Source: a virus. From it: a stretch of 64,000 nucleotides of DNA. The notes under the pieces are model-generated. The model ran no database searches. It was not told where the DNA came from and worked only from the letters and a program-made list of their open reading frames with translations. Location: the IMG/VR virus record IMGVR_UViG_3300042295_000443, positions 1 through 64,000 of that record. One strand, 5' to 3'. The translations under genes and the position numbers were made by a program. Positions 1 to 64,000 of this stretch are shown here, piece by piece. How positions within the stretch are numbered: position 1 is the stretch's first letter; each line of letters begins with the position of its first letter.

Positions 1-3000
1 TTTGATCATTTGCATTATACCATTTACTACTATTAGGATCATAAAATATTCTTTTTTCTGGAGCAGATTCATCTTTTACATTACTTAAAGATTGAGGACG
101 ACTAAAATATTCTTGATCCTGAGCCCAAAAATTAAATAAATCTTCTGTCATAGGTAATGAATCTTTATAAGTTTTATTACCTATGTCAGGTTGATACATC
201 ATTTCTTTAGTATCTCTATTATAAATAATTTTACCTTTATAAGGTTCTTCAAATGGATACAAGCCCTTGTTTAAAGATTCATCCCAATTATAACCAATCT
301 CTCTAGAATTACCATATTTTTCATCATCTCTAAAAGGGAGCCAAGGTATATAATTATTTAAATCTTCTAATGTAACAGGAGTAGCTTTTGGATATTTATC
401 ATAAACATCAAAGTTTCCAGTAGTAAGTTCAGGTTCACATCTTTTAGTTATTATATTCCAATAAAAATCTTCAGGACAAGGTTCTCCTCCTTCTGCAAAC
501 TTACTTTTATATCCTTTTTGCCAAGAATTTACTAATCCTGATTTAATAGATTTTCCTACTCCAGGAGATCCTAGCATTTCAAATCCAGAAAATCCTAGAT
601 CAAGTCCTGTATCTAAATTAGGATTTGCTATAAACTTAGATAAATTTTCTGGTGCCGTGTATGCACCTTCTAAACCAAAACCAAGATTTACTAAATTAGC
701 AGGAGTTAATGTACCAGCTGTAGCTGAAGTTATTGTCTTACCTAAAGGAATAGCTGTATTATATGCTTGTTTAGTAGCTTGTACTACTGGTGAAGTACCA
801 ACTTTACTTGCTAAAGTTTGGACACCTTTAATTAATCCTGAAGGACCAATACCTGTAGGCATTAAATAAGAATTAAGACCAGAAGATGATCCCTCAAGAA
901 GTTTATCTCTTTCTTCAAATTTTGGATTATCATTCCACATTTTACTAAGAAAATTAGAATTATCATATTCTTTTTGTCTTTTAGTTTTATCTGCTTTAAT
1001 TTCTTTTCTTTGTGTATCTGTTAAATATTTACCATCAAGACCTAATGTTTTAGGATTATACTTTGCATTTTTATTAAGTTCAGCTGATCTTGCTTCTACA
1101 TTTTTACTTAAAGGTACATATTTACCATTATACTCAACAAGCCAAGTACCATCATTTTTTTTAATATATTTTTTATCACCATAGGAATAATAAGAACTTC
1201 CACCTTCTTGAAGTTTATGTAGTCCTCCTTTTTGTGCATGTACTAATCCTTTACCACCACACTTATGACATGTGGTCATATCATTACCACCATCTGCAGC
1301 ATCCCATTCCCAACCACATTTTTTACAGGTTACTTTCTTAGTAAGTAAGGCACCACCTTTTTTCTTTTTATTTAATTTATATTGCATCAAATTCATAATT
1401 TGATTTTGGTAATTTTTTAAATTTTCATAATCATCATATTCTTGACTATATGCTTCTTGAGCTTTTTTATCAGCTACAGAAGAGTTTCCTTTAAAAACAA
1501 GTTGTCTACCTTCTCTTTTAGCATTTTCTATTTCTCCAGGAATATAGTTTCCTTCCTCATCTTCATAGCCTTCCATGTAGTTTTTTATATCTTCTACTTT
1601 TTTGCTAGCTTTTTTATAAAAACCTCCTGTATTTGGTTGACGTTTATTAAGTCCTGATTTTGTAGTATACCTATTATATTTATCATATCCAATCCTATTT
1701 TCAGGATAACTAGGAGAATATTCAGGAGCTAGAAGTTGTTCTGATTGCCCTATTATATCACCAGTATTTGTATCAATAAGATCAGGAACCTTGACTGGCA
1801 TAGGAATAAATTCTTCTTCTTTTATTGGCTCTTCATAAACATTATGTATTACTGGTTTTTTAAATATAGGAAAAGCATACCCATCATCATTTCTTTCTAA
1901 ACCAACTGGTTTTATTTTTAAATTAGATTTTGGACCTTTATATTTATAACTTATAGTAGTACCTGGTTCAGAATTATCTGTATGCCATTTTTTTTCTTGT
2001 CTATCTCTTTCTTTAAAATAGGCATCCCGTGCTTTATCTTGTGCTGTTGGACTTAAGCCAGGAGTAACAATTCTGGACTGAAATGCATTTACTTTATTAA
2101 AATCACTTTTAGCATTATTATAAAAATTTGAACTATCTGACTCAGCTGCAAATGCTTTATCATATATATCTTTATCAGTATGATATACTATTCTTGTATT
2201 TTTAGGAATTTTTACACACTTAGTTCCATTCCAGTATTCTCCACTTTCACATTTATTAAATTTTTCACCACCTTTTTGCTTTTCATTTAAAAAACCTGGA
2301 GATACATCTTTATAATTCTCTGCAAAATAATTAGCATCTTCATCAGAATCAAATCTTATGGCTTCATTAGATTCTGGACCATAGTCTCCAAGTTGTAATA
2401 CACCATTCTCATCTTGTATTTGTGGTACAGCATAGTTATCCATGCTTGCCATATAATGTGTACCAGTATCACCATTATCAAATTGATAAGGAGTATCTGG
2501 AAGGTTGATCATTCTTTTAGCAGCAGGATTACCAAACTCATTAGCATAAGCTAATCTGGCTTTCATCATTCCATTCATTGCATCAGTATCATCACCATCT
2601 TGATATTCATTATCATCTACAGTGTATCCTTCTGCTCTATAAGCTTCTATCTCTTCAGGAGTTAATTCAGCTTCTTCATATGTTCCACCTTCTGCATAAT
2701 ATTTAGCATGTGGATCAAATACTTTATTTTTTCTAGACTTAGGTTTTTTAAATAAATTATTTTCTGTATATAATCTATTGGTTGCATCTAAACTTCTAGA
2801 AAACTTTTTAGATTTTTCTGGTTTATCTTTAGGAAGAGATACTATGCCACCTTTCTTTTTTTCAAAGTCTTCAGGTTGTTCTAACTCAGGTTGTAATCTA
2901 TAGTTAGTAGTAATTTCTTCTCCCGGTTTTAAATCTCTTGATGCAAATATATATCTTTTATTATTTATTTTTTTACTAAAAGCTGTTGGATTTTCTTCAT

Positions 3001-3148
3001 TATGATTATGGTTATGACCAATTTCTGAATAAGGCTGATCATCAACATGTGCTAATCCAATTACCTCACCTTTTTTAAAAGGCGCTTTAGTAAATAAACC
3101 TTTACCAGCTCCTTTTATGTCAGATTGTTTTGTTATGTACTTCTTCAT
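1..3148 (-). CDS. Large modular virion cargo-like polyprotein (3' end outside window, >1049 aa) with N-terminal SET domain
   Basis: Not in ORF track because it runs off the window. ATG at 3148 overlaps the stop of the 1844-aa gene and the frame stays open to position 2. N-terminus has SET motifs (GAGKGLFTKAPFKKGEVIG...HNHNH...IFASRDLKPGEEITTNY). Also has a CKKC...CHKC zinc ribbon and repeated xxxGG motifs. Confidence 0.8.
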   Translation of the reverse strand, partial: MKKYITKQSDIKGAGKGLFTKAPFKKGEVIGLAHVDDQPYSEIGHNHNHNEENPTAFSKKINNKRYIFASRDLKPGEEITTNYRLQPELEQPEDFEKKKGGIVSLPKDKPEKSKKFSRSLDATNRLYTENNLFKKPKSRKNKVFDPHAKYYAEGGTYEEAELTPEEIEAYRAEGYTVDDNEYQDGDDTDAMNGMMKARLAYANEFGNPAAKRMINLPDTPYQFDNGDTGTHYMASMDNYAVPQIQDENGVLQLGDYGPESNEAIRFDSDEDANYFAENYKDVSPGFLNEKQKGGEKFNKCESGEYWNGTKCVKIPKNTRIVYHTDKDIYDKAFAAESDSSNFYNNAKSDFNKVNAFQSRIVTPGLSPTAQDKARDAYFKERDRQEKKWHTDNSEPGTTISYKYKGPKSNLKIKPVGLERNDDGYAFPIFKKPVIHNVYEEPIKEEEFIPMPVKVPDLIDTNTGDIIGQSEQLLAPEYSPSYPENRIGYDKYNRYTTKSGLNKRQPNTGGFYKKASKKVEDIKNYMEGYEDEEGNYIPGEIENAKREGRQLVFKGNSSVADKKAQEAYSQEYDDYENLKNYQNQIMNLMQYKLNKKKKGGALLTKKVTCKKCGWEWDAADGGNDMTTCHKCGGKGLVHAQKGGLHKLQEGGSSYYSYGDKKYIKKNDGTWLVEYNGKYVPLSKNVEARSAELNKNAKYNPKTLGLDGKYLTDTQRKEIKADKTKRQKEYDNSNFLSKMWNDNPKFEERDKLLEGSSSGLNSYLMPTGIGPSGLIKGVQTLASKVGTSPVVQATKQAYNTAIPLGKTITSATAGTLTPANLVNLGFGLEGAYTAPENLSKFIANPNLDTGLDLGFSGFEMLGSPGVGKSIKSGLVNSWQKGYKSKFAEGGEPCPEDFYWNIITKRCEPELTTGNFDVYDKYPKATPVTLEDLNNYIPWLPFRDDEKYGNSREIGYNWDESLNKGLYPFEEPYKGKIIYNRDTKEMMYQPDIGNKTYKDSLPMTEDLFNFWAQDQEYFSRPQSLSNVKDESAPEKRIFYDPNSSKWYNANDQ

Positions 3149-6100
3149 TATCTTTGAGATGTTTGATTCTTACTATTAACAATTTTTACTACCATATTTA
3201 TATCTCCAGAAATATCTTTTTTAAGATTTAAGAAATTTAAATAATGTCTAAACTTTTTTCTTTGTGTCTGTGATTTATTATAATCAAGATTAAGTGGATT
3301 TAAAATTTTAGTATAGCCATTAGATGAAGTTTCCCATATGTTTTGAGAATCATAGTTTCCATTTAATATAGTTGAACCAGGAATAACTGGACCTGTTGGA
3401 GGATAATCTGATCCTATTGGAAACTCTCCTCTATCTTTAGTAATGTCCCAGAACTGATTAAACCTGTATTTATTTTCTTCTTTAGAGAATAATATGTCAA
3501 AAGAATTCTGATTAGCATTTAATTTAGGATAGTCTAAACTTAAAGTAACATTATTTTTTGGAAATAAATTAAGATTTAAATATCCAGATGCTTGTTCTGA
3601 ATTAAATATAATAGCATTATCAAAATTAAAATCTAAAACATGATGTTGATCTACACAATTAATTTTAGATATTCTATAACACTCTAATATATATTCAATA
3701 CTTTTTATTGTAGTAACTGTTTGTCCAGTTATTATTGGGAACTCTATTTCAAATGGGTAGTTTTGATCATAAAAATTACAAAAACTATTACATGTATCAT
3801 TATGTTTCCATATTGCATTATTTTTAGTTGTTATAAATTTTCCTTTATTTGGAATAATTAAATCTGGATGCCAGTCATGAAAAGAAATCCAGAAATCATT
3901 TTTAGGGTCAAAACTTATTGTCCATGATGCATCTTCAAATAATAAAGAATTTCCTAATAAATATGTACCAGGTAAAATAGCTCCAGGAGAACCATTAGGT
4001 TGTGTTGGATTTTGTATTTGAAAATAGTCACCAGTACCTTTTCTATTTAAAGGTACATATATAACACTCTGTCCTCCAGGTACTTTCCATTTATCTAATA
4101 ATTTATAATCTTTTTTAGAAAAGAATATAATTGAGTTTTCATTATCATATAATGTTTGACATCCAATACCTGCTACAGGATTATCTAAATAAGGATATGT
4201 AGGAAAATCTATTGTAAGGTTATATGGTAAAAATAAATTAAACCACCACTTTAAACCAGATTGAGAAATTTCTTTTAATCCTCCAGAATAAGAAAATATT
4301 TTTCCTTGATTTTGTGAAATATAAAATAAACCACCAGGTGTAGACAATACAGATAATCTATTTTGAGATGATCCATATTCATATGGTACATCTGCATTAG
4401 TTACTGATTGTCCTGGTTGAGAAAATAAACCACCATCTCCAATAGTAATTTTTGTAGCAAGATCTGTTTGAAGAACATCTACACCTTGATACATTAATGG
4501 ACTTGCATTTTTAAATGTAATAAACAAACCACTTTTATTAATAGACTTTACTCCACTAATTTGTGATTTAAATTCATTATAATTATTAGGTAAGTACACA
4601 AACCAAGAATCTTTAAAAGATTCATTTTGTTGAGGTAATGAATAATATAATCTATCTGGATAATATGTATAACATAATTGTGCAACAAAAGGATCATAGT
4701 TTCTGCTTTGTAAATTACCTGCAGAAAAATATTGACTAAAAGCTTTTGATATACTTAATGAATAATCATATCTATAATCATTACCTCTTGCAATTATTTG
4801 AGGATCCATATTAAACATTGCATTTAAGTCAGTATAAGAATATGGATCATAAAACTTTTCTGCTTCTGTTATTCCTGCTATTCTAAAATCTACAAGAACA
4901 TCTGACTCTACAAAGAAATCTCTTACAGAAGATACTGCAAGATAAAAGAATGATTCTTTAACTCTGAATACTCCTGGATATCCTAATGCTGATAAACTAT
5001 CATCAGCATACTGATATCTTTTATTATCTAAATTATAAAAATCTGTAGGAACATTTCCTGTGCCTGGAGTAAAAGTACTAAAGTTTGGAGCAAAATCAGT
5101 TGAGTCATATGCTTTTGAATTTACCCAAAATCTTGGCTCAGGAACCATCTGATGTAAAAGATAATTATATTCAAATCCATCTGGTTGACCAAATAGCCAA
5201 TCATAGAAAAAGAACATAGAATTTTTTTCTGTATATCTATTTACAAAAGTATCACCACCAAAAAAAGTTGGTGTGAATTGAATAAGATTTACAAAATATT
5301 GTACACCAGGATCTGTAGCACAATTATAAGGACCTACAGGAGCTACAGTATAATTTGATAATTTTTGTTCACAAGGAGTTATAGCAATTTGTTTTATAGA
5401 TTGTAATTGACCATATTGATTTCTTAATCTAATTTTTAAAGCAGCATAGTAACTTGCAATTGATAAGCCAAAAGGAACACTAGGATTATCAAAATTAGGA
5501 GAACCAACTGTTGACCAATTCCATCCATTATTGACAGCTTGATTATTTTCAAAATATCCTAATGTAACTAATGACTGATCAACATATTGACCAGCAGCAT
5601 TTGTTATATAAGCAGGACCAATATTAATTCCATTAGGAAAAAGAGGATTAACATAATCTCCTGTTTTAGTTCTTACAACAACTGTATCAGATCTTTTAAG
5701 ATTATTTATACTATAGGCTGTAGACTGTGTTGTAGGAAAACCTAATGGATCTGGAATAATTGCATTATATTGTTGAACTTCTTGAATATTATCTCTAATA
5801 TAAAAACTATCTTCTATCTTATATCTTTGTACAGAACCAAATACATTTGGTTTTATCATATCATCATAGAAACCATGACCAATTTGTTGTAATGCATATT
5901 GATCATATCTTATAGAAGCATATAGAACTCTTAAAGCAAGATCAAAACCTTCTGAAAAATAATATAAAAATTTTGAAATACCACCTAATATATCAAATGC
6001 TGTTCCTATAGATCCTGGAATATAATCATTCCAAGTAAGTTCTTTATCTAATGTAGGTGATGTATAAGTTCCTATATTTGCTGATGCATTATTAAATGTT

Positions 6101-8682
6101 TGTAATGATGTAGTTAAAAGATCTGTTCCTAAAAAAGCATCTGATAAAGCTCCTCCTAAATTAAAATAACTATTATAAGCTGCATTATATGCAGATTTAA
6201 TTCCTACTACTGGCAAATTAAATGCAGTTGAACTACTACTATTAGTGGGTAGTCCACCAGTACTCTGACCAGCAGCAGGTGTCCAACCCCAAGCAACACC
6301 TGATTGATTAGTAAAGGAACCTCCTGGTTGATTGTATACTCTTTTTCCAATTAAACTTATTATAGCTTCTCCAATACCAACTAATACTGATATTAATACA
6401 GCTGCATTAGAAAGTAATTTAAATTTAGGATGAAGAGCTGGTTCAATAAATTGTTGTGAAGAAACTCCTTGTAAATAACCATATAACTTTATTTCTGTCA
6501 TTGACAAAAATGGAGATGTAAACATTGTATCAGGAGAATGAAATGTTATCATATCTGTTGGTACATTCTGAGGAATTACAACAGTATAATCATCAGGTTT
6601 TTTAGGTATTCTAATGTATGGATCATTAAACTGATAGTTATTATCTAATGTATTAAGATTATTCATTGGAGATTGAATACAGTTAAAGGGATAGTTAGGA
6701 TATAATCCTATTCTGCCTCTAGCTACTGTTCCTTTAATTTTATAAGTTCTAAGATTATTAACCATTCCTTTGGCAATAATACTTTTATTTCCTTCCCTTG
6801 ATCCTCTTAAAATTTCAAATCCAACTATACCAGGTATATCTATACCATCATTATCTTTTGGAAGAATAATATTTTCAAATCTAACTCCTAACAATCTAAT
6901 CTTTAATCCTGTATTTGCATTTGAAACTGGATTAAAATGTACAGTGTCAATGTTTAAATAATTATCAGGAAATTTATGATGTCTAATTGGGAGTCCACAT
7001 AAATCATAAATATTAGATATTTGTGGTAAAGGACCTGTCCAACAATGAGCACTTGCATTCCAAATTTCTGGTTGGTTATCTGGATACTTTTCTGATGATT
7101 CCCAGTACCCCATATTTCCTGAAGCAATTATAACTCCTCCATCATCTGTAGTTGTTGGTATAAGTGCTGGTACTGGATAAGCATTAGCAGTATTATACAT
7201 TTCAAAAAACTGATCTGTAACATCTAAAGTGTTTAAATCATGAATAGTAGGAGTATTTGTTCTTTCAGGAACTATAGTATTGTTATAAAGATAGCTTCCT
7301 GAAGGTCTTCCCGGAATATGATATGAAGCAGATTTGTCTCCTGTATCATATACCCATCTTATAAAAAAACAATATACTTCATCTCTTAAATAACTTCCTT
7401 TATTTCCACCTTTAACATAATAGTCAGATGGATATTCTGTTGATACCCACTTAGTTCCAATTTGATTTGCCAAAGGTTGATAATTAAAATCAAACTTAGA
7501 TGTAGGACCTACCCTTAGTAAATAATTATTTACTTCAGTAATTTGATCAGACTTTTCAAAGATAGGAGTTTGCAATGGTAATAATCTAGTTGGTACTGTT
7601 ATAAGAGTATCAGGTATTTGATCTAACTCAACTACATTTGTATTTGTAGAGTATAAACCTATTTCTTTTGCAACAGTTCCCTGGTTAACATTTTGTACTA
7701 CTACTAATACAAATTCAGAAAAATTTGCTGAGTCAGCTGAAATATTAATTTGTAAAGATCCTTGTAAATCATTTGGATGCCATATTGGTTGTGTATTACT
7801 AGGAGAGAAATAATCTGTTACTCTTTGTCCTTTAATTGTATAAGCTATTAATGCAAAGTATGTTCCATTTCTTAATGTTCCTCCGGATGCTCCTAAATTA
7901 ACACTAACACAAGGTGTTTCCATTAATCTTGCTAATCTACTTTTAGGACAATCTAATGAATTTATATCAGTACATGTAATACAGGCATTTAAAGTTGGAC
8001 AGTTAGGTGGCCATACTCCAGGAGATGTTTGTACACATCCTGCATTATCATCACATATTTGTTCCCATTGTACTCCAGGCCAAAGTATTTGATTAGTACC
8101 ATCTGTATAATAATTAACAGTTGCTGGATTTGCAAGGGGAGTTCCTAACCAACTAAAAGTTGTAGGATTTGGCCAAGTTTGTGGATCTCCTACATTAAGA
8201 AATCTATCAGGATTTAAACCATCAGCCCAGTATATTTGATATGAGCAATCTTCTTTTTCTCTTGATGATCCAGAAATTAAAAATCTTTTATCAAAACCTA
8301 AACAAGCATCTTGAACAATAGGTCTATATCTACAGATGTCTTCTTCTAATAAACCTATCTCAGACATAACAGGAACTCCTAATGAATTATGTCCAGCAGT
8401 AAATATTATCCAATTGCTTGAAAATAAATGTATTACTCCTATAATATATTTATTTTGAGCTCCATTAAGTCCTGCATTAGGCATTGTTAAACCAGCAGTA
8501 GCACATAAATAATTTGAACTTTCATTTGATAATGTTCCTAACTGACCTTCTTCATTATTATTTACAGCATTGCGGGCATGTGTCCACATTCCTTCTCCAA
8601 CAAAAGATGCATCACTATCTTTATTAAGTCCTTTATTAAAACTTCTTGAAACATTTTCAGTTGTACTCTGTATTTTTGCCAT
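3148..8682 (-). CDS. Tail stabilisation / muzzle protein (crAss-like)
   Basis: 1844 aa, beta-rich. N-terminal FNKGLNKD...WTHARNA and C-terminal WISFHDWHP segments, plus position after the ring proteins, fit the Crassvirales tail stabilisation protein. Confidence 0.65.
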   Translation of the reverse strand: MAKIQSTTENVSRSFNKGLNKDSDASFVGEGMWTHARNAVNNNEEGQLGTLSNESSNYLCATAGLTMPNAGLNGAQNKYIIGVIHLFSSNWIIFTAGHNSLGVPVMSEIGLLEEDICRYRPIVQDACLGFDKRFLISGSSREKEDCSYQIYWADGLNPDRFLNVGDPQTWPNPTTFSWLGTPLANPATVNYYTDGTNQILWPGVQWEQICDDNAGCVQTSPGVWPPNCPTLNACITCTDINSLDCPKSRLARLMETPCVSVNLGASGGTLRNGTYFALIAYTIKGQRVTDYFSPSNTQPIWHPNDLQGSLQINISADSANFSEFVLVVVQNVNQGTVAKEIGLYSTNTNVVELDQIPDTLITVPTRLLPLQTPIFEKSDQITEVNNYLLRVGPTSKFDFNYQPLANQIGTKWVSTEYPSDYYVKGGNKGSYLRDEVYCFFIRWVYDTGDKSASYHIPGRPSGSYLYNNTIVPERTNTPTIHDLNTLDVTDQFFEMYNTANAYPVPALIPTTTDDGGVIIASGNMGYWESSEKYPDNQPEIWNASAHCWTGPLPQISNIYDLCGLPIRHHKFPDNYLNIDTVHFNPVSNANTGLKIRLLGVRFENIILPKDNDGIDIPGIVGFEILRGSREGNKSIIAKGMVNNLRTYKIKGTVARGRIGLYPNYPFNCIQSPMNNLNTLDNNYQFNDPYIRIPKKPDDYTVVIPQNVPTDMITFHSPDTMFTSPFLSMTEIKLYGYLQGVSSQQFIEPALHPKFKLLSNAAVLISVLVGIGEAIISLIGKRVYNQPGGSFTNQSGVAWGWTPAAGQSTGGLPTNSSSSTAFNLPVVGIKSAYNAAYNSYFNLGGALSDAFLGTDLLTTSLQTFNNASANIGTYTSPTLDKELTWNDYIPGSIGTAFDILGGISKFLYYFSEGFDLALRVLYASIRYDQYALQQIGHGFYDDMIKPNVFGSVQRYKIEDSFYIRDNIQEVQQYNAIIPDPLGFPTTQSTAYSINNLKRSDTVVVRTKTGDYVNPLFPNGINIGPAYITNAAGQYVDQSLVTLGYFENNQAVNNGWNWSTVGSPNFDNPSVPFGLSIASYYAALKIRLRNQYGQLQSIKQIAITPCEQKLSNYTVAPVGPYNCATDPGVQYFVNLIQFTPTFFGGDTFVNRYTEKNSMFFFYDWLFGQPDGFEYNYLLHQMVPEPRFWVNSKAYDSTDFAPNFSTFTPGTGNVPTDFYNLDNKRYQYADDSLSALGYPGVFRVKESFFYLAVSSVRDFFVESDVLVDFRIAGITEAEKFYDPYSYTDLNAMFNMDPQIIARGNDYRYDYSLSISKAFSQYFSAGNLQSRNYDPFVAQLCYTYYPDRLYYSLPQQNESFKDSWFVYLPNNYNEFKSQISGVKSINKSGLFITFKNASPLMYQGVDVLQTDLATKITIGDGGLFSQPGQSVTNADVPYEYGSSQNRLSVLSTPGGLFYISQNQGKIFSYSGGLKEISQSGLKWWFNLFLPYNLTIDFPTYPYLDNPVAGIGCQTLYDNENSIIFFSKKDYKLLDKWKVPGGQSVIYVPLNRKGTGDYFQIQNPTQPNGSPGAILPGTYLLGNSLLFEDASWTISFDPKNDFWISFHDWHPDLIIPNKGKFITTKNNAIWKHNDTCNSFCNFYDQNYPFEIEFPIITGQTVTTIKSIEYILECYRISKINCVDQHHVLDFNFDNAIIFNSEQASGYLNLNLFPKNNVTLSLDYPKLNANQNSFDILFSKEENKYRFNQFWDITKDRGEFPIGSDYPPTGPVIPGSTILNGNYDSQNIWETSSNGYTKILNPLNLDYNKSQTQRKKFRHYLNFLNLKKDISGDINMVVKIVNSKNQTSQR

Positions 8683-8684
8683 AA

Positions 8685-9701
8685 CTATACTAATCTATTT
8701 CTGCCAATAGGACCATAACTACTAAACATATCATAATACCTACCATACATTGCTCTTCTATTTGCTGCCCATACATTTTGTAATTCTCTAAAGTTTGGAG
8801 TATTAACTACATTAAGTGCAGCATTTCTTGCTACTCTTAATTGTGATTGTATATATTGCATTTTTTGTGCAACATCTTCTCCATTCATATATAAATTTTC
8901 AAGAATTCTAGCTTTAAATGCATATTCATAATATTCATTTATAAGATCATGATCTGGAACTAATAAATTTCCATTGTCATCTTCCATTGCTCCTTGATAA
9001 TTTAAATAAACTTTTGCTGTATCTAATGTAGTAAATAAAAAACCTCCTTTAATCCATCCTTCATTTGCTGAATTAACATATAAGTTAGGACAGTCACATT
9101 CTATTTCTTGACTTGCTCTCATTCTTAAAGGAACAACAGAATTATATGTTCTAGTTTGTCCACCTGTTACAACTTGTATAAGTTCATATTTGTCTCCCTT
9201 ACAGTTCATAAAAACTCTTGGAGGTATACAAGTATCACCATAAGGGTTTAAAGGATCATAAGCTACTGGAATTGGATCTACTATAGGAAAATTAAGATCA
9301 CAGCCTGCAGTATGATTACAAGGATTAGAATTACATGTTCTACAGTTAACTGTAATTGGAGAACATACATCTACTGTAGAGGGAACTTCTACATAAGGAA
9401 CTTCTTGAATATTTGTTCCTCCCATATCATATCCTGTATTTACAGTATAAGAACCACAAAGCATTGCATAGTTAAATACATAAAAGTCATCTGGTAATTT
9501 TACCTTACCATGACATACTTCTAATATAACTTCTTTAGTTTGATTAATTCTTAAACCAAGATCATAATTTAACTTCTTAGCTAATTTAATTAATTGCTGA
9601 GGCTCTATCATATTTTCAAGAGCAAAAGTGTTAAAATCTACAGATACATCTTCTAAGAGTTGATTAAAAGATCTATACCTAAGTGTGTAGTTAAAATCCA
9701 T
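8685..9701 (-). CDS. Tail ring / tubular protein with Cys-rich insertion
   Basis: 338 aa. KVKLPDDF and VYLNYQG..EDDNGNLLVPD motifs resemble crAss-like ring proteins; synteny agrees. Confidence 0.5.
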   Translation of the reverse strand: MDFNYTLRYRSFNQLLEDVSVDFNTFALENMIEPQQLIKLAKKLNYDLGLRINQTKEVILEVCHGKVKLPDDFYVFNYAMLCGSYTVNTGYDMGGTNIQEVPYVEVPSTVDVCSPITVNCRTCNSNPCNHTAGCDLNFPIVDPIPVAYDPLNPYGDTCIPPRVFMNCKGDKYELIQVVTGGQTRTYNSVVPLRMRASQEIECDCPNLYVNSANEGWIKGGFLFTTLDTAKVYLNYQGAMEDDNGNLLVPDHDLINEYYEYAFKARILENLYMNGEDVAQKMQYIQSQLRVARNAALNVVNTPNFRELQNVWAANRRAMYGRYYDMFSSYGPIGRNRLV

Positions 9702-10363
9702 TATCTTAGAGTATTTTGACTATCATCTGGACCATCACCTGGAACAGATAAAGACATAGTTAATTCTTTAATTACAAATTGTTCTGCTTCTGAAAATAAA
9801 TAATCAGGTAAAGCAAATTGTTGATCTTGTTTTATACCACATTCTTCAGTAGTACATGTATCTAATTTTCCTTCAAAAATGGCTTCTACTCTTACGGCAT
9901 CCCAATCTATATTAGGAGCAAAAAGATAACCATCTAAATACCAAAAATAAAAGCTTCTATTATATTTCCAAGTTGTAGTCTTAGTCATAGATACCCAAGT
10001 ACCTGGGTCTGTTCTATACATTTCTATAGTACCATCTATAGAAGATACTGTACGGAAGATAGGACCAAATACTCCATCTAGAATAGTAGGAAGTTTTTCT
10101 TTTGACCTTTTAAAATAACATCCTGAAAAAACACCAATACATCCTGCATCTACTTTATCTACATCTATCATTTCAATATAAGGTAATACAGAAAAGATAG
10201 AACTTATCTTCATTAACTTAAATTGATTATCTTCTCTTTTAATTAATGCTTGTGCATATTTTAATAAAGAGTAATAAATAGTTCTATCAGTTAAAAATGG
10301 ATCTTCTTTAACTGCTTTTAATGTATTTCTTACTCTTGAAATTGCTTCTCCAATTGTTGTCAT
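9701..10363 (-). CDS. Tail ring protein
   Basis: 220 aa, between IHF-like gene and ring/muzzle genes; YFWYLDGYLF...VRVEAIFE pattern. Confidence 0.45.
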   Translation of the reverse strand: MTTIGEAISRVRNTLKAVKEDPFLTDRTIYYSLLKYAQALIKREDNQFKLMKISSIFSVLPYIEMIDVDKVDAGCIGVFSGCYFKRSKEKLPTILDGVFGPIFRTVSSIDGTIEMYRTDPGTWVSMTKTTTWKYNRSFYFWYLDGYLFAPNIDWDAVRVEAIFEGKLDTCTTEECGIKQDQQFALPDYLFSEAEQFVIKELTMSLSVPGDGPDDSQNTLR

Positions 10364-10941
10364 AAGTCAAATTCATTATAATTTTTTAAATCTTCACTTT
10401 CTTTTGCTTTATACATATTTTTTAAAACAGTTTTTTGATAAGCAAGTTTAGCTCTTTTAGCTGGATCAACTGCTACATACATATTCCAGTTTTCTGGATA
10501 TGTTTTAGCAACTAATCTTTTAAAATCTCTACAAGCTACAAATTCCCAAAATTCTCTATTTTTCATTTTATGTTTTAAAGCATAACTAGTAAAAAATATT
10601 TTAGCTAACTTACCATCTGTTTCCCAATTTCTATTAGTAACTATAACTCCATATTTAGTAGATTTGGCAAAGTCAATATTTTCTTTTTTACTTTGCTCAC
10701 ATGTTCCAATAAATAACCATCCAATAGATTCTGGTAATTGTACACCATCTCTTACATCTATTACAGTTTGATAAACATGTGTATTAAATGTTTTTCCTAT
10801 CTTCTTTAATACAGTGTCATCAATATGTTTATACTTAGAAAATTTCTTTTTAAAACTTCCTAAGAAATCAGAGTTTAAAACACTATAAACCTGTGGTCTA
10901 AACCTTGGAGCTTTAACATCTGGCTTTTTAAATTCTCTCAT
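10360..10941 (-). CDS. IHF/HU-like protein (conserved in crAss-like tail block)
   Basis: Basic 193-aa protein. DGVQLPESIGWLFIG resembles the HU/IHF beta-arm start; synteny agrees. Confidence 0.45.
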   Translation of the reverse strand: MREFKKPDVKAPRFRPQVYSVLNSDFLGSFKKKFSKYKHIDDTVLKKIGKTFNTHVYQTVIDVRDGVQLPESIGWLFIGTCEQSKKENIDFAKSTKYGVIVTNRNWETDGKLAKIFFTSYALKHKMKNREFWEFVACRDFKRLVAKTYPENWNMYVAVDPAKRAKLAYQKTVLKNMYKAKESEDLKNYNEFDL

Positions 10942-10952
10942 ACTATACTAAT

Positions 10953-10965
10953 TAATATACTAAAA
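10953..10965 (-). promoter_or_regulatory. Late promoter motif TTTTAGTATATTA
   Basis: One of about 10 GTATATTA copies lying just upstream of minus-strand starts. Confidence 0.6.
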
Positions 10966-11073
10966 ATAAATGACTTTAGCAAATATAGGTATAAAAACAA
11001 AACCCCCACAAGTGTGAGGGCTTCGCGTGTTGTTACAGAAACCAACAACTGCAACTTTATTTTTTAAATTTAT

Positions 11074-11907
11074 TTAACCTACTCTTCTAACAGCCCAATC
11101 AATATTATCACCAAGTATACCAGCATAATTTATACCTGTCATATTTTGATGTCTTAGTACTAATTGTGCACCAGCAGTTAGAACTACACCTTGAATTCCA
11201 CCAGTTAAATATATTCTTGAATAAAATACACCAGGTGTTATAGTAAAAATATCAGCACAATAAACAGAAGTACCTGCACCTGGAATAGTAACTCCAATTG
11301 TATATGTTCCAGGAGTAACTGCATCACCCCAACCAAATCCAGTTTGAGAAGGTGCAGTTAAATATACATTATAATTAATATCATATTTACCAGTTTCAGG
11401 ACAAGTCCAAATTCCAGTAGCCGGATCATACTGTACTGTTGTTATATTATTTACTATTTGATAGTTTACATTAATAAGAGGAAACAAAATTACTACACCA
11501 TTTGCTATAATACTATTATTTAAATTTTGTGTAACTGTATTTACATTTATTGTAGGACTTAATGTTGCTCTAAAGGCTGTATCAAATAAACCTTGGTTGT
11601 TTTGAAGATTTAAAATAGATGCATCAATAATATCAATCTCAGTATTAATATCAATAATAACATCACAAAAGAAATTAATAACATCATCTAATGCATCTGC
11701 AAGATTTGTATCTGTTGCAACAACTACTGCACTTAAACATTCAATATCTAGACCTGTGTATACTACACATTGTGCATCAATAATTTCTGAACATGGTTCT
11801 GGAGTAGGACATCCTATAGGAGTTGGACATGCTGGTGGTGTAGTAAGAAAGTCATCTTGACATCCACATTTTTTACATCCACAGTTATTACAATTACTTG
11901 TTGCCAT
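11074..11907 (-). CDS. Fibre/spike protein, Cys-rich N-terminus, coiled coil, C1q-like C-terminal head
   Basis: YDPATGIWTCPETGKYDINYNVY matches the C1q/TNF-like YxxxTGxFTCPxxGxY motif. Confidence 0.55.
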   Translation of the reverse strand: MATSNCNNCGCKKCGCQDDFLTTPPACPTPIGCPTPEPCSEIIDAQCVVYTGLDIECLSAVVVATDTNLADALDDVINFFCDVIIDINTEIDIIDASILNLQNNQGLFDTAFRATLSPTINVNTVTQNLNNSIIANGVVILFPLINVNYQIVNNITTVQYDPATGIWTCPETGKYDINYNVYLTAPSQTGFGWGDAVTPGTYTIGVTIPGAGTSVYCADIFTITPGVFYSRIYLTGGIQGVVLTAGAQLVLRHQNMTGINYAGILGDNIDWAVRRVG

Positions 11908-11919
11908 TTTTTTATTTTT

Positions 11920-13551
11920 TTATCTTACAAAAGCTGTTAAGCCATCTAATGAAAATTTAAATCCTCCTACTTCTAAGGGTGCTCCTGCATCACAGGAGAT
12001 AGGCCACACTATATTATGAGTATCTGTATTTAATGGAGAATTGACAGCTGCTGGAAAATTTTGAACATCACTTGTTGCTCCAATATAGTTTGAAAGAAAT
12101 TCACCACTTCTTGCATTTGTAGTTAAAAATCTTGCTGCTGATTCTCCAGTAAAAGAATTAGTATCAGAACTATTTAATTCAAATAATTCTAATGTTGAAA
12201 TTCTAATAGTTTTATTAACTGTAATTACAATATTAGCAACAGCTGACATAAATGCTGTTCCAACACCAACACCATTAACTACTGTTAATTGTCTTGACAT
12301 AAATGCAACAGGTGCAGTATAATCTGCATCTAATATATCTGCTAATGCAACTACTGAAGTTGGTATTACAGATGCTCCATTATTAAATAACAGTCTTCCA
12401 TTAGCATCTTGTGTTACACCTCCAATTCCTGTAAAAGGAAGTACTTGCATTACATTATTATAAGAATCTTCATTTAATAAGTTTACAACAGAACCTGCTC
12501 CATTATCTAATGGTATAAATACATATCCTCTAAAATAAATTGTACTTCCAATTTTTCTACATTGAGGACCTTGAAAACCAGTATAATATGCAAAACCATC
12601 TAAGTCTTGCCATCCTGTATCTGTTAAATCAGCTGTTATAGTAAATACTGGTCCTGAAGTTACTGACACATCTATAGTATCAGTTGTAGTTCCAACTACA
12701 TCAATTAAAGTAGCATATTGATAAATATCACATAATACTATCCATAAATTATTTATAGCTCCAGCAATTGTTGTAGGAGGAGAACTTATCCATGTTCCAG
12801 CATATGCAATTGAAAAGGATGTACCATAAATAAGAGATAGATCTGCATTAGAAACACATTGAGAAAGTACTGCTGCAGTAATATCAGCAGGAGAACCTGT
12901 AGCTGATGTGAGTGCGCAATATCCATATGTACTATCATTTATTAAAGCATCTACTACTACATCAATAGGATATGCTCCTGGAGATACAACTACACCACTT
13001 AAATCACAATTTACTGCAATACTTGGTAATGTAAATGTTGGCGGTAGTGCTGTTTCTAATACAGTAACTCTTGTATCTAAGTTTATAATATCAAAATTAA
13101 TAGTATTTATTTGATTAATAATTCCACAGATAGCTATTCCCATTGATGTTGCATATTCTGTAACAGTCATAACAGTTGTAGTACCTATGATAAAGCAAGG
13201 AGCTACAGTAACTAAAGTATCTGCAGAAGCAGACTTTGTTCCTCCTGCTGCAACAGCAATAATAGTAGCATCAGCCTCTACTTGTAATTCACAAATTTTA
13301 TTTATTAAAAATTGTATTAACTCTTCAAAATTAGAAGGAGGACATGCAACAAGATTAAAACATGCAAGATCATAATTAGATATTTTTAATGTTTCCATTA
13401 TAGTACATAATTCTGTTGCAAGTTTATGAACAACATCAGAAACTGTATCTCCAGCACATAACTTTATACAAGGAATATCTGGTCCTTGCCAAATAACACA
13501 GTTACTTGATATTGGACTACAAGGAGAATTATCTAAATTTAAAGGTTTCAT
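11920..13551 (-). CDS. Structural (fibre/hub-like) protein, Cys-rich N-terminus
   Basis: 543 aa. CSPISSNCVIWQGPDIPC is paralogous to CSEIIDAQCVVYTGLDIEC of the downstream gene; DTGWQDL fibre-like motif. Confidence 0.5.
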   Translation of the reverse strand: MKPLNLDNSPCSPISSNCVIWQGPDIPCIKLCAGDTVSDVVHKLATELCTIMETLKISNYDLACFNLVACPPSNFEELIQFLINKICELQVEADATIIAVAAGGTKSASADTLVTVAPCFIIGTTTVMTVTEYATSMGIAICGIINQINTINFDIINLDTRVTVLETALPPTFTLPSIAVNCDLSGVVVSPGAYPIDVVVDALINDSTYGYCALTSATGSPADITAAVLSQCVSNADLSLIYGTSFSIAYAGTWISSPPTTIAGAINNLWIVLCDIYQYATLIDVVGTTTDTIDVSVTSGPVFTITADLTDTGWQDLDGFAYYTGFQGPQCRKIGSTIYFRGYVFIPLDNGAGSVVNLLNEDSYNNVMQVLPFTGIGGVTQDANGRLLFNNGASVIPTSVVALADILDADYTAPVAFMSRQLTVVNGVGVGTAFMSAVANIVITVNKTIRISTLELFELNSSDTNSFTGESAARFLTTNARSGEFLSNYIGATSDVQNFPAAVNSPLNTDTHNIVWPISCDAGAPLEVGGFKFSLDGLTAFVR

Positions 13552-13567
13552 ATCTTTTCTATTAATA

Positions 13568-13579
13568 TAATATACAAAA
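13568..13579 (-). promoter_or_regulatory. Late promoter motif TTTTGTATATTA
   Basis: GTATATTA 16 nt upstream of the ATG at 13551. Confidence 0.55.
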
Positions 13580-13584
13580 TTTTA

Positions 13585-15471
13585 TCAAGAATTACAAGTC
13601 TTTAATGGTGTACATCCACAATTAGGTGCTTCATTACAACAAGATTGTACAGTAGTACATATATAATTTGGATCTACTAATCCTGCTAAGTCTATTAATT
13701 CTTTTTTAATTAACCATTTACTATCATCTTCAGGGCAACAATTAGATATACCATATCTTTGCTCTAATACTTTTTTATACATTGCTTCTGCTGCTTTGCA
13801 AGTTATTTTTTCAAACTTTTCAATTGAACATGTGGGTACATAATATCCTGGTCTTATAAATCTTCTAGGATATATTGGTGCAGGACAAGTCCAAGGATCT
13901 TGTACTGTTTCTTGTGTACAATTTCCAAAAGCTTCTATGTAATCTGTATTAGGAAAATATACTGCCCAAGCACGTATACAAAATTTTCCTGATGTTTCTC
14001 CTGGTAGAAGTGTAAAGAACTGTACATCAAGAATACAATCATAGTATCTATACTGTTTAGATGTTGTACTATCATTTCTTACTGTAATACATATACAAGG
14101 TAATGTAAGTAAACATTCATCACAATCTATATATTCTTCATCTATAAATATTACTTCTCCAGCATCTGTTGCATCACGAGATATAGAAACTTCCCAACAT
14201 GTTTCTGGACAATATTCTAATTTAATTACAGATCCTACATATGTACTTAAATCTGTATAAGTAATTGCATCAGGTAAATAACCAGTACAATCTTCAAGTA
14301 AATAATAAGTTCTTGCACACTCTATACAACCTATGTAACTTGTATCTACTGTTATAGCAACATCAGATGGAATTAAATCTACTTCTTCTACAATCCAACA
14401 TCCTGGACAGTCAAGTCTAATTATTACTTCACCTACATAAGCACTTAAATTTGTAGTTGTATAAACAACAGTTAAAGGTTCATCACAATTAGTAAGTTTA
14501 TACTTAGGAGTTCCTTTACACGTTGGACAATCTATATAAGAAGTAGTAATACTAACATTTATTGCACAGTCACATTCTGCTGTATCTATTACTTCCCAAC
14601 AAGTATCTGGATAACCTTCTATTCTTATTACTGATCCAATAATTGCATAAATACCTAATGAAGTGTTATTAGTATAAATAGGATCTTCAATACCATCACA
14701 ATCTTCAAGTAAATAACACTGTACTGGACATTCACCATTAATACAGTCTCCTGCATTATTTATATAAAAAGGTAATGGAAATGCATTATCTATTACAGTA
14801 GGAACTACTGATGAACAAAATTTTTCTTCATTACCTACTAATGTACCTGTTTGTTGAAAATTACCATCACAATCAATGTAATAACAATCTTTAGCATTTG
14901 CAATTACTGAATAACAGATACAGTCACAAATACATGGTAAACCTATTACTAAAGTTTCTCCAGATGAAGCACAAGGTAATAATTCTTGTGGAGCTAAAAC
15001 AACATGAAAACAAGTAGGATCAAAATCTGAACCATCAATAATTACAGATTGTCCAACATAAGCTGACAAATCTTGATTTGTAGTAAAAAATGGAACTGAA
15101 CCATCACAAGACATTAATAAATAACAAGGAGGACACTGAAAACACTCTACATAAAGTTCAAGTTCACCAGTTATAGGATCAGGAACATAACATGTTGTTC
15201 TACCATCTGTAGTACTCATGCAATTACTTGGTAAAAAAGTACATGGTGTATTTGGTGCACAAGTACCTATAACAGGTGTAACTAAATAACAATTACCTGA
15301 TATGAGACCATCAAAACCAAGAGGAAAAGCTCCAGCAGAGTCAAATAATAATACTTCTGGTAAAGTAATACTATAGAAAGGACTTGTTGCCATGATAGGT
15401 CCTTGGAAATATAATATTTCATCAGTGCAACATGACTCAAATCTATAATAAGTATTTATAGGAACTGACAT
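13585..15471 (-). CDS. Cys-rich repeat structural protein
   Basis: 628 aa with about 4 repeats of roughly 67 aa (YxLxxC...LSxYVG.VI...CWxV...YIDCxxC) and 2 repeats of a second Cys type. Confidence 0.6.
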   Translation of the reverse strand: MSVPINTYYRFESCCTDEILYFQGPIMATSPFYSITLPEVLLFDSAGAFPLGFDGLISGNCYLVTPVIGTCAPNTPCTFLPSNCMSTTDGRTTCYVPDPITGELELYVECFQCPPCYLLMSCDGSVPFFTTNQDLSAYVGQSVIIDGSDFDPTCFHVVLAPQELLPCASSGETLVIGLPCICDCICYSVIANAKDCYYIDCDGNFQQTGTLVGNEEKFCSSVVPTVIDNAFPLPFYINNAGDCINGECPVQCYLLEDCDGIEDPIYTNNTSLGIYAIIGSVIRIEGYPDTCWEVIDTAECDCAINVSITTSYIDCPTCKGTPKYKLTNCDEPLTVVYTTTNLSAYVGEVIIRLDCPGCWIVEEVDLIPSDVAITVDTSYIGCIECARTYYLLEDCTGYLPDAITYTDLSTYVGSVIKLEYCPETCWEVSISRDATDAGEVIFIDEEYIDCDECLLTLPCICITVRNDSTTSKQYRYYDCILDVQFFTLLPGETSGKFCIRAWAVYFPNTDYIEAFGNCTQETVQDPWTCPAPIYPRRFIRPGYYVPTCSIEKFEKITCKAAEAMYKKVLEQRYGISNCCPEDDSKWLIKKELIDLAGLVDPNYICTTVQSCCNEAPNCGCTPLKTCNS

Positions 15472-15663
15472 TTATTTTATTTTTGTGTGTAGTTCTGGAC
15501 CCCAGAATTTTTTTAATGTATTATTTTTATTAATTGTAGTTGCAGGTTGTTTAGTGCTTTTTGTATCAGTAATGCAACTAGTGCATCCTACTACTCCTTC
15601 TGGTGAAGTTCTTTTTTGACATCCACAAGACATATTTTTTTTACAGTTTGAACATTGAGCCAT
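15472..15663 (-). CDS. Small Cys-rich (CxxC-CGC-CxxC) protein
   Basis: 63-aa ORF abutting the next gene. Confidence 0.55.
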   Translation of the reverse strand: MAQCSNCKKNMSCGCQKRTSPEGVVGCTSCITDTKSTKQPATTINKNNTLKKFWGPELHTKIK

Positions 15664-15681
15664 TGGTTTGGTTTTAGTTGG

Positions 15682-16242
15682 TTAACAATTTATACAGTCT
15701 AATTTATTTAAAAGTTTTAAAGCATAATTGTATAAGCTCATTCCTTTCTGAGGCTCAAGACAATATTCTACTTTAGATTTTGCAGATTGAAGATACATAA
15801 AAATTAATCTTAATGCTTCAAGTTTTTCCTTTATTATAAAAGGAGGATCACAAGCAGCTACATCTACATCACATAATATTTTATTATATTTTATTAAAGC
15901 TTGAGTAATCCTTAAATGATTATACTCTACATATACACTAGAATTTGGAGACACACTATATTTTATAATATAAATACCATCTGGTATATTTACATATTGT
16001 GTTCCACAATTTGTTGTTTGTAATTGTAAATCACAGGCTGTTAATGTAATATGAGAATCATTTACAAATGCTACCATATCAACTCCTTCTATTTGATTTG
16101 AATATCCAAATCCTGGAACAGTAATATTCAAGGTTGGACAAGTAATTGGAATAAGAGGTGTATACACACTTGTATCAAATATTTTAAGTATACAAGGATT
16201 CATTACTGTAGGGACCTCTAAACTTAATACATGATTTGCCAT
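15682..16242 (-). CDS. Putative structural protein (tail hub-like)
   Basis: 186 aa, IPDGIYIIKYSV motif, in structural block. Confidence 0.4.
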   Translation of the reverse strand: MANHVLSLEVPTVMNPCILKIFDTSVYTPLIPITCPTLNITVPGFGYSNQIEGVDMVAFVNDSHITLTACDLQLQTTNCGTQYVNIPDGIYIIKYSVSPNSSVYVEYNHLRITQALIKYNKILCDVDVAACDPPFIIKEKLEALRLIFMYLQSAKSKVEYCLEPQKGMSLYNYALKLLNKLDCINC

Positions 16243-16256
16243 AATGATTATAATGA

Positions 16257-16293
16257 AAAAAGGGGAAAGGAGTTTAGAACTCTTCTCCCCTTT
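16257..16293 (-). terminator. Intrinsic terminator
   Basis: AAAGGGGAGAAGAG...CTCCTTTCCCCTTTTT on the minus strand, after the 568-aa gene. Confidence 0.75.
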
Positions 16294-16317
16294 AAAGTTA
16301 GTAATTAATCTATATTC

Positions 16318-18024
16318 TTAGTTACAAGAAACTACATTGTACGGGTTATAAACCGGTACTGCAGGGAATGCAATAGGAACTTCACATACAGTAGAACAAG
16401 AATAACCTGTTGTATCACAAACATCTGCACAAGCTAACCATAAAAGTGTTTGAGTCTTAAATGTAGTAAGTGGTGCTAAAGAGAATATCTCTAACATGTA
16501 TTGATCAGCATCAAATGTACCAGAAGGATTATAATTCCTTGGAACATTGTGTTGTAACATATATCTGTAGTATAATGCAGTGCGGTCAACTGAACTAATG
16601 ATTTGGTTTCCTTGAGTAATCTCACGGATCCTAAAGTCACTTGCTAAGAAGTTTTGTCTGTAAGATTCTGACATAGTCAAATCCCTTACTACAGTTTCTC
16701 CTAAACCTTGAACTTGAAGACCTTGACATTCTGTTACTACACAAAGAGTAGTAAATGCACATGGGTCACCATTATAATCTACTTCAGAAGCATATAATTT
16801 AACTGGCTCTTTCTCATAGAAATCAGAAAGTTGGAAAGTACAATCTCCAAATTTAGTATCTACATAAGCACCATTTATAATTAAACCTGCACAAGCACCA
16901 GCAGTATGTCCTGGAGATACATATAGATCCCAAGTAGTAGCACCATTAGCTGCTAAAAATGTAGCAGATGTTCCTGGAGCATACAAAAGTGATCCATCTT
17001 CAGCTTGTACAACAATCTGTACAAAAGGACCTACAATTGGATTAGTAGTTAAACCATTTGCCCATAAAATCATTACTGTAGTTGAGTCAACTGCAGTAGG
17101 AGCAATTGCACCAGCTGGACAACATCCTGTATAAGCATCTTGTGTTGAATATGCATTGTGATTTAAGAACCTTAATGCAGGAGAACCTTTTACATCTAAA
17201 CGTAAAGAGTAAGTCTCACCACATAAATATTCTTTACAACATTCTGGAGTAATTCCACATCCTTCTTGAGAATGAGAAGCTGTTACACCAAGAAGACTAA
17301 CTGTTAAAATTGCATTTCCAGGAAGACCAGTTGAATAAGGAATAGTAACTGTATCACCTACAGCATATCCTTTTCCAGGATTAAGAATAACAATTGAACC
17401 AGCAGCAACTTTTTGACCAGCTGTAGTATCATAAGAAACTACAAGTCCAGTTCCAGTACCTGTAGTAGTTACAGGAGCTGCAACAATATTAGTTTGAGAA
17501 ACTCCATATAATGTATTTACACCACCAATAGCAGCATCAATAAGTAAGATACCACCACCTGCAGTCCAATATGTAGAACCTACATGGATTACATTATTTT
17601 GTGGAGCACATGGATCTACTGAATAAAAACGAGATACATACTTAGGGTTTACCATTTTAGACTTGTTAGTCTCTTGGTAACCACCAGCTAAAGGTCCAAT
17701 TTTGTCATTAGAATAAATTGCAGAACCTGCAAGATATGCATTACAACAAGCTGATCCACTACCAATAGCAAGTGATAAATTACTTTTTGGATCAAACCAT
17801 CCAATGTATCCATCAGTAGTAGCCGTAGTAGCTGTACCATAAGTACCAACACTAATTGCTGATAATTGATTTAAACCATAAGTAGGCATACCTGCTGTTG
17901 CTACATATCCTAAAGATGTAGTAGCATTAACTGTAGTGTTGTCAGGAAATGTTACAGGAAAATTTGTTTGTGTCGGTCCTGTTGCCAGGAAGCTTTTTTT
18001 GAAAGCATGATTAAAATAAGCCAT
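16318..18024 (-). CDS. Abundant structural protein (auxiliary capsid-like)
   Basis: 568 aa, G/A/T-rich, with its own promoter motif and terminator, in the head block. Confidence 0.45.
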   Translation of the reverse strand: MAYFNHAFKKSFLATGPTQTNFPVTFPDNTTVNATTSLGYVATAGMPTYGLNQLSAISVGTYGTATTATTDGYIGWFDPKSNLSLAIGSGSACCNAYLAGSAIYSNDKIGPLAGGYQETNKSKMVNPKYVSRFYSVDPCAPQNNVIHVGSTYWTAGGGILLIDAAIGGVNTLYGVSQTNIVAAPVTTTGTGTGLVVSYDTTAGQKVAAGSIVILNPGKGYAVGDTVTIPYSTGLPGNAILTVSLLGVTASHSQEGCGITPECCKEYLCGETYSLRLDVKGSPALRFLNHNAYSTQDAYTGCCPAGAIAPTAVDSTTVMILWANGLTTNPIVGPFVQIVVQAEDGSLLYAPGTSATFLAANGATTWDLYVSPGHTAGACAGLIINGAYVDTKFGDCTFQLSDFYEKEPVKLYASEVDYNGDPCAFTTLCVVTECQGLQVQGLGETVVRDLTMSESYRQNFLASDFRIREITQGNQIISSVDRTALYYRYMLQHNVPRNYNPSGTFDADQYMLEIFSLAPLTTFKTQTLLWLACADVCDTTGYSCSTVCEVPIAFPAVPVYNPYNVVSCN

Positions 18025-18051
18025 TTTGTTTTTTGTTTTTAGTTAATAATA

Positions 18052-18074
18052 TAATATACTATAATATAGTAAAA
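18052..18074 (-). promoter_or_regulatory. Tandem late promoter motifs
   Basis: TTTTACTATATTATAGTATATTA upstream of the ATG at 18024. Confidence 0.5.
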
Positions 18075-18092
18075 GTTTTTGATATAACAAAA

Positions 18093-18542
18093 TTATTTTA
18101 AAAACTTTAATTTATATTTTGCTGAGTTTAATGTAGACTTAACTGTGTCAAGTTCATTTACTATTTCTGAATAAGGCATTTTAGATTGTAAACCATCTAT
18201 CATGTCAACTAACATTCTAATATATGCAAGGCCATCTTCAACAGTATTTAATATTTTAGGAGCAACTTCATTATATTTTAAAAGTACTTCTGCTGCTCCT
18301 TGAAATCCTTCTGCTAATGCATCAGCATGTTCTGGTAATGCATCATACAATTCATTAAGAGCTTTGTGTGCTGAATAAGATCCTGCACCTGTTACTTTAA
18401 GATGTAACTTATGAAAACTTGTTCCAGCATTCATTAATTCAGATACACATGCTGCAGTAATTTGATCTATTGATCCACCAACATATCCTTTTTCTAGAGT
18501 ACTTGTAGTTGGATTTCTTTTTAACATTCTAGGTGTTTCCAT
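18093..18542 (-). CDS. Dps/ferritin-like protein
   Basis: FHKLHLKVTG..SYSAHKALNELYD...ADALAEGFQG helix-bundle motif typical of phage Dps-like proteins. Confidence 0.7.
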   Translation of the reverse strand: METPRMLKRNPTTSTLEKGYVGGSIDQITAACVSELMNAGTSFHKLHLKVTGAGSYSAHKALNELYDALPEHADALAEGFQGAAEVLLKYNEVAPKILNTVEDGLAYIRMLVDMIDGLQSKMPYSEIVNELDTVKSTLNSAKYKLKFLK

Positions 18543-18547
18543 TTTAT

Positions 18548-19246
18548 TTAGTTATTTCTTTCTGCTGTTTCTGTACCTCTTGAGAATTGGTTTCCAGACT
18601 CTATATCTCCAGCTAGTATACTTACTGCTTCATCTATTATTACTTCTATAATATCATCTTTAAATTCACATGGTACATTTACAGTAGATTGAAGTGATGT
18701 ATAAGGATCTACACAACCTTGAATTTGAATCTTAATTGGTTGTCTGTAATATATAAGATTAGTTTCTGCAACATCAAAATCTTTATTAGTATAAATGTTA
18801 ACAGCTCCTCCTTTTAAAGTAGCAAATGTTTCTGCCCATTCAAAGTTGGGTTGTTTCTGTTTATCTCTTAAAAGTAAATTTACATTTCCTTCTTCAGCAA
18901 AATATACAGTCATTCTTCTATTCTCACAACAACCTTTTTTTGCAAATACATCTACTCTTTTCCATTGTAAATAATCTACAGGAAGAGTTCCTGAATAATA
19001 ATAATCTTGATCTGCTAAAGGAAGCTGACTTGTTTCCATTAAGACTTGTAAATCATCTTTTCTTCTAGTAGATTGTTCATCACCTTCTTTAACTAAGTTA
19101 ATTCCATGTAACTGTCTTCTTGACCATTCTACTTGAGCTTTATTAAAAGCCTCTACTATTTGCCAGCATTCTATATTATCATAGTCATTACTATCAAGCT
19201 TGTTGATTCTTTGTTTAATCTTTATGGTAATAGTACTATTTAACAT
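18548..19246 (-). CDS. Head-tail connector / ring protein
   Basis: 232 aa. FNKAQ...EQSTRRKDDLQVL...YYRQP...EVIIDEAV pattern of crAss-like ring proteins. Confidence 0.5.
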   Translation of the reverse strand: MLNSTITIKIKQRINKLDSNDYDNIECWQIVEAFNKAQVEWSRRQLHGINLVKEGDEQSTRRKDDLQVLMETSQLPLADQDYYYSGTLPVDYLQWKRVDVFAKKGCCENRRMTVYFAEEGNVNLLLRDKQKQPNFEWAETFATLKGGAVNIYTNKDFDVAETNLIYYRQPIKIQIQGCVDPYTSLQSTVNVPCEFKDDIIEVIIDEAVSILAGDIESGNQFSRGTETAERNN

Positions 19247-19249
19247 TTG

Positions 19250-19873
19250 TTATTTCTTTTTATTTTTTTTAGCTCCAACAATTCTATCAGCAAAAGTAGC
19301 TTTATTATATGGAGGAGCTAATGCTGCAAATTTCTTAGCTTTAGTTGCTCCACCTTTTTGCATCGTCGTATTCACAACATTTATGCTTCCTTTAGCAGGT
19401 TCACTGTTAGCCATTCTCTTAGAAAAACCTTTATTGTTATATAAAGTTCCTGCATTTTTTTCTTTATTATAAAACTCATTTGTTTTTTCCTGAGCTTCAC
19501 TAAACCTTGGATCATTCATTACATTTGAATTTGCAGTACCTGTTTGTTTTCCAGTATTTGTATTTCTATAAATTGTATTAGACTTATTATAAGGACCTTC
19601 TTTATACGAATTTATGTATGGATTAGTTACAGGTCCTGCTGACTTTACTCTTTGTCCTTCAAGATAACTCCATTCAGGTTCTGCACCTACCATGGGTGCA
19701 TTTGCATACTCTTTTGCAAGTTCACTACCTTTATATTCAATACCATTTTGAGCTTTTCTCAAAGTTTGTTTTGGTTCAACAGATTTTTTTGCTTTTAAAG
19801 AATTAAAATATCCTAATGGATTTCCAAGAGGAGTTCCTAAAGGACCCATCTTAACTTTATTTGTCTTTTTCAT
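19250..19873 (-). CDS. Lys-rich protein with AQNG / MQKGG motifs
   Basis: ORF track; basic termini, GG motif. Confidence 0.6.
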   Translation of the reverse strand: MKKTNKVKMGPLGTPLGNPLGYFNSLKAKKSVEPKQTLRKAQNGIEYKGSELAKEYANAPMVGAEPEWSYLEGQRVKSAGPVTNPYINSYKEGPYNKSNTIYRNTNTGKQTGTANSNVMNDPRFSEAQEKTNEFYNKEKNAGTLYNNKGFSKRMANSEPAKGSINVVNTTMQKGGATKAKKFAALAPPYNKATFADRIVGAKKNKKK

Positions 19874-19875
19874 AA

Positions 19876-20229
19876 TTATTTCTTTTTAACTATTTTTTTT
19901 ACAGATCCACCTTTTTTTTGTTGTTTCATACCAACATAGAAACCCCTATTAAACCGGTATTTATCTTCTCTTATATTATTTTCTACTAAATCTCTTAAAC
20001 CTGCACGATCATTTATTTTTTCTGGATTTAAAACCACTGGACCTTCAACCATAGGACTTGGTTTATTTGGATCATATATTCTATCAAGTCTTTCTGAGTC
20101 TCTTCTTTCTAAAGGACCAGCAACAATACCATCTTGAGCTTTAATTAAAGATTTACTAAATGATTTATTTCTAGCTGCCTTAGCATCATTAAAGAATTTA
20201 AGTGGATTTGAAGTAGTTGTCTTTTTCAT
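19876..20229 (-). CDS. Lys-rich protein with AQDG / QKKGG motifs
   Basis: ORF track. NPLKFFN is paralogous to NPLGYFN in the neighbouring gene. Confidence 0.6.
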   Translation of the reverse strand: MKKTTTSNPLKFFNDAKAARNKSFSKSLIKAQDGIVAGPLERRDSERLDRIYDPNKPSPMVEGPVVLNPEKINDRAGLRDLVENNIREDKYRFNRGFYVGMKQQKKGGSVKKIVKKK

Positions 20230-20231
20230 AG

Positions 20232-20381
20232 TTATTTCTTTTTAGCCATTGCTTTAAATGTCCGAGCTAATGCTGCTCTTTTAGGTGTACAGGTTTTTTT
20301 ACTCATAGGTGTACAAAAACCTTTGTGTTTAGGATTCACAGCTTTTTGGATCCAGTTTTTATCTGTTTTTTTAGTAGCCAC
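20232..20381 (-). CDS. 49-aa basic protein (NWIQKA...KRAALARTFK)
   Basis: Below ORF-track cutoff. GTG start overlaps the upstream stop and the ORF fills the gap exactly; the WIQKA motif is common in small phage proteins. Confidence 0.6.
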   Translation of the reverse strand: MATKKTDKNWIQKAVNPKHKGFCTPMSKKTCTPKRAALARTFKAMAKKK

Positions 20382-20905
20382 TATTGTTTGTTAGCATTAA
20401 CTTTAACTTTGTTAGCATTAACTTTTACCTTGTTTTTGTTAACTGCAACCTTATTCTTATTAGCTTTGTCTTTATTATTAATAGCAAGTGTAGTAAGACC
20501 TGCAGCAATACCTGTACCAATAAGACCACCCCCTCCAATATTTTTAGCCATAAATTTTGCATTTTCTTTAATACCTGGTACTCTTACTATAGTTCCGTCA
20601 GCTCTTGTAACAGATTTAACAGCTTTAGCTGCAGGTTTGATAACTTTAGAACTTTTACCAGTAGCTCCTATAGCAGGTCCAAAAAATTTAGAAACTCCTT
20701 TTACAATTTTTCCTAATTGAGCTTTTGGAAGATTTTTTGTAGAACCACCTTTTCTACCAAAACCATATTGACTAGAAGTACCCATGTTTTCTTGGGGAAT
20801 ACCATACATGTTTACTGGAGCTTTAGCTAATACTTTTTTAGGAGTTATACCACCATTAGCCATTTTAACTTTACCACCACATTTTGCACACATTAACTTT
20901 GCCAT
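20381..20905 (-). CDS. Lys-rich protein with MANGG/RKGG motifs and a hydrophobic Gly-rich segment
   Basis: ORF track; C-terminal NKVKVNA tandem repeats. Confidence 0.6.
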   Translation of the reverse strand: MAKLMCAKCGGKVKMANGGITPKKVLAKAPVNMYGIPQENMGTSSQYGFGRKGGSTKNLPKAQLGKIVKGVSKFFGPAIGATGKSSKVIKPAAKAVKSVTRADGTIVRVPGIKENAKFMAKNIGGGGLIGTGIAAGLTTLAINNKDKANKNKVAVNKNKVKVNANKVKVNANKQ

Positions 20906-20917
20906 AATTTCTATATT

Positions 20918-21154
20918 TTATTTATTTTTAGTAAAATTGTTTAATACATTAACTTGTTCTTGAGCAAGTTTTTTTACATCAGCCATCATCTTAGTATTCT
21001 TTCTAATCTCATCAGCTCTTTTTAAAGTGCTTAATGCAGATTCAACTTCCCACTTTCTCATGTCAGCTTTATTTCCACCCATAATAGAAAGCCCTACTGA
21101 AGAAGATTTCTTAGTAGGTGCTTTCTTAATAGTAGTTGTTTTTTTAATTGCCAT
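20918..21154 (-). CDS. Small basic protein
   Basis: 78 aa, KWEVESALSTLKRADEI helix. Confidence 0.55.
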   Translation of the reverse strand: MAIKKTTTIKKAPTKKSSSVGLSIMGGNKADMRKWEVESALSTLKRADEIRKNTKMMADVKKLAQEQVNVLNNFTKNK

Positions 21155-21156
21155 GA

Positions 21157-22020
21157 TTATTTCTTTTTAATACCACTTTTTTTCATCATAGAAGTACCAT
21201 TTTTAACAGGACCTCCCATTTGCATTTTTTTAGAAGTAGATTTTCCTGTTCTTCCCGGACGTGACTTTGCTCTAGTATTACCGTTAGTTACAGCAGAATT
21301 AGAAGATGAATTAGCATCTGCTCCAGCAGTTGACCCAGAAGATGTAATGTTAGAAGTATTACCACTATTACGGTTATCAGTATTTGATACAGAAGTACTA
21401 TTTGATGTACTTAATCTTTTTGGAACTTTTACACGGCTTGTTCCTAATACTTTTGCAACATTGTCTGCTCTATTAGATCTTTTTTTACTTACATTGTCAT
21501 AACCTTCTACACTAGCCACCATAGCTCTAGTTTTTGCTTTTTCAATTTTTCTTGATTGTCTTTTACTAAAATTTGATGGTTCAGAAGGAGTAGGAACTAC
21601 ATCAGCTTTTTTAAGTACTGGTTTGAATTTTTCTTTGAATCCTCCACCATTTTGGTATTTTTTAACACCCCCCATAGCCATTTTAGTTTTTTTTGTTCCT
21701 ACAGAACCACCTTTCTTTTGATAACCATTAGGTCCTGTTTGCATAGCTTTTACTTTTGCTTTATAAGCAGCTTGTTTTTTTGCCTCCTCTTTTGCTTTTG
21801 CGGCATTTGACAAATGTAATGCTTTATCTTTATTAAGTGCTGCTTGATCCTCTATAGTTCTAGCCTCTTTAGGCATGGCCATCCAGCTTTCACCAAATTT
21901 AACTAGAGAAGCCTTTGCTCTAGTTCCTATATCATTAAAAACACCTTCATTAAGTTGTTTAACACATTTTTTACCATTCCAATATTGTCCTTTAGGACAA
22001 GTTTTGTTTGTAGTTGCCAT
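21157..22020 (-). CDS. Lys-rich protein with CxxGxYWNGxKC module and four GG motifs
   Basis: ORF track; motifs QKKGG, MAMGG, YQNGG, MQMGG. Confidence 0.6.
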   Translation of the reverse strand: MATTNKTCPKGQYWNGKKCVKQLNEGVFNDIGTRAKASLVKFGESWMAMPKEARTIEDQAALNKDKALHLSNAAKAKEEAKKQAAYKAKVKAMQTGPNGYQKKGGSVGTKKTKMAMGGVKKYQNGGGFKEKFKPVLKKADVVPTPSEPSNFSKRQSRKIEKAKTRAMVASVEGYDNVSKKRSNRADNVAKVLGTSRVKVPKRLSTSNSTSVSNTDNRNSGNTSNITSSGSTAGADANSSSNSAVTNGNTRAKSRPGRTGKSTSKKMQMGGPVKNGTSMMKKSGIKKK

Positions 22021-22047
22021 TTTTTTTTAATTTTATATTGTTTATAA

Positions 22048-23079
22048 TTAAGAGTTCCATAATTTTTCAACAGCCATGTTAAGGTCTTTAAGAATATCCT
22101 CATTTAAAGGGTTCTTCATGTACTCAACTACATCTGATACATTCCTACCAAGTAAAGCATTTGACTTTGCATGATAGATATAACCATCTGGCTTATTAAT
22201 AATATACTTAAAAAATACGGAATCTCTAACAATTGATTTAATTTTTAATGTTTCCATGTCCATATTGGTTGCTTCAATGAAAGATTTTGCTGCTCTTTCT
22301 TTATTGCTTTCCCCACCTTCACCATTAATGTACATATCCATATTCTCATATATCACATCATTTGGTGTTGACTTTCTATATTGTGTACTGTTTAAATCTA
22401 CCACTTTTGCTATGTAGAATAACTTAGTACTATTCTTATCAAATAATTTTTGAAGTTCAGCCAAAGCTTTATTCCTCATTTTCTTGTATTCAGTTCTTGC
22501 CATTACAGTCTCTTCCTCTTTGTCTAAGTAAAACTTAGGAGCTACTGCTCTAGATCTTGCATCATCAAAACTTTTTGCTACTATTGAAAAACCTCCTGCT
22601 TCAATAGCCATTAACTTAATTCTATCATATGGATCTTTTGAATCCAAAAATAAAGGATCATTTCCACAAGCAATAGTTATTTTATTCCAGAATGATTTAT
22701 TATCTGGTCTTAATAACTGAACCTTGTTCCAAAACTCTTTATCATCAATATCTATTACATTAGCAGCTAAATCTTTTTCAAGATCTATAATTGCTAATCT
22801 AATTTCTCTTATTCTTGCTTCTCTAACTTCTGTAGGTAATAATTTAATTTCAGGAGCAAATTCATTTAATCCTGTTATATATCTTATTACTCCATTGTTT
22901 TCTAAACAAGCAAGTTGTTCATGGTGTTTTACTCCATCATAGAGTGACATACCATAATTTTCCAGCCCCATATTAGTTGCTGCATTGTCAAAGAACGGTC
23001 TAACAGCAATTGATGTTTTCTTGTTGTTAGCTTTGTTGGTTTCCACCATTGTGAAATTTTCCATTTGTTTGGTTTCCAT
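22048..23079 (-). CDS. Conserved head-associated protein downstream of MCP
   Basis: 343 aa; occupies the position of the conserved gene following MCP in crAss-like phages. Confidence 0.45.
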   Translation of the reverse strand: METKQMENFTMVETNKANNKKTSIAVRPFFDNAATNMGLENYGMSLYDGVKHHEQLACLENNGVIRYITGLNEFAPEIKLLPTEVREARIREIRLAIIDLEKDLAANVIDIDDKEFWNKVQLLRPDNKSFWNKITIACGNDPLFLDSKDPYDRIKLMAIEAGGFSIVAKSFDDARSRAVAPKFYLDKEEETVMARTEYKKMRNKALAELQKLFDKNSTKLFYIAKVVDLNSTQYRKSTPNDVIYENMDMYINGEGGESNKERAAKSFIEATNMDMETLKIKSIVRDSVFFKYIINKPDGYIYHAKSNALLGRNVSDVVEYMKNPLNEDILKDLNMAVEKLWNS

Positions 23080-23121
23080 TTGTTTGGTTTTTTATTGGTT
23101 TATATTGGTTAAGATTTAATT

Positions 23122-23153
23122 AAAAAAAAGGGAGAGTATTAGTCTCCCTTTTT
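23122..23153 (-). terminator. Intrinsic terminator after MCP
   Basis: AAAAAGGGAGA-ctaatac-TCTCCCTTTTTTTT on the minus strand. Confidence 0.8.
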
Positions 23154-23169
23154 AGTTTGTTATTATATA

Positions 23170-24786
23170 TTAGAAAGATCCACCAGTGATTGGATTTCTC
23201 ATAACTATTTTCAACACTTTAGTTGGGTCTTTTACCCATATAGCTGGCATAGTTTGAGACATCATTACACGGTAACCATTGAATTGTCCAGAGGATTGGA
23301 AGCCTTGGCTACGTCCCATGTAATCCATTGTACCATTTTGGTACCACCACTTCAGTTGATTATCCCAAGATAACTTCAACATAAAGATGTTGTCATTAGT
23401 ATTATCTGTGATATCAAAGATAATGAATGAGTAAGAACTTAATGGGAAACCATCTATGATAGGATTCTCAATATCATTTGTGTGTACATTGTCAAATGCA
23501 GGATTCAAAACAAACTTAACATTTGCCAAGAAAGGAATTACATAAGATGTGTAAGAGAAACCAAAATTCAAGTCCATACCTTTACCAGTGATAGCACCAA
23601 TATCAGCAGCCTGAATTAATAAACCTGATGCAATTGCTTCAGTTTTAATAGCTTCATTTACCATACGCATTCCACCCATACCTGTCTGAACTACTAGAGA
23701 ACGCTTAGGATCTGGACCTTGGAATTCAACCTTACCATTAAAGAAGTTATAGATTTCTCCACGGAACAAGTCAAGAGTAAAGTTATTTTTGTTGTATACT
23801 CTTTTGAAAGAGTTATCCAACTGCTTCCATAAACCTACTGATAACCTAACATCATCTGGTCCATCTTGACGAACTCTACCACCATGACCCCACATTAAGT
23901 AGGTCTCAATGTCAGTTGCTACCTTAGAAAGGTGAGCAGCTTCCATATTAGTTAAGAAAGTTCTAGAAAGATCTCCATTATCAAATGCTTTTTTTACTTT
24001 GTCTTTACCCATAACCTTAACCATATCATCCAAAGATGAGATAGAAGGATCTATGTTTTTATCAAATGTTCTCCAGATTTCAGTTACAGGAACTGTACCA
24101 TCTGCATTCATTCCACCTTTGATCATTAAGTCTGCTCTTGAAGATACAGAATAGTGAACGTGAGCTTCTGCTCCTCCTACAAAGTTGTAGAATTCACGGA
24201 AACCTGTGTTAGTGATAATGTCAGAGAATCTCTCACCATATTCACCACGGGCAGAACCTTTTCTGAATACCTTAGTACCATTAGCAAGATATTTATTATC
24301 TAAAAACTTGTAGTTGTCATTGTTAACTAACTGAACTGTGTAGACAAAACCATCACCCATTGGAAGAATATCTTCTGCAGTGATGTACATCTCACAACCA
24401 TTGTATTTGTCATACGTGATAATATCACCATGTCCAAATTCTCTTTTGTTAAGCTTGATACGGAAGGTTGTACCATCCACACCTTTAAAGCCATTACTTG
24501 ACTCAATGTCTTCTACAATGTAAGGAAGATCTACAGAGACAGGGGTCTGCCACTTGTACTCTCCACGAGCATTATCAACATTAATTACATTCTTACCACC
24601 AAAAGATGATAATTGGTAAAGAGGCATTTCAACTCTTTGAGCCATTGCCCAAAGGTCTACTGGACCTAAGTCCATTGGTTCTGCATCTTTCAGCATATTC
24701 ACCAGGTGGTATGAATCCACATGGGAACTTGCCGCATAGGCTGTATCCCGGAGGAATATGCCGTTGTTCATTACTGGAGTTGCCAT
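23170..24786 (-). CDS. Major capsid protein (crAss-like)
   Basis: 538 aa, follows portal and the acidic gene, strong terminator, codon bias of a highly expressed gene, C-terminal WVKDPTK motif. Confidence 0.8.
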   Translation of the reverse strand: MATPVMNNGIFLRDTAYAASSHVDSYHLVNMLKDAEPMDLGPVDLWAMAQRVEMPLYQLSSFGGKNVINVDNARGEYKWQTPVSVDLPYIVEDIESSNGFKGVDGTTFRIKLNKREFGHGDIITYDKYNGCEMYITAEDILPMGDGFVYTVQLVNNDNYKFLDNKYLANGTKVFRKGSARGEYGERFSDIITNTGFREFYNFVGGAEAHVHYSVSSRADLMIKGGMNADGTVPVTEIWRTFDKNIDPSISSLDDMVKVMGKDKVKKAFDNGDLSRTFLTNMEAAHLSKVATDIETYLMWGHGGRVRQDGPDDVRLSVGLWKQLDNSFKRVYNKNNFTLDLFRGEIYNFFNGKVEFQGPDPKRSLVVQTGMGGMRMVNEAIKTEAIASGLLIQAADIGAITGKGMDLNFGFSYTSYVIPFLANVKFVLNPAFDNVHTNDIENPIIDGFPLSSYSFIIFDITDNTNDNIFMLKLSWDNQLKWWYQNGTMDYMGRSQGFQSSGQFNGYRVMMSQTMPAIWVKDPTKVLKIVMRNPITGGSF

Positions 24787-24817
24787 TTTTATATTTGTTT
24801 TATTTGTTACTTATTTA

Positions 24818-26068
24818 TTAAAATCTTCTAAACATATTTCCACCATTTCTGGAAATTGTTTTTTGTTGTTTAGTTCCAATTGATCTTTTATCACTTCCTT
24901 CATCATTTATTACTGAAGAAGTAATTTTTCTAGCTTCTTCTGTTTTTAACATTCTTACAGTTTTTTCTGTAGCTATTTTAGATCCTTGATCTCTTACTTT
25001 ACCTTTATATCCTTCTGGATCTGCAAGTAACCAAAGTGCTTCTGCAATTAGATCATGTCTTGGTTCTACAAACTGATACTTTTCTAAAAGGTGGCCTAAC
25101 ATATTTGTAGGTTTCCCAGATATTGAAGGGTAATTTGGTTGAACTAATCCTGAATATAACATACCTTGTGTTTTTTTATCAAGTTTAATTCCTCCTAAGT
25201 CACCTACTGAAAGTGTATTATATACATTATCAGTATATTTTTTTGCAGCATTCTGTTGCTTTTCTTTTTTTGTTTCTTGTTCAGCTAGTTGTCTTGCAAC
25301 AATTTCTTCTTGCATTCTATCTAACTTAGGTTTAAACTGATTAGCTTTTTGCTCCAGTCTTCCCATATCTCCCCATTCTTCTATTTCTGTTTCAATCTCT
25401 TCAGCTGTTCCAAAATTAGTAGCCCAAAGATATTGTCTTGCAATTTCTGCTTGATCATGTTCATCAGCTGGATCCAGTTGAATCATTTCTTCTACTTGAG
25501 CCAGTGTTCTGAAAAGACCTTTTAAATCTTGTCCTCCATCTGCAACATACTTTGCTGCAATTTGAAGTTCTTCTGGTAAAGCATTAAAAAATTCTTTTGG
25601 AGTATTCTCTCTAATTTTATTTTCTCTTTCTTGAAAATTTGCTTCAAATAATTCTCTAAAGTCTTTAGTAGTATATTCTTCTAATGGTTTATCATCATCA
25701 AATCCAACTAAAGAACCTTCTTCAATCATTTTTTGTGCTAGGTCAGCAAGACCTGATTTATCTACTTTAGGTCTTCCTTTACCTCCAGCATCTTCAGCTT
25801 GACTGATTAATCCATCAAGTTCAGCTATTGCTTCTTTTACTTCTGCATCTTCTTCTTTCTTTTCAGAAAAGGAAGATTTGTCAAGGAACGTAGTGTCTAC
25901 ACTCTCCTTAGAGAACATAGTCTTTGGTTTTTCTTCTTCTTTACCATCTGATGGAAGCATTACACTTTCAGCACCTGGTATTCCAAATAATTCATCAATG
26001 TTTACATCTGCTTGTCCTACCGTTGTAGAATCCTGTATTTGAGTTTCCTCAATTTTGTCTTTTTCCAT
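24818..26068 (-). CDS. Acidic scaffold-like protein
   Basis: 416 aa, very D/E-rich and helical, between portal and MCP. Confidence 0.55.
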   Translation of the reverse strand: MEKDKIEETQIQDSTTVGQADVNIDELFGIPGAESVMLPSDGKEEEKPKTMFSKESVDTTFLDKSSFSEKKEEDAEVKEAIAELDGLISQAEDAGGKGRPKVDKSGLADLAQKMIEEGSLVGFDDDKPLEEYTTKDFRELFEANFQERENKIRENTPKEFFNALPEELQIAAKYVADGGQDLKGLFRTLAQVEEMIQLDPADEHDQAEIARQYLWATNFGTAEEIETEIEEWGDMGRLEQKANQFKPKLDRMQEEIVARQLAEQETKKEKQQNAAKKYTDNVYNTLSVGDLGGIKLDKKTQGMLYSGLVQPNYPSISGKPTNMLGHLLEKYQFVEPRHDLIAEALWLLADPEGYKGKVRDQGSKIATEKTVRMLKTEEARKITSSVINDEGSDKRSIGTKQQKTISRNGGNMFRRF

Positions 26069-26095
26069 TACTTTGGTTTTTGTTGGTTGTTAATG

Positions 26096-26107
26096 TAATA
26101 TACTAAT
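26096..26107 (-). promoter_or_regulatory. Late promoter motif ATTAGTATATTA
   Basis: Upstream of the scaffold/MCP operon. Confidence 0.55.
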
Positions 26108-26163
26108 TAAATTTTAAAAATTTAAAATAAAAAAACTTTTTTTAGCAGTATATGGCTAAAGGT

Positions 26164-28908
26164 CTATTTCTTTTTCTTAGAATCTTTAGAATCAAATTTA
26201 TTTTTGTTTTCTCTAGCAATTTCTAACTGAGTTTGAGCAATATCTCTTTGAACACCTAGCTTCTCTCTTTCAATATCTATTTTCTGATTACTTCTTACAT
26301 TTTCATTAGATTGTTTTTCTCTTGCTAAAGACATTTGTTCTTGATATTGTTCACTTTGTCTTATCTCTTTCATAGATTCTGAAAAGTCTGATTCTTCATT
26401 TTTATTAATATCAGCCATAGCTCCATAACCTGCTGCTTTAATTTCAGCAATAAGAACTTGATTTTGTCTATCTTTTTCAGAATTTGATTCTTCATACTCT
26501 CTTCTCAATCTTTCTTCTTCTGCTTTTGCTTGAATCTGTTGTTCTTGCATTTGCTGTGCAGACTGTTGTTCTTGTTGTTTCTGTTCACTTTGTTTAGCTT
26601 CAGAAGCTTTAAGAACAGTATTAAGTTGAGCAATAGAATCTGCTTGTACTATTTGTCCTAAATCAAATATTGAAGCTCCTGTAGTGTTGTTATTCATAGC
26701 CATTCCTTTTAGTTGATCTAGGATAGCTCTATGATTAGCAGTAGTTGTACAAAATATATTAAGATCTCTCATTAATAAATCAGTTCCTTTTATTTCAAAA
26801 TTTACTTTTTCATCTGCTCCTGTAATATAAGTTAATCTTGCAGATGGCTTAGTAGAGTTATAAAATTGTGCAACATCAGTTCTCATCTGGTGTACTCTTG
26901 GCATTAAGTAATCACAATGCTGTATAAAGAATATTTCTGTTTGTGCATAAGATGCTGAAGCAGCTTGTTCAACTCCAGTAGCAGTTATCTGAGATAGTTG
27001 TTGTCCCATTCTTTGTGGATTAAGACCTATTACTTCAAAGGCTTGTTGCTTAAAGTGATTAGCTAAACTTATTCTAGACATTAATCTTTCTGTCTGAGAT
27101 AGATCTAGTTTCTGGAAATGTTGGAAGTTAAGTGCATTCTCTGTATTAGTAATACTAGTATCAAGAGGAAGCATCTGAAAATTCTTCATTGCCATGTATG
27201 CTTTAGCATAATTACCTTTACCCCAATCTTCTCCTAAAGAGTGCTTAGGAAGAGTGTTCTGATCTAACATGATAATAGTACCTAACTCATCTACTAATAT
27301 GTCAGCAATCTGGTTGTTTACTATGTTGTACCCAATCTGGTATGGCTTCATTAAATCAAGTAAAGCTGTAGACTTAGTATTTCTATCTGAGAATACTGCA
27401 CCTTCTACAGGAAGTTTACATCCATAAAGAGTATTATCACCTTTAAATTGAAACTTAAGAGGACCCATTACATTTTTATCAATACCTATATACATAGGAG
27501 CAAATCCTCCAGGATTACTTGTTCCCCAATAAGATGGCATATTAGGTCCTATCTTTATACCACCCCATACTTCATTAATCCATATCCAATCAATATGATC
27601 TCCAAAGATTACATTATCTTTAGTTTTATTTTTAAATAATCTAGTATCATAAATAGGTTTGTCAATTACTACATAATCTTCAGTTATTATTTCATTTATT
27701 ACTTCACCATTATCTGCAACTTTAGTAAGATGACCTACTTTTCTTTGAGACTTCCAATACATTGTAGAACATCTTAATAAATTAAGAAAACCTTCTCTAG
27801 TAAAATCTTCACCTTCAGAAAGAATTTGTTGTACTATATCTCCTTGTGTACCATTCATTACAGCAGAAGTATACTGCCTCATTCCAAGAGAAGGCATATT
27901 TGTATTCCATTCATGTGATTTAGTTGCATCATAAAATGAACCATCATTTTGCATACCACCAATATTGTAACCAGCTGATCTAATTGGAAAAATAGCTTCT
28001 AATGATAGTAACTGTTCTTCTGTCATTAAGTATCCATACTTATCTATAACATCTGAAGGAGTTAATAAATCTGTTTTACCAACCCAATTAGCTTGAGAAA
28101 TATACCTTGCATCTGGAGATTTATGATAAAAACAAACTACAGGATTCCAAAGTTCTACTTCATAATCATCCTCCATCATTCTCATATGCCAAAATTCTCT
28201 ATCTGTAATTAAGGAATCTCTAAAAGCTCTCTCTTCTAATTCATCCATAGAAAATCTTTCTACATCTACCTTATGTTGGTGAGTTGCCCACTCTTCTATC
28301 ATAGATCTATAATCTTTTTTAAAGAATTGTTCTATTTCAGGAAGTGTTCTTAATTTTTCTGGATTTAATTCTTCTTGAGCTTCAGGTGATTCTGGATCTA
28401 AACCTTGTTCTAATAAAGCAGCAGAAATTTTTACTTGTGCATTAGACATTAAAACTTCTTCAACTGCAGCTCTTTTTTCCTCCATCATTTCATTATAAGA
28501 GTATTCATCTACTGCACGGTATGTAAGTTTAGTAGATCTCTTAGCAAATTCAGCTACTAGAACATTAATAACATTTGGAATAATTGGATAAAACTTTAAT
28601 TCTAAAGCAGCAGAATCATCATTTCTTGTAAGATAATCTACAATGTCACTGTTTTCATTATTTTCTTCAACAATATAATCAGATCTATCTATAATACCTT
28701 TTGCAAGTTTATAGTTCTTCATTAACCTTCTAGCATTTCTACGGATCTGTCTTATACCTTGCCATTCTATCCAGTCAAGATTCCAAGCAGACCATTCTTC
28801 ATTTTTATCTTTTTTAGAAATAAATTGTAATGGTTGAGTTAAACTCCCCATTCTATTTGTTTCTGATTTAGCTCCAGCTTTAAGCTGCATTGCATTATAT
28901 ACTTGCAT
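26164..28908 (-). CDS. Portal protein
   Basis: 914 aa after TerL. YPIIPNVINVLVAE, WINEVWGGIKIG and MKPYQIGYNIV motifs, and a Q-rich coiled-coil C-terminus. Confidence 0.85.
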   Translation of the reverse strand: MQVYNAMQLKAGAKSETNRMGSLTQPLQFISKKDKNEEWSAWNLDWIEWQGIRQIRRNARRLMKNYKLAKGIIDRSDYIVEENNENSDIVDYLTRNDDSAALELKFYPIIPNVINVLVAEFAKRSTKLTYRAVDEYSYNEMMEEKRAAVEEVLMSNAQVKISAALLEQGLDPESPEAQEELNPEKLRTLPEIEQFFKKDYRSMIEEWATHQHKVDVERFSMDELEERAFRDSLITDREFWHMRMMEDDYEVELWNPVVCFYHKSPDARYISQANWVGKTDLLTPSDVIDKYGYLMTEEQLLSLEAIFPIRSAGYNIGGMQNDGSFYDATKSHEWNTNMPSLGMRQYTSAVMNGTQGDIVQQILSEGEDFTREGFLNLLRCSTMYWKSQRKVGHLTKVADNGEVINEIITEDYVVIDKPIYDTRLFKNKTKDNVIFGDHIDWIWINEVWGGIKIGPNMPSYWGTSNPGGFAPMYIGIDKNVMGPLKFQFKGDNTLYGCKLPVEGAVFSDRNTKSTALLDLMKPYQIGYNIVNNQIADILVDELGTIIMLDQNTLPKHSLGEDWGKGNYAKAYMAMKNFQMLPLDTSITNTENALNFQHFQKLDLSQTERLMSRISLANHFKQQAFEVIGLNPQRMGQQLSQITATGVEQAASASYAQTEIFFIQHCDYLMPRVHQMRTDVAQFYNSTKPSARLTYITGADEKVNFEIKGTDLLMRDLNIFCTTTANHRAILDQLKGMAMNNNTTGASIFDLGQIVQADSIAQLNTVLKASEAKQSEQKQQEQQSAQQMQEQQIQAKAEEERLRREYEESNSEKDRQNQVLIAEIKAAGYGAMADINKNEESDFSESMKEIRQSEQYQEQMSLAREKQSNENVRSNQKIDIEREKLGVQRDIAQTQLEIARENKNKFDSKDSKKKK

Positions 28909-28913
28909 ATCTA

Positions 28914-31121
28914 TTATTTAAAGTTCTTAAAAGCTGATCTTTTAATATATTGTCCATTAACTTTAGCTCTGTTTCCTCCCATATGACGGAAAGGACTGCT
29001 ATTTAATTTAAACAAATTTTCTGACTTTTGCAAGTTTTTACTTGCATCATCCATAATAACTCTTTTAGTATAACCTATATTTGCTTGTTGTATTCTCATA
29101 AATGCAACCATTGCAGAAAATGCAACTAGTCTATCCACGTTTAAACCATCTGTATAGGCATGCATTTCTTTAAGCAACATTATATCTGGGATCCTTTCTA
29201 TACCATAAGTTGTTCTTACTATAGTTCCATCAGGTTTAGTTACAGTATCTAGTTCTTCTTTACAGTATTCTATGACATAACTTAATAAGTGATGTTTAAA
29301 TAGTACTCCTGTATTTCTCCAACCATACTCCTGGAAGACGTTAGCATTTGCACCTAAGTCTTTTAAGAACATTATTTGGTTTTTAGGAACTAAATATCTT
29401 TGTCTTTTTCTAGATATCATGTATAAGATAAATAAAGAAATATTATTCTCAATTACAGTTTGAGCATTATACCACTCTATGATCATTTCTAATCTTTCAT
29501 GTGTTTGCTTGATATCATCAAATCTTCCACACCATGCTGCTACTATTTTATCTTGTTCTATATATGTTTCTGTTTCATCTACTGTAACTTTAGTTACTTC
29601 TACAGGAGCTTTCATTACATAGATAGAACATAATGAGTCTGAAGTAGTTGTCTTTCCTTCTGCTACAGGGTCAATAGATGCATAGTACTGGCCATAAACG
29701 GGATCTTTAACTGGTCTTTCCCATACTACTAAACATCCAGTTTTATCTTCTGTCTTTTTAGATAGTGGAAATTCAGATATTGGTAACTTATTACTATCTT
29801 TTACTTTAATCTTTCCTGTATCATCTCTAGATATATCTAGATATTCATAAGCATATTCTTTATCTTCTATTCTTCTTATTTGAGCAGTAACAAGATGTGA
29901 TGGAAACTTAGATACTTTTCTATGTTTAAATGCTTCTGCTATATTTCTAGGGTGCTGAGATATTTCTAACTGGTAATCTTCAGGGTCCATAGATTTTTTT
30001 ATCTTCTCAAAATAATCATCTAATGCTTGTAATGCTTCTTCTACAAGTGAATTACCATAATCATCTATGTAAGGAGGCATTGACCATTGTTCAGGAATAA
30101 ATAAACCTGACTTACCTAAAGTACCTTGCTCATCTAACAAATCTGTCTCTACAGAATAGATATCATTAGCTTCTGGATCTAGAATCATTTTCTTTAATGG
30201 CTCACATTGATCTAAATCACCTACTGATCCTGCTGCTATAAATAATCCTGTAGTAATCATACCTGATTTAAGAGCTGGTTTAATGTATCCAAATGTTGTA
30301 TTCATTTTAGGAGCAATACCTGCCTCTTCATGAAAGAAATATTTAACTGGTCCACCTACTCCATTTGTTGGATCTTTATCAAAAGACATTCCTTGTAAAG
30401 TTCCTTTTAATCCTACCTCAGCTTTTCTATCTCCTTTTCTTACTTCAATCTTTTGTTGCCACATCATTACTTTATCTGGAGACATTGGTCTATACCAAGC
30501 AGTGTGTTCATTTAAGAATGCAGCATATTCATTTAGAAATTTCCATGTTCCTTTCTCATTAATGTAATCTTTAAGACTAGCTCCCATCTTAAGTGTAACT
30601 CCAGCCTCAAACCATAACTGATTAATTAGTTTACCTGCATGAAAATAACTAGATGCAATCTGTCTTTTCTTTAATATAGCAGCATGTAAATAGAATAGTT
30701 CTGCAAGTACCTCATATAATGCCATATGATATTGTGCATCCCTTATTTGAGCAAAGTCAAACTTCTGTTGTTCCTTATCAAATATAGGTAAGAAGTTTAA
30801 CCACATATAATAATCTCTGGTAAGATACCATGTTTTATTATCTGATTTAACTAATACTCCTAGTCTACATTTATTTTTCTGATCATCCCAGTAATTAACA
30901 AAGTCTCTAGATTTAAATGGTGCAGTACAGTATACTTTAGTTTCTCTAAACTTTCTAGACTCAGCAATAAATATTTCATTTGTTGCTTCATTAAACTCAT
31001 ATTTTCCAGGTTCTCTAAATATAGAAAATAAAAAGTCTCTCCATTCATCTCTTGATTCAAAAGATGTTGTTGTCCATGTACCATTATCCCATGTAGGAAT
31101 ATCTTTATATATGTCATCCAT
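28914..31121 (-). CDS. terL: Terminase large subunit
   Basis: LKKRQIASSY (Walker A-like), FFHEEAG (Walker B), YYASIDPV nuclease motif, DRLVAF. Confidence 0.9.
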   Translation of the reverse strand: MDDIYKDIPTWDNGTWTTTSFESRDEWRDFLFSIFREPGKYEFNEATNEIFIAESRKFRETKVYCTAPFKSRDFVNYWDDQKNKCRLGVLVKSDNKTWYLTRDYYMWLNFLPIFDKEQQKFDFAQIRDAQYHMALYEVLAELFYLHAAILKKRQIASSYFHAGKLINQLWFEAGVTLKMGASLKDYINEKGTWKFLNEYAAFLNEHTAWYRPMSPDKVMMWQQKIEVRKGDRKAEVGLKGTLQGMSFDKDPTNGVGGPVKYFFHEEAGIAPKMNTTFGYIKPALKSGMITTGLFIAAGSVGDLDQCEPLKKMILDPEANDIYSVETDLLDEQGTLGKSGLFIPEQWSMPPYIDDYGNSLVEEALQALDDYFEKIKKSMDPEDYQLEISQHPRNIAEAFKHRKVSKFPSHLVTAQIRRIEDKEYAYEYLDISRDDTGKIKVKDSNKLPISEFPLSKKTEDKTGCLVVWERPVKDPVYGQYYASIDPVAEGKTTTSDSLCSIYVMKAPVEVTKVTVDETETYIEQDKIVAAWCGRFDDIKQTHERLEMIIEWYNAQTVIENNISLFILYMISRKRQRYLVPKNQIMFLKDLGANANVFQEYGWRNTGVLFKHHLLSYVIEYCKEELDTVTKPDGTIVRTTYGIERIPDIMLLKEMHAYTDGLNVDRLVAFSAMVAFMRIQQANIGYTKRVIMDDASKNLQKSENLFKLNSSPFRHMGGNRAKVNGQYIKRSAFKNFK

Positions 31122-31123
31122 AA

Positions 31124-31639
31124 TTAACTGTCATAGGCAAGACCTTGACCTCCTCTAACTTTACTAGATTGTTCTTCTTGTAAATCTTTATATACTCCTT
31201 TAAATGAAGCTCTAATCTGATCAAAGTTTTTTGCTGCAGCAACTATAGAATTTATATTACCATCTCTTCCATCTGTAATAGGTGTATTCTCCATATATCT
31301 ACCTAATCTATCTAACATAGATGCAATACCTTTGTATGCTCTAGATGTTGGTGTTTCATACATTCTCTGGCAAAACTGTAAAGCAGTATGGATATCATCA
31401 TCCTCTAATGAAAAATCTCCATTTATTTCTTTCATAATTAAATACTCTTTGTCTATATCAGGTGCATAGAAAAAAGGATTCATATCTGGATTAGGACATG
31501 TCATGTAAAACAAATACAAGTAAATCTTAAGATGTTCTTCTGGATAGTTATCCATTATATCTTTTAAAGCTTTTAGTGTATAGCAATGTTCTGTTGGTAC
31601 AACAATACCATTTTGTACATCAAATAGTCTTACTAACAT
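31124..31639 (-). CDS. Conserved protein upstream of TerL (possible terminase small subunit)
   Basis: 171 aa, helical, directly upstream of terL, C-terminal VRGG. Confidence 0.4.
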   Translation of the reverse strand: MLVRLFDVQNGIVVPTEHCYTLKALKDIMDNYPEEHLKIYLYLFYMTCPNPDMNPFFYAPDIDKEYLIMKEINGDFSLEDDDIHTALQFCQRMYETPTSRAYKGIASMLDRLGRYMENTPITDGRDGNINSIVAAAKNFDQIRASFKGVYKDLQEEQSSKVRGGQGLAYDS

Positions 31640-31640
31640 A

Positions 31641-32471
31641 TTATTTCTTTTTAATTGGGTTATCTTTTATATAATTTATAATAGCAAGAACTTCATCATA
31701 AAGATAAGGTACTGCCATTAATGTAATATCATTTACTATAGGATCTCCATTATCTAAATATTTAGTTATTGGATATCCAAACTCATCTTTACCTTCTTCT
31801 TCAAATGATATATGTTGTATAAACATTTTACCTGGAATAAGTTTAGGATTATGCTTTAATATAATGTACATATAAATACTTAATTGTAGAGCATAATGAT
31901 TAAAATTACAGTCATCTAATGAAGATATAGGAAAACTCATTTTATCTGATATACCTTCCCAATTTTTAAATGATTCTTTTTTAATTTCTTTATTAGTTTT
32001 ATAGTCTATAATGTTTACTTTATTATTTACTACTTCTACAAAATCTGATTGTCCACATATACCTGCAGACTTGAGAAATACCATATGTTCAGGATATATA
32101 CCTGAATCTAATTTTTGTGAAGGTGCTAATCTAATACCATTACTTTCTCCAGATGGAGGAAATATAGGAACTACTATTCCTTCTCTTTCCATAGATGCTA
32201 ATCCACATATGTCAGATTCTCTTTGATTATGATAAAAGGTACCTAATGTCATAGCTCTATCTGATTCAGCATTCCATATAGCTTCAATAGCAATAGGTTC
32301 AATTCCAAACCATTTAGATCTTTTACTTTTAGATACTTTAGCAGCTACTGCTTTAGAATCAAAAGGTTTTTTAAAATGAGATACTAGTGTAGTTACACTT
32401 ATCCAATTAATTTTATCAGAATTATCTATACTTTTATAAGTATGATCTGATGCTTGAAATACTATACTCAT
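31641..32471 (-). CDS. PD-(D/E)xK exonuclease
   Basis: SVTTLV, GTFYH, ICGQSD, IIDYKTNK and YALQLSIY motifs. Confidence 0.8.
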   Translation of the reverse strand: MSIVFQASDHTYKSIDNSDKINWISVTTLVSHFKKPFDSKAVAAKVSKSKRSKWFGIEPIAIEAIWNAESDRAMTLGTFYHNQRESDICGLASMEREGIVVPIFPPSGESNGIRLAPSQKLDSGIYPEHMVFLKSAGICGQSDFVEVVNNKVNIIDYKTNKEIKKESFKNWEGISDKMSFPISSLDDCNFNHYALQLSIYMYIILKHNPKLIPGKMFIQHISFEEEGKDEFGYPITKYLDNGDPIVNDITLMAVPYLYDEVLAIINYIKDNPIKKK

Positions 32472-32770
32472 AATTCATCTAGTTTATCTTCTTCTTCTTC
32501 TGTAAGAATAGCTTTCCATTTGGGACCATTAGGATGAGGACATTCTGATGATAAAGCTCTAGTCTTAAATGCTAATGAACAACCACATTCATTACAACAA
32601 GGAGCAGTACCTCTTACTGCACATTTTTTTCCTTTTAATTCACAACTGTCACATACTTCATGTCTAAGTTTTGCTACATCTTCTACAAATTCATCTCTAA
32701 GTACTGCATTCTTAATACCTTCCATGATTTGAGATTTATTCTTCCAGATTGTCTTTAGTATATTTGTCAT
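32468..32770 (-). CDS. Zn-binding small protein
   Basis: CDSC...CCNECGC...ECP...KW. Confidence 0.6.
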   Translation of the reverse strand: MTNILKTIWKNKSQIMEGIKNAVLRDEFVEDVAKLRHEVCDSCELKGKKCAVRGTAPCCNECGCSLAFKTRALSSECPHPNGPKWKAILTEEEEDKLDEL

Positions 32771-33125
32771 ATTTAGTTTGTTTAAATATTTCTTTTTTGT
32801 GTTCTATTTCAGTAAGTTTAATTTCTAAATTTATTAATGCATTTAATTTTGTTTCTGTATTCTTTTTATTAAAGTATTCAGCAAAAGTTTCAGTACTTTG
32901 TACTTCTAAAAATTTTTGATATTTAGGAATAGCTTTTCTAATTATAAAAGTTTTTGCTACAAAATGTCCTAAACCATCTACATTAATTCTAGGATGTAAA
33001 AGATCAGTTAGATTTTTTCTTATTTCTTTATAATAAAACTCAATAAAATCTTGAACTAAATCTTCTGTTAAATTTAATTCTTCTGAAACTTCTTTATATA
33101 ACTTGTTTGATTTTTTGGGATTCAT
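32736..33125 (-). CDS. HU/IHF-like DNA-binding protein
   Basis: LYKEVSEELNLTEDLVQDFI...RINVDGLGHF is the HU fold pattern. Confidence 0.6.
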   Translation of the reverse strand: MNPKKSNKLYKEVSEELNLTEDLVQDFIEFYYKEIRKNLTDLLHPRINVDGLGHFVAKTFIIRKAIPKYQKFLEVQSTETFAEYFNKKNTETKLNALINLEIKLTEIEHKKEIFKQTKYDKYTKDNLEE

Positions 33126-33481
33126 TTTCCTAAAAATTTATAGTCAAGTAATATATCTCCTTTTGTTTGTATTTTCATATCAGGATTAATTAATATGAGT
33201 TTTTTATTATTAGAATCTTTTATAATTAAGTTATGTTTCTCACATTTATTTATAGAATTTCTTACAGTCTGAGAAGACTTAAATATATTATGTTCTTCTG
33301 AAGCATCATAACAAAAGTGTGTTAATTCTATTGGTTCTATTAAACTTAATAAAGTCAAACACTCTATGTCAGAATTACTCACTGTTATTCTATTAAGATA
33401 ACAGTGAGTTAGTATCTGAAATTTAATAATATCTTGAATAGACATTACAACACGTTTTTGTACTTGGTTTACTAAAGCCAT
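33122..33481 (-). CDS. Winged-helix-like protein
   Basis: KSSQTVRNSINKCEKHNLIIK followed by a beta-hairpin. Confidence 0.45.
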   Translation of the reverse strand: MALVNQVQKRVVMSIQDIIKFQILTHCYLNRITVSNSDIECLTLLSLIEPIELTHFCYDASEEHNIFKSSQTVRNSINKCEKHNLIIKDSNNKKLILINPDMKIQTKGDILLDYKFLGK

Positions 33482-33483
33482 TA

Positions 33484-33759
33484 TTACTCATTTTTAGATT
33501 TATCTTGATCAGACTTAGTTTCCTTGTCTATATCAAAATCAGCACCTGCGGGTTGTTCTTTCTGAGATTGTAACATCATAGCATACTGCATTTGAATACT
33601 ACTTCTTTTAAATCTAGCTTCATCTATTTGTAGTAACAAAGTTTCATATTTAACTTGTGCCTCTAAATAAGGTAATGATTCTACATAAAAAGAAAGCATT
33701 TGTTCTTTTCTTTCAGCTAATTCTTCTTGAGTCAGCTCTTGTTCTTGTTGGTTTTCCAT
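33484..33759 (-). CDS. Hypothetical coiled-coil protein
   Basis: ORF track. Confidence 0.55.
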   Translation of the reverse strand: MENQQEQELTQEELAERKEQMLSFYVESLPYLEAQVKYETLLLQIDEARFKRSSIQMQYAMMLQSQKEQPAGADFDIDKETKSDQDKSKNE

Positions 33760-33781
33760 GATTATATATTTAAAGTTTAAA

Positions 33782-33794
33782 CAAATATACTAAA
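33782..33794 (-). promoter_or_regulatory. Promoter, TTTAGTATATTTG (contains Bacteroidota -7 element TAnnTTTG)
   Basis: Upstream of the ATG at 33759; hybrid of the late motif and the host sigma-A consensus. Confidence 0.55.
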
Positions 33795-33819
33795 TATGTT
33801 TAAATAAAAAATATTTAAA

Positions 33820-33854
33820 TAAAAAAATCCAGATAATTTAAGTTACCTGGATTT
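33820..33854 (-). terminator. Intrinsic terminator
   Basis: AAATCCAGGTAA...TTATCTGGATTTTTTT on the minus strand. Confidence 0.65.
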
Positions 33855-33881
33855 CTATGCTTAGAGAGATATAATTAAAAA

Positions 33882-34298
33882 TTATCCTTTAGTTCTTGGC
33901 TTTACCATTTTTTTTACATTTCTTATTACTGTTTTTGCATTAGCAATCTTAGCTGCAATCTTAGGATTATTTTTTAAAAATTTACCATTTCCTATTGGTC
34001 CACCCATTTGTTTTTTAACTGAACCTCCAGTTTGTTCTTTTTTTAACATTTTTTTAAGACCAAGTCCTGCACCAATAGCAGCACCAGCACCTAAAATAGC
34101 ACCTAATGCACGGCCACCACCACCACCTCCTCCAGAAGATGTTCTATATCTAGTTACTTTTCCACATCCACTTTTCTTTCTTCTCCTTCTTTTTTTACCA
34201 GAAGCATCCATATATTCTTCCATACAAGAATCATCCGTTGATCCTCCTACTTCATAACTTCTCATAGATCTAATGATCTGATTTTTGTCATCTATCAT
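33882..34298 (-). CDS. Basic Gly-rich protein with three GG motifs
   Basis: YEVGG, EQTGG, KQMGG; hydrophobic ALGAILGAGAAIGAGLG segment. Confidence 0.55.
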   Translation of the reverse strand: MIDDKNQIIRSMRSYEVGGSTDDSCMEEYMDASGKKRRRRKKSGCGKVTRYRTSSGGGGGGGRALGAILGAGAAIGAGLGLKKMLKKEQTGGSVKKQMGGPIGNGKFLKNNPKIAAKIANAKTVIRNVKKMVKPRTKG

Positions 34299-34300
34299 GA

Positions 34301-34459
34301 TTACCTGTTTTTAATTGTTAAATTTAATATTGTTAGCATATAAAAGTCTCTAGAGATATCTACTTCTAATGTAAAGAAGTCTATAATACCTACTCTAAGT
34401 CTTATAGCAAATTTATCCCATTGTTTTCTTGATGTGTTCCAGTTGTTTCTAAATTTCAT
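34301..34459 (-). CDS. Small hypothetical protein
   Basis: Likely start MKFRNNW at 34459, right after the amidase stop. Confidence 0.5.
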   Translation of the reverse strand: MKFRNNWNTSRKQWDKFAIRLRVGIIDFFTLEVDISRDFYMLTILNLTIKNR

Positions 34460-34461
34460 AA

Positions 34462-35109
34462 TTATAAGTTTTTTAACATTTGTATTACTCTTGGACAAGG
34501 ATACATATCTGACTTGTCTTTTCTTACAGAGTTGTGTGTAAAGATACCTTTATTTCCTTTTAGTGCATCTATATCTATATCCCATATAGATTCATTATAG
34601 TTTTTAGGTATATCATAAGTTTCACAAAGATATTCTACTAGTTGTCTTAATGATTCTATCTGAGCATCTGTATAGGTAAACCAATGCTTATGTCCTTTAT
34701 AAGGCTTTTCTAAGGTTGTCACATTAGAAGCATTAACTTCTCCTCCTACATAATTGTAGTACTTTCCATTTTTAAAAGACAGTGGTCCCCAGTTACATAC
34801 TTCAATACCTATACTTATAGGATCTAAAGATATATATGGAACCTTACTAGCTTTAAAAATACTTTCTTTTAATCCTAAATGATATGCCCAGTCTTTAGAA
34901 CTAAAACATTGTACTATTGTACCATTTGCTCCTATAATAAAAGCTGTAGCAACTCTCTCAGGTTTAGTATCAAAATATTTAGCTACAGATACTGCATCAG
35001 GTCCACCCGCTGTGTGATGTAAGTATATCTGCTTCTTTTCATGTTTAACTTCCATGAACTGACTAGGCTTTAACCTGTGTTGAACTATTTTAGTTATGTC
35101 CAATTTCAT
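34462..35109 (-). CDS. Endolysin, N-acetylmuramoyl-L-alanine amidase (Amidase_2)
   Basis: IYLHHTAG, WAYHLG, SIGIEVCNWG, FTHNSVRKDKSD. Confidence 0.85.
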   Translation of the reverse strand: MKLDITKIVQHRLKPSQFMEVKHEKKQIYLHHTAGGPDAVSVAKYFDTKPERVATAFIIGANGTIVQCFSSKDWAYHLGLKESIFKASKVPYISLDPISIGIEVCNWGPLSFKNGKYYNYVGGEVNASNVTTLEKPYKGHKHWFTYTDAQIESLRQLVEYLCETYDIPKNYNESIWDIDIDALKGNKGIFTHNSVRKDKSDMYPCPRVIQMLKNL

Positions 35110-35612
35110 AATACATCATCTTTGGTTTCTTTGTATGCACTTGTAACGGTTTTAACAGTCTTTCTTATTTTATTAAAACTATTTGAAACACTTGTAAGTA
35201 TGTTATTTTTTGATATATCAAACCAATTTTCATTTATTGAAGATACTTCCATAAGACAAAGTATTGCTAATAAAACATTAGTACATATTGCAGGTGTTAT
35301 AACTAAAGCCTGTAAATTAAAAACCTTTAACATTGCTGATATAAATGGTGTTAATGCATAATAATCAATTGGAAATATAACAAGTACCATTATAAAATAA
35401 CCAGCAGTTTTATATAAATAACCAAGTCTTAATATTTTAGATTTAAAAACATCTTTATATTTTCTTTTTGTTTCCTCAGCTATCTTTTTAAGTGATATTA
35501 ATTTAACAATAGTATCTATTAAAATTACAAACATTAAAATTAATACAAGCATTTGTATAGGAGCAAAGAAAGAAATCATAGCACTAAAAAAGAAAATTAT
35601 ATTTGTTTTCAT
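35106..35612 (-). CDS. Holin
   Basis: About 3 TM helices, EVSSINEN motif, adjacent to the endolysin. Confidence 0.7.
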   Translation of the reverse strand: MKTNIIFFFSAMISFFAPIQMLVLILMFVILIDTIVKLISLKKIAEETKRKYKDVFKSKILRLGYLYKTAGYFIMVLVIFPIDYYALTPFISAMLKVFNLQALVITPAICTNVLLAILCLMEVSSINENWFDISKNNILTSVSNSFNKIRKTVKTVTSAYKETKDDVL

Positions 35613-36106
35613 AACACTGGAATTTGTGCTTTTATTATTCTATACACTATATATAGGATTATTAATATTAACCATATACCACCTAACCAAGCTAAAAAAT
35701 TTATCCATCCAGGGATATATTTAATCTTTTGTGGTTTAAGTGTTTTGGTTACTACTTTGGTATGATATATATCATTACCCTTGATTGTTTTATAGATTGT
35801 TTCAACTTTGGCTTTTGTGTAGTACACATTGTTTTGAAGTTTGGTTTGCAAACTTATTAACTTACCATCCTTGTCTCTAAGGTCACCATTTAGTTTAGAT
35901 ATAACATTACCAAGAGAGTCACAATAAAGTGTGTCTAATAGCGTTATTGTTTCTCCAGGGATAGTTATAGTTGTGTCCTTAACTTGTATTACTGTTATAG
36001 TACTATCTTTCTGAACACATAAAGGGCAGTACTTAGCAAGTCTCTTTTCAAGAGAACAAGATGTAATAAATACTAAAAGTAAAGAAATTAAAAATAAGTT
36101 TTTCAT
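35609..36106 (-). CDS. Putative unimolecular spanin
   Basis: N-terminal lipoprotein signal (LLLVFITS-C) plus C-terminal TM helix, in the lysis cassette. Confidence 0.6.
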   Translation of the reverse strand: MKNLFLISLLLVFITSCSLEKRLAKYCPLCVQKDSTITVIQVKDTTITIPGETITLLDTLYCDSLGNVISKLNGDLRDKDGKLISLQTKLQNNVYYTKAKVETIYKTIKGNDIYHTKVVTKTLKPQKIKYIPGWINFLAWLGGIWLILIILYIVYRIIKAQIPVL

Positions 36107-36603
36107 TATCTAAATATTTTTGCTATACATTTAGCCCAAGTACAAACATCTACTGGACTTCCATTTTCAATACTAAATATAAAATATAAATCATTGCTCA
36201 TATCTATAAATGAATTTACTGCCTCTACGGCCGCAAGATCATCTTCATTTCCTACAGGTAATGGATTCATATAAAATAAACTAGTTCCCTTTATTATTAA
36301 TTCTCTATAAAATGATTCTAAATTATTTATACTATTTAAGTCAGAGGCTGTTGCAATTAATGTAGCACCTATTAAAGTTGGAGCATTATTGTGATACATT
36401 CTTAATAAAGAACTAGATGCAGGAATACCAACAGACTTATGAATTTTAGCTCTGATAGATATCATATCATCAGACAATAATGTATTTGCTGGTATTTGTA
36501 TAATAGCACTTTCAGTTTCTGTAATAGTGCCAGTTACAGGTATTCCCGTTGTAACAAAAACTTGTTGATTATTAATTCCACTTAATGTAATTAGTGTTCC
36601 CAT
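36106..36603 (-). CDS. Fibre-tip-like beta-sandwich protein
   Basis: Paralogous to the C-terminal domain of 38285..39271 (IQIPANTL...LIGATLIA vs ILIPGSTL...LVGATQIA). Confidence 0.5.
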   Translation of the reverse strand: MGTLITLSGINNQQVFVTTGIPVTGTITETESAIIQIPANTLLSDDMISIRAKIHKSVGIPASSSLLRMYHNNAPTLIGATLIATASDLNSINNLESFYRELIIKGTSLFYMNPLPVGNEDDLAAVEAVNSFIDMSNDLYFIFSIENGSPVDVCTWAKCIAKIFR

Positions 36604-36605
36604 CT

Positions 36606-36617
36606 TAATATACTAAT
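36606..36617 (-). promoter_or_regulatory. Late promoter motif ATTAGTATATTA
   Basis: 2 nt upstream of the ATG at 36603. Confidence 0.5.
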
Positions 36618-36618
36618 T

Positions 36619-37182
36619 TTAATACGTTTTGAATAATGTAAATAATTCAGAATAAATAGAATTTCCTGCATTATTAGTATTCCATTGAGCAGTAATTACA
36701 AGTGTATTAACTAATGTGGTATCAAAAGTTGTATTATTTATTATGCTAAAATTTACACCTTCAAAGTTAAGTCCTGAATTTTTAGTATATGAAAATAATC
36801 CTCCTGATGCTATAGAAGCTACTGTTGCTGCTCCTAATTGCCTTATAGTAAAATTAACATCTAATTTCCAATGTTTATTAGTAGCAGCACTCATTGCCAT
36901 TGCTCCTGTATCTGCTAGTAATATACCTGATGCAGTTTTAATTCTAACTTGTAAAGTAGCTGTACCTACACAAGATAAGTGACCTATTATTGACCCACTA
37001 AAACTATCTCCTACTTGAAATCCATTTGCAGGAATTGTAAGAGTTCCTAATCCTCCATCTAATAAACTACCCTCAACTGCAGTAGCTGTTACAGGAGTAC
37101 TAGAATTAGTCTGAGTATATAGTCTATTTATAAACCCTGAAGGATTTAAAGAGTACTTATCTATATTTATCTCAGTACTCAT
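36619..37182 (-). CDS. Structural/fibre beta-sandwich protein
   Basis: GTLTIPANGFQVGDSF; T/S/G-rich. Confidence 0.5.
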   Translation of the reverse strand: MSTEINIDKYSLNPSGFINRLYTQTNSSTPVTATAVEGSLLDGGLGTLTIPANGFQVGDSFSGSIIGHLSCVGTATLQVRIKTASGILLADTGAMAMSAATNKHWKLDVNFTIRQLGAATVASIASGGLFSYTKNSGLNFEGVNFSIINNTTFDTTLVNTLVITAQWNTNNAGNSIYSELFTLFKTY

Positions 37183-37185
37183 TAC

Positions 37186-37533
37186 TTAAAGTATATAAGT
37201 AATTAAGAATGTAGTTCCTGTTGCATCATAAGATATACCTACTATAGTATTATTTACTCCTGGATCAAAATTAATTGTTACTCCTGCTGGTAATGGAAGT
37301 CCATTTACAGTTCCTGCTGCAGCTCCTACATTTGCTATAGAAAATCCATATGTATCATCAGGTATTGAATTTGGAGTAGTTTCATATCCAACTACAGGTA
37401 TTCTTTGTTTTGGTGGACAACAAACTCCATGATTTAAAACATCAATAATACCTTGTAATCCTTGCAACATTTTTAATTGCCACGGGAAATTATTTCCTTT
37501 TTGACCGTCTGTTTTTAAATTTCCTACTGACAT
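37186..37533 (-). CDS. Small structural protein
   Basis: ORF track; beta-rich. Confidence 0.45.
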   Translation of the reverse strand: MSVGNLKTDGQKGNNFPWQLKMLQGLQGIIDVLNHGVCCPPKQRIPVVGYETTPNSIPDDTYGFSIANVGAAAGTVNGLPLPAGVTINFDPGVNNTIVGISYDATGTTFLITYIL

Positions 37534-37546
37534 AGTTTCTTATTTA

Positions 37547-38029
37547 TTATTGCGGATTAACAATTAAAAAATTAATGTTTAATGGTTGATCTAATGCTCC
37601 ACTTGCATCTGGGTTGCTAATAGTAATTCTAACTGATCCACCTAATGGATTTAGTTCTGAAAAAACAACTGGTGTACCAGCACCAAATGAAGGATAACCA
37701 ACACTTAAAAATAATATTGAATTAGCTTTTAAATTTGTATTATTAAGTGTAAATGTATCTGGTGTACCAGGTATAGTAGTTGCACCTACTGTAACAATAG
37801 TTCCTACATGTGTATTTAATGTTACAGCAGTATTAATAGAAGTCAATTGAGTTACAGTACCTGTATCATACAAAGATTGTAAAGGTGCTGCATTTACTGC
37901 AAGTGCTAACCAACCATCATCTCTACTTGGATCTTTAGCTCCAATTGCTAATAGATTTTGTGTATCAGTTGGTAAAGTTGTTCTGTAGTTTCCGGCTTTA
38001 ATCCAAGAAATAAAATTTAAAATATCCAT
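37547..38029 (-). CDS. Structural protein (head fibre-like)
   Basis: GTVTQLTSINTAVTLN...FTLNN motif seen in phage fibre proteins. Confidence 0.45.
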   Translation of the reverse strand: MDILNFISWIKAGNYRTTLPTDTQNLLAIGAKDPSRDDGWLALAVNAAPLQSLYDTGTVTQLTSINTAVTLNTHVGTIVTVGATTIPGTPDTFTLNNTNLKANSILFLSVGYPSFGAGTPVVFSELNPLGGSVRITISNPDASGALDQPLNINFLIVNPQ

Positions 38030-38057
38030 GATTGTTTTTTTTATAAGTTTATATGTA

Positions 38058-38070
38058 TAATATACTAAAA
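38058..38070 (-). promoter_or_regulatory. Late promoter motif TTTTAGTATATTA
   Basis: Upstream of the ATG at 38029. Confidence 0.55.
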
Positions 38071-38071
38071 A

Positions 38072-38275
38072 TTATTTAGATAACAAAACTATTATTAATT
38101 CATTTATAGTTTTATAACTAATATTGTTTACAGTAACAGTAATGTCTATAAAAATAGTTCCATTATTAGTTGATATGTGGGCTTGTGTTTCATGAAGTAT
38201 TTCAAATATACCATCTGTAATATATTCTAAATCACGCATTATAAACCCTCCCGGTATAGTTGTTAAATTAAGCAT
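38072..38275 (-). CDS. Small hypothetical protein
   Basis: ORF track. Confidence 0.5.
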   Translation of the reverse strand: MLNLTTIPGGFIMRDLEYITDGIFEILHETQAHISTNNGTIFIDITVTVNNISYKTINELIIVLLSK

Positions 38276-38284
38276 ATCTTCCCA

Positions 38285-39271
38285 TTAGTAAATCATTAAG
38301 TTAAGCCTTGTTATTGTACCATCATCTAATAAAGTTGAGCATTGTATAGCTGCTATAAGGTAGTATGCATTAGCCATTGTATAAGTTATGTTAGTCATAG
38401 GTGCTGAGGATAGATCTGTAGAAATACCATTAGTAGGTACGTAGCATTGAATGCTGTTATTAGTGATATAGATATCTCTAGCCACTCTTTGCATAAGACC
38501 CGAGCCTGTCATATTTGCACCTTGAGCTATTTGAGTAGCACCCACTAAACTATTGGTAGTGTTAATATAAAAACGTACATTGACTGTACCTGAGCCTCCT
38601 ATCTTTCTTACCTGTGCTCTTAGCTGTAGTACTTTAGTAGGTATTAGTGTACTACCAGGGATAAGGATAGATGCACTGATAGTGTTAACTGTTAAGTTAT
38701 TTACTAATATTCCTGTAGCATTGCCTACTGTAGTGTAAGGGCTTGAACCTGCAATAACAATGTCACCACTTCCTAGCAATGATGTAGAGTTAATAGTCTT
38801 TATGTTAGTGCCTGATACTAGTATTGGTTGATAAGTTAAAGCTGCTGTAGATGCAGTAAGATAAGGACCTAATGCAGAAGAAGTAATAAATCCAGAAGGA
38901 TTAGCCGCGTCATATGGAGTAAATCCAAGAGCACTAGTAACCATTGGTCCTGTTATACCTGAGATAAATGCATTAGGATTTGTAAGAGGATAATAAGTTA
39001 ATGCTGCAGTTGCTGCTGTTAAATAACCTGACAAAGCTGCATTTGTAATATATCCTGCTGGATTTAAGCTTAACGGATAATAATTTAGATCATAAGTAGG
39101 TAAACCATTGTTCCATAATACAGAAGGATTAGGATAAGTACCAGATAAGTCTCCACCCGCAGGTCCTGTAGGAGATCCTCCTCCACCTCCTGAAGTTTTA
39201 GGTTTTCCATCAGGTCCATATACTTCTATACGGGAACCATATACAGTACCATCTTTTTCAGTTACTTGCAT
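38285..39271 (-). CDS. Tail/head fibre protein
   Basis: GPAGGDLSGTYPNP, repeated (Y)P..NP.G(Y/F)IT..AL..YLT, and LVSGTNIKTINSTSLLGSGDI fibre motifs. Confidence 0.7.
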   Translation of the reverse strand: MQVTEKDGTVYGSRIEVYGPDGKPKTSGGGGGSPTGPAGGDLSGTYPNPSVLWNNGLPTYDLNYYPLSLNPAGYITNAALSGYLTAATAALTYYPLTNPNAFISGITGPMVTSALGFTPYDAANPSGFITSSALGPYLTASTAALTYQPILVSGTNIKTINSTSLLGSGDIVIAGSSPYTTVGNATGILVNNLTVNTISASILIPGSTLIPTKVLQLRAQVRKIGGSGTVNVRFYINTTNSLVGATQIAQGANMTGSGLMQRVARDIYITNNSIQCYVPTNGISTDLSSAPMTNITYTMANAYYLIAAIQCSTLLDDGTITRLNLMIY

Positions 39272-39569
39272 AATCTATACCGTATATATAATAAGTTGTA
39301 CCTAAAATATTAGAGTAGGCAGTTAATGTATCTCCTGCATTTAAAACATAAACTAATGTATCATTAATTGTATCACCTGCTGCTAAAGTTACTTCATATA
39401 AAACTATTGTAGAAGTAGTTAATGCATCATATTTTTCTAAAGTTAATATATAGGCTAAAGGATTATTAAAACTTAAAGTAATAACTTTTGTTAAAGGCAA
39501 AGCAGATGAACCTGTAGCTAATACAGTACCTGCTATACTTAAATCCCCTTGTAATGAAAATTCTGTCAT
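39258..39569 (-). CDS. Small structural protein
   Basis: VLNAGDTLTAYS...YYIYG beta-sandwich pattern. Confidence 0.45.
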   Translation of the reverse strand: MTEFSLQGDLSIAGTVLATGSSALPLTKVITLSFNNPLAYILTLEKYDALTTSTIVLYEVTLAAGDTINDTLVYVLNAGDTLTAYSNILGTTYYIYGIDYASN

Positions 39570-39573
39570 ACTA

Positions 39574-39587
39574 TAATATACAAAAAA
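39574..39587 (-). promoter_or_regulatory. Late promoter motif TTTTTTGTATATTA
   Basis: 4 nt upstream of the ATG at 39569. Confidence 0.55.
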
Positions 39588-39595
39588 TTTATCAT

Positions 39596-39626
39596 AAAAA
39601 AAAGCCCTGCTGTTACCTAGGGCTTC
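39596..39626 (-). terminator. Intrinsic terminator
   Basis: AAGCCCT...AGGGCTTTTTTTT on the minus strand. Confidence 0.65.
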
Positions 39627-39667
39627 TCATTAACTTAAAAGTATAACTAACCAAAGTGACTTCTAAG

Positions 39668-39859
39668 TCAAATCCATAATCCTATAAGAAAGGATAATAT
39701 TATTATTATAAACATACAATAGTTTGCAATTATATTCCCTGTACTATCATATTCAAAGTTTTTACTCATCTTATTAAAGATTGGTTTTGACATAGCATGT
39801 GCTATTAACCATAGCAATAATATAATTGCACAAAAAATTATAATAACAATTGTTTTCAT
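39668..39859 (-). CDS. Small two-TM membrane protein
   Basis: Two hydrophobic helices. Confidence 0.5.
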   Translation of the reverse strand: MKTIVIIIFCAIILLLWLIAHAMSKPIFNKMSKNFEYDSTGNIIANYCMFIIIILSFLIGLWI

Positions 39860-40233
39860 AATGTATCTATTCTTCTCTGTAAATATACTAAAGCTTTTTC
39901 TAAATCTTCTTTTTTGTTAAAACTTTTTTTACCAGCTCTTGCTAAATACTTTAGAACATTACCTAAATAAAAATCTTTATCTAGTTTCCATGCTTCTAAT
40001 ACACTAAATACTTCATAGGTTGAATCTTTTCCACCATAGTATTCCGGACGGGAATTAAAAGGAGGTATATTTTTTCTAAAGTCATGTACATCTTCTGCAA
40101 GAGTATTATACTTTAGATCCTTTACATTATAAGGAGTATAAGTTTTTATTCTCTCTTCAATGTCTTTTGGAGACAGTTCTTTACCTTTCATAGTATTAGA
40201 TGAGAAGTAATCATCATGTGAGATATTTACCAT
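39856..40233 (-). CDS. DUF3310-like protein
   Basis: RPEYY...FYLGNVLKYLARAGKK...EDLEKALVYL. Confidence 0.75.
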   Translation of the reverse strand: MVNISHDDYFSSNTMKGKELSPKDIEERIKTYTPYNVKDLKYNTLAEDVHDFRKNIPPFNSRPEYYGGKDSTYEVFSVLEAWKLDKDFYLGNVLKYLARAGKKSFNKKEDLEKALVYLQRRIDTL

Positions 40234-40514
40234 ATGATTGCTATATCCATTTCATTCAACATTAACTTGACACTCCCGTCAATGTCAACTTTTTCTGCAT
40301 GTTCTAATTGACTAACTGCAATATATACTACATCTCCTACTACAACATCTTCTACTTTATCTCCTACAGCATAAATAGTAAGTCTATTCCATTGCTTCAT
40401 TGCTTCATACATCAGTGCATCATCATCTTTAGTAGATAACTTAATTACTGATTCTTTCTTTACAGGTACTTCTATTAAGATTCTTCTTCCTCTTAATGTT
40501 TTAAATTGGCTCAT
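40227..40514 (-). CDS. GroES-like co-chaperonin
   Basis: FKTLRGRRILIE...IYAVGDKVEDVVVGDVVY...LNEMDIAII. Confidence 0.7.
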   Translation of the reverse strand: MSQFKTLRGRRILIEVPVKKESVIKLSTKDDDALMYEAMKQWNRLTIYAVGDKVEDVVVGDVVYIAVSQLEHAEKVDIDGSVKLMLNEMDIAIIW

Positions 40515-40518
40515 ACTT

Positions 40519-40773
40519 TTATTTTAGGGTTATTACTTTGTTTATAGACATTTGAGCATTAACTATTTGTCCTATTGCATGCTCAAATAAAATACTTCTA
40601 ACTGGATTTCCTCCAGCTAATATGTATTCTTCTCTTAATAAATTAGTTACTTCTGCCATAAGCTTCTTAACTTTATAATCTGATGTATCTTCTGATAAAT
40701 CAAAATCTATTTCCATTAAGGTTTCTCCAAAAGATACTATTTTAGTTTCTTTAAATGCTAGTTGTTCTTCCAT
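40519..40773 (-). CDS. Helical-hairpin protein, possible Acb2/Tad1-like
   Basis: C-terminal RSILFEHAIGQIVNAQMSINKVIT resembles the Acb2-type hairpin pattern; weak. Confidence 0.3.
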   Translation of the reverse strand: MEEQLAFKETKIVSFGETLMEIDFDLSEDTSDYKVKKLMAEVTNLLREEYILAGGNPVRSILFEHAIGQIVNAQMSINKVITLK

Positions 40774-40804
40774 GATTATACATTTGGTTTATGCAAATAT
40801 ATAA

Positions 40805-40945
40805 TTATTTTCCTTGACCTCTATATAATTTTTTATATTTTTTTGAAGACTTTAATTGAGAGCTTCCAGACTTAGCATGTATCCCTGGTCTAGAGATATT
40901 CTTTTTTACTTTTGTGGTCATACCACTATCTTTAATTTTTGCCAT
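40805..40945 (-). CDS. 46-aa basic protein ending YRGQGK
   Basis: Below ORF cutoff: MAKIKDSG...RPGIHAKS...KKLYRGQGK, a recurrent small phage protein type. Confidence 0.6.
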   Translation of the reverse strand: MAKIKDSGMTTKVKKNISRPGIHAKSGSSQLKSSKKYKKLYRGQGK

Positions 40946-40957
40946 GATTATTATTTA

Positions 40958-41230
40958 TTAACAGTTCCATTTTCTTAATGCAAGAGTCTTCCTTGTAGGT
41001 TCTCCATTTGGTTTTTTAGCAGGACCTGGCATACCAGACATTCTAGCGCAAAAACTCTTTCTTCTTTTAGCATCTTTACTTCCTGCTTTTAACTTAGATG
41101 GTTTAGTAGTAACAGCTGTCTGAAGTTTACTACCAGGATTAGCTGCTCTATAAGATGCTACTCCTTTTGCATTCAATCCTCCTGCAGGATTCTTACCTTC
41201 TTTTCTAGTCCAAGCTGCTGTCTTTGCCAT
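40958..41230 (-). CDS. Basic phage protein (AWTRKEGK...RRKSFCARM...LRKWNC family)
   Basis: Motif pattern widespread in aquatic phages; function unknown. Confidence 0.65.
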   Translation of the reverse strand: MAKTAAWTRKEGKNPAGGLNAKGVASYRAANPGSKLQTAVTTKPSKLKAGSKDAKRRKSFCARMSGMPGPAKKPNGEPTRKTLALRKWNC

Positions 41231-41232
41231 GA

Positions 41233-41571
41233 TTATATTTTTTTAACTTTTCTACCCATACCTACTCTAGACTTTTCTGCTTTCTTAGCAGTTAGTTTAG
41301 AAGGTGTTATTTCACTTTTTGTTTTAGGTGTTGCTTTAGATATTCTTTTGGTAGGTCTACAGTATTCATTCTTTCCTCCTGCACCACAAGCTTTTCCTGA
41401 TTTAGTATCTTGCCATTTTTCTGCTTGCCATCTTTTAAGATCTGATCCTGCTTTAGTTTTTCTAACAGCACCAGAACCTTTTCTACATTTTGCAATAGCT
41501 TGAGAAGCCCTTGCCGAAGGGAACACAGCGTACTGTGCTTTTACTTTAGAATAACATGCATCTTTTGGCAT
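41233..41571 (-). CDS. Basic Cys-containing phage protein
   Basis: KDACYSKVK...PSARAS...LKRWQAEKWQD...YCRP. Confidence 0.6.
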   Translation of the reverse strand: MPKDACYSKVKAQYAVFPSARASQAIAKCRKGSGAVRKTKAGSDLKRWQAEKWQDTKSGKACGAGGKNEYCRPTKRISKATPKTKSEITPSKLTAKKAEKSRVGMGRKVKKI

Positions 41572-41577
41572 TGCTTT

Positions 41578-42024
41578 TTATTTTCTAGAGAAGAACCCTT
41601 TCTTAGGTGCTTCTATTTTAGTATTCTTTAGTTTTTCAATAATCTTGTTTGCTTCATATTCAGCATAAGTTATTACCTCTTCTTCTTTATCTTTTATATT
41701 CCAGTTGTTTAGTAAGATACTCATGTGCATAGTTTCATGCATAACAGCTGTGGCTTTTTCTGTAACATTATACTTTTTAAAAGTACCTAAGTTTAAAAAT
41801 AAAAATGGTTTGTATGGATCTTTAGCAGTTAACTTTTTATCTGCCGGATCATAATTAGTTAATCCATATATGTAAACTCCATTACCAACAGTCTTATCTA
41901 CTTCTTCAGCCTGGGCATCTGCTCTATTTAACCCGTGCATCTCATCTACTTTATAGTAGTCAAAGATTTCAGTAGCATCATTACCTATAAGTAAGATATA
42001 CTTACCCATATCAACTTTTTTCAC
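41578..42024 (-). CDS. Putative HExxH metallopeptidase
   Basis: AVMHETMH followed by EEEV as a candidate third ligand. Confidence 0.5.
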   Translation of the reverse strand: MKKVDMGKYILLIGNDATEIFDYYKVDEMHGLNRADAQAEEVDKTVGNGVYIYGLTNYDPADKKLTAKDPYKPFLFLNLGTFKKYNVTEKATAVMHETMHMSILLNNWNIKDKEEEVITYAEYEANKIIEKLKNTKIEAPKKGFFSRK

Positions 42025-42025
42025 A

Positions 42026-42382
42026 TTACTTCTTTTTAGATTTTACTATACCACCTACTTTTGATTTCTTAATAGGAAATCCATCTTTATCATAACCTGG
42101 TCTACCTTTATCAAGTTGTCTTAAAGCATCTTTTTGAGCTTTAAGACCTTTATCTAAATAACTATTAAATTGTTTTCTTAGGTGAGGATAAGTACTTCTA
42201 TCAGAAGCTTTTTGAAAATTAACTTTGGCTTTATAATTATAATAATCTGTACTATCTGCTGTAGGTTTTACAACTTTTGAGTTATAGTTAGTATAATCTG
42301 TACTATCTATTTTAGCTTTTGCTTTTTTAACTGCTGCAGTTGCAACTTTTTTAAGTGATCCTTTCTTTGGAGTTGGTGGCAT
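42026..42382 (-). CDS. Lys-rich protein with C-terminal KVGG motif
   Basis: Duplicated DSTDY(T/Y)NY; basic termini. Confidence 0.55.
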   Translation of the reverse strand: MPPTPKKGSLKKVATAAVKKAKAKIDSTDYTNYNSKVVKPTADSTDYYNYKAKVNFQKASDRSTYPHLRKQFNSYLDKGLKAQKDALRQLDKGRPGYDKDGFPIKKSKVGGIVKSKKK

Positions 42383-42408
42383 ACTTTCTTAGTTTTAGGT
42401 TTATATTA

Positions 42409-42420
42409 TAATATACTAAA
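42409..42420 (-). promoter_or_regulatory. Late promoter motif TTTAGTATATTA
   Basis: Upstream of the ATG at 42382. Confidence 0.55.
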
Positions 42421-42492
42421 TATTATTTACTTATACAAATATCAGGATATAACCTGATGATGGGGGCCCTTGAGTAAGGCTATAACCTTAAG

Positions 42493-43125
42493 TTATTCGT
42501 TATCATAAAACATTCTTTCTGAATCTTCTGTTTGCCACTTTTCAAATCCTTCGCAGTTATACCATTCATTACATACTAAGTAATCTGGTTTCTCTGGGAA
42601 AGCTTTAGTTACAAATGAAGGTTCAGACCATTTAATTCTGTTGTTAGGTTGTAAAGCTATCTGACCATTCTCAAGTAAAATGATATGATGACTTTTATGT
42701 TCTTTAGGATCTTCAGCTAATGTAAGATCTGTGTTAAGATCATTTGATCCCCAGTTAATAGTTCCATGGTAATTACCTTTGTAAAATTTATGGTCTTTCA
42801 TATATACTTCTACAGGAGTATCATAGAGGTAAGACAAACTCATAACAGTAAAGTTATAAGAGAAGCAATTCCATAACTGTAAAAAATGAAATGGTAGATC
42901 TGGATCTGGTGTCTCTGGTTCAGTCAATAAAGCATGACTTGGTAACTTATCTCTAAGAGCTCCATTCTCTAAAAGTACCTGGAATAATGCTGCTTGCCCC
43001 GGCATACATCTTACTGATACTATTATCCCTGGAGTAAACTCTCCTTGACCTTTAGTGTGTTGGTACATGTATTCATTTCTTACAAATACTTTAAGAGGAA
43101 AGAAGTTATGTTCTATGTGTGCCAT
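42493..43125 (-). CDS. Conserved hypothetical phage protein
   Basis: Likely start MAHIEHN at 43125, with a TACATTTG -7 element upstream; HKSHHII...ALQPNNRI motif. Confidence 0.6.
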   Translation of the reverse strand: MAHIEHNFFPLKVFVRNEYMYQHTKGQGEFTPGIIVSVRCMPGQAALFQVLLENGALRDKLPSHALLTEPETPDPDLPFHFLQLWNCFSYNFTVMSLSYLYDTPVEVYMKDHKFYKGNYHGTINWGSNDLNTDLTLAEDPKEHKSHHIILLENGQIALQPNNRIKWSEPSFVTKAFPEKPDYLVCNEWYNCEGFEKWQTEDSERMFYDNE

Positions 43126-43625
43126 AATAAATAAGTTTGTCACAAATGTATAAATATTTATAATACTATAAAGCATAATATAGTTTACAAAACTATACTA
43201 TTTTGTAACTTATATGTTACATTATGCATGCATATTCTGGAAAAATTCATGCAGGTTATATACTTATAGTGGAAAATTCCCATCACTAAAACGGTTATAA
43301 TCCTGTTATGGTGGAAAATTCTTACACAAAGTTATATGGTTTTTTAGTATGTGAGATGTAGAGGTTGGGTGCTATGATACAACCCCCCGCCAAATCCTGT
43401 GGAGGTGGTACCCCCCACCAACTTGAGGAGTGTGTCATAAATTCTAGGAAATATTTTAGAAAAAAATCCTGCTGGGAAAGAAACCTAGCTGCTACAACAG
43501 GAGAGGAGAGACAAGAGGTGACATGCTATGTCTACTACATGTACTATGCTAGTGATGTGCTAGCAAGAGGAGGGAGGCAGGGTGCTATATAATAGGGGTG
43601 TGTACTATATGTATAATATAGTATA

Positions 43626-43660
43626 GCCTTCGGCAGATTATATAACAGCTTATAACTACT
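43626..43660 (+). promoter_or_regulatory. Early hairpin-promoter repeat 1
   Basis: GCCTTCGGCAG-N7-AACAGCTT-ATA-ACTACT. Confidence 0.7.
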
Positions 43661-43684
43661 ATGGAACCAACTAAACTTTGTATC

Positions 43685-43753
43685 ATGATTGTATATGCTG
43701 TAATAAACGGAGTAGTTACTGTTAAGGAATGGGTGTTAAATCCTAATGCTTAA
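43685..43753 (+). CDS. 22-aa peptide MIVYAVINGVVTVKEWVLNPNA (30 aa if ATG 43661 is used)
   Basis: Lies between repeat 1 and a hairpin at 43759-43781. Leader AACCAACTAAACT is shared with the ORF at 47265. Confidence 0.45.
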   Translation: MIVYAVINGVVTVKEWVLNPNA

Positions 43754-43793
43754 TGTTTGAGGGAGCTGTAATAGCTCTCTTAACTATGCTTAA

Positions 43794-43828
43794 GCCTTCG
43801 GCAGATGGTACTACAGCTTATAACTGCT
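43794..43828 (+). promoter_or_regulatory. Early hairpin-promoter repeat 2
   Basis: GCCTTCGGCAG-N7-TACAGCTT-ATA-ACTGCT. Confidence 0.7.
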
Positions 43829-43869
43829 AAGGATATATTATATTTATTAACCATCTAAAACTTAAAAAG

Positions 43870-44136
43870 ATGAGCAATGTTAAAGGATTCTTAATCAGTG
43901 TAAGTGACACTGTAAAAACAAACACTAATGGAACTGAATTCAGATCTTGCATAGTAGCCATTGAGGGTGAAAACTATTTTGCAAAAATCTGGGAGAAATC
44001 TGTTTCCAAAGCTGTTGTTGGCAATGAGTACACTGTTGAAATGATTGTTGATGGTGAAAACTTATGGTTAACATTGTTAACTGGTGTTACTGCAACTATT
44101 GCAACACCTAATATGCTTGCACACCTACTTAAATAA
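43870..44136 (+). CDS. Small OB-fold-like protein, paralogue A
   Basis: Five-strand pattern; near-identical motifs to 44967..45242. Confidence 0.6.
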   Translation: MSNVKGFLISVSDTVKTNTNGTEFRSCIVAIEGENYFAKIWEKSVSKAVVGNEYTVEMIVDGENLWLTLLTGVTATIATPNMLAHLLK

Positions 44137-44143
44137 TAGGTAG

Positions 44144-44174
44144 AAGATGACACCCTTAATTGGGTGTTATCTTT
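44144..44174 (+). terminator. Terminator hairpin
   Basis: AAGATGACACCC-ttaatt-GGGTGTTATCTTT. Confidence 0.65.
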
Positions 44175-44182
44175 ATAGTTAA

Positions 44183-44217
44183 GCCTTCGGCAGGAAATGC
44201 TACAACTTAAAACTACT
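44183..44217 (+). promoter_or_regulatory. Early hairpin-promoter repeat 3
   Basis: GCCTTCGGCAG-N7-TACAACTT-AAA-ACTACT. Confidence 0.7.
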
Positions 44218-44250
44218 CATAGTATTAATGTTAAATTTAAACTATATATC

Positions 44251-44454
44251 ATGGACACAACAACTGTATTACAAATTATTGCTATGCTTGAAGGTGATGC
44301 AAAATCATACATTAAACACCTTGATAATACTAATGACCCTTTTGAAACAGGGTACATTAAAGGTTATCATGATGCTTTAACAAAGCATGCCCACATGCTG
44401 CAAGAGTATATTGAACTGCAAGTAAATTATGCAGAGAATGCATTAGGGGAGTAA
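44251..44454 (+). CDS. Small helical early protein
   Basis: Likely start MDTTTV at 44251, downstream of repeat 3. Confidence 0.6.
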   Translation: MDTTTVLQIIAMLEGDAKSYIKHLDNTNDPFETGYIKGYHDALTKHAHMLQEYIELQVNYAENALGE

Positions 44455-44465
44455 TCCCCTTTTTT
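44446..44465 (+). terminator. Terminator GGGGA-GTAA-TCCCC-U tract
   Basis: Perfect stem with GNRA loop and T run; identical hairpin at 46129. Confidence 0.75.
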
Positions 44466-44491
44466 AAACTGTAATCCCTAAATTAAAATAT

Positions 44492-44596
44492 ATGTTAATA
44501 GTTATTGGAAATGTAATGTTTGTTGCTATAATAGTGTTTATTGCCCGTTGTGGCTACAAGCTAGAAAAGGCTGATGAAGAAAAGGAAAGGGCTTAG
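44492..44596 (+). CDS. 34-aa single-TM peptide
   Basis: MLIVIGNVMFVAIIVFIARCGYKLEKADEEKERA, followed by a hairpin plus T run (44577-44611). Confidence 0.45.
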   Translation: MLIVIGNVMFVAIIVFIARCGYKLEKADEEKERA

Positions 44597-44672
44597 GCTC
44601 TTTCTTTTTTTGCTCAATCATTCATTCTTATGGAGTGGCTTGCGCCACACCTTTTATGTCTTTCTTTCAATG

Positions 44673-44707
44673 GCCTTCGGCAGGAGTCTCTACAGCTTAG
44701 GACTTCT
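44673..44707 (+). promoter_or_regulatory. Early hairpin-promoter repeat 4
   Basis: GCCTTCGGCAG-N7-TACAGCTT-AGG-ACTTCT. Confidence 0.7.
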
Positions 44708-44811
44708 GTGGAGTGTGCCTTTGCCTATGAGGATAAGATGTTACACACTTATAAAGTTCTCTCTGAAAAAGAACTTGGACAACTACATAGTAATATGTGG
44801 TTGTTTTTTTT
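44708..44811 (+). ncRNA. Candidate small RNA of about 100 nt
   Basis: Between repeat 4 and a terminator; stems AGTGTG/CACACT and AAGTTCT/AGAACTT; no credible complete ORF. Confidence 0.4.
44780..44811 (+). terminator. Intrinsic terminator
   Basis: CAACTACATA-GTAA-TATGTGGTTG followed by a T run. Confidence 0.75.
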
Positions 44812-44877
44812 GGTAGTTCAATGCTTGGCAGCTGCATAGTAAGTACTGTGTAGCAAAACTAATTTATTCTAGATTGG

Positions 44878-44912
44878 GCCTCCGGCAGGTGCCTTTACAG
44901 CTTTCTACTGCT
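44878..44912 (+). promoter_or_regulatory. Early hairpin-promoter repeat 5
   Basis: GCCTCCGGCAG-N7-TACAGCTT-TCT-ACTGCT. Confidence 0.7.
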
Positions 44913-44966
44913 GTGGATATAAGATTGTGAGAAAGCCTCACAACAAAACCAACCCCTATTTGCAAA

Positions 44967-45242
44967 ATGGAGAAAATGTTAAGAGGTACTCTTATCAGTT
45001 TTTCTAATGAGGCAAAAGCCAATGTGAATGGTACTCAGTACCGTTCTTGCATTGTCAATATTGGAGGTGAAAATTACTTTGCAAAGCTTTGGGAGAAATC
45101 CTTGGCTAAGGCAGTAATTGGAACTGAGTACAATATTGAGGCTGTAGTAGATGGTGATAACTTGTGGTTAACGTGCCTTACGGGCGTTAGTGCAACTATT
45201 GCTACTCCTGCTACATTCGCTGCTTTGTTAGCAGAATTGTAG
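44967..45242 (+). CDS. Small OB-fold-like protein, paralogue B
   Basis: NGTQYRSCIV..GGENYFAKLWEKS..KAVIG.EY....VDGDNLWLT.LTGV.ATIATP shared with 43870..44136. Confidence 0.6.
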   Translation: MEKMLRGTLISFSNEAKANVNGTQYRSCIVNIGGENYFAKLWEKSLAKAVIGTEYNIEAVVDGDNLWLTCLTGVSATIATPATFAALLAEL

Positions 45243-45306
45243 GAAGTATCCTAGACTGAGTAAGACTCGGAGTGTACCACTACTTGGCAACAGAAGTGGA
45301 AAATAT

Positions 45307-45346
45307 TAATGAACTACATAGAAATATGTGGTTCATTACTTTTTTT
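45307..45346 (+). terminator. Intrinsic terminator
   Basis: AATGAACTACATA-GAAA-TATGTGGTTCATT then T run; paralogue of the 44780 terminator. Confidence 0.7.
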
Positions 45347-45351
45347 AAACA

Positions 45352-45378
45352 GCCTTTGGCAGAAAGAGTATACAAAAT
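45352..45378 (+). promoter_or_regulatory. Degenerate promoter repeat 6
   Basis: GCCTTTGGCAG-N8-TACAAAAT; both the loop and the downstream box are mutated. Confidence 0.4.
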
Positions 45379-45450
45379 AAAAGATAATATTTGCCTTGGC
45401 AAGTACTAATAGGTACTGTGTAGCAAATAGTCTATATATATACTTAACCG

Positions 45451-45486
45451 GCCTCCGGCAGGTGGGGCGTACAGCTTTCAACTTCT
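45451..45486 (+). promoter_or_regulatory. Early hairpin-promoter repeat 7
   Basis: GCCTCCGGCAG-N8-TACAGCTT-TCA-ACTTCT. Confidence 0.7.
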
Positions 45487-45841
45487 TTGAGTGTGGTTAG
45501 GCCACGGTCATCTAGACCTACTAACCACCTATGTAACTATTAAAACTAGATTATTATAACAAAGTCTCCAGCCTGTGCAACAATGTGACTTTGGTACTGA
45601 TAATCAGGTAGTTATAAAATGAGATATGTGAGAAAAAGAGGAAGAATGAGATTAACTATTAACCTATCCAAGAATTTATAGGCAGAAATAGTCAGCAGAA
45701 ATGGTCTTAAAGCCTAATATTATATAGTATATAGCTAAAACAGACTTAGTATATACATTAAGAATAGTATTATCTCTTTCTATAGTTAGAGTAACATAAT
45801 AACTTATTCCGGAATTAAATAAATTTAAAACTATATATACT

Positions 45842-46138
45842 ATGAAAGATTTCATTCACACAGGTTGGTGGGGACCTACATTAACTACCACTGAAGATCC
45901 TGAATTAAAAGTTATTGAAAGAGATAATGGTCATTCTTGGACTATGAACTTTTATGTTGGTCATCATTTAATTGATTGCATAAATATGGAATGGTGCCGT
46001 GGTACTAAACTAGACAAAGATGTTCTTAGACTTCCTGTGTATAGTGATGAAGGTATCTACTTAGGTAGTCTTGCTAAAAGATTAGAAGATGCAATTAATG
46101 TTATGCATCCAGAACCTATGTTTCATACAGGGGAGTAA
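45842..46138 (+). CDS. Hypothetical early protein
   Basis: ORF track; A/T-rich leader. Confidence 0.6.
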   Translation: MKDFIHTGWWGPTLTTTEDPELKVIERDNGHSWTMNFYVGHHLIDCINMEWCRGTKLDKDVLRLPVYSDEGIYLGSLAKRLEDAINVMHPEPMFHTGE

Positions 46139-46147
46139 TCCCCTTTT
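46129..46147 (+). terminator. Terminator GGGGA-GTAA-TCCCC-TTTT
   Basis: Identical to the 44446 hairpin. Confidence 0.7.
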
Positions 46148-46154
46148 ATTTAGT

Positions 46155-47065
46155 ATTGTTGCCTTTTCTTTAACCAGGCAAGTATCCAGTAAGTTGCTGG
46201 CGTGGGACTGTCCAGTATAGTTACAAGACAGTAGGGTTTGGTCTATTTCCCTTAAAGACCATTAAGTACACAATGTTGTTACCCTCAGAGTTTAGATACT
46301 CATGGTGTGTGCGTTAAACCTATTATAACGGTTACTAAAACAACAGGTCAGCTCTCGTGACCAAAGGATAAACCAGTAATGGTATAAAGTGATATGTTGG
46401 TAACATATTGCGCAGGAGTAATCCTGTCTACAGAAGAGTATTGTAACTACCTACATTTTGGTGTGCTTGTGGCCTAACGGTTGATGCATAGAGATGTAGA
46501 CTTTCTAACAGGTAGGAAGTTGAGACAGAAATGTCAATAGAAAGTGCAATAGGTAACAATAGTACATCTCGCCAAGATGGAAGTTGTTATTAGTGAGATG
46601 TTCTTTATGCTACTAGAAATAGTGTGTATTTACATCAAACAGTGAGTAAGCTTGGCCGCTTAAAGCAATGTGAAGTTATAACTAAGGTACTCAAAAGGTA
46701 TTATGTTATATAAAGTTGGAACTACTTCACATTATTTCCTGAACCGCATTTAAACTAAAAACTTAAAAGCAAAGAATGTTCTAGCACTTATTAGTGAAAA
46801 TGCTCTTATCCTACTGCAATATGTAGGTACAGAAGACCCGCAAGGTTTATGTAAAGGGACTGATTAATATCTTAACTAGCAGTAGACATACTGTGTATCC
46901 CGTAAGGAAGTTGGTATGAAAGGAAACTTATTGCACTAATATGTAAAAGTATGATGATACTATAAATCATTGAGCATGTTGTTTACTTATAGAAATATAA
47001 GTGTGTATGAGGAGAAGAAATTTTCCAAAAATAGCAACATGAAAGGTCAATACTCATCCTTTCAA
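46155..47065 (+). ncRNA. Giant structured non-coding RNA (GOLLD/ROOL size class)
   Basis: About 900 nt without an ORF in the track. Many stems with GNRA loops and G-U pairs on the + strand. Long-range helices 46363-46369/47056-47062 and 46436-46443/47048-47055. Confidence 0.7.
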
Positions 47066-47238
47066 TAGTAATGCACCATTTCTACTTCACAAGGGTAGAC
47101 AGTTGTAATGTATGAACGCAACACTACTAGATTTTATCACTAGAAAGATGTTACATAGGGTTTTAATTAAAGAAGACTGATAATCTTTTTTATAACCTGC
47201 CGGAAACTTACATTATAACTGAGTGCAGAGTGATATTA
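47063..47238 (+). ncRNA. Twister-like self-cleaving ribozyme 1 (P1 type, long P5 insert)
   Basis: UAA-UGC-A-CC ... P4 UCUAC/GUAGA with loop UUCACAAGG ... 13-bp P5 ... GCA-GA-GUGA. Pseudoknots UCAC/GUGA and CC/GG. Confidence 0.65.
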
Positions 47239-47264
47239 AATAGTAACCAACTAAACTATAATAT

Positions 47265-47417
47265 ATGATTTTTCAATTGATTGCTCAAATTATTAAAGAT
47301 GCTGATAAAGTATCAAACAAGAAATTAGATAAAGCTGCTTATGCAGATTATCTCAATACTCTTTCTCTAGATGATCTACTATTCCTTAAGGATAGTTATA
47401 GTTCAGAGTTAGTATAG
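47265..47417 (+). CDS. 50-aa protein between the two ribozymes
   Basis: MIFQLIAQIIKDADKVSNKKLDKAAYADYLNTLSLDDLLFLKDSYSSELV; below ORF cutoff; A-rich leader. Confidence 0.55.
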   Translation: MIFQLIAQIIKDADKVSNKKLDKAAYADYLNTLSLDDLLFLKDSYSSELV

Positions 47418-47450
47418 TACTTATTCCTGCAAGATTAATTTCTTGTGGGA

Positions 47451-47577
47451 TTAGTAATACACCACTTCTCATTCCCAAGGTGAGACAGTTGTAATAGTAA
47501 GAGAGCAGGTTGCTTAGTCACACCTGCGGTAAATAATACTAAATCTTACACATTACAACTGAGTACAGAGGGATAAC
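47451..47577 (+). ncRNA. Twister-like ribozyme 2 (P2 mismatched, possibly attenuated)
   Basis: UAA-UAC-A-CC ... P4 UCUCA/UGAGA with loop UUCCCAAGG ... P5 CAGUUGUAAU/AUUACAACUG ... ACA-GA-GGGA. Pseudoknot UCCC/GGGA covaries with copy 1. Confidence 0.55.
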
Positions 47578-47693
47578 AAGGGTCATAACCTTGGGGCATA
47601 ACTAAGAGCTAGTAAGAAGACATAGAGTTCATTTTATTATGAAAGATACAACTCTTATTAGAACAACTCTTAGTTAATGCTTTATAAATATGT

Positions 47694-47933
47694 ATGAAAT
47701 ATATACAATTTATAATTGAAAGTAATTCTAATAAGAAATTAGATGCTTTCACTAAAGAATGTATTAATGCCATCAGAAGATCTGGTGCTGTTAAAGCTGG
47801 TCCAATACCTTTTAAAGGTAAAAGATTATTTTATTGTTACAGTCCTAATGGAAAGACTATTGATAGACTTATGTCATTAAAATGTCCTAAAGGTGTGTTA
47901 GTAACAATAAATTCTTTGGAAAATCCTCAATAA
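47694..47933 (+). CDS. Ribosomal protein S10 (uS10/NusE) homologue lacking the ribosome-binding loop
   Basis: SGAVKAGPIPF-KG-KRL...SPNGKTIDRLMSLKCPKGVLVTI aligns with S10 GA.V.GPIPL...(K/L)RL....PT.KTVDALM.L.L..GV.V.I. Confidence 0.75.
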   Translation: MKYIQFIIESNSNKKLDAFTKECINAIRRSGAVKAGPIPFKGKRLFYCYSPNGKTIDRLMSLKCPKGVLVTINSLENPQ

Positions 47934-48005
47934 AAGGGGTTAGTTAAAGCTGAAATAACTACAAAGCTTTGTTTTTAACTTAAAATTAAACTTAAAAATA
48001 TACTT

Positions 48006-48263
48006 ATGGATACTGTTTACTGGACTATGAAAAATGGTCAAAAGATAGATGTTGATACAATGGATATTCAACATCTAAGAAATACTCTTAAAATGCTTAT
48101 TAGAGCTAAGAGAGCACAATCTGTACCTAAATTTCAGGTACATGGAGAAATTGCTAGTGAATTTGCTGATATGGCTATGCTATATAGTATTTCACCTGAA
48201 TTAACTTGTCAATGTGATGAGGTACATGAATGTCAACAGTGTTATGAAGAATCTAAAAACTAA
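48006..48263 (+). CDS. Hypothetical protein with C-terminal CxC...CxxC
   Basis: ORF track. Confidence 0.55.
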   Translation: MDTVYWTMKNGQKIDVDTMDIQHLRNTLKMLIRAKRAQSVPKFQVHGEIASEFADMAMLYSISPELTCQCDEVHECQQCYEESKN

Positions 48264-48267
48264 AATT

Positions 48268-48378
48268 ATGGAAAAGATTGAAGTAACAATGCAAGAGATT
48301 TGGAAGGCTACTAAGCCTATTATCTATAAGAATAAGAAGAAATATTCTAGAAAAGATAAGCACAAAACTAGCAGGTGA
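48268..48378 (+). CDS. 36-aa basic peptide with KNKKKYSRKDKHK tail
   Basis: Below ORF cutoff; starts 4 nt after the previous stop; the stop codon lies inside hairpin AGCAGG-tgaaagt-CCTGCT. Confidence 0.55.
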   Translation: MEKIEVTMQEIWKATKPIIYKNKKKYSRKDKHKTSR

Positions 48379-48391
48379 AAGTCCTGCTTTT

Positions 48392-48733
48392 ATGATTACT
48401 AACTTAAAAATTAAACTTATGAATAGAAATTATCCCTTTGGTTATGGTGTGTTAGCCGGTCTACACACTGTTAAAATAAATGTTAACTTATTAGTTGCTG
48501 ATGCAAGTAAATTAGTAGACAAAAATGAACACTTAGCAATTTACTCTACAGGTAGAGGTGACAGAATAAGAGTAGAAGGTTTTATAACAGGAGCAAATTT
48601 TTCAAATTTTATTAAAGATTTGGAAATATATAAACTTGATTATAAAATAAATAAACTAATAGAAAGAAAAGTTCTTATATTAGATACTTCTATATCTACT
48701 GCAATAGCAGATCTTAATGATTTACCTTTTTAA
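48392..48733 (+). CDS. Hypothetical protein ending DLPF
   Basis: ORF track (start more likely MNRNY at 48419); SSB-like acidic DLPF tail. Confidence 0.5.
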   Translation: MITNLKIKLMNRNYPFGYGVLAGLHTVKINVNLLVADASKLVDKNEHLAIYSTGRGDRIRVEGFITGANFSNFIKDLEIYKLDYKINKLIERKVLILDTSISTAIADLNDLPF

Positions 48734-48760
48734 TTTAAACTTAAACTAAAACTTAAAATT

Positions 48761-48973
48761 ATGCAAAACTCAAATGAACTAAAAGTATTAATTTACAACT
48801 TAATGTTAAAAGAAGTCTTTAATGTTATCAGTGAAGACTGTAGAAAAGAAATAGAGAGACTTATTGATGAAAGATTAGAATACTACAAAACTATTGCTAT
48901 GTCTAATTCTATGGACATAGAAGAAATAAGAGCAAAATATAGTATTTACAATGACTTAAAAAACTTATTATGA
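48761..48973 (+). CDS. Hypothetical protein
   Basis: ORF track. Confidence 0.5.
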   Translation: MQNSNELKVLIYNLMLKEVFNVISEDCRKEIERLIDERLEYYKTIAMSNSMDIEEIRAKYSIYNDLKNLL

Positions 48974-49167
48974 TTATGGAAACTATGATTACAAAAATTA
49001 ATAAAGTCTCTATGGCTTTATTAGTAGCAATTGGAATGCAATACTTTATGGTAGGAGCACTTACTATGAGATTTATGGATTTTTCAGGATTTTCAGTAAT
49101 TAATTGGATATTAGAAATAATTTATCTATCTTTTACTATATCTCTTGCATTAAGAACTGATATATGA
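48970..49167 (+). CDS. Small two-TM membrane protein
   Basis: Hydrophobic helices; ATGA overlap. Confidence 0.5.
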   Translation: MIMETMITKINKVSMALLVAIGMQYFMVGALTMRFMDFSGFSVINWILEIIYLSFTISLALRTDI

Positions 49168-49358
49168 GAAATAAAAATGTTAGCTTAATCATTGCTAGTC
49201 TAGGATTAGCAATGATGGTTATCTGTATTTATGGATTATTTACAGCTACAACACAAAATGACCTAATGTTAGCACTGATAGGGTTTAATCTATCTGGAGT
49301 GCTTGCAGGTATAGCAATATGGGATTATGATTATTTAACTAAAAAAACAAAAATATGA
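49164..49358 (+). CDS. Small two-TM membrane protein
   Basis: Hydrophobic helices; ATGA overlap. Confidence 0.5.
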   Translation: MRNKNVSLIIASLGLAMMVICIYGLFTATTQNDLMLALIGFNLSGVLAGIAIWDYDYLTKKTKI

Positions 49359-49603
49359 AAACAATTAAAATTAATTTAATAGTAATTACATACTTTGTAA
49401 TTATATCAATTGTAGCTATAATAGCTACATCTTGTGGATCATCACATACAACATGTGATGCTTATAGCAATGTTAAATGGGAAAACTCAATAAACAATTC
49501 TGAAAATGGAGAGTTTGTAACAGAAGTTGCATTTAACCTTGGGATTGAAAACAATCAAGTTACTCAAGCTCAGTTTGATGAGCGGTATTCAGCAGGATAC
49601 TAA
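49355..49603 (+). CDS. Putative lipoprotein
   Basis: Signal peptide with lipobox IATS-C; CDAY motif. Confidence 0.5.
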   Translation: MKTIKINLIVITYFVIISIVAIIATSCGSSHTTCDAYSNVKWENSINNSENGEFVTEVAFNLGIENNQVTQAQFDERYSAGY

Positions 49604-49608
49604 TATAT

Positions 49609-49632
49609 GCCAGTGTAACAGCTGGCTTTTTT
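49609..49632 (+). terminator. Intrinsic terminator
   Basis: GCCAG-tgtaacag-CTGGC followed by a T run. Confidence 0.65.
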
Positions 49633-49651
49633 ATTAATTAAAAACTGTAAT

Positions 49652-50317
49652 ATGATATTTAGAAAATTAAGTAAATTATATGAACTTAGAACAAGATTAT
49701 ATACACTTCTTGAAAGAGCTAAGAATTCAGGAGCTGATCCTGATGTAATAACAATAAGAGTTAATGATTTAGAATATGATATTGCTAAAGTAAATAGCAA
49801 AATAGAATTTGAAAAAGTATTAAGACCCTTTATTTATATAATATGGATATTCTTAGGTATTGCTTTATTTATGTTATTTAGTTTTATGTATACTCCTAGA
49901 GTAACAAAAATATATTATAAAACAAAAGTTTCATCTACAATAACTAATGATTCATTATTTACTAAAGAAAAATTAATACTTTATGTTAACTCTTTAAACT
50001 TAAAATTTCCTCACATTATACTAGCACAAGCTCAATTAGAATCAGGTAATTTTACTTCACATATATTTAAAAGTAATAATAACTTTTTTGGTATGAAACA
50101 AGCTAGAAGTAGACCAACAACTTGTATTAGATTACAACACGGTCATGCTTACTATAATAATTGGAAAGATTGTGTAATTGATTATGCACTTTATCAAGCT
50201 GCATATTTAAAAAATATAAAAACTGAAGAACAATATTATAACTATATTGGACGTAATTATGCAGAGAATGCAAATTATGCTAAAATAGTAAAGAAAATTG
50301 CACAAAATTATAAATAG
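49652..50317 (+). CDS. Membrane-anchored GH73 glucosaminidase
   Basis: AQAQLESG, NNFFGMK and YAEN..Y motifs after a TM helix. Confidence 0.75.
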   Translation: MIFRKLSKLYELRTRLYTLLERAKNSGADPDVITIRVNDLEYDIAKVNSKIEFEKVLRPFIYIIWIFLGIALFMLFSFMYTPRVTKIYYKTKVSSTITNDSLFTKEKLILYVNSLNLKFPHIILAQAQLESGNFTSHIFKSNNNFFGMKQARSRPTTCIRLQHGHAYYNNWKDCVIDYALYQAAYLKNIKTEEQYYNYIGRNYAENANYAKIVKKIAQNYK

Positions 50318-50348
50318 TATATTCTGAGAATATGCTTTTCCAAAATAA

Positions 50349-50373
50349 CAGGGGAATATAATGTTCCCCTTTT
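50349..50373 (+). terminator. Intrinsic terminator
   Basis: AGGGGAATAT-a-ATGTTCCCCT followed by a T run. Confidence 0.65.
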
Positions 50374-50461
50374 ATTGTTTTAGCTATATACTGCAATATT
50401 TTATTTTCTACAAGCAATCATACATAAAATTATCACGTATTTTTACTACAGATATAAAAAC

Positions 50462-50728
50462 ATGCAATATCAGTTACCTAATGGAAAAGTAATTTATCTC
50501 TCTATAGAGCAATTTCTAGAGATGACTGACCAAGATATACAGTTTTTAATGAGCATAGATCATGGAGTACATATTGTTGATCCATTTACAGGATCAGCAG
50601 TAGAAAATACTACATACAAAGAATTTGATTTCTCATATTTACCTAATGATGAGAATGAAGAGAATAATGCATTTGATGATATTTCATTAGATGACATTAT
50701 TAATTTAGAGGATCCCACAGATATATAG
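50462..50728 (+). CDS. Acidic hypothetical protein
   Basis: MQYQLPNGKVIYLSIEQFL; ORF track. Confidence 0.55.
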   Translation: MQYQLPNGKVIYLSIEQFLEMTDQDIQFLMSIDHGVHIVDPFTGSAVENTTYKEFDFSYLPNDENEENNAFDDISLDDIINLEDPTDI

Positions 50729-50833
50729 TATTCTTATTGCAATAGGAATATTTATTACTTACTATTAGTTTGAGTAACTATAGTATAGTATTCCACTCAC
50801 AAATCAATTTATTTATTATTTAACAACCAAGTT

Positions 50834-51310
50834 ATGAACTCAAATGTAACAGTAGTAGCTGATGCTACAACAAATTCAGTAATTAATCAATCTACAAATA
50901 ATCCAGAATATGGTTTTGTAAGATTACAACAAACAAGGACTCAAATTGATGAGAATGGATTTTTAAGAAGAAGGTCTTTTTCTTCTTTAATACATGGTCC
51001 TATAACTTTATTACAAGCTTCAAATTTTTATGCTGGTCAAATTTTACCAGGTAATATAATTGTTAAAGAAGCAATGACTCCATTTAATAAAAAAACTCCT
51101 GAAAGAGATTTGAAAATTGCAGGTGAAACAGGAATTGTTTGCCGTGTAGGTGGAGAACCTATTTATAGGAAAACTTATTATTCAGCAAGTGCTAGTTCTG
51201 TTGATATTACAATTGAACATGATAATGTTGAGGAGTTAAAAATTGCATATGATTTACAAGCAAGCAAAGGTTTTGCAGTTAAACCTAATTCAGACTTTGA
51301 TATTATTTAA
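50834..51310 (+). CDS. Hypothetical beta-rich protein
   Basis: ORF track; followed by a hairpin at 51335-51359. Confidence 0.55.
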   Translation: MNSNVTVVADATTNSVINQSTNNPEYGFVRLQQTRTQIDENGFLRRRSFSSLIHGPITLLQASNFYAGQILPGNIIVKEAMTPFNKKTPERDLKIAGETGIVCRVGGEPIYRKTYYSASASSVDITIEHDNVEELKIAYDLQASKGFAVKPNSDFDII

Positions 51311-51378
51311 TATTAATTAAAGATTGCACAAAAATAAGGGTCAGAAATGGCCCTTATTTATTATTTATTATTTTAAAA

Positions 51379-51867
51379 ATGTATATTATGGAAAAGTTAA
51401 AACAAAATATAAAAGAATATCAGCTTAATGCAGATAAAAATCATATAAAATATGAGCAAGATGGATATAACCACTATCAAAACTATCTTTATAAAAGAGC
51501 TTTGTATGGTCTAAATTCATTAACAGAAGAAGAACTAGCTACTATGTGTGGAAAGAAAAAACAAAGAATAATAAATGTATACAAGAGAGCTCAAGTTGTC
51601 TTAAATACTTTTAAGCAAACAGCTACTATTAGTTATACTAATTTTCTATTTAAAACTTTGTTTCCAAATAGTCCAATTACTCAGTTTTTATTATCTGAGA
51701 CTAAAACTGATGATAAATTTAAAAATATTCTAACTTTTAAAGATTTAAATATCTCTAAAGAGCAGATTATTAGTATCTTTATGATAGAAGGTATCCTTCC
51801 TAAAAACTTTTTAAGTTTAGAGATACCTCAAAACCAATTACCAAGACTAAAGAATGATAAAGCTTAA
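51379..51867 (+). CDS. Hypothetical protein
   Basis: ORF track. Confidence 0.55.
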   Translation: MYIMEKLKQNIKEYQLNADKNHIKYEQDGYNHYQNYLYKRALYGLNSLTEEELATMCGKKKQRIINVYKRAQVVLNTFKQTATISYTNFLFKTLFPNSPITQFLLSETKTDDKFKNILTFKDLNISKEQIISIFMIEGILPKNFLSLEIPQNQLPRLKNDKA

Positions 51868-52261
51868 AGAGTGTGATGGTTGTCAGAAGATGACTGTTAT
51901 ATGGAAGAACCATGAGGGAAATAAATATTGTAAATATTGTTGGAGTTGCCAAAATCCCAAGAATAAAGATAATATACAGAAACCAACTGATTATAAAATC
52001 CCTCTGGTTTCTTCTAAAAGAAAAAAGAAAGATGCTGAGTATCTTAAATTAAGAGAAAGATTTCTTTCTGATCACTCTATGTGTGAGCTTAATTATCCTT
52101 GCTGTAGTAATGGTGCATCAGATGTGCACCACACTTTTGCAGGAGCTAACAGAGATGCATTCTATTTAGTACAAAGTACATGGAAAGCAGCTTGTAGAGC
52201 TTGTCACAAACATTTACATGAACATCCTGCAGAGGCTAGAATACTAGGACACTTAAAATAA
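51854..52261 (+). CDS. HNH-like nuclease with Zn finger
   Basis: CDGC...CKYCW; CE...C....SDVHH...CRACHKHLH. Confidence 0.65.
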   Translation: MIKLKECDGCQKMTVIWKNHEGNKYCKYCWSCQNPKNKDNIQKPTDYKIPLVSSKRKKKDAEYLKLRERFLSDHSMCELNYPCCSNGASDVHHTFAGANRDAFYLVQSTWKAACRACHKHLHEHPAEARILGHLK

Positions 52262-52275
52262 TATGATTTAAAAAT

Positions 52276-53037
52276 ATGATTATGAAAAATGAATTAAAAG
52301 ATGCTTTAGCATTACTTAGAAAAATTAAATTTAGTAAAGATTATAGAAAGTTTGCTTTCTTAGAAATTAATAGAATAACTGATACTGAACACATCCAGAA
52401 GATGATTGCAAGTATCAGAAATATGGGTGTAATAAGACCTGTAATTTGTGTTAGAGTAACATTTGTTGATGGTAAATCTCAATTATATGTTATTGATGGT
52501 CAACATTTATTTAAAAGTCTTATGTCTGAGGCTTTAGAAATACCTTATGTAGTAATTGATGTAGAAGATAAAATTGATATGGTTCAAAAAATGGCTATGT
52601 TAAACAATTCTTCTAAGTCTTGGACATTGCTTAATTATGTTAATGCATTTAAAATGCACCTTAAAGATTACTATGAATTAGATGATTTAAGAGTTATGTA
52701 TAATATTGAACCATTAATGTTGGCTACAATATGTACTAATGGTGATCAATCTTCAATTTCAGGTTCAAGATTGATAAAGTCTGGTGATTTTAAAATTACT
52801 AATCCAAATGCTCAAGAAATGGCTAAAGCTTTTAATGATTTCTTTTTAAAGATTGGTAGAGCTGACAGATGGGTTAAACATCATTTCTTACAAGTATTTT
52901 TAAGAGCTTGGGGTACATATGATCATGAACAGTCTTTAGAAAATCTTAATAAACATATCAACATTATTAAAGCCATGAGTGATACAGGAGCTGCAGAAGC
53001 TTTTATTAGCAAAAATATATTTAATTTAACAAAATGA
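52276..53037 (+). CDS. ParB/Srx-like N-terminal domain protein
   Basis: INR..D.EHIQKMIASI...GVIRPVI...YVIDGQH. Confidence 0.65.
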   Translation: MIMKNELKDALALLRKIKFSKDYRKFAFLEINRITDTEHIQKMIASIRNMGVIRPVICVRVTFVDGKSQLYVIDGQHLFKSLMSEALEIPYVVIDVEDKIDMVQKMAMLNNSSKSWTLLNYVNAFKMHLKDYYELDDLRVMYNIEPLMLATICTNGDQSSISGSRLIKSGDFKITNPNAQEMAKAFNDFFLKIGRADRWVKHHFLQVFLRAWGTYDHEQSLENLNKHINIIKAMSDTGAAEAFISKNIFNLTK

Positions 53038-54125
53038 ACAGAGAAGAAATACAAGCAGAAGCATTAAAAGCTACTGAAGGTAATCAAAAATGTTCTGTAG
53101 TATTAGGCACAGGGGTCGGTAAGACCCTTGTTGGCCTAAAACATATGGAACTTAATACTACACCTCTTATGAGGACATTAGTAGTTGCACCTAAAAAATC
53201 TATCTTCCAATCTTGGAAAGATGATGCAGAAACTTTTAACATGCAAGAACAATTAAGCAGGATTACATTTACAACTTATTTAAGTTTAAATAAACATAAC
53301 CCTGCTGACTTTGATGCTGTGTATTTAGATGAAGCTCATAGTTTATTAGATAGTCATAGAGGATTTTTGCAACTGTACAAAGGAAAGATACTTGGTCTTA
53401 CTGGTACTCCACCAAAATATAAAGATTCTGAAAAAGGTAAACTAGTACAGGAGTTTTGTCCTGTAGTATATACTTTTAAAGCAGATGATGCTATAGAGAA
53501 TGGAATACTTAATGATTACCAGATCATAGTACATGAATTAGAACTTAATACTGCAAAGAATTATGCTGTAGATATGAAAACTAAAAGTTTTATTACCTCT
53601 GAACAATTAAATTATAATTATTGGAGTAATAGAATTGATATAGGTTCCGGTCCTGCACATATTCTTAGAGTAATGAGAATGAAAGCCATGATGGAATATG
53701 CTAGCAAAGAAAAATATACTAAAATACTAATGAACAGTATTAATACTAAGTGTATTGTATTTGCTAATACTCAAGATCAAGCTGATAGATTGTGTACTCA
53801 CAGTTATCACAGTAATAATCCTAAATCTGAAGAAAATCTGGAAATGTTTAAAGAAGGTACTATTGATAAACTTTCTACTGTTATGCAGTTAAATGAAGGT
53901 GTTAATATATTTAATCTTAAACAAGGTATTATTATGCATGCATATGGTAATGAAAGAAAAGCTAGTCAGAGAATTGGAAGATTACTTAGGTTAAATCCAG
54001 ATGATAAAGCTGTTGTACATATACTATGTTACATGGGGACAGTTGATGAGAAATGGTGTAAAGAAGCATTGGAAGGGTTTGACCAAAGCAAAATACTTTG
54101 GAAAAATTATAATATTAGCTTATAA
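53034..54125 (+). CDS. Superfamily 2 DEAH helicase
   Basis: GTGVGKT, LDEAH, GLTGTP, LNEGVN, QRIGRLLR. Confidence 0.9.
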   Translation: MNREEIQAEALKATEGNQKCSVVLGTGVGKTLVGLKHMELNTTPLMRTLVVAPKKSIFQSWKDDAETFNMQEQLSRITFTTYLSLNKHNPADFDAVYLDEAHSLLDSHRGFLQLYKGKILGLTGTPPKYKDSEKGKLVQEFCPVVYTFKADDAIENGILNDYQIIVHELELNTAKNYAVDMKTKSFITSEQLNYNYWSNRIDIGSGPAHILRVMRMKAMMEYASKEKYTKILMNSINTKCIVFANTQDQADRLCTHSYHSNNPKSEENLEMFKEGTIDKLSTVMQLNEGVNIFNLKQGIIMHAYGNERKASQRIGRLLRLNPDDKAVVHILCYMGTVDEKWCKEALEGFDQSKILWKNYNISL

Positions 54126-54141
54126 TTGATTATATTATATT

Positions 54142-54396
54142 ATGGAAATACCAGGACAATATAAAGTAACTATGTATAATGATGATGTGCATGATTTCCC
54201 GTACATCATGGCTTGCTTAATGAGGTTTTGTACTTATGAACCTATACAAGCAGAACAATGTGCATTAATTGCACATACCACTGGTCAATGCAATATTAAA
54301 AGTGGAAATTGGGATGATATGTTTGAATTAACACAAACTTTAATATCTTTGGACATTAAAGCAATGATAGAATCTTATGAAGGCAGTGTGCATTGA
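54142..54396 (+). CDS. clpS: ClpS-like adaptor lacking the N-terminal extension
   Basis: YKVTMYNDDVHDF...QAEQCALIAHTTGQC. Confidence 0.8.
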   Translation: MEIPGQYKVTMYNDDVHDFPYIMACLMRFCTYEPIQAEQCALIAHTTGQCNIKSGNWDDMFELTQTLISLDIKAMIESYEGSVH

Positions 54397-54652
54397 TAGT
54401 TCAGATAAACCTTCTAAAATCCCTCAAAATGAGTGGATTACAGAAGGAGAAACATATACCATTACTAGAATAGTTAGAATGGGTCTTGAAAAAAATAAAT
54501 ATGGAGTTCTTCTTAAAGAAGTACAACTCTCATCCCAATCCTTTCCTTATGAATTATATGATGCTGCAAGATTTTTACCTTTAGATCTTTTAGCTAATAT
54601 GAAAGAAGAAGAAGAAGTCACAGTTAGAGAAGCTGACTTAGAATTAATTTAA
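54377..54652 (+). CDS. Hypothetical SH3-like protein
   Basis: MKAVCID...ITEGETYTI...YDAARF. Confidence 0.5.
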   Translation: MKAVCIDSSDKPSKIPQNEWITEGETYTITRIVRMGLEKNKYGVLLKEVQLSSQSFPYELYDAARFLPLDLLANMKEEEEVTVREADLELI

Positions 54653-54689
54653 AAATTACTTCTTTTTATCATTTATTTAAAAATATACA

Positions 54690-55127
54690 ATGTATACATC
54701 AAAAGATATTGAGGATGAATTAGTAAGTATATTACAACCTCACAGAAAAAGAAATTATTTAGATAAAAGAAATTATCTAATTGGTATATTATCACATAAG
54801 TATAACATGACCGAAGACCATATTGCATCTATTACTAATATAGATAGATGTACAGTACATGCTGCTAAAGATCAAGCATTACATTTAATTAAAATAAATA
54901 ATGAAGGCTTTATAAGTGCAGCAGCAGATTATATAGAAAAGTTTCCATATACATTTACTGAGAAAACTAAAAGTGATAGACACAAAAGACTACATACAGT
55001 TGTAGTAACTTTAAGTGATCAGACATATAAAAAGCTCAGAAAATATACAACTGTAAAAGAAATAGGTACTATTAATGTAGCTGGGAGAAATGTAATTGAA
55101 AAATATTTAAAGTTATGGGAAGAATGA
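54690..55127 (+). CDS. HTH DNA-binding protein
   Basis: MTEDHIASITNIDRCTVH HTH (like the DnaA C-terminal domain); RHH-like C-terminus. Confidence 0.5.
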   Translation: MYTSKDIEDELVSILQPHRKRNYLDKRNYLIGILSHKYNMTEDHIASITNIDRCTVHAAKDQALHLIKINNEGFISAAADYIEKFPYTFTEKTKSDRHKRLHTVVVTLSDQTYKKLRKYTTVKEIGTINVAGRNVIEKYLKLWEE

Positions 55128-55270
55128 AAGAGTTATATATAGAAATGTTGGAAAAAGATTTAGAAAATTTAAACCTTTCCCAATATATACAACTTAAAGA
55201 GTTAGAAAAACAATATGCAGAAGAACAGTTCTTAAAAGAACTAAAAGAAAAAGGTGATTCAGAAGAATAG
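55124..55270 (+). CDS. 48-aa acidic protein
   Basis: MKELYIEMLEKD...; ATGA overlap; below cutoff. Confidence 0.45.
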   Translation: MKELYIEMLEKDLENLNLSQYIQLKELEKQYAEEQFLKELKEKGDSEE

Positions 55271-55303
55271 GCCTAAGTATAAACCAAATAAAAATTAAAA
55301 ATT

Positions 55304-55756
55304 ATGAAAACTTTATTAATGACAATAGGATTAGCACTAAGCTATACAGCAAGTGCACAATGGGTAAGCAAAACAATTAATAATGGCTTTGATGCTCCAT
55401 ATAAGATTGCATATACTGATGTTGCTAAAAATCAATGGTTAAAGCTTGAGAATTATAATAATGAAATATCTTTCTATATTGGTGGTGTGTATATATGTGA
55501 TGATAATGTTAGTGTAGATATGTCTTTTTTAATTAACGGGACTTATGAAAAATACAATCTATTAGATTGCTATACTTCTGAAGATAATACAACAGTATTT
55601 TTTATAGATAACTTAGCAGCACATGAAATACTAACTAGCTTTAAAAGTGCTTCATCAATAAAAATAAGAATCAATGATACTACATGTGATTCAGAAATAT
55701 ATGAATTTAAAATGTCTGGAAGTACAGCTGCATATAATTATGTAGTTGCTCCTTGA
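55304..55756 (+). CDS. Secreted protein
   Basis: Signal peptide ending ASA-Q, typical of Bacteroidota. Confidence 0.55.
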   Translation: MKTLLMTIGLALSYTASAQWVSKTINNGFDAPYKIAYTDVAKNQWLKLENYNNEISFYIGGVYICDDNVSVDMSFLINGTYEKYNLLDCYTSEDNTTVFFIDNLAAHEILTSFKSASSIKIRINDTTCDSEIYEFKMSGSTAAYNYVVAP

Positions 55757-55950
55757 AACACTTTGTAAAATATCTATTGGTATGGGTAAGCCAAAACTTA
55801 TCCATACCTTTTTGGATGGTTGGTCATATACATTTATCAATGAATGTATATGCTGATATCCATGAGATATTAATGTCCTTTGGTATGAACATCATTGTAG
55901 CAATAGGATTTATTATAGATTATAAAGAACAAAGAAAAAATAAAATGTGA
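55753..55950 (+). CDS. Small membrane protein
   Basis: ORF track; hydrophobic. Confidence 0.5.
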   Translation: MKHFVKYLLVWVSQNLSIPFWMVGHIHLSMNVYADIHEILMSFGMNIIVAIGFIIDYKEQRKNKM

Positions 55951-56059
55951 CTAATATATTAGCTATTTATACCTTTTTGTCACAATTCTAGCTAATATAT
56001 GTGACATTTTGATAAAGGATAAGTGGTAAAAGTTACCACATTAATTAAATAGAAATGAT

Positions 56060-56263
56060 ATGAAAATAATAACTAAATCAGTAATTAAACTGTCTGATAT
56101 TCCAGAGCATTTACAACAAAATGAAGTTCTACAAGGACACAAGGAGCATACATATGCAGAATTTCATATTGATGGCTCAGAACAAGATGATTTAACCTTA
56201 TGGCTATTGAGTAAGTACCCTACTTTAAAAAGGAAGATAAGTTTTTTAATTCATATTACTTAA
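56060..56263 (+). CDS. Hypothetical protein
   Basis: ORF track. Confidence 0.5.
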   Translation: MKIITKSVIKLSDIPEHLQQNEVLQGHKEHTYAEFHIDGSEQDDLTLWLLSKYPTLKRKISFLIHIT

Positions 56264-56353
56264 ATAAAAATGATAAAATTGAGTGCAAATTAAGTAAAAT
56301 GAGCGCAAAGTATGGAAATTAAGTATTAATCACCACAATTAACTAAAAATAAC

Positions 56354-56569
56354 ATGAGTATAATAGGAAGTAGTTGGAAAGAAGAATATCCATCAGATGA
56401 TGAGATAATAAAATACAATGAAATTACAGGAGAAAATTTTTATGGCTCTAAAGATGAACTACAAAAAAGAATAGAAAAAATAAGTGATTCTAATTTTACT
56501 TCACAAAAAGAGCGTAAAGACTTATTTAAGTTAAGTGAAGACTTAAATCAAAACAAAAATGAAAAATAA
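56354..56569 (+). CDS. Hypothetical protein
   Basis: ORF track. Confidence 0.45.
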   Translation: MSIIGSSWKEEYPSDDEIIKYNEITGENFYGSKDELQKRIEKISDSNFTSQKERKDLFKLSEDLNQNKNEK

Positions 56570-56584
56570 TTAAATCAGAATAAC

Positions 56585-56809
56585 ATGAAAGAAACAGCAG
56601 TAGAATGGCTTGAAAAAATACGTCAAGGTCAGAAAGGACAACCATTTGATGATTATGAGTGGGAAATAGCATTTAATCATGCCAAAGAAATGGAGAAAGA
56701 GCAAATGGAAGAAATTAGAGAAATGCTTGTACAAGGTGCGTTAACTAATATGAGTTGTGCTTCTGCTGTTGTGGAATTTGATAGATTAACTAAACAACAA
56801 GAACAATGA
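56585..56809 (+). CDS. Hypothetical protein (TAVEWL...AKEMEKEQ family)
   Basis: Motif common in Bacteroidota phages. Confidence 0.55.
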   Translation: MKETAVEWLEKIRQGQKGQPFDDYEWEIAFNHAKEMEKEQMEEIREMLVQGALTNMSCASAVVEFDRLTKQQEQ

Positions 56810-57198
56810 GACAGATAGTATACAACTCAGTAAAATGCCTTGAGTGTAATAAGGTATTAGTAAGTAGACATAGGCATGACTATGTAACATGTGGTTGCCC
56901 AAATAATGCTATGGCAGATGGTGGTAATGAGTATGAAAGGTATGGTGCAGTAGATATGGATAAGATTGAAACTTACTATGTATATGCAGATGATGACTAT
57001 GAGTTAGTCCGGAAATATGCAGTAAGAGGAGGTAGAGGTAAAGGTGGAAGAGATCCATTAACATGGATACCTATAGCTGATATGGATGATGACTACCTAC
57101 TAGCAGTACTTGACTATGGTGGTGCAGATTGGCACCTTGACATTATTAGAAAAGAAATTAAATATAGACAAGATGGGAAAAATAATACTGGAGTTTAA
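56806..57198 (+). CDS. Zn-finger protein
   Basis: CLEC...SRHRHDYVTCGC...DGG. Confidence 0.6.
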   Translation: MRQIVYNSVKCLECNKVLVSRHRHDYVTCGCPNNAMADGGNEYERYGAVDMDKIETYYVYADDDYELVRKYAVRGGRGKGGRDPLTWIPIADMDDDYLLAVLDYGGADWHLDIIRKEIKYRQDGKNNTGV

Positions 57199-57412
57199 CT
57201 CTGAAGAAGAAGGTAATGATGCTAGAATAGCATTAGATGGATACAAATGGAAACTAGCTATGTGGGATCTTGACCAAAAGTTAAGGAGTGTTGCAAAGTA
57301 TGGTGTTATTGATAATAAAGAAGCTACACCTGAAGAAAGTGAAATGGCTGATAAGGTTCGGGAATTTATTAGAGAAATTCTAAATGAATACAACTTAAAC
57401 TTAGAAGAATGA
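57173..57412 (+). CDS. Hypothetical protein
   Basis: Likely start MGKIILEF at 57173. Confidence 0.55.
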   Translation: MGKIILEFNSEEEGNDARIALDGYKWKLAMWDLDQKLRSVAKYGVIDNKEATPEESEMADKVREFIREILNEYNLNLEE

Positions 57413-57810
57413 CAAAAGAAATGAAAGTTCTTGTAAAAGAAATTGTAGAAGAGCATTATAATATTACTGAAGGAGCAGATGGTAACTTAAACTATCTCTG
57501 GTATATGTATCATAAAGGTACAAAAGAAGGAGACTGGAAACCATTTATATATATGGCTGAGCTACAGTTAGTTAAAAGATTTGATTATATTAATGATTCT
57601 GAAATTCAAAATTTAGTTAGTATGATGGAATCTGAAGATGAAGACAACATGAATATAGTAACTCTAGCTATCACAAGTCTTAGAAATTTAAGAGTAAAAG
57701 AACATGGTATATATAATAAAGCTAAAAAAGAATATTCAAAACTAGCTGAAATATATCCTACTGAAATATTAAATCATGATGTATTTACACAAACTATGAA
57801 AGCTAGATGA
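57409..57810 (+). CDS. Hypothetical protein
   Basis: ORF track. Confidence 0.55.
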   Translation: MTKEMKVLVKEIVEEHYNITEGADGNLNYLWYMYHKGTKEGDWKPFIYMAELQLVKRFDYINDSEIQNLVSMMESEDEDNMNIVTLAITSLRNLRVKEHGIYNKAKKEYSKLAEIYPTEILNHDVFTQTMKAR

Positions 57811-57811
57811 T

Positions 57812-58003
57812 ATGAGTAAAATTCAAAAAACTTTTATTACTAGTGTAATGGAACTTGAAATGGAAAAATATATTAAACTATTTCCAGAAAGTGACTTTCC
57901 TAGATTACTAGCTCAGTATATTCAAAAAAGATTTAAATGTACAAAGCATATTGCAAAAGAAACAACCAAAACTTTAATTAATGACAGAACAAGACTTAAT
58001 TGA
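57812..58003 (+). CDS. Hypothetical protein
   Basis: ORF track. Confidence 0.45.
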   Translation: MSKIQKTFITSVMELEMEKYIKLFPESDFPRLLAQYIQKRFKCTKHIAKETTKTLINDRTRLN

Positions 58004-58241
58004 CCTTGGTTTTAATAAAATCACAGTCACAGATGAAGAAAGCAACAATGGATATGATTATTATTATTATTCTTTAGATTTAATGAAGGGATTAGCATTA
58101 GACTCTAATGACAGTGATCATACCACTACTCATGGTTGGGAAGTTCGTAATTATGAATGGCCAACAGTAAAAAGTATAAATAAAGAAAGTATTATTCTGT
58201 TGAAGCAGATGGCTCAAGATCTTCAGGATCAAAATCCTTAA
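57981..58241 (+). CDS. Hypothetical protein (MTEQDLIDLGF family)
   Basis: ORF track. Confidence 0.55.
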   Translation: MTEQDLIDLGFNKITVTDEESNNGYDYYYYSLDLMKGLALDSNDSDHTTTHGWEVRNYEWPTVKSINKESIILLKQMAQDLQDQNP

Positions 58242-58497
58242 CAGATAAGATTTTAGCTTTTTCTGCTAAAATAGTAAACATAATCATTGATGCAGCTGAT
58301 TTCCAGCATTCATCAATAGCTGTAGATAATATATCATATGGAACAGATGTGGTTAATACCTCACCTGTTCTCATATGAATTTTAGATCCTGCATCAGGAT
58401 TCATTCTATTTATAAATGATGTTCTAGTAATGTGAGTAACATTAAGTTGCTCATAATATGAACCATCTTTATCTTTAAATTCTACTGGTAGAAACAT
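58192..58497 (-). CDS. Hypothetical protein
   Basis: Coupled to the phosphoesterase stop. Confidence 0.5.
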   Translation of the reverse strand: MFLPVEFKDKDGSYYEQLNVTHITRTSFINRMNPDAGSKIHMRTGEVLTTSVPYDILSTAIDECWKSAASMIMFTILAEKAKILSVKDFDPEDLEPSASTE

Positions 58498-59543
58498 TAT
58501 AGTATGGTATTACCTTCTATTTTGTAATTATGTACTGAAACTTTATCTTTAATTCTTTTCATTATAGCAAATCCATGGTTCCATTCATTGATTTCCATGT
58601 ATTCAGGAGCAAGGTCACACATACATCCTAAACTATATGCTTTGATTGTAGTTGGTTCACCTACTCCATAAACTCTCTGTGAGCTTTCACTAGACTTATG
58701 GAAGTGATTTACTATAGAATTGGACTTAAGTCTCATTAGAAGTGTTCTAGCAGGTACTACACCACCAGCACCAGGTATTTTATCTCCGTGCTCTATAGTG
58801 TAGTCACCAAATACTACTTTACTTCTAAAAGGAATGAACTCTATTTTGTATGCAGCTACTTGAAGAATAACATCTAGTCTGAACTCATCCATGTCTAATA
58901 GCTCTGATGCCTTAATTCTAAGGTATCTTTCAAATCTATTCTCATGGTTTCCTGTAATGTAATAGATGGGAATATCAGGGAACCTATCTCTAATGTAAGC
59001 CAGGAATTCTTTTCCTGCCTCTATCTCATCTTTAAAATGTATTACTCTTGGATCTTTCTCATGGAATGATAGCTGATAGAAGTCTAATAAGTCTCCATTA
59101 ATAAATATAGAGTCTACATTTTCTTCTTCAAACTTAGTAAACATAGTTTCTAAGGCTGTATTATCATGAAATGGTATATGGACATCTCCAAACACACCTA
59201 ATCTCATACATCCTGAAGGAAAAGTAAACTGATTACGTGTTTTTGTATGTGATTCTGGTAAAGTAAGCGTAACATGCATAACTTTGGTTTTTAGTTCTTT
59301 TATGAATTTATTATTTACACCAATCTTTAATTTGTCTCTTAATTTTTTACCTAATTGTCCTCTGTAATATCTTACTCTAGAATATGCCCCATCATAAGAA
59401 TCAAAGAATGCAGTATTTTCTGCATAAATCTTTCTAGCTAAGGTTTTAGATGGAGCATTTGGGAACTTTTCTAAGTACTCAAACACAATTTCTGTGTTCT
59501 TTTTGGGAATACTTCTTTTATTTATGGCTTTTGTCATATACAT
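58497..59543 (-). CDS. Calcineurin-like metallophosphoesterase with N-terminal HTH-like domain
   Basis: GDVHIP, NGDLLD, GNHE, EHGD and NHFH motifs. Confidence 0.85.
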   Translation of the reverse strand: MYMTKAINKRSIPKKNTEIVFEYLEKFPNAPSKTLARKIYAENTAFFDSYDGAYSRVRYYRGQLGKKLRDKLKIGVNNKFIKELKTKVMHVTLTLPESHTKTRNQFTFPSGCMRLGVFGDVHIPFHDNTALETMFTKFEEENVDSIFINGDLLDFYQLSFHEKDPRVIHFKDEIEAGKEFLAYIRDRFPDIPIYYITGNHENRFERYLRIKASELLDMDEFRLDVILQVAAYKIEFIPFRSKVVFGDYTIEHGDKIPGAGGVVPARTLLMRLKSNSIVNHFHKSSESSQRVYGVGEPTTIKAYSLGCMCDLAPEYMEINEWNHGFAIMKRIKDKVSVHNYKIEGNTIL

Positions 59544-59556
59544 TAATATACAAAAA
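59544..59556 (-). promoter_or_regulatory. Late promoter motif TTTTTGTATATTA
   Basis: Directly upstream of the phosphoesterase. Confidence 0.55.
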
Positions 59557-59564
59557 TAATCAAT

Positions 59565-59939
59565 ATGTTTACAGTAAAATTAGTTAAACAGGGTGGAAAG
59601 TTAGTTTATCCTAATGATAAATCAAAATTAAATTATAAATTGTTTCTAGATAAACTTCCAGAAGGTCAGGAAGTAGAGATGTTTATAGGGCTTACTTCTA
59701 GTGATAAAAGTGTAGCACAACTAGCAAAAATACATGCCTGTATTAGAGAATTGGCTCTTGAATCAGGATATACTTTTGATGAAATGAAAGTATTAGTTAA
59801 ACAAAAATCTGGTTTAGCTTATGATGGTGGTGGAGCAATATTTTTTAAATCTTTTGCAGATTGTAGTAAAGATGAACTATTACTAGCTATTCAAGCTTGT
59901 ATAGCAATAGGAGAATTATATAATATTAATCTTGGGTAG
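59565..59939 (+). CDS. NinB-like hypothetical protein
   Basis: KSVAQLAKIHACIRELA.ESGYTFDEMK...KSFADCSKDEL. Confidence 0.45.
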   Translation: MFTVKLVKQGGKLVYPNDKSKLNYKLFLDKLPEGQEVEMFIGLTSSDKSVAQLAKIHACIRELALESGYTFDEMKVLVKQKSGLAYDGGGAIFFKSFADCSKDELLLAIQACIAIGELYNINLG

Positions 59940-60237
59940 AAGGTGTATAACCTTCATCTCCTTCTTGTAATATTACTTTATCAGTATAAGAATTAGTTTC
60001 TTTTGCTTGTTTTTCAATTTCTGCAAGCAATAATGTTAAAGTATAAAAAGATCTTTGCCATTCATTAAGATCTTCATATTTTTTTTCAGTAACTTCTTTT
60101 AATAAAAGTTCTTTATCACCTTCTGGAATATGATTAAATAAATAAAAAGCAGTTGCTTTAACCATAAAATAGTATGATTTATTTACTTTTATTTCTAAAA
60201 GTGCATCATCCTTCATTTCTGTAACTGTAAGAGCCAT
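59926..60237 (-). CDS. Hypothetical protein
   Basis: ORF track; TATATTTG -7 element upstream at 60254-60261. Confidence 0.55.
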   Translation of the reverse strand: MALTVTEMKDDALLEIKVNKSYYFMVKATAFYLFNHIPEGDKELLLKEVTEKKYEDLNEWQRSFYTLTLLLAEIEKQAKETNSYTDKVILQEGDEGYTPSTQD

Positions 60238-60260
60238 AACATTTAAATTTTAACAAATAT

Positions 60261-60974
60261 ATGAAAGAAAAATTAAACATAGAAGAAATTAAACAAAAAA
60301 TGTTTGATAAACTTGAACCATCAGGTTGGGGACAAAAACTTAAACCATTTATATTTAGTGGAGACTTTGATAAAGTACTTAATCAATTGTATGAATTATC
60401 TAGTCAAGATAAAAATTTTACTCCACCTTTAAAACAGGTATTTAGAGCATTTGAAGAATGCCCCTTAGATAAATTAAACATAGTAATAATAGGACAAGAT
60501 CCTTATCCTCAATTAGGAGTAGCTGATGGAATATCATTTAGCTGTAGTAATACTAATGCTTTACAACCTAGTTTAAGATATGTTTTAGGAGAAGTAAATA
60601 GAACTGTTTATGGAGATAATCTTGTTTCCACTGATGTAGATCTAAAAAGATGGTCAAACCAAGGTATTTTAATGCTTAATACATCTCTAACAGTTGAAGT
60701 AGGTAAAATTGGTAGTCATTATGATATTTGGAAAGATTTTACAGCATATTTACTTGATTATTTAACACATAATAAAGAAAATATTGTGTATATTTACATG
60801 GGTAAAAAAGCTCAGGAATGGGCAGATCTTACCGGAGATAATAATCACAAACTTTTTGTAAGTCATCCTGCTAGTGCAGCTTATACAAAACAAAAACATT
60901 GGGACTCTAATAATGTATTTTTAAAAACACAATTATTAGTAAAGCAATATCACAATATTGATATAATTTGGTAA
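60261..60974 (+). CDS. ung: Uracil-DNA glycosylase (family 1)
   Basis: IIGQDPYP, ADGISFS, WSNQGILMLN, SHPAS. Confidence 0.9.
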   Translation: MKEKLNIEEIKQKMFDKLEPSGWGQKLKPFIFSGDFDKVLNQLYELSSQDKNFTPPLKQVFRAFEECPLDKLNIVIIGQDPYPQLGVADGISFSCSNTNALQPSLRYVLGEVNRTVYGDNLVSTDVDLKRWSNQGILMLNTSLTVEVGKIGSHYDIWKDFTAYLLDYLTHNKENIVYIYMGKKAQEWADLTGDNNHKLFVSHPASAAYTKQKHWDSNNVFLKTQLLVKQYHNIDIIW

Positions 60975-61564
60975 ACATGGAAGAAATATTTAATAAACTT
61001 ATAGAAAAAGAATTAACACCTAATAGTTTCTATGTTTTATATTCTATATATAATAATGTAAAACCAAATAAATATGTTAATAGTAGTTTAGAAGTAACAA
61101 AATTAAAACAAGAAGGTTGGTTGGAAGAAAATTTGCAATTAACAAGTAAAAGTATTATATTTACAGTTGAAATAGATGGTTATTTTAAAAAAGCCAAAAA
61201 GAAAACAACTAAAGATTTACTGGGTGACAACTTTACTAACAACATAAAAACTTATGTTGAGATATTTCCTAATAGAAAATTATCTAGTGGAAAATATGCA
61301 AGAGTAAATCCTAAAAACCTAGAAAATTCTTTTAGATGGTTCTTTGAAAACTATGAATATGATTGGGATATGATTTTTAAAGCAACAAAAAAATATATAT
61401 ATGATTACAGCTTAAAGAACTATGAATACATGAGAACTTCTCAGTATTTCATAAGGAAACAAAATATTGATAAAACATGTGATTCTGAGCTAGCTGATTA
61501 CTGTAATATGATTGATAATGTATTAGATGATGAAGTAGTATTTATTAAAGAGAGAAGGTTATGA
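60968..61564 (+). CDS. Putative replication initiation / helicase-loader protein
   Basis: wHTH-like N-terminus, FPNRK and YMRTSQYFI motifs, upstream of DnaB. Confidence 0.4.
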   Translation: MVNMEEIFNKLIEKELTPNSFYVLYSIYNNVKPNKYVNSSLEVTKLKQEGWLEENLQLTSKSIIFTVEIDGYFKKAKKKTTKDLLGDNFTNNIKTYVEIFPNRKLSSGKYARVNPKNLENSFRWFFENYEYDWDMIFKATKKYIYDYSLKNYEYMRTSQYFIRKQNIDKTCDSELADYCNMIDNVLDDEVVFIKERRL

Positions 61565-61749
61565 ATTGGAAGTCAAGGGGGGTTTTACTACTCATTGCAG
61601 TTTTTAGTAGTTTGTTTGCATATGTGGTTATCCACAAATTTATATTCCCAATATCAGTTTGGGAATACTTAGTAATTGAAGGTATGATCACCATACTTCA
61701 TTTCCTATATAATATTTCAAAAGAAAAAACAATAGACATTTTTAATTAA
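61561..61749 (+). CDS. Small two-TM protein
   Basis: Hydrophobic. Confidence 0.5.
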   Translation: MNWKSRGVLLLIAVFSSLFAYVVIHKFIFPISVWEYLVIEGMITILHFLYNISKEKTIDIFN

Positions 61750-61754
61750 TTGTT

Positions 61755-62771
61755 ATGGAAAATCTGTATAATGGAGCTAGGGCATATAAGCCTGTTAGTG
61801 AAAGAGACTCTTTAAGAAAAGCTATTCTAAAAATCAAAGCTAGAAGACAAGGAGATTTAAAATCCTTAAAAACTTCTTGGACTAGATTTAATGATGCTTT
61901 TTGTGATGGTCTTGAATGGAAAACTATTACTGTAGTTGGAGCTAGACCAGGAGTTGGTAAAACTTTATTTATGGAGCAATTGGTTAATGATGTTATAACA
62001 GAAAACACAGACCAAACCTTCAGAGTATTAAAGTTTCAATTTGAAATGGTTGATGAAACCAATGGTATTAGAAAACTATCTATGAATACAGGATCTGATT
62101 ACAATACTTTAATGAGTAAAGGAAAATTAGTTGACAAAACTATTTTTCAAAAATGTGTAGAAGTATATGAAAAAACAGAACATACAGATGTGATTGATGT
62201 AATATATGATCCTTGTACTGTAGATGAAATGTGTGCAACTATACATGCTTATATGGAACAACATAAAGTTCAAAAAGGTATTGACCAAAATGATAATCCA
62301 ACATATGATTACCTAAATACTTTAATTACTATAGATCACTCATCTTTATTTAGAGTTGCAAAACAAGAAAAAGATAAGTTTGAAATGCTTTATGCATTAG
62401 GAGAAGCTCTTACAAAGATGAAAAAGAAATATCCTATAGCTTTTATAGTTCTTAGTCAGCTCAATAGAAATATTGATCATCCTGACAGAGCTAAAGATGG
62501 CCAGTATGGTAATTATGTTTTAGATTCTGATTTATTTGGTGCTGATGCTTTACTTCAACATGCAGATGTTGTAATAGGTATTAACAAACCATTTTCAAGA
62601 AAAATAAGATTTTATGGTCCTGAAAGATATATAGTAAATGATGAAGAGCTTTTAGCTTTTCACTTTCTTAAATCTAGAAATGGCTTAACAGGTTTATTCT
62701 TTTGTAAGCTTGATAGATCTACCATAAGAATAGTGGAGATAGATTTTCCACCACAAAGCATAAACAATTAA
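61755..62771 (+). CDS. dnaB: DnaB-like replicative helicase
   Basis: GARPGVGKT, FQFEM, ITIDH, LSQLNR, QHADVV, KSRNG. Confidence 0.9.
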   Translation: MENLYNGARAYKPVSERDSLRKAILKIKARRQGDLKSLKTSWTRFNDAFCDGLEWKTITVVGARPGVGKTLFMEQLVNDVITENTDQTFRVLKFQFEMVDETNGIRKLSMNTGSDYNTLMSKGKLVDKTIFQKCVEVYEKTEHTDVIDVIYDPCTVDEMCATIHAYMEQHKVQKGIDQNDNPTYDYLNTLITIDHSSLFRVAKQEKDKFEMLYALGEALTKMKKKYPIAFIVLSQLNRNIDHPDRAKDGQYGNYVLDSDLFGADALLQHADVVIGINKPFSRKIRFYGPERYIVNDEELLAFHFLKSRNGLTGLFFCKLDRSTIRIVEIDFPPQSINN

Positions 62772-62780
62772 TATAAATAT

Positions 62781-63374
62781 ATGAACAGAAAAGAAAAAGA
62801 AAATGAATTTTATGCTTTCCATATGGAAAGGTTTAAACAACTAAAACTAGCAGATCCAGCATTTGTTATTAAAACAGCTTTCTTTCAAAAAGGAAAATTT
62901 GGTAAACAAGTACAACTTTTTGAAGGAGAATTAAATAAAGGTGTAGACATCTTTATTGAAATGATTGATATTGTAAGAGATAATGATAATAAGGAAATAG
63001 ATATGGTTCCTGCTAATGCAGATAGACAATTATTTAAATATACTTATAATCCTTATTTTGCAGAAGAATATGAAACTAAAGAAGGATTAGGTAAATCAGG
63101 AACAGGTTATGTTGCTTATATTATTCCAGCATCAGAATTAGTTGCAATTTTAAAAGATGGTTCTCAAATTACTTATAATTTATGGGAAAAGAGAAAACTT
63201 GATGCAGAAATTACTGCAGAATTAGCACCTAAAGAACAAAATACCTTATCTATATTTCCTGATTTTGAAGATGTATTCTTAAAGAAAGAAACTGAATTAA
63301 CTTCAGAAACAGCTTCAGACATTCTTTTAAGAATAGCTGCAGATTTTCAAAAACTAGCACAAATACTTAAATAA
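62781..63374 (+). CDS. Hypothetical protein
   Basis: ORF track. Confidence 0.55.
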   Translation: MNRKEKENEFYAFHMERFKQLKLADPAFVIKTAFFQKGKFGKQVQLFEGELNKGVDIFIEMIDIVRDNDNKEIDMVPANADRQLFKYTYNPYFAEEYETKEGLGKSGTGYVAYIIPASELVAILKDGSQITYNLWEKRKLDAEITAELAPKEQNTLSIFPDFEDVFLKKETELTSETASDILLRIAADFQKLAQILK

Positions 63375-63375
63375 G

Positions 63376-64000
63376 ATGGCTATAGTACTTCCAACAAAAA
63401 AGATCAAGGCTGATAGAGTTAATCCTAAAAGATTAATTATTTATTCAAAACCTAAAACTGGTAAAACTTCAGCATTTGCAGGACTAGAAAATAATCTTAT
63501 TTTAGATTTAGAAAATGGTGCTGATTATGTAGATGCTTTAAAAGTAAAAATTAGTTCTTTACAAGAATTATTAGATGCAGGTAAAGCTATCAAAGAAGCA
63601 GGTAAACCTTATACTTATGTTACTATAGATACAGTAACTGCATTAGAAGATATGGTTATGCCTTTGGCTATTAAGCTATACAAACAAACATCTATGGGTA
63701 AAAACTATGATGGAGATAATGTATTGTCTTTACCAAATGGTGCTGGATATTTATATTTAAGGCAAGCTTTCTTTCAAGTTTTAGATTTTATTGATACTTT
63801 AGCACCCCATATTATTTTATCAGGTCATATTAAGGACAAACAGGTAGATGATAAGGGTGAAATGGTAATGGCTGCTAATATAGATTTAACAGGCAAAATA
63901 AAGTCTTTGATTTGTGCAAATGCTGATGCAATAGGTTATATGTTTAGAAAAGGTAATCAAACTATTCTAAGTTTTAAGACTATTGGAGAAGTGACTTGTG
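63376..64000 (+). CDS. AAA ATPase (Sak4/AAA_24-like), 3' end outside window
   Basis: MAIVLPTKK...IYSKPKTGKT...ILDLENG...VTIDTVT...GAGY; runs off the window. Confidence 0.8.
   Translation, partial: MAIVLPTKKIKADRVNPKRLIIYSKPKTGKTSAFAGLENNLILDLENGADYVDALKVKISSLQELLDAGKAIKEAGKPYTYVTIDTVTALEDMVMPLAIKLYKQTSMGKNYDGDNVLSLPNGAGYLYLRQAFFQVLDFIDTLAPHIILSGHIKDKQVDDKGEMVMAANIDLTGKIKSLICANADAIGYMFRKGNQTILSFKTIGEVTC

Follow-up and report, generated by a model that had tools for sequence, protein, structure and literature searches.

What kind of signal is repeated six times, always in the same orientation, between positions 43626 and 45491 of the analysed window (the whole 64,000-nucleotide stretch of a phage genome of 89,161 bp), and what reads it? 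The first-pass annotation took the repeats for promoters of a crAss-type virion RNA polymerase (RNAP) that converged with phage N4 on a DNA hairpin plus a downstream box. CrAss-like phages are among the most abundant known, and the structure of their injected two-barrel RNAP has been solved. In the searchable literature we found no defined promoter for a virion RNAP of this type, and the sole study found reported no common motif.

Architecture of the array

A search of the complete 89,161-bp genome with the full pattern GCCTYCGGCAG-N6-9-ACARCTT gave six matches, each in forward orientation and at an annotated site; the reversed pattern, used as a control, gave none. The box GCCTYCGGC, with at most one mismatch, occurs nine times in the 64-kb window against 1.2 expected (none of 100 shuffles reached nine), and seven of these matches lie on the + strand from 43626 to 45459. 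The array is composed of six full copies and degenerate boxes at 45352 and 44822; all belong to the + strand and fit into 1.9 kb, outside which the 89-kb genome contains no further array copies. The annotated consensus holds for all full copies except copy 1 (AACAGCTT) and copy 3 (TACAACTT). The degenerate copy reported at 45352 (GCCTTTGGCAG) exists and has no downstream box; its counterpart at 44822 (TGCTTGGCAG) was found in addition, both being parts of a duplicated inter-cassette module. This establishes the repeat and its anatomy, given below with the genes of each unit.

43626–43665, +: candidate promoter of unit 1 (hairpin box 43626–43636, ACAGCTT 43645–43651, ACTACT 43655–43660), adjoined on its upstream side by a TAGTATAG-type element
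43794–43833, +: candidate promoter of unit 2 (GCC-TTC-GGC-AG, TACAGCTT, ACTGCT), expected to drive the OB-fold gene p88
43870–44136, +: p88, 88 aa, predicted OB fold, SSB-like; terminator-like hairpin 44150–44178 after it
44183–44222, +: candidate promoter of unit 3, the TACAACTT variant
44251–44454, +: first open reading frame (ORF) of unit 3, 67 aa; terminator 44445–44466
44492–44596, +: second ORF of unit 3, 34 aa, membrane-like
44673–44712, +: candidate promoter of unit 4, heading an RNA of about 100 nt
44708–44815, +: putative RNA of unit 4, three hairpins, z = −3.1, ending in terminator 44777–44814
44878–44917, +: candidate promoter of unit 5, box GCC-TCC-GGC, expected to drive p91
44967–45242, +: p91, second OB-fold paralog; terminator 45307–45345
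45352–45362, +: degenerate box with TTT loop and no core; counterpart 44822–44831; duplicated inter-cassette module
45451–45491, +: candidate promoter of unit 6, N8 spacer, heading a leader of about 350 nt
45842–46138, +: ORF of unit 6, 98 aa; terminator 46129–46150

Closure of the units by terminators, as annotated, was borne out by 13 terminator-like sites in the region 43000–50000 against 2.7 expected, 11 of them on the + strand. The array stands at the divergent junction (strand-switch point) from which the rightward module begins. The genome has a single array, of uniform orientation, and it extends over no more than the first 2 kb of this module, leaving the replication genes outside. 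Neither blastn of the array region against 50,697 phage records nor a search for Rfam families inside the array gave a match. The structures nearest to the predicted OB fold of p88 are SSB and RPA, and an Atlas look-up returned weak leads (0.78–0.83) to ssDNA-binding families. In every relative the p88 orthologue follows a hairpin promoter. The 67-aa protein of unit 3 has a weak DNA-binding match in PHROGs. A loop-less S10-like ORF (Pfam S10, 25.6 bits) is located 2 kb downstream.

Conserved core of the repeats

The same array was found on about 20 related lake-phage contigs, giving about 100 distinct copies, and each of the relatives that are 91–100% complete likewise has one array of uniform orientation where the module opens at the divergent junction. 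The part conserved among these copies is the downstream box T-ACAGCTT-N3-ACT, which belongs to a core of about 25 nt, T-ACAGCTT-N3-ACT-NNT-N-TGGA, sitting directly behind terminators. In 39 of the 46 copies devoid of a hairpin the ATG codon falls at +28 to +42, which leaves no space for any other promoter. We propose that this core, conserved throughout a lake clade of crAss-like phages, is the initiation region of phage-specific early promoters, with transcription most likely starting in TGGA or just after it, and on this evidence we consider it highly probable that the repeats are promoters. The promoter reading of the first-pass annotation is supported in so far as the signals are promoter-like, specific to the phage and located where the early module begins.

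For promoters of phage-encoded polymerases it is typical that the core differs between sister clades while the architecture is kept. More distant sister clades of this phage have the same architecture with other cores (ACTGTGT, CCAACTC, TCAGCTC). On the tree of virion RNAPs (vRNAPs) clade I and the greater part of clade II have the ACAGCTT core; ACTGTGT forms a nested group within clade II, and clade III contains CCAACTC and TCAGCTC. This distribution fits vertical descent of the putative promoters and does not single out their reader. Promoters of the T7 group (T7, T3, SP6, K11) are built as one conserved block of about 20–25 nt with no −35/−10 layout, in which the upstream specificity part varies among related phages and the start-proximal part is conserved. 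The repeats resemble them in having a single block of this size with a variable upstream and a conserved start-adjacent part, and differ in that no T7-type RNAP was found here and the signal is limited to the first 2 kb.

Elements of bacterial promoters were not recognized in the core. A position-wise logo of 101 copies contains neither −35/−10 nor Bacteroidota −33 TTTG and −7 TAnnTTTG elements, and the sigma-70 scan of the array region gave background counts (40 versus 35). We rejected sigma-54 (GG...GC) as well, the offset being 16 instead of 12, and variable. Across 185,579 bacterial genomes the full motif occurs at chance level, as three singletons in unrelated MAGs. Structural genes of the phage are preceded by a different, −10-like motif, TTAGTATATT (22 matches versus 9.9 expected).

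Upstream mini-hairpin

The second part of the proposed promoters would be an accessory upstream mini-hairpin of 9 nt, closed by a C-G pair, with a T-N-C loop and followed by AG. It is present in 54 of 101 copies, compared with 3.5 in shuffles, and since about half of the copies carry the box with no hairpin, its annotated role as the core recognition element could not be upheld. Where the hairpin exists, its pairing is kept: 162 of 165 cells are paired in 55 boxes, and compensatory changes affect all three pairs, although deriving from only a few lineages. The search for covarying stems in relatives, suggested by the first-pass annotation, was positive for stem compensation; the hairpin-less half of the copies counts against the hairpin. 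In an unbiased set, the distinct promoters that precede orthologues of p88, the hairpin is present in 23 of 23 cases (22 recognized by the script, one by visual inspection); the stems are of four kinds, and the loops are T-N-C or TTT. Moreover, different stems coexist in single genomes (GCC/GGC with GCT/AGC in G002; GTGC/GCAC with GCC/GGC in G013 and G014), which favours pairing over base-specific reading. A C(UNCG)G tetraloop in RNA, as which CTTCGG might be read, was also considered and abandoned, as it is broken by the GCT/AGC and GTGC/GCAC variants, which keep the triloop stem.

Of the 55 boxes, 53 have C-TNC-G on the top strand, with all four bases at N and TTT as a minority, and the template strand is consequently c(GNA)g, as had been supposed. 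A d(GNA) triloop with C-G closure belongs to a stable class of DNA hairpins (PMC3201870, PMC13037366) and is the loop type of N4 promoters (PMC13037366, PMC4496689). Variability of only the middle loop base is true within the 64-kb window; the AAA loop and the missing box, supposed to go together, do not do so generally, since TTT loops, which have no G on the template strand, precede intact cores in some relatives.

Thus, the N4-type three-nucleotide, purine-rich template-strand loop (GAA/GGA) closed by C-G was found, and the rest of the N4 geometry was not. The stem has 3 bp in the window and 2–5 bp in relatives instead of 5–7 bp, the distance to the core varies from 8 to 17 nt instead of being fixed, and the hairpin would stand about 30–35 nt upstream of the likely start versus −11 in N4. 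With so short a stem and such spacing the arrangement is not N4-like, contrary to what had been annotated. Stems of 2–5 bp are not expected by standard theory to extrude from duplex DNA. Folding energies were marginal, −1.3 to −1.7 kcal/mol, and did not differ between the strands, with insignificant z-scores; they were obtained with generic nearest-neighbour DNA parameters, which model no GNA bonus, and therefore speak neither for nor against the hairpin. That a functional hairpin forms on the template strand, perhaps with the help of the OB-fold protein, is a tentative suggestion to which we give somewhat less than even credit.

Candidate reader of the proposed promoters

This crAss-like phage encodes a 2156-aa DFDID protein (82390–88860), the only RNAP-like gene found, and its relatives also have a DFDID giant protein. 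This protein is assigned as the vRNAP from its DFDID motif and its size, together with weak matches in tblastn; no match was obtained for it in PDB (phmmer) or PHROGs, nor in PDB (phmmer) for the neighbouring 1844-aa giant protein. Sigma-70 r2 and r4_2 domains were not found in this genome and five relatives at least 90% complete. T7-type RNAP (PF00940) gave no match in a search where the positive control for the same family also matched nowhere, so that this negative carries no weight. In phage phi14:2, which shares the crAss-like genome layout, the early rightward genes are transcribed by the homologous virion DFDID RNAP (gp66), which in vitro accepts no template other than single-stranded or denatured DNA; abundant early non-coding RNAs come from the corresponding region (bioRxiv 10.1101/2020.03.07.982082). 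Early transcripts of phi14:2 differ in having no common upstream motif (bioRxiv 10.1101/2020.03.07.982082), and its early region (NC_021806, 1–9700) contains no comparable repeat array.

The virion-packaged DFDID protein would be the likeliest reader of the candidate promoters, and we favour it by a modest margin. The same modest preference applies to the explanation as a whole, in which each two-part early promoter would head a short terminator-closed unit for one of two SSB-like OB-fold paralogs, tiny proteins or small RNAs. The early promoters P1–P3 of N4 are read by the injected virion RNAP gp50 (PMC4496689, PMC13037366), and several features are common to the two systems: position at the head of the earliest genes in a phage packaging its own RNAP; the template-strand GNA (GAA/GGA) loop with its C-G closing pair; the use of single-stranded or denatured templates in vitro, here by homology to the gp66 type; and involvement of SSB in N4, paralleled by an SSB-like OB-fold gene under hairpin promoters. 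They differ in that the N4 vRNAP is a T7-like single-subunit enzyme whereas the two-barrel DFDID protein has an unrelated fold, the N4 stem is longer (5–7 versus 2–5 bp), and the N4 hairpin, centred at −11 in a conserved sequence −17..+1, is the promoter itself, while here a 25-nt box separates the hairpin from the likely start and half of the family's promoters are hairpin-less.

A bolder version, in which the crAss vRNAP would read ACAGCTT...ACT on a single-stranded template and the c(GNA)g hairpin, stabilised by the OB-fold SSB, would mark or hold open the strongest immediate-early promoters, we consider rather unlikely as formulated. If true, it would mean mechanistic convergence with N4 (hairpin, SSB and injected RNAP) in an unrelated polymerase fold. 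The lake clade provides a sharp, many-copy consensus, that is, a testable candidate promoter for an injected RNAP of crAss type, together with natural variants (hairpin present or absent, four kinds of stem, four different bases in the loop, three alternative cores of sister clades) and a candidate cofactor, so that specific initiation in vitro can be tested directly on short oligonucleotide templates.

Turnover of cassettes

Cassettes are gained, lost and duplicated, as the annotation had surmised in speaking of duplication and shuffling. Cassette 4 (about 223–227 nt) is wholly absent from the near-identical relative L014, the modules 44770–44925 and 45300–45500 are duplicates, and p88 is a paralog of p91. 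Metatranscriptome contigs from lakes and other freshwater over 43300–47300, which show cover and joints and do not carry starts, ends or strand, contain joints skipping whole cassettes. Those of higher depth cover single cassette bodies and those of low depth span several cassettes; in two studies the body of unit 5 is covered and its promoter is not. Terminator and promoter modules thus border the small ORFs that have been inserted, deleted or duplicated, as in the PeSLs of T4-type phages, where repeated terminator and early-promoter motifs flank small variable ORFs and mark joints of insertion, deletion and duplication (PMC2839356, PMC4122927). PeSL promoters differ in being sigma-70 promoters for host RNAP, the core here being specific for a phage clade and unlike sigma-70. 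The repeated modules would also serve as recombination points, and the case illustrates how terminator-promoter modules drive the turnover of tiny early genes.

Alternative readings

The most serious competitor of the virion enzyme is host RNAP, directed by an alternative sigma factor or activator of the host or by an undetected phage factor, with the hairpin box as a duplex site bound by a regulator, be it an activator, a shut-off repressor or a host factor, and with no folded structure. Ordinary intrinsic terminators at the ends of the units and the failure to find a vRNAP motif in phi14:2 (bioRxiv 10.1101/2020.03.07.982082) are in line with it; variable box-to-core spacing suits a separate factor site, half of the promoters would do without the hairpin box, the 67-aa protein of unit 3 has its weak DNA-binding PHROG match, and the dyad symmetry preserved by stem changes could be read by a dimeric protein as well. 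It is nevertheless at odds with a core having no −35/−10, Bacteroidota −33/−7 or sigma-54 layout in the logo or in our own alignment, with the different, −10-like motif of the structural genes, with the lack of detected sigma domains in six genomes, with the different stems inside single genomes and with the chance-level occurrence of the motif in bacteria. We estimate this alternative as having a minor, though appreciable, chance of being correct.

Reading by the virion RNAP also has to be compared with a role in RNA, where the repeats would be processing or nut-like antitermination sites on a read-through early transcript, possibly acting with a phage S10/NusE-like protein. The S10-like ORF could supply such a protein, the order of hairpin and box resembles rrn boxB-boxA, a −10-like TAGTATAG or TATATAAA adjoins the first box here and in several relatives, and low-depth RNA contigs cross several cassettes. 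Yet, in contrast to lambda nut and rrn boxA-boxB sites, the signals come after terminators, and a signal behind each terminator comes too late to prevent it from acting. With three base pairs and a UNC loop, an RNA stem is not specially stable, the C(UNCG)G version fails for two of the stems, contigs of higher depth are confined to single cassette bodies, and the boxA match in our own alignment does not exceed 5 of 13 positions, with no Rfam match in the array. All this makes a function in RNA improbable. Even less probable is that the repeats have no promoter role of their own, being PeSL-like joints or ssi-type priming mini-hairpins near an origin. Presence or absence of cassette 4, the duplicated inter-cassette module and OB-fold gene, the location of the array at a strand-switch point and the identity of template-strand CCGAAGG with the priming-site mini-hairpin of RSF1010 ssiA (PMC13037366) agree with such functions, but a 15–25-nt core with no variation among divergent phages, always in the direction of the genes and at a fixed distance from start codons, answers the needs of a promoter and not those of a recombination joint. 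Since PeSLs of T4-type phages are themselves promoters with terminators (PMC2839356, PMC4122927), shuffling of cassettes is an addition to the promoter function of the repeats and no alternative to it.

Organization of the array and its genomic setting

The record studied here (G000) belongs to a crAss-like phage from lake water: its major capsid protein matches crAss001 gp32 (PDB 7QOF), portal and large terminase were matched in PHROGs, and the window is present in lake-water metagenomes. A 2156-aa ORF outside the window (82390-88860) contains GADFDIDK, and this DFDID protein, a putative virion RNA polymerase (vRNAP), has weak tblastn matches in 83 crAss-like phage records. Since minus-strand structural genes stop at 43176 and a plus-strand block (helicase and others) begins after the array, the latter is placed at a divergent junction opening the rightward module. 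Terminator-like sites in the region 43000-50000 number 13 against 2.7 expected, 11 of them being on the plus strand.

Nine matches to GCCTYCGGC with at most one mismatch were found in the window, where 1.2 are expected and 0 of 100 shuffles reached 9; seven of them lie on the plus strand from 43626 to 45459. Across the entire 89,161-bp record there are six matches to GCCTYCGGCAG-N6-9-ACARCTT, always forward and exactly where the first-pass annotation had placed its repeats, which are thus borne out, while the reversed-pattern control gave 0 matches. Repeat finding set the register common to the copies at 41 nt, and the conserved stretch reaches ACT-NNT-N-TGGA, farther downstream than the consensus initially proposed. 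Each of the six copies belongs to the hairpin class; the units that they head are:

43626 (+), unit 1: doubtful 30-aa ORF
43794 (+), unit 2: p88 (88-aa ORF, 43870-44136)
44183 (+), unit 3: 67-aa ORF and 34-aa ORF
44673 (+), unit 4: structured RNA of ~100 nt (z = -3.1)
44878 (+), unit 5: p91, a p88 paralog (44967-45242)
45451 (+), unit 6: long leader and 98-aa ORF

The copy at 45352 is the first box alone, with a TTT loop, and a similar remnant box is found at 44822. Both belong to a duplicated inter-cassette module of ~150 nt, ordered as terminator, remnant box, GTACTGTGTAGCAAA, full box and core. Ahead of units 5 and 6, at 44837-44857 and 45407-45427 (plus strand), GTACTGTGTAGCAAA reproduces the opening half of the core that the related contig G012 uses (GTACTGTGT-NN-TACT) but has no TACT, and it could be what is left of another type of promoter. 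A GGTGGTACCCCCC element with CCAACTTGAG behind it lies at 43400-43435 (+), the core there being degenerate with some likeness to the G010 type; in relatives the same GGTACCCCCC element stands 15 nt before the first promoter of the array. Positions 43326-43597 are covered by RNA-library contigs from two studies.

The downstream core is the invariant part

Relatives were sought by three scans of a viral collection (full pattern, downstream box alone, p88 protein family) and by whole-record searches, yielding ~20 related contigs with 101 distinct copies of ACARCT-N4-ACT. Every large related record has a single array of ~2 kb, in one orientation and at the same junction, and DFDID homologues with 50-88% identity are encoded by the large array-bearing records. 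In sister clades the whole architecture is kept, including the hairpin before p88, with different cores.

Array copies and alternative cores in related contigs
G002: array copies at 7737-9496
G003: array copies at 90396-91346
G009, G013, G014: 9-11 array copies each
G012: core ACTGTGT-NN-TACT
G010: core CCAACTC-N3-ACT
G015: core TCAGCTC-N3-ACT

The downstream box is invariant, whereas the hairpin is not. The hairpin box is absent in 46 of the 101 copies, and in these the core begins 5-10 nt after the T-run of the preceding terminator, with an ATG at +28 to +42 in 39 of 46 cases. Such tight packing between T-run and ATG leaves no space for another promoter, and no other observation speaks as strongly for the core itself being a promoter. 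GGA at +17 to +22 is present in 28 of 55 hairpin copies versus 5 of 46 hairpin-less ones; most hairpin copies stand before either the p88 gene or a non-coding unit.

The mini-hairpin and its likeness to N4 promoters

A triloop hairpin with three or more stem base pairs and a T-N-C loop, lying no more than 40 nt upstream of the core, was registered in 54 of 101 copies (shuffles: mean 3.5, maximum 12). Pairing extends to 162 of the 165 cells in 55 distinct boxes, a count biased by the choice of these boxes through the hairpin search. All three stem pairs vary on both sides (G-C 45/T-A 7; C-G 43/G-C 12; C-G 53/T-A 2), and the covariation score over the 55 boxes reaches 0.42, whereas shuffles score 0.085 and slid controls no higher than 0.19. 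Because of this selection a second set was chosen by protein homology, namely the promoter before each p88 orthologue. The hairpin is present in all 23 distinct promoters of this set (22 by script, one by eye), 12-17 nt ahead of the core, with stems GCC/GGC, GTGC/GCAC, GGC/GCC or TGC/GCA. Single genomes contain different stems side by side, which favours pairing over base-specific reading by a protein.

The loops are TTC, TGC, TAC, TCC and, in some copies, TTT. Read on the template strand, T-N-C becomes GNA closed by C-G, a member of the d(GNA) class of stable mini-hairpins (PMC3201870, PMC13037366) and likewise the loop type of N4 promoters (PMC13037366). An RNA UNCG reading was rejected, as variant stems do not fit it.

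This GNA mini-hairpin is the only feature shared with N4 hairpin promoters. Stems in the array clade have just 2-5 bp and, whichever strand is folded, an energy of only -1.3 to -1.7 kcal/mol (generic DNA parameters); the hairpin stands anywhere between 8 and 17 nt from the core, relatives have intact cores behind TTT loops, and one lineage has a 4-nt loop. All of this counts against an N4-like mechanism. The array falls outside the N4 hairpin-promoter family, from which it departs in the length of the stem, in its position and spacing and in the class of enzyme, and a role of the hairpin as the core recognition element is not supported.

Candidate polymerase and cofactor

The array works like an early promoter set of a phage polymerase. 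Neither sigma-70, nor Bacteroidota, nor sigma-54 layouts were found in the core, and no sigma domain was detected in G000 or five near-complete relatives. Structural genes of G000, G002, G003 and G012 are preceded by a different, -10-like motif, TTAGTATATT. In the window it is located 10-35 nt upstream of many of them in the same orientation (22 hits versus 9.9 expected; e.g. at 10954, 18053, 26097, 33784, 36607, 38059 and 42410, minus strand), and it is enriched in the three relatives as well; it is probably a middle/late promoter class. The array signal is restricted to the very first units. A common architecture with cores that differ between sister clades, as seen here, is what promoters of phage-encoded polymerases show. 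Together with the properties of the homologous phi14:2 enzyme, which is rifampicin-resistant, carries out early-gene transcription and accepts no template other than single-stranded or denatured DNA (bioRxiv 10.1101/2020.03.07.982082), these observations favour the crAss-type virion enzyme as the candidate reader. Against it stand the early transcripts of phi14:2, for which no common upstream motif was found (same preprint), the lack of a comparable array in the phi14:2 early region, and the downstream replication genes of G000, which carry no array signal; the pattern of cores on the vRNAP tree is also compatible with plain descent. No published promoter for a crAss-type virion RNAP was found in the literature searched, and the window contributes a large, well-sampled lake clade of array-bearing crAss-like phages.

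The p88/p91 family follows a hairpin-class promoter in all relatives. An AlphaFold model (pLDDT 80) has OB-fold topology, and the PDB structures that it resembles most are those of ssDNA-binding proteins (human SSB1, RPA, Sulfolobus SSB, PriB; Foldseek E-values from 5e-4, TM scores 0.5-0.58). In N4, host SSB melts the other strand and leaves the template-strand hairpin (PMC4496689); by analogy we infer that p88 might be a cofactor with a similar role.

Several neighbouring features were also registered. Within 76484-88860 of G000 (minus strand, outside the window) the 2156-aa DFDID protein has a separate 1958-aa ORF behind it, while in G001-G003 the open frame around the DFDID match has ~3600-3650 aa, so that the gene is either split in the former or fused in the latter. 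Most ORF starts in the window have A/T-rich leaders, e.g. TTAAAACTATAT, and no Shine-Dalgarno sequence ahead of the start codon, just as in phi14:2, which fits a Bacteroidota host. A 79-aa ORF (47694-47933, plus strand) matches Pfam Ribosomal_S10 in its N-terminal part only (25.6 bits, cut-off 21.2) and is a putative phage S10/NusE-like protein adjoining the early region.

Expression and cassette turnover

Freshwater metatranscriptome contigs, which cannot give transcription starts, span the array region; those of higher depth (two studies) run through the body of unit 5 from 44946/44956 to 45208/45289, excluding its promoter. Joints 44222>44573, 44582>44806 and 44604>44805 represent variants without whole cassettes, and a near-identical contig, L014, lacks unit 4 (~227 nt). 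Such gain and loss match the PeSL concept of T4-type phages (PMC2839356, PMC4122927) and lend support to the earlier proposal that the repeats could drive cassette duplication and shuffling.

Downstream of the array, at 46284-47050 (+), a large non-coding RNA matches Rfam GOLLD (RF02032) over the full model length with 88 bits, under the gathering score of 150 (E = 2e-22). In lake metatranscriptome contigs it is by far the best-covered part, with depth from 49 to ~1100 versus 8-38 for cassettes. An array-type promoter is absent in front of it, and a TTAGTATTG element is located at ~46150. In RNA-library contigs of one run 46203 or 46259 is joined straight to 47069, skipping the whole giant RNA, which could reflect either a DNA variant without the RNA gene or an RNA-level event.

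Follow-up and report, generated by a model that had tools for sequence, protein, structure and literature searches.

Twister-like elements, a GOLLD-family RNA and a loop-less S10/NusE homolog in a probably mosaic early region of a crAss-like phage

The region described here lies in a 64,000-nt window (the whole stretch of DNA that was analysed) of the 89,161-bp record IMGVR_UViG_3300042295_000443 and carries, all on the + strand, copies of a promoter-like repeat, several small genes, a candidate sRNA, a large RNA of the GOLLD family, two twister-like elements and a gene for an S10/NusE homolog. Portal, terminase and capsid were matched in PHROG, the terminase sharing no more than 24% identity with its counterparts in Flavobacterium, Bacteroides and Cellulophaga crAss-like phages. 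A 2256-aa ORF contains DFDID, known as the catalytic motif of gp66, the virion RNA polymerase for the early genes of phi14:2 (Drobysheva et al., bioRxiv 10.1101/2020.03.07.982082); the giant DFDID ORF and the rightward orientation of the early block are shared with phi14:2, whose early transcripts likewise include abundant long non-coding RNAs. The best reading of the region is a rightward early block in an uncultured crAss-like phage infecting freshwater (lake) Bacteroidota. A first-pass annotation had placed it at the first-entering end of the genome; it is located instead mid-contig, at a divergent switch, and no end repeats were found in the record, whose ends are classed as 'linear' in IMG/VR. 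Most of the parts listed in that annotation proved to be real; this location, hairpin promoters of the N4 type and the ArfA likeness of a small peptide were not supported.

Six copies of the repeat, with consensus GCCTYCGGCAG-N9/10-TACARCTT, were observed, against none expected from shuffles. They are located at 43626..43665 (GCCTTCGGCAG-N9-ACAGCTT), 43794..43833, 44183..44222, 44673..44712, 44878..44917 and 45451..45490, the second and the fifth lying 5' of two OB-like paralogs; a degenerate seventh half-copy is found at 45352. No further copy exists in the 89,161-bp record and, as already proposed, none follows 45486. The repeat was seen in one relative only (L002), which shares the sixth copy. 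Terminator-like hairpins, whose abundance had also been pointed out, are sited between units, 18 being observed in the region versus 3.5 expected. The first 1.9 kb would consist of six mini-units, each composed of a phage-specific promoter-like repeat, a small gene or sRNA and an intrinsic terminator, putatively transcribed by the DFDID-type virion RNA polymerase of the phage.

The repeats resemble the hairpin promoters of the N4 virion RNA polymerase in their short palindrome, which encloses a 3-nt loop (GAA or GGA, template strand), and in clustering where the early region begins. Their stem, however, is 3 bp long, compared with 5-7 bp in N4 promoters, and the polymerase is here of the two-barrel crAss type, unrelated to the T7-like N4 enzyme; the term 'hairpin' was not retained for them. 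Since the early transcripts of phi14:2 share no common upstream motif (bioRxiv 10.1101/2020.03.07.982082), the promoter reading is without precedent, and the sharp six-fold repeat heading the early mini-units, with its putative promoter function, distinguishes this phage from phi14:2. For the genes after 45.5 kb, a second repeat motif was sought and not found, nor were Bacteroidota -33/-7 promoters enriched; it is therefore possible that they are reached by read-through.

The OB-like paralogs, encoded at 43870..44136 (88 aa) and 44967..45242 (91 aa, with a terminator at 45307-45338), are 65% identical across 84 aa. The duplication reported in the first pass is thus real, while the OB fold is plausible only, with a model pLDDT of 60 and Foldseek E-values of 0.02-0.1 to SSB/OB proteins; Pfam and PHROG searches with the first paralog gave no match. 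Between the two genes, a 67-aa protein (44251..44454), with a 69% identical homolog in L007/L033, has its stop codon within the loop of the terminator at 44445-44460. A segment of about 110 nt at 44699..44812 has a promoter repeat, a 5' stem-loop, a terminator (44777-44806) and no credible ORF, as expected from the sRNA originally suggested, an identity that is no more than plausible at a fold z of -2.67. Further downstream, ORF98 (98 aa, 45842..46138) has no relatives, and its terminator (46129-46144) has the same sequence as the hairpin at 44445.

From about 46186 to 47069 the sequence is free of ORFs. A match to the Rfam GOLLD model RF02032, spanning the whole model, was found at 46668-47060 on the + strand, with 88 bits and E-values of 2e-22 to 6e-25; as the gathering score is 150, standard annotation misses this GOLLD. 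The giant structured RNA noticed in the first pass can be identified with it, at E 2.4e-22, although below the gathering score. The RNA, of about 880 nt (46186..47069), comprises a variable 5' domain (46186-46667), the 5' limit of which was placed by comparison with L059, and the Rfam-matching 3' domain; L009, L010 and L037 contain copies about 90% identical. Size (over 800 nt), phage origin, the variable 5' and conserved 3' domains and the retention of most model helices through compensated pairs liken it to known GOLLDs (Weinberg et al. 2009), including the env-38 14-mer nanocage (Kretsch et al. 2025, PMC12286853), and by homology it would form an RNA nanocage. Unlike typical GOLLDs, which lie near tRNA islands, it occurs in a record where no tRNA was found; it is also carried by a crAss-like phage, and its 3' end, in relatives the 5' end too, abuts a twister-like element, an arrangement of which a limited survey of the GOLLD literature found no mention.

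The two twister-like elements, A (47069..47233, 108.6 bits, with an insert of about 95 nt in P5 and cleavage predicted between U47069 and A47070) and B (47455..47573, 99.6 bits, predicted cut 47455/47456), are the sole copies of the motif in the record; B may be impaired, because two of its P2 pairs are mismatched. They belong to a family found in at least 120 IMG/VR phage contigs, with at least 111 distinct sequences. Counted by cell, standard pairs make up 98.8% in P2, 99.5% in P4, 96.8% in P5 and 100% in the pseudoknot T1, while P1 is paired in just 55% of cells. Compensatory changes affect 22 of the 28 pairs, values reached in none of 500 shuffles, and covariation is found in P2, P4, P5 and T1; T2 never varies, and hence draws no support from covariation. 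The first-pass proposal of two twister-like ribozymes is borne out in that both are pseudoknotted elements of twister architecture from a covarying family, with cleavage predicted.

In the family, L1 is UAA/GAGGG and L4 is UUCCCAAGG, as in twister. Conserved nucleotides cluster in L1 and L4, the latter with CCCAAG inside its loop, and the covarying T1 is formed by CCC of L4 with GGG of L1. L4 has one additional nucleotide, P1 is short and irregular, and T2 is CC:GG, whereas twister has GC:GC. The order of the parts (P1, U^AA, P2, L2, P4, P5, P2', GAGGG, P1') is that of type P1 twisters (Roth et al. 2014; RF03160; PMC5408937, PMC6154101). In contrast, P3, present in 78% of known twisters, is absent, and P5, present in 1% of them (PMC6154101), always occurs and carries inserts that range from about 10 to 250 nt. 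Also as in twisters, the elements are intergenic (none of 123 lies inside an ORF), occur in phage contexts and have ribozymes of other classes nearby: in L042 and L099, bona fide hatchet ribozymes are encoded by the same strand at a distance of about 1 kb, in keeping with the clustering known for self-cleaving ribozymes (PMC6765202). Sequence and structure together point to a variant class of the twister self-cleaving ribozyme, in which P1 would be open and weak, P3 missing, P5 closed and extended, and T2 altered.

The predicted cut of element A, 47069/47070, falls 9 nt past the end of the Rfam GOLLD match. A twister-like element was present at the GOLLD 3' end in 9/9 loci examined and also at the 5' boundary in 5/9, counts biased by the retrieval of most loci via the twister motif; L146, retrieved without it, has the junction as well. 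This placement fits the earlier suggestion that the ribozymes mature the giant RNA. Cleavage by element A would free a GOLLD RNA of about 880 nt ending in a 2',3'-cyclic phosphate, the downstream mRNA having a 5'-OH and the ribozyme at its start. A second twister-like copy would, in relatives, define the GOLLD 5' end as well.

A homolog of uS10/NusE (79 aa, 47694..47933) matches Pfam above cut-off and has Lys-Gly in place of the ribosome-binding loop of about 27 residues; the family profile aligns to uS10 in two stretches, skipping S10 residues 43-69. The loop-less S10/NusE claimed in the first pass is therefore confirmed, and the fold agrees, the modelled protein matching engineered NusE(delta-loop) with a TM of 0.89-0.90 and an rmsd of 0.8 A. 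The deleted loop serves as the anchor of S10 in the 30S subunit; S10 without it reportedly, in work by Luo et al. in 2008, supports antitermination and not ribosome function. The engineered chains, known from NusB-NusE and NusE-NusG-CTD complexes (PDB 3D3B, 3R2C, 2KVQ), align to the phage family in one unbroken stretch; the phage protein differs in being natural, a member of a small metagenomic family (73-81 aa), and 27-31% identical to the engineered chains (E. coli, Aquifex). Sequence and model suggest that it is a natural counterpart of the engineered transcription-only NusE. This separate module, a presumably host-derived NusE probably unable to anchor in the 30S subunit, would most likely bind NusB and/or the NusG KOW domain of the host and so change how the host RNA polymerase terminates.

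The twister-like elements might instead be conserved structured RNAs devoid of self-cleavage, such as protein-binding leaders, translational regulators or recombination homology anchors between phage modules. Rfam twister models, the 66-nt minimal form included, detect none of them, P1 is weak, the elements lie exactly on mosaic breakpoints between relatives, and many are 30-60 nt ahead of start codons (36/107 at 60 nt or less). We consider this unlikely: the L1/L4 nucleotides forming the twister active site are near-invariant and the helices covary, a signature of a catalytic core and not of a simple hairpin leader, T1 covaries in two independent lineages, hatchet ribozymes are neighbours, and twister activity is known without P1 (PMC5408937). 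Somewhat less probable still is that the loop-less S10, rather than acting in transcription, is built into ribosomes in place of a resident subunit, adjusting translation for the phage as phage-encoded bS21 or bL12 would. Exchangeable ribosomal proteins are common in phages (PMC6375957), the whole globular domain of S10 is preserved, with a confident model, and the closest PDB relative by sequence is S10 of the Flavobacterium ribosome; yet the missing 27 residues are those removed from the engineered NusE in 3D3B, 2KVQ and 3R2C, the NCBIfam S10 equivalog scores 34.9, far under its cut-off of 85, and the main text of PMC6375957 does not list uS10 with the ribosomal proteins of phages.

In the integrated interpretation offered at first, a single ribozyme-matured ribonucleoprotein is made of GOLLD and/or the loop-less S10; it would act in antitermination or modulate translation, and allow passage of downstream terminators. 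The parts share one strand and span no more than 1.8 kb, the loop-less S10 equals an engineered NusE that retains NusB and NusG contacts, GOLLD pull-downs reported ribosome binding (PMC12286853), and promoters were not found past 45.5 kb. Against this, the S10-like gene occurs without GOLLD in 4/4 other phage records, one 100% and one 90% complete; the present record served as positive control, its GOLLD being recovered by the same search. Conversely, GOLLD occurs without the S10-like gene in 5/5 records searched, which is weak evidence because these are fragments, 15-29% complete. L002, with flanks 93-98% identical and flanking genes kept, has neither the block of ORF98, GOLLD and element A nor the S10 block. 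In addition, Nus factors act on host RNA polymerase, while crAss-like early genes are served by the virion polymerase (bioRxiv 10.1101/2020.03.07.982082), and no phage-encoded NusB or NusG was found. A single ribonucleoprotein is thus very improbable, although ribozyme placement and likeness to a transcription-only NusE stand. Since the parts, the GOLLD-ribozyme pair excepted, occur separately in related phages, the independent distribution that the first-pass annotation had itself named as refuting its model, a mosaic of cassettes is indicated and not one RNA-protein machine. The reading we favour, with some reserve, is a mosaic early region of independently exchangeable cassettes, in which self-cleaving ribozymes would cut transcripts and define GOLLD ends, the loop-less S10 being a separate transcription-only NusE; downstream, promoters and terminators would be replaced by RNA-level punctuation through the twister-variant ribozyme.

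The OB-like paralogs, ORF98 and a basic 36-aa peptide (48268..48378) each have at most one relative among 138 related loci. The peptide had been called ArfA-like; its C-terminal tail, short and rich in Lys/Arg (KNKKKYSRKDKHK), and its stop codon, placed in a hairpin (the terminator at 48370-48388), recall this alternative ribosome-rescue factor. Membership is not supported, as no ArfA profile matched, the sole match being DUF7230 at 17.8 bits, under cut-off, and homologs were absent from the 138 loci. A 50-aa ORF at 47265..47417, between elements A and B, has a 71% identical homolog in L002. The 85-aa Cys-rich protein encoded at 48006..48263 has homologs at 10 loci, in other phages often directly 3' of twister-like elements.

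The window belongs to a single virus record of 89,161 bp, of which it covers the first 64 kb, with a G+C content of about 30% and a completeness estimated at 75% by CheckV. PHROG profiles detected, on the minus strand, the portal, the major head protein and the large terminase; the identity of the latter to the terminases of crAss-like phages of Flavobacterium, Bacteroides and Cellulophaga does not exceed 24%. A 2256-aa ORF containing the sequence DFDID is located outside the window, on the minus strand at about 82.4-89.16 kb of the full record (G000:C1), and runs off the contig end. DFDID is the catalytic motif of gp66, the virion RNA polymerase which transcribes the early genes of the crAss-like phage phi14:2, in which no common early motif was found (bioRxiv 10.1101/2020.03.07.982082). 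At about 43.3 kb the strands diverge and the sign of the GC skew flips; the island under study sits just right of this switch and therefore opens the rightward block. It lies mid-contig, in a record whose ends are reported as 'linear' by IMG/VR, no end repeats being found, and its earlier placement at a presumed first-entering end was not confirmed. Neither the island nor the segment formed by the GOLLD RNA and the twister-like elements gave a blastn match among 50,697 GenBank phage records, so that no cultured model phage was found. The divergent intergenic region at 43340-43600, just left of the first of the promoter-like repeats described below, is locally G+C-rich, with runs of C and of G; its role might be that of an origin, a leader or a packaging site.

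Two elements of the island, A (47069-47233) and B (47455-47573), both on the plus strand, share the core UAAUGCACCAUUUCUACUUCCCAAGGGUAGACAGUUGUAAU ... AUUACAACUGAGUGCAGAGGGAU, where dots stand for a variable insert. The core was found in 37 viral contigs by a first pattern scan and then in at least 120, as well as in 3 Bacteroidota or lake MAG contigs. A covariance model (R1), built from 26 copies and used to search about 1 Mb of loci, produced 126 matches, 111 of which distinct and exactly 2 within the window; no further copies turned up when the complete record was scanned for the motif. The 123 elements examined all lie between genes, one third of them at most 60 nt upstream of a start codon.

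The common layout consists of U^AA, P2, P4 with a CCCAAG loop, P5, P2' and GAGGG, with conserved bases concentrated in L1 and L4, as in the twister architecture (PMC5408937); the consensus used for comparison was that of Osa-1-4 and of the same source. In the alignment of 26 sequences UAA is invariant and, on the opposite strand of L1, GAG-G is invariant, while changes at the fourth position are always accompanied by a change of its T1 partner. In the alignment of the matches to the covariance model, paired cells amount to 98.8% in P2, with 2 covarying pairs, to 99.5% in P4, where all four pairs are covarying or compensatory, and to 96.8% in P5, where double changes are seen in 10 of 10 pairs. 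The pseudoknot T1, which joins CCC of L4 to GGG of the 3' GAGGG and falls outside the covariance model, is 100% paired, and its CAC:GUG variants occur in two lineages, one including element A and the related loci L009 and L010, the other, independently, L093. These pairing values were reached by none of 500 shuffles, and slid controls fall to 30-45% paired. P1 is weak, with 55% of cells paired; this helix is dispensable for twister activity (PMC5408937). A possible T2, formed by CC:GG pairing between L4 and L2, hardly varies (104 of 106 cells are CG), so that covariation speaks neither for nor against it.

The family differs from known twisters in several features: P3 is missing, L4 is one base longer, CC:GG replaces the usual T2, and P5, present in 1% of known twisters (PMC6154101), is here obligatory and extended by inserts ranging from about 10 to 250 nt. 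The Rfam twister models gave no match at E <= 10 on a 591-nt stretch, RF03160 gave none on the whole record, and a 66-nt minimal form found in locus L059 was not matched by any Rfam twister model either. Judged on sequence, the elements would thus belong to the twister family by architecture, but not by profile. Both of the twister-like ribozymes proposed by the first-pass annotation are present and share the layout of the family, with its covariation of P2, P4 and T1, but neither copy is detected by the Rfam models. The variant family is large, extending over at least 120 phage contigs, and, since no Rfam model detects it, is missed by current annotation.

An HDV-like (theta-type) topology was discarded, because the 3' strand pairing with UGCAC comes after the long hairpin and not before it. 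A tRNA within P5 was considered for locus L024, whose insert includes a T-arm-like stretch, but ARAGORN calls none. Element B contains two mismatches in P2 (UACAC versus GUACA), because of which it may be impaired; its counterpart in the close relative L002 is canonical. As to catalysis, hatchet ribozymes scoring above the Rfam gathering score of 51 were detected in L042 (6387-6553, plus strand, 79 bits) and L099 (2899-3036, minus strand, 82 bits), about 1 kb upstream of twister-like elements and on the same strand. Self-cleaving ribozyme classes are known to cluster (PMC6765202), and these neighbors provide independent support for putative catalysis by the twister-like elements. The stretch of about 1 kb between hatchet and twister-like element is ORF-free in both loci, is built of blocks conserved in many loci, and may constitute another ribozyme-bracketed large RNA. 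No RtcB and no RNA ligase, able to repair or ligate 5'-OH and cyclic-phosphate ends, was found in the record.

The giant structured RNA postulated upstream of element A is probably a member of the GOLLD family. In a permissive Rfam scan, 46668-47060 aligns to all 416 positions of the GOLLD model RF02032 with 88 bits and an E-value of 2.4e-22. The gathering score of this model is 150, which explains why a scan of the whole window at gathering thresholds returned nothing; permissive scans returned GOLLD only. Similar scores, between 85 and 101 bits, were obtained for related loci (85.5 for L009, 91.6 for L037, 100.8 for both L059 and L125). Comparison with L059 sets a shared 5' limit at ATCCAGTAAG, about position 46186. 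The resulting plus-strand region, 46186-47069, is about 880 nt long and ORF-free, and has the variable 5' half and conserved 3' half described for the family (PMC12286853); by its length (more than 800 nt) and its occurrence in a crAss-like phage it likewise fits this description, GOLLD RNAs being encoded by phages or prophages. Typical GOLLD loci are frequently, if not strictly, found near tRNA genes, whereas no tRNA gene was detected anywhere in the 89-kb record, the window included. About 100 nt opening the region (window 46151-46260) recur with 80-96% identity in L023, L042, L070 and L122, phages without GOLLD, directly upstream of twister-like elements, and may represent a small module of its own or else a scar left by recombination. 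The 3' domain includes at 46800-46810 the sequence UGCUCUUAU, which we take to resemble a BoxA core; no weight was given to it, because chance alone would produce such a 7-mer about 10 times in 89 kb.

The predicted cut of element A, U47069^A47070, is located 9 nt beyond the end of the GOLLD match. An nhmmer search with the GOLLD 3' domain detected 7 further loci, each of them adjoining a twister-like element in the same manner. A second retrieval relied on a pattern specific for GOLLD and made no use of the twister motif; it yielded 6 of these 7 loci and a new contig, L146, in which GOLLD is flanked by twister-like elements on both sides. Altogether, a twister-like element is found 3' of GOLLD in all 9 loci and at its 5' boundary in 5 (L037, L059, L077, L125 and L146), while upstream of GOLLD in L009, L010 and the window there is a terminator or some other sequence instead. 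The coupling of GOLLD to a ribozyme is firm; no mention of ribozyme flanks was found in the GOLLD literature searched. To our knowledge, no biological role is known either for GOLLD or for bacterial twister ribozymes: the fixed junction predicts a real substrate for the latter, and exact ends for the nanocage-forming RNA.

Downstream of element B, the plus-strand ORF at 47694-47933 encodes a 79-aa protein matching the S10 profile PF00338 with 25.6 bits (cut-off 21.2), and belongs to a small family of proteins of 73-81 aa, whose profile detects uS10 in the PDB with an E-value of 3e-12. Against full-length uS10 the match is split into two stretches (residues 2-41 of the query on 3-42 of S10, and 43-73 on 70-100), S10 residues 43-69, the extended loop by which S10 binds the ribosome, being absent, while the engineered loop-deleted NusE chains 3D3B, 3R2C, 2KVQ and 2MEW are matched by the profile in one stretch. 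The AlphaFold (AF2) model has a pLDDT of 86, a TM-score of 0.89 to 3D3B_J, and fits within 0.8 A the NusE(delta-loop) of the NusB-S10 complex. The earlier reading as a loop-less S10/NusE was thus confirmed. Scores with the equivalog models are far under the cut-offs (34.9 versus 85 for NCBIfam NF001861, 28.4 versus 72.75 for TIGR01049). The best sequence match is S10 of the Flavobacterium ribosome, which suggests capture of the gene from a Bacteroidota host. As neither NusB nor NusG is encoded by the phage record, the protein is most likely a transcription-only NusE acting on host factors, and would be a natural version of the construct engineered to split the ribosomal and transcriptional roles of S10. 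No description of a phage-encoded S10/NusE was found in the literature searched. An S10-like gene is also found in contig L139, which carries a phage-encoded tmRNA gene at 11927-12410.

The first-pass annotation had combined these parts in one model, where GOLLD and/or the loop-less S10 form a ribozyme-matured ribonucleoprotein acting on antitermination or translation. Its inventory of parts was largely right, and unusually rich, but the single GOLLD/S10 particle finds no support in the distribution of the parts. When the island proteins were compared by tblastn to 138 related loci, scattered and independent distributions were observed. L002, whose flanks are 93-98% identical, lacks both 45826-47264 and 47504-48401. 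GOLLD was not detected at E <= 0.01 in four other S10-bearing records, two of which are 90-100% complete, while the same search finds it in the present record; conversely, no S10 was found in five GOLLD records, all being fragments. In L139 and L142 divergent twister-like matches are located just upstream of the S10-like gene, as element B is in the window, so that the ribozyme, and not GOLLD, is the common neighbor. With the exception of the GOLLD-twister pair, the parts thus occur independently in relatives, which the first-pass annotation had itself named as one half of the case that would refute its model.

The best-supported mechanism is accordingly one in which ribozymes punctuate a mosaic early region, GOLLD is coupled to a ribozyme, and the loop-less NusE is separate; promoter use, cleavage, cage assembly and Nus binding are the functional steps which we infer. 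A wider proposal, to which we would give somewhat less than even credence, is that an uncatalogued, large class of twister variants serves crAss-like phages of fresh waters and related Bacteroidota phages as their standard RNA 'punctuation', excising nanocage-forming GOLLD and other non-coding modules of about 1 kb from early transcripts, and that the natural loop-less S10 of the same region is a phage-made, transcription-only NusE retuning host termination. If true, this would provide the first concrete biological job for twister, a maturation pathway with defined ends for GOLLD, and a case of the two functions of S10 separated in nature.

Transcription of the island would start from a promoter-like repeat, GCCTYCGGCAG-N9/10-TACARCTT, found in six copies, all on the plus strand between 43626 and 45477 and all carrying TACAGCTT; none is expected from shuffles. 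Apart from a half-copy at 45352, the 89-kb record is otherwise free of it, in agreement with the earlier statement that no copy follows 45486, and among the 138 related loci it was found only in L002. Upstream of each copy lies an intergenic gap or a terminator-like hairpin, downstream of it a short unit; the units comprise two small proteins (43870-44136 and 44967-45242), a 67-aa protein, an ORF-free segment of about 110 nt with a strong terminator at its end, and a 98-aa ORF (45842-46138). Its position makes the repeat a candidate for an early promoter used by the crAss-type virion RNA polymerase, for which we know of no promoter motif. Its previous interpretation as a hairpin promoter was not confirmed: N4-type promoters have an extrudable stem of 5-7 bp and serve a T7-like virion polymerase, whereas the palindrome found here is only GCC-TYC-GGC, with a stem of 3 bp, which makes the N4-style reading weak, and the polymerase is of the DFDID two-barrel type.

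Terminator-like sites are enriched (18 versus 3.5 expected), and the view of an island whose parts are separated by many terminators holds. Identical hairpins (AGGGGAGTAATCCCCT) occur at 44445-44460 and 46129-46144, each with the TAA stop of the upstream ORF in its loop. Since the T-tract of the terminator at 46129 is interrupted (TTTATTT), transcription from the sixth repeat may plausibly pass it in part. Further downstream, Bacteroidota -33/-7 promoters are not in excess (21 observed versus about 20 expected), and no second repeat family was found which might serve as promoter.

The two small proteins are 65% identical to each other, so that the proposed duplication stands, while their proposed OB fold is a low-confidence assignment. 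They have no Pfam or PHROG match. A single-sequence AF2 model of one paralog is all-beta, with a low pLDDT of 59.8 and a strand order compatible with the OB fold, in which a helix separates strands 3 and 4 of a five-stranded beta-barrel; its best Foldseek neighbors are OB/SSB proteins, at non-significant E-values of 0.02-0.1. The likely product of 48268-48378 (plus strand), a 36-aa peptide with a basic tail, had been described as ArfA-like. This was not confirmed: at E <= 10 the single Pfam match is DUF7230, whose cut-off of 27 is not reached (17.8 bits), NCBIfam gave no match, and no relatives were found among the 138 loci.

Other sequences were observed in the neighborhood of twister-like elements. 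Homologs of the 85-aa Cys-rich protein encoded at 48006-48263 are present in ten loci (L001, L004, L011, L014, L016, L018, L024, L025, L027 and L038), often immediately 3' of a twister-like element. Five elements, some of them degenerate, are clustered within 1.6 kb in L119 (7079-8637), with no ORF of at least 60 aa nearby. Downstream of the element of L046, L050, L053 and L069 a conserved non-coding sequence, ATTTCTGTTGCATATGGAACACAT...GGCAACAGTGGG, recurs, which may be another structured RNA module. Contig L032, which also includes a twister-like element, carries a phage-encoded tmRNA gene at 1601-1977. An amber-suppressor tRNA (anticodon CUA, labeled Pyl by ARAGORN), located at 10866-10955 of the twister-bearing phage contig L027, hints at stop-codon recoding in that relative.

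Follow-up and report, generated by a model that had tools for sequence, protein, structure and literature searches.

A divergent lineage of GOLLD RNA in lake and marine crAss-like phages

What kind of RNA, if any, is specified by a gene-free stretch of about 900 nt that is dense in potential base pairing? The stretch lies within the first 64,000 nt of IMG/VR record IMGVR_UViG_3300042295_000443 (the window), and a preliminary description of the DNA had proposed either a divergent member of the GOLLD or ROOL RNAs or a new class. Our analysis places window ~46152-47069 (+ strand), with a probability of roughly 0.87, as one ~900-nt non-coding RNA of the GOLLD family, from a divergent AT-rich lineage in lake and marine crAss-like phages. 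It is a real RNA and a divergent branch of a known family, not a new kind of RNA. GOLLD itself has reportedly been known since 2009, from the work of Weinberg and colleagues; the RNA described here is a divergent lineage of it below the Rfam cut-off.

Identification of the RNA

We examined the coding potential of the stretch under standard and recoded stops, because crAss-like phages sometimes recode their stop codons. In agreement with the preliminary description, no open reading frame of 60 aa or more is present across 46155-47065 under table 11, with TAG read as Q or with TGA read as W. Coding under recoded stops was rejected, as the longest stop-to-stop frame (127 aa, TAG=Q) lies on the wrong strand.

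We scanned the window with Rfam models, as the preliminary description had advised. In E-value mode, RF02032 (GOLLD) matched 46668-47060 (+) over model positions 1-416 of 416, with 88 bits and E = 5e-23. A second run confirmed the match (E = 5.9e-25), and the distant relative L003 scored 87.5 bits with the GOLLD model. No other Rfam model, OLE included, came near this result, and the ROOL, group I and group II intron models gave no match in the window even at E up to 10. RF02032 is restricted to the conserved GOLLD 3' domain, as the 5' domain is known to vary (PMC12286853, PMC12990946), and thus the match spans exactly the part that the model can cover.

At gathering scores, the Rfam scan of the whole window gave zero matches, and GOLLD was visible only in E-value mode. 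The gathering score for GOLLD, an annotation cut-off rather than a biological property, is 150 bits, compared to 88 bits here, and curated annotation would miss the RNA. Two canonical phage GOLLDs from IMG/VR, used as positive controls, scored 226 and 180 bits; in the 226-bit RNA (L158, 6954-7394, - strand), the linker encloses a complete tRNA (7252-7324). The window's RNA does not differ in architecture; its score is below the threshold because of divergence, AT-richness and shortened hairpins. Kretsch et al. collected GOLLDs with cmsearch at E < 1e-5 (PMC12286853), a threshold that the window match passes. A blastn search against 50,697 deposited phages found no match.

Folding was compared to dinucleotide shuffles for both strands, giving a z score of -4.2 for the + strand and -2.1 for the - strand. 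The GNRA loops and invariant G-U pairs are compatible only with the + strand, and we assigned the strand because of the invariant G-U pairs.

Architecture and covariation

Homologues were recovered by a neighbouring-protein search and three DNA patterns. Matches to the pattern TTACTTNNNGAAANNNAAGTG in IMG/VR were mostly due to chance, as were 13 of the 22 matches to pattern GCCAANNNGGAAGTTGTTAT and one of five to a second pattern. The collection comprises 20 distinct sequences, taken from viral and metagenome contigs of lakes and the sea, and it divides into two clades: clade A, with 16 sequences including the window, whose other members are 83-93% identical to it, and clade B, with four sequences at ~55% identity, one of them from a Tara Oceans contig. 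The 5' and 3' halves occur together in 20 of 20 homologues.

The preliminary description had called for a covariation check on such a collection should no model match, and on the 20 homologues the consensus helices do covary. RNAalifold predicted 180 pairs from the whole-RNA alignment, 82 of them with compensatory double changes. To evaluate the GOLLD structure itself, Rfam consensus pairs were carried onto window coordinates via the cmscan alignment and then counted on the 20 sequences: pairing holds in 89.6% of cells, and 40 of 90 pairs carry compensatory changes, a result equalled in 0 of 500 shuffles. When partners were slid by one to three columns as a control, pairing fell to 36-46%. Thirteen of the 15 GOLLD 3'-domain helices are kept (P14-P27), with one hairpin in a shifted register. 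The full-length 3' match, the helices kept with covariation and the conserved loop motifs together identify this as a GOLLD RNA.

Alignment A2 shows the two-domain layout: a variable 5' part (46182-46345), a 5' core (46346-46667), a variable linker (46733-46785) and a conserved 3' domain. The 3' domain begins on the + strand with a first hairpin (46668-46732, model positions 1-66) that has an invariant UCAAAAG loop and whose helices 1 and 2 carry seven and four covarying pairs. The short linker that follows (46733-46785, +) differs in sequence and length among relatives, contains no tRNA and ends in a conserved AAAGCAAAG motif. Canonical GOLLDs have a linker at the corresponding place that is disordered and sometimes tRNA-bearing. 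The body of the 3' domain (46786-47063, +; model positions 140-416) is supported by covariation and includes a long-range helix (46786-95/46935-44) with eight covarying pairs, a pseudoknot (AUGCUC, 46800-05/GAGCAU, 46972-77) with pairing at 100% and covariation in three pairs, hairpins whose GCAA and GAAA loops are invariant, and a terminal hairpin (47041-46/47058-63). At the pseudoknot site, the Rfam consensus has complementary variable letters. Invariant or nearly so are the UCAAAAG loop, the AAAGCAAA(A)G linker end, the GCAA loop and the UUACUU...GAAA...AAGUG hairpin. A loop-junction contact considered by eye, GCAAU/AUUGC (46816-20/46930-34), had no covariation and was dropped.

The RNA unit is limited upstream by the terminator-like hairpin and T-run of a 98-aa ORF (46129-46150, +); an identical copy of the hairpin lies at 44445-44463. 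Among relatives with the same leader type, conservation starts at ~46152, just 3' of this hairpin. In the alignments the leader spans 46152-46181 (+), and a hairpin read from the sequence, TTGCC/GGCAA, occupies 46159-63/46177-81; other relatives have an unrelated leader, likewise with a 6-bp hairpin. The aligned variable 5' module (46182-46345, +) holds on the same strand a hairpin CCAG/CTGG (46186-89/46197-200), a possible pseudoknot at 46233-46260 (AGGG/CCCT with GGTCT/AGACC) and the helix TGTTGTT/AACAACA (46274-80/46339-45). Two of these pairings had been proposed as possible pseudoknots, and both hold up: in clade A, pairing of TGTTGTT/AACAACA is at 100% and one of its pairs covaries, and AGGG/CCCT has one compensatory change, in the relative L089.

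The conserved 5'-domain core (46346-46667, +), delimited by alignment and RNAalifold, is present in both clades and rich in covarying helices, among them 46439-44/46546-51, and has GNRA hairpins at 46372, 46412, 46524 and 46612 (+). The outer part at 46182-46345 is modular, with at least four unrelated versions on near-identical cores in clade A; clade B lacks any version of it and has an altogether different sequence instead. The 5' half covaries and is specific to this lineage, and relatives exchange its outermost ~190 nt. Searches of the canonical L158 and L159 RNAs for a matching 5' domain, by nhmmer with the family profile and by a covariance model of 46346-46500 (R1), found nothing. By eye, the order AUAA, hairpin, (A)AAAG, hairpin, hairpin appears common to the window, L158 and L159, a resemblance that may serve as a lead.

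All five GNRA hairpins and all complementary segments that the preliminary description listed are present at their coordinates. Its ten local helices, counted together on the 20 homologues, are 90.7% paired with 24 pairs changed on both sides, and 0 of 500 shuffles equal this; two of them nevertheless fail. The helix 46564-72/46593-601 is 83% paired without compensation, and the covarying pairs in its place are CATCT/AGATG (46565-69/46575-79) and GGTAACAAT/GTTGTTATT (46552-60/46583-91). The helix 46811-17/46879-85 is 62% paired and gives way to the covarying hairpins CCTAC/GTAGG (46810-14/46823-27) and CAGTA/TACTG (46880-84/46889-93). Two long-range helices had also been proposed, closing a domain of about 700 nt. 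One of these, AAAGGAT/ATCCTTT, is 82% paired without compensation, and its rival is the terminal hairpin GAAAGG/CCTTTC (47041-46/47058-63), with G-C to A-U covariation at two positions. The other, GAGTATTG/CAATACTC, is 92% paired without compensation and is broken in clade B; its 5' strand is part of the covarying helix 46439-44/46546-51. All four helices are unsupported because covarying local alternatives take their place. With neither long-range helix compensated, the ~700-nt domain is replaced by the two-domain layout of GOLLD.

Phage context, expression and the 3' flank

The window is part of an 89-kb IMG/VR viral contig that is ~75% complete. Its gene products include a Crassvirus muzzle protein (Pfam PF25731), portal, terminase and capsid, and the nearest deposited relatives of the terminase, at ~24% identity, are crAss-like phages of Flavobacterium, Bacteroides and Cellulophaga. 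The host of the RNA is a crAss-like phage. At the clade B loci, portal, terminase and other genes are distantly related to those of the window's phage, placing the lineage within a broad crAss-like group. Three relatives keep the upstream 98-aa ORF with no GOLLD anywhere, two of them at least 94% complete, and their early regions are mosaic. The absence of GOLLD from near-complete relatives with mosaic early regions shows that the RNA is an accessory module.

The RNA lies in a + strand region of small ORFs that begins at ~43200. A repeat, AGCCTTCGGCAG-N7-TACAGCTTATAACTNCT, recurs there in five to six copies (43625, 43793, 44182, 44672, 44877 and 45470; window 43625-45489), each preceding a small ORF, and the copies are candidate phage-specific promoters. 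A scan for sigma-70-type promoters found sites no more frequent than in shuffles. A 196-nt direct repeat of 71% identity (43914-44109 and 45014-45209) corresponds to paralogous small ORFs at 43870-44136 and 44967-45242, for which no Pfam match was found. Downstream of the GOLLD RNA by 0.6 kb, a 79-aa ORF (47694-47933) has a weak match to the N-terminal 40 residues of ribosomal protein S10 (PF00338; E = 1.5e-5, 25.6 bits compared to a cut-off of 21.2). In the clade B locus L003, the GOLLD RNA is directly upstream of a 632-aa protein (6831-8768, - strand) with no Pfam match; the homologue of this protein in the window's phage is 26 kb from the RNA (G000, 73187-75085).

As the preliminary description had noted, the window has no tRNA, and ARAGORN found none there or over the other 25 kb of the 89-kb contig, itself ~75% complete. 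Several relatives each have one tRNA-Arg(TCT) in their early region: L041 (6886-6960), L080, L136, L139, L143 and L123. In five relatives the tRNA-Arg lies 2-6 kb downstream of the GOLLD RNA, and in L123 it is ~0.35 kb downstream of the homologue of the 98-aa ORF.

Metatranscriptome contigs from four lake studies contain the RNA, and single contigs span both domains (46331-47050 and 46364-47064). These contigs are consistent with an expressed RNA; they are silent on strand, ends and level and are no proof of transcription. In three runs, metatranscriptome cover was little or none at 45400-45490, 46219-46283 and 47129-47400. Contigs confined to the RNA had a k-mer depth of 140-680, compared to 6 or less for flank contigs. 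We rejected this contrast as evidence of expression, as there is one depth figure per contig, the runs were chosen for holding the stretch, and the flanks are mosaic between strains, so that relatives' flank contigs do not align. Contig ends were likewise rejected as a guide to the RNA 3' end, since their positions disagree (47006, ~47057 and beyond 47064).

Directly 3' of the RNA, most clade A relatives have an element of ~70-170 nt with a twister-like layout. In the window it spans 47064-47238 (+) and has a ~100-nt insert in P5. We labeled the element by reference to the twister consensus, which has a U-A cleavage site, stems P2 and P4, and pseudoknots involving loop 4. Covariation is seen across a set of 16 distinct copies. 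P2 is paired at five of five positions, with covariation, except in the second window copy, which pairs at only three of five; P4 and P5 also covary. The loop-4 pseudoknot is UCAC/GUGA in six copies and UCCC/GGGA in ten, a perfect covariation, and the second twister-like pseudoknot is non-canonical and invariant (CC/GG). Rfam twister models matched neither the two window copies, at E up to 10, nor a compact 67-nt copy (L041:4740-4880). One relative's contig lacks exactly 47065-47240, and L149 and L151 diverge from that same point, indicating a sharp boundary between the RNA and the twister-like element. Some relatives have the GOLLD RNA with no twister-like element. The predicted cut, U47069|A47070, is 6 nt past the last GOLLD helix and would leave a 6-nt tail.

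A second twister-like copy lies at window 47452-47576; over its 5' part, identity to the first is 84%. Changes in its P4 (TCTAC/GTAGA compared to TCTCA/TGAGA) and in its pseudoknot are compensatory, only three of five P2 pairs form, and the two copies bracket a 50-aa ORF (47265-47417). A 156-nt contig from one lake RNA library, within 47497-47646 and with a k-mer depth of 82, spans the P5 insert and 3' part of the second copy plus ~70 nt beyond; it may represent a second small stable RNA. Two related phages lacking the GOLLD RNA carry other ribozymes in the same early region, Hatchet in L122 (3146-3287, 66 bits) and Pistol in L124 (6351-6419, 43 bits), both above Rfam gathering scores. Self-cleaving RNAs thus seem to have a hot spot in this early region.

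Competing explanations and comparison with known systems

A new giant RNA class, unrelated to GOLLD and resembling it by chance or convergence, would account for a score below the Rfam gathering score, a blank default scan and the lack of detectable similarity between the 5' half and canonical GOLLD 5' domains. Set against this are the full-length model match (E = 5e-23), the GOLLD helices, long-range helix and pseudoknot site kept with covariation, and conserved loop motifs that are correctly placed. This reading is largely refuted and keeps a very slight chance. Of the two options in the preliminary description, the divergent member, a GOLLD with E = 5e-23 and covarying helices, stands and the new class falls. 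The locus could also hold two adjoining RNAs, one of ~600 nt at the 5' side and one of ~300 nt at the 3' side, as the halves of solved GOLLDs fold as separate domains and the 5' end is modular. The halves stay together in all 20 homologues, however, with no terminator or promoter between them; single contigs from RNA libraries cover both, and the Rfam match starts at 46668, within the proposed first RNA. We consider such a division very unlikely.

In place of a stand-alone RNA, the stretch might be a cis-acting leader or untranslated region controlling the downstream small ORFs, since a same-strand 50-aa ORF lies downstream and is contiguous with the RNA in one relative's RNA contig. That reading is exceedingly improbable given that downstream genes vary among relatives, that the clade B neighbour is different, that a self-cleaving-type element separates RNA and ORF in most relatives, and that size and GOLLD membership both speak against a leader. 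The large size, GNRA loops and surrounding ribozyme-like elements could likewise bring to mind an intron of group I or II, or what is left of some other mobile ribozyme, but no intron family matches at E up to 10, and there is neither an interrupted host gene nor an intron-encoded ORF; the chance of this is practically negligible.

For the GOLLD RNA identified here, we propose a pathway whose last step, cage assembly, is modeled on solved relatives. The RNA would be made during infection, and the adjoining element, which is twister-like, would produce its 3' end by self-cleavage at 47069/47070. About 10-14 copies could then come together, with no protein involved, as a closed cage in which the 3' domains would make up the ring and the 5' domains the caps. 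The linker in the window's phage is short and tRNA-free, and storage of an embedded tRNA is therefore not the role there. As a guess made with low confidence, the cage might sequester or scaffold a host or phage component of translation or transcription. A more specific proposal, which we hold tentatively and think somewhat less probable than its converse, is that GOLLD here is a defined processing unit. A variant twister would cut 6 nt past the last helix and leave uniform 2',3'-cyclic-phosphate ends, and an exchangeable outer 5' module, with at least four versions on near-identical cores, would tune cap geometry and hence cage copy number. If true, GOLLD RNAs would have exact ends as they occur in nature, and the naturally occurring cap variants would form a series for testing the control of cage size.

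Few natural RNAs are known to form a cage without protein, and GOLLD is among them. The lineage described here extends GOLLD to lake and sea crAss-like phages, and the Rfam cut-off hides this whole branch. A compact, tRNA-free GOLLD with a likely self-cut 3' end and swapped 5' modules helps to define which parts a cage needs, and the lineage is useful for seeking the function of GOLLD in a phage group abundant in nature.

Three known RNA systems bear comparison. The twister comparison concerns the flanking element only: apparently shared are the U-AA site, P2, P4, an optional P5, an AAG conserved in loop 4, and a GA with a pseudoknot strand after it. The element differs in having no Rfam model match, a two-base CC/GG pseudoknot in place of the usual pair, and P5 inserts of up to ~120 nt. 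ROOL is, like the window's RNA, a large, ornate, phage-associated RNA, and solved ROOL members form cages. The ROOL cage is an 8-mer. In ROOL, the 5' and 3' parts intertwine and do not make up two domains (PMC12286853), whereas the window's RNA has two domains and no ROOL match at E up to 10.

The closest likeness is to GOLLD (RF02032). Shared features are a 3' domain with the same helix order, the UCAAAAG loop, the AAAGCAAA(A)G linker end and GCAA and GAAA loops; the long-range helix, the pseudoknot site, and variability of the 5' domain and of the linker that follows the first 3'-domain hairpin; and a size of ~0.9 kb, phage carriage and lake origin. Compared to canonical GOLLDs, the window's RNA scores 88 bits rather than 180-226, is AT-rich and has several shortened 3'-domain hairpins, and its 5' domain is unalignable by sequence or covariance model. 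tRNA genes beside or inside GOLLD are frequent but not obligatory, and here the ~50-nt linker is tRNA-free, with no tRNA within 89 kb. The two halves of solved GOLLDs are separately folded domains, and the env-38 GOLLD forms a 14-mer by cryo-EM (PMC12286853); the S. agalactiae GOLLD forms a 12-mer (reviewed in PMC12990946). In the window's lineage, GOLLD is carried by crAss-like phages and has a twister-like element on its 3' side.

Follow-up and report, generated by a model that had tools for sequence, protein, structure and literature searches.

We consider it likely that the 3′ end of a large, GOLLD-like phage RNA is cut by a variant of the twister ribozyme at positions 47064-47237 of the 64 kb stretch of viral DNA analysed here (the window). 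The fold of this element, the covariation of its helices, the resemblance to real twisters and the recurrent position behind GOLLD RNAs were observed; co-transcription of the two RNAs, catalysis and the chemistry of the resulting ends are inferred. Ribozyme-made 3′ maturation of the giant RNA had been proposed in a preliminary description of this DNA, and all of the comparative evidence presented here fits that proposal, with cleavage itself remaining an inference.

Results

A GOLLD-like RNA followed by a twister-type element

The window is part of an 89-kb IMG/VR virus record and encodes a large terminase and a portal protein. On its plus strand, a match to the GOLLD model RF02032 spans model positions 1-416 of 416 (Table 1). 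The score lies below the curated cut-off (gathering score 150) but is still significant and, judged by its sequence, the upstream RNA is a divergent relative of GOLLD. An ORF-free stretch of ~750-900 nt is present at this RNA. With the window GOLLD as an nhmmer query against loci found through the ribozyme, full-length relatives were recovered in L240, L072, L087 and L275, each with a twister of the family described below within a few bases 3′ of it. These relatives could be aligned over ~900 nt, their 5′ parts being more divergent. A blastn search of a phage GenBank collection with positions 46000-48000 gave no match.

The element that follows the GOLLD-like RNA, which we term copy 1, consists in order of P1, the step U47069/A47070 followed by A, UGCAC, C, AUU, UCUAC, UUCACAAGG, GUAGA, P5, A, GUGCA, GA, GUG and AUAUU, with P4 capped by the loop UUCNCAAGG in the layout of type-P1 twisters. 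P1, P2, P4 and P5 are all present in the plain minimum-free-energy fold, and P1 is made of 4 bp, all A-U, beside a G.A mismatch. From its position in the alignment, G47228 is the candidate catalytic guanine. The linker ends at U47069, so the predicted cut falls 7 nt past the GOLLD terminal hairpin.

Table 1. Positions of the GOLLD-like RNA and of the twister-type elements in the window
Feature	Position	Strand	Details
Whole GOLLD-like RNA	~46160-46330 to 47062	+	
Conserved 3′ domain of the GOLLD-like RNA	46668-47060	+	RF02032, 88 bits, E 1.7e-22
GOLLD terminal hairpin, AAAGG-UCAAUACUCAU-CCUUU	47042-47062	+	Last helix of the RF02032 alignment; conserved in relatives
Linker CAAUAGU	47063-47069	+	U(-1) = 47069, A(+1) = 47070
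Twister-type element, copy 1	47064-47237	+	
P1 5′ strand AAUA	47064-47067	+	G47068 opposite A47233 is a mismatch
Predicted cleavage site U47069/A47070, then A47071	47069-47071	+	Aligns with UAA of the Rfam twister-P1 consensus
P2 5′ strand UGCAC	47072-47076	+	Partner 47223-47227
C47077, able to pair with loop-4 G47093 (T2)	47077	+	C-G in 68/68 sequences
P4 UCUAC/GUAGA	47081-85 with 47095-99	+	
Loop 4 UUCACAAGG, 9 nt	47086-47094	+	CAC 47088-90 is the T1 strand; AAG 47091-93
P5, 13-bp stem	47100-47112 with 47209-47221	+	Minimum-free-energy fold
P5 distal insert, 96 nt	47113-47208	+	Common to L072 only
P2 3′ strand GUGCA	47223-47227	+	
Conserved GA	47228-47229	+	G47228 aligns with G of GAGGG in the RF03160 consensus and with real twisters
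T1 3′ strand GUG	47230-47232	+	Partner CAC 47088-47090
P1 3′ strand (A)UAUU	47233-47237	+	
Twister family copy 2	47455-47577	+	U(-1) = 47455; P2 UACAC (47458-62) with GUACA (47563-67)

These features bear out the twister layout that the preliminary description had placed at 47063-47238, as order, covariation and active-site letters all match twister. The coordinates of that description proved correct throughout when checked letter by letter, and those of copy 1 in Table 1 were verified in the same way. Its predicted cut at 47069/47070, 7 nt after the closing helix, agrees with a hairpin end at 47062 plus the linker; the 13-bp P5 was recovered in the fold, with an insert of 96 nt where about 95 had been given; and loop 4, said to be one nucleotide off the canonical length, has 9 nt against 8 nt in the Rfam consensus. 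P2 had been read as UGC/GCA and is in fact a helix of 5 bp, UGCAC/GUGCA.

Covariation in a large family of phage RNAs

Scanning IMG/VR for patterns built on four different anchors yielded hundreds of loci, from which 146 5′ cores and 136 complete copies were parsed. The large phage RNA family behind copy 1 is real and is not catalogued by Rfam. A covariance model built from 68 relatives, with copy 1 kept outside the seed, gave copy 1 a score of 82.6 bits (E 9e-23), which is far beyond chance; over the 64 kb window, copies 1 and 2 were the only matches to the family model.

In the alignment of these 68 sequences, 95.9% of cells were paired, compared with 86.2 ± 0.4% in shuffles (0 of 500 reached the observed value), 17 pairs were changed on both sides, and slid partners gave 30-50% pairing. 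P2 occurred as UGCAC/GUGCA in 114 copies, UGUAC/GUACA in 8, UGCGU/ACGCA in 6, UGCAU/AUGCA in 4 and UGUGU/ACACA in 1, with three of its five pairs changed on both sides in the alignment. P4 took more than 20 Watson-Crick pair combinations among the parsed copies; all five of its pairs were changed on both sides and 99.7% of its cells were paired. The T1 triplets were CCC/GGG in 118 copies and CAC/GUG in 6, none was discordant, and 97% of T1 cells were paired. P5 covaried when it was not the search anchor (for example CAGAUGUACA/UGUACAUCUG, CACUUGUAAC/GUUACAAGUG and CAGUCCUGUA/UACAGGGCUG), and 8 of its 10 pairs were changed on both sides. G.U pairs are present in the helices of the family.

Covariation in P1 was weak, yet this helix is clearly present in the canonical register: pairing of position -2 with the base after the T1 triplet gave runs averaging 2.37 pairs, compared with 1.23 ± 0.09 in controls, a difference of ~12 sd. 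P1 has been reported to be dispensable for twister cleavage (PMC6154101). A fourth T1 pair (a 4-bp T1, U-R) was considered and rejected, as P1 begins with the pair between position -2 and the base that follows GGG.

The putative active site was similarly well preserved. When the search was anchored on loop 4 and P5 and the cleavage site was left free, UAAU was present in nearly all genuine copies; one had C at -1. When it was anchored on the 5′ half, the candidate catalytic G was kept in all but ~3 of ~110 copies. A replaces this G in a few copies, and activity need not extend to every member. Sequence conservation is unusually high at the base of P5, which reads CAGUUGUAAU in ~60% of copies. 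The P5 arm ranges from 18 to 195 nt (median 86), and its distal part is hypervariable, with 96 clusters among ~120 inserts. The P5 inserts seem to be shuffled between cores.

High conservation of the core across many phages, together with this apparent shuffling, could also be read as the mark of a DNA-level repeat, such as a recombination site, a promoter or the end of a mobile element. However, five helices retain RNA pairing through compensatory changes, and their G.U pairs would become A.C if read from the opposite strand; the element also runs in the direction of its flanking genes. A merely chance resemblance would have to be reconciled with the E value of a copy that was not in the seed. 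We attach almost no weight to either explanation, and treat the family as one of structured RNAs.

Likeness to real twisters

The Rfam twister models (P1, P3 and P5 type) gave no match to copy 1, copy 2 or short family members, at the gathering threshold or at E up to 10, on stretches of 6 kb, 581 nt and 151 nt, nor in 8 related loci, the phage's own genome or two MAGs with family members. A cmsearch with these models, put forward in the preliminary description as a check on the ribozyme, thus returned no twister match; the gathering score of RF03160 is 67.2 bits, and copy 1 gives no reportable match to it. Weak Rfam matches to Flavi_ISFV_CRE, mir-130 and snoRNAs were rejected as chance. The failure of the twister models is explained by the absence of P3 (~21 model positions), the P5 insertion of 18-195 nt and the changed T2.

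For comparison, real type-P1 twisters were taken from Clostridia genomes and aligned to RF03160, the consensus of which is ccuuUAAcgCcGCC[P3]GcCGGUCCCAAGCCCGggUAAAgGcgGAGGGaagg. Two Clostridia twisters read UAAUGCA-GCC-[P3]-G-ACG-GUCACAAGCC-CGU-...-UGCA-GAGUG-P1, and copy 1 reads UAAUGCAC-C-AUU-UCUAC-UUCACAAGG-GUAGA-[P5]-A-GUGCA-GAGUG-P1, with the 3′ part GUGCAGAGUG. The Clostridia letters UAAUGCA...UCACAAG...UGCAGAGUG are the outer shell of copy 1, letter for letter. When the family model was run with filters off on 5 kb of Clostridia DNA, the two true twisters came out as its best two matches and in matching register, with scores of only 8.8 and 8.7 bits. On this sequence evidence copy 1 is a twister-class element, a conserved P3-less variant of type P1, whose catalysis is inferred. 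We class it as a new twister variant that would work like other members; T2, which helps to define the class, is unresolved, and the element does not reach the curated score.

An element with this fold need not cleave itself. It might instead bind protein, control transcription or serve as a scaffold for the hypervariable P5 arm, and the lack of any score with the Rfam twister models, the changed T2, the sequence conservation at the base of P5 (CAGUUGUAAU) and a distal arm that a plain ribozyme does not explain are all in keeping with such a role. The misses by Rfam are nevertheless accounted for by the absent P3 and the long P5 insertion, T1 covaries, and the most conserved letters of the element are those of the active site (UAA, AAG of loop 4, and GA with the T1 strand), which align with real twisters. 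We therefore hold a non-cleaving element to be improbable and regard self-cleavage as the better reading of these data.

Pairing of T2 and P2

According to the preliminary description, CC/GG replaces the usual GC/GC of T2. The T2 letters of copy 1 are CC and GG, the canonical GC/GC is absent, and the CC/GG pairing is compatible with all 68 sequences (62 C-G, 5 U.G and 1 U-A). The replacement itself could not be established: the first C of CC covaries better with a G that flanks P2. With this G, which lies 5′ of the P2 3′ strand, the first C shows six clean double changes from C-G to U-A, so that changes on both sides number six for the alternative pairing versus one for CC/GG. C47077-G47093 is invariant, and covariation is therefore no test of this T2 pair. 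The invariant C-G is the only T2 pair that can be assigned with confidence. P2 might be extended by one pair, with T2 cut to C47077-G47093, or the two pairings of the first C might alternate or form a triple; whether T2 is a swapped pair or is reduced to a single pair remains open.

Copy 2 of the family

Copy 2 is not equivalent to copy 1. It scores 83.6 bits with the family model R1, but it is a member of the seed, and its P2 is broken by two adjacent A.C mismatches. Mismatches in P2 occur in just one further row of the 68-row alignment, where the 3′ end was mis-parsed, so copy 2 stands alone among genuine copies. The minimum-free-energy fold of copy 2 lacks P2, and this helix is intact in its orthologues from L096 and L009. 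Copy 2 has probably lost some or all of its activity, as far as activity can be inferred, and this impairment makes joint excision of the 50-codon ORF by the two copies less likely. The ORFs of 50 aa and 79 aa on either side of copy 2 had no counterpart in PHROGs.

Conserved placement after GOLLD RNAs

To sample GOLLDs without bias, a pattern of 22 bases taken from the GOLLD 5′ domain was run against IMG/VR regardless of the ribozyme, which gave ten evaluable GOLLDs including that of the window. A twister cut site lies 6-12 nt past the terminal hairpin in seven of the ten (the window, L354, L357, L358, L072, L240 and L275). At the same place a U-tract replaces the twister in two (L353 and L355), and L359 has neither. 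Four of the ten also have a family twister that ends ~35 nt before the GOLLD 5′ module, which the window lacks. No tRNA gene was found in the window, and no terminator-like site on the plus strand at 46145-48305 (a hairpin at 46129-46144 precedes this interval). These absences leave a processing event as the most economical origin of the GOLLD 3′ end.

Near-identical sequences for 17-35% of sampled words were found in 24 lake and freshwater metatranscriptomes, as assembled contigs only. A 741-nt contig (depth 142) covers ~46316-47057 and stops ~12 nt before the predicted cut, inside the hairpin; cover over 47086-47450 is almost nil in the four sets examined, and positions 47497-47646 are spanned by a 156-nt contig (depth 82). 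A second study yielded a contig that ends at 47006. As contigs cannot show RNA ends and the contig of the second study stops elsewhere, we did not count this pattern as evidence of a cut. The contig cover fits a cut near 47069 and does not demonstrate one.

Genomic context of the family

The family is not specific to GOLLD, and most of its copies are found at other intergenic places. The family is intergenic, as no more than 10 of 136 copies fall within ORFs of at least 40 aa, and 80% of long-ORF bases within 2.5 kb of copies are on the same strand. An ORF starts at most 60 nt downstream in 44 of 127 copies, often at 30-60 nt, and the upstream ORF ends at a median distance of 218 nt. In the window, 27 nt separate the end of copy 1 from an ORF of 50 codons (47265-47417). 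With most copies located elsewhere, often shortly before an ORF, the same cut would also give the downstream RNA its 5′ end, with a 5′-OH. As far as cleavage can be inferred, the family thus serves generally to cut between non-coding modules on the 5′ side and genes on the 3′ side, GOLLD being one recurrent upstream partner.

This context raises an alternative in which the element does cleave but is selected for a different task, namely to provide a 5′-OH, pseudoknot-capped end that insulates or stabilises a small-ORF mRNA. The GOLLD 3′ end would then be set otherwise, by exonucleolytic trimming or another nuclease, and its adjacency to the twister would be a by-product of modular phage leaders. 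The many copies away from GOLLD, the short distance to downstream ORFs relative to upstream ones, and the ORF that begins just past copy 1 all speak for a 5′-end role, as does the abundant GOLLD contig, which ends near 47057 in the hairpin and not at 47069. Contig ends are not RNA ends, however, and the retention of the cut site in 7 of 10 GOLLDs, with a U-tract exactly there in 2 more, points to selection for an end at this one spot. As an exclusive account we find this explanation unlikely. Since one cut makes both ends, the 5′-end and 3′-end roles are not mutually exclusive, and we retain formation of the GOLLD 3′ end as the main reading for copy 1.

Linkage to tRNA processing was rejected as the general context of the family, as aragorn, applied to 146 copies, predicted just one tRNA on the same strand at a distance of up to 300 nt. 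Aragorn overlooks an odd tRNA-like gene directly after the copy in L002. A hairpin motif, CAAGGGUUGCAACCUUGUGAGAGUAC, is common upstream of family members and is absent from the window.

A scan of genome contigs with the 5′ core gave 19 matches, 14 of which were chance (one an archaeon); by estimate ~50 chance matches were expected. The five real members were in MAGs assigned to Chitinophagaceae, Sediminibacterium, Phycisphaerales, Alphaproteobacteria and Saccharibacteria. Some of these contigs are short and their binning is doubtful, so no firm host can be named.

Discussion

Proposed mechanism

In the mechanism that we propose, the GOLLD-like RNA and the ribozyme would be transcribed as one RNA, as inferred from their 7-nt spacing and the absence of a terminator-like site. 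P2, P4 and P5 are predicted to form a three-way junction, and loop 4 would dock via T1 (CAC 47088-90/GUG 47230-32) and at least one T2 pair (C47077-G47093). Docking would place G47228 and A47070 at the scissile phosphate, and the RNA would then cut itself between U47069 and A47070. The GOLLD RNA would be freed with a 7-nt tail and a 2′,3′-cyclic phosphate end, and the downstream RNA, made up of the ribozyme body and the 50-codon ORF, would begin with a 5′-hydroxyl.

GOLLD RNA has been resolved by cryo-EM as a 14-mer cage (bioRxiv 10.1101/2024.12.08.627333), and a cyclic-phosphate end may be relevant to the assembly or stability of this cage. The hypervariable P5 arms may likewise be payloads carried on a nuclease-resistant 5′-OH pseudoknot. 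A broader model can be offered only tentatively, and we would not yet favour it: that in lake phages of this group one Rfam-invisible twister family punctuates an 'RNA-first' early region, each non-coding module (GOLLD, a ~100-nt 'UAUCCAGUAAG' module and others) being released by a twister on its 3′ and sometimes its 5′ side, in place of the tRNA/RNase P punctuation around other GOLLDs.

Significance

The function and maturation of GOLLD RNAs are unknown (10.1101/2024.12.08.627333), and the biological role of bacterial and phage twisters is undetermined (PMC6765202, PMC10085705), although twisters and hammerheads are known to cluster near phage genes (PMC6765202). In the literature that we searched, just one paper brings up GOLLD as well as twister, and it draws no connection between the two. 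A recurrent twister 6-12 nt past the GOLLD hairpin joins these two problems: it points to a natural substrate of a phage twister and offers structural and functional studies a precise predicted 3′ end of a GOLLD RNA, namely U47069 carrying a cyclic phosphate. It also reveals a large twister lineage that is missed by current Rfam models, one in which P3 is lacking, P5 is obligatory and T2 is altered. Because this lineage escapes them, twisters in phage metagenomes have probably been undercounted.

Comparison with known systems

Copy 1 shares with twister type P1 (RF03160; Roth et al. 2014 via PMC6154101) the element order P1-UAA-P2-...-P4-...-P2′-GA-T1′-P1′, the U-A cleavage step followed by A, and the same T1, in which three loop-4 bases pair with the three bases after GA and P1 abuts. 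The loop-4 core is UCCCAAG in type P1 and UCACAAG in copy 1, and the Clostridia twisters have the P2 letters UGCA/UGCA and the CAC/GUG T1 seen in copy 1. The differences lie in the peripheral helices and in T2. P3 is found in 78% of twisters and P5, which is optional, in 1% (PMC6154101), whereas our family has no P3 and an obligatory, long P5 whose base is conserved in sequence. Its P2 also differs in having 5 bp. The bases after P2 are C-C in copy 1 versus G-C, those at the end of loop 4 are G-G versus G-C, and loop 4 has 9 nt in copy 1 versus the 8 nt of UCCCAAGC in the Rfam consensus.

The RNA upstream of copy 1 resembles described GOLLD RNA (RF02032; Weinberg et al. 2009) in its large size (about 800 nt or more is expected of a GOLLD), in being phage-encoded, in matching the full 3′-domain model and in having a variable 5′ domain. 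Described GOLLDs are 'often near tRNA islands'; that of the window is without a tRNA gene and has a ribozyme at its 3′ end instead. A structured RNA set between units that fixes their ends is likewise the principle of tRNA punctuation by RNase P/Z and of the proposed processing of bacterial polycistronic RNAs by hammerheads and twisters (PMC6765202). In that work on ribozyme punctuation the role of twisters was left undetermined, whereas here the predicted cut has a specific and recurrent substrate, the 3′ end of GOLLD.

P5 arms and the expanded subtype

Comparison of the window with other IMG/VR loci (L-numbers) indicated how the parts of this ribozyme family, a twister-class variant whose self-cleavage is inferred, are distributed among phages. 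The base of P5 is nearly invariant in sequence, with CAGUUGUAAU present in ~60% of family copies. The distal arm that extends beyond this base stem is hypervariable; its length ranges from 18 to 195 nt, and ~120 arms fell into 96 clusters. Identical P5 arms were found on family cores that differ in P4. In the window, copy 1, the ribozyme next to the giant GOLLD RNA, has an arm that recurs in L072, and copy 2 has the arm that is borne in L240 and L358 by the twister next to GOLLD.

Among the fetched loci we also identified 17 instances of an expanded subtype (including those in L076, L084, L107, L095, L109, L047, L056, L001 and L004), in which a conserved additional domain follows the 5' strand of P4 and precedes loop 4.

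Coordinates of ribozyme parts and associated features
Feature	Location	Strand	Details
P5 distal arm, copy 1	window 47113-47208
P5 distal arm, copy 2	window 47496-47551
Ribozyme copy 2	window 47455-47577		P2 UACAC/GUACA, two A.C mismatches
~100-nt module	window 46160-46262		GOLLD region, 5' side; ...UAUCCAGUAAGUUGCUGGCG...GGUCUAUUUCCCUUAAAGACC
tRNA-like gene	L002 3230-3311	-	Rfam tRNA, 47 bits
Extra domain, expanded subtype	P4 5' strand to loop 4		GUGGAUAUAAAGACUUCUUAG...CUAAGAUGUGAAACCAC..CUGAUUAAG...CUUAAUCAG

Modules and genes adjacent to the ribozymes

The ~100-nt module in the window was also detected in other phages (L113, L020, L220, L241 and L269). Because it stands alone in these phages, with a family twister immediately downstream, it is apparently a small, separable RNA unit. 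A conserved hairpin motif, CAAGGGUUGCAACCUUGUGAGAGUAC, was present at 37 sites, including those in L106, L048, L079, L083, L089, L072 and L240, and 33 of these sites are followed by a family twister at a distance of 0-370 nt. This hairpin, which was not found in the window, may be a promoter or transcript-start hairpin.

Tandem family twisters were observed in L049, L069, L088, L061, L072 and L104, with spacings of a few bases to ~100 nt from one twister to the start of the next copy. In L002, a tRNA-like gene starts 5 nt after the family twister. This gene carries 13 extra nucleotides in its anticodon-loop region, and aragorn made no call for it.

The second ribozyme copy and GOLLD relatives

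In copy 2 of the window, a G-to-A change on each strand of the palindromic P2 produces the two mismatches, and this copy may be inactivated or pH-sensitive; its orthologues in L096 and L009 are intact. A 156-nt metatranscriptome contig with a depth of 82 matches window 47497-47646, which takes in copy 2's distal P5 arm plus the 70 nt past the ribozyme. On these contig data alone, this stretch may accumulate as RNA.

Two GOLLD relatives from the GOLLD-anchored scan, L353 and L355, are missing the twister. In these, the terminal hairpin is followed by a U run (GGUUUUUUU or CAACCUUUUUAUU), which looks like a terminator in the ribozyme's stead.
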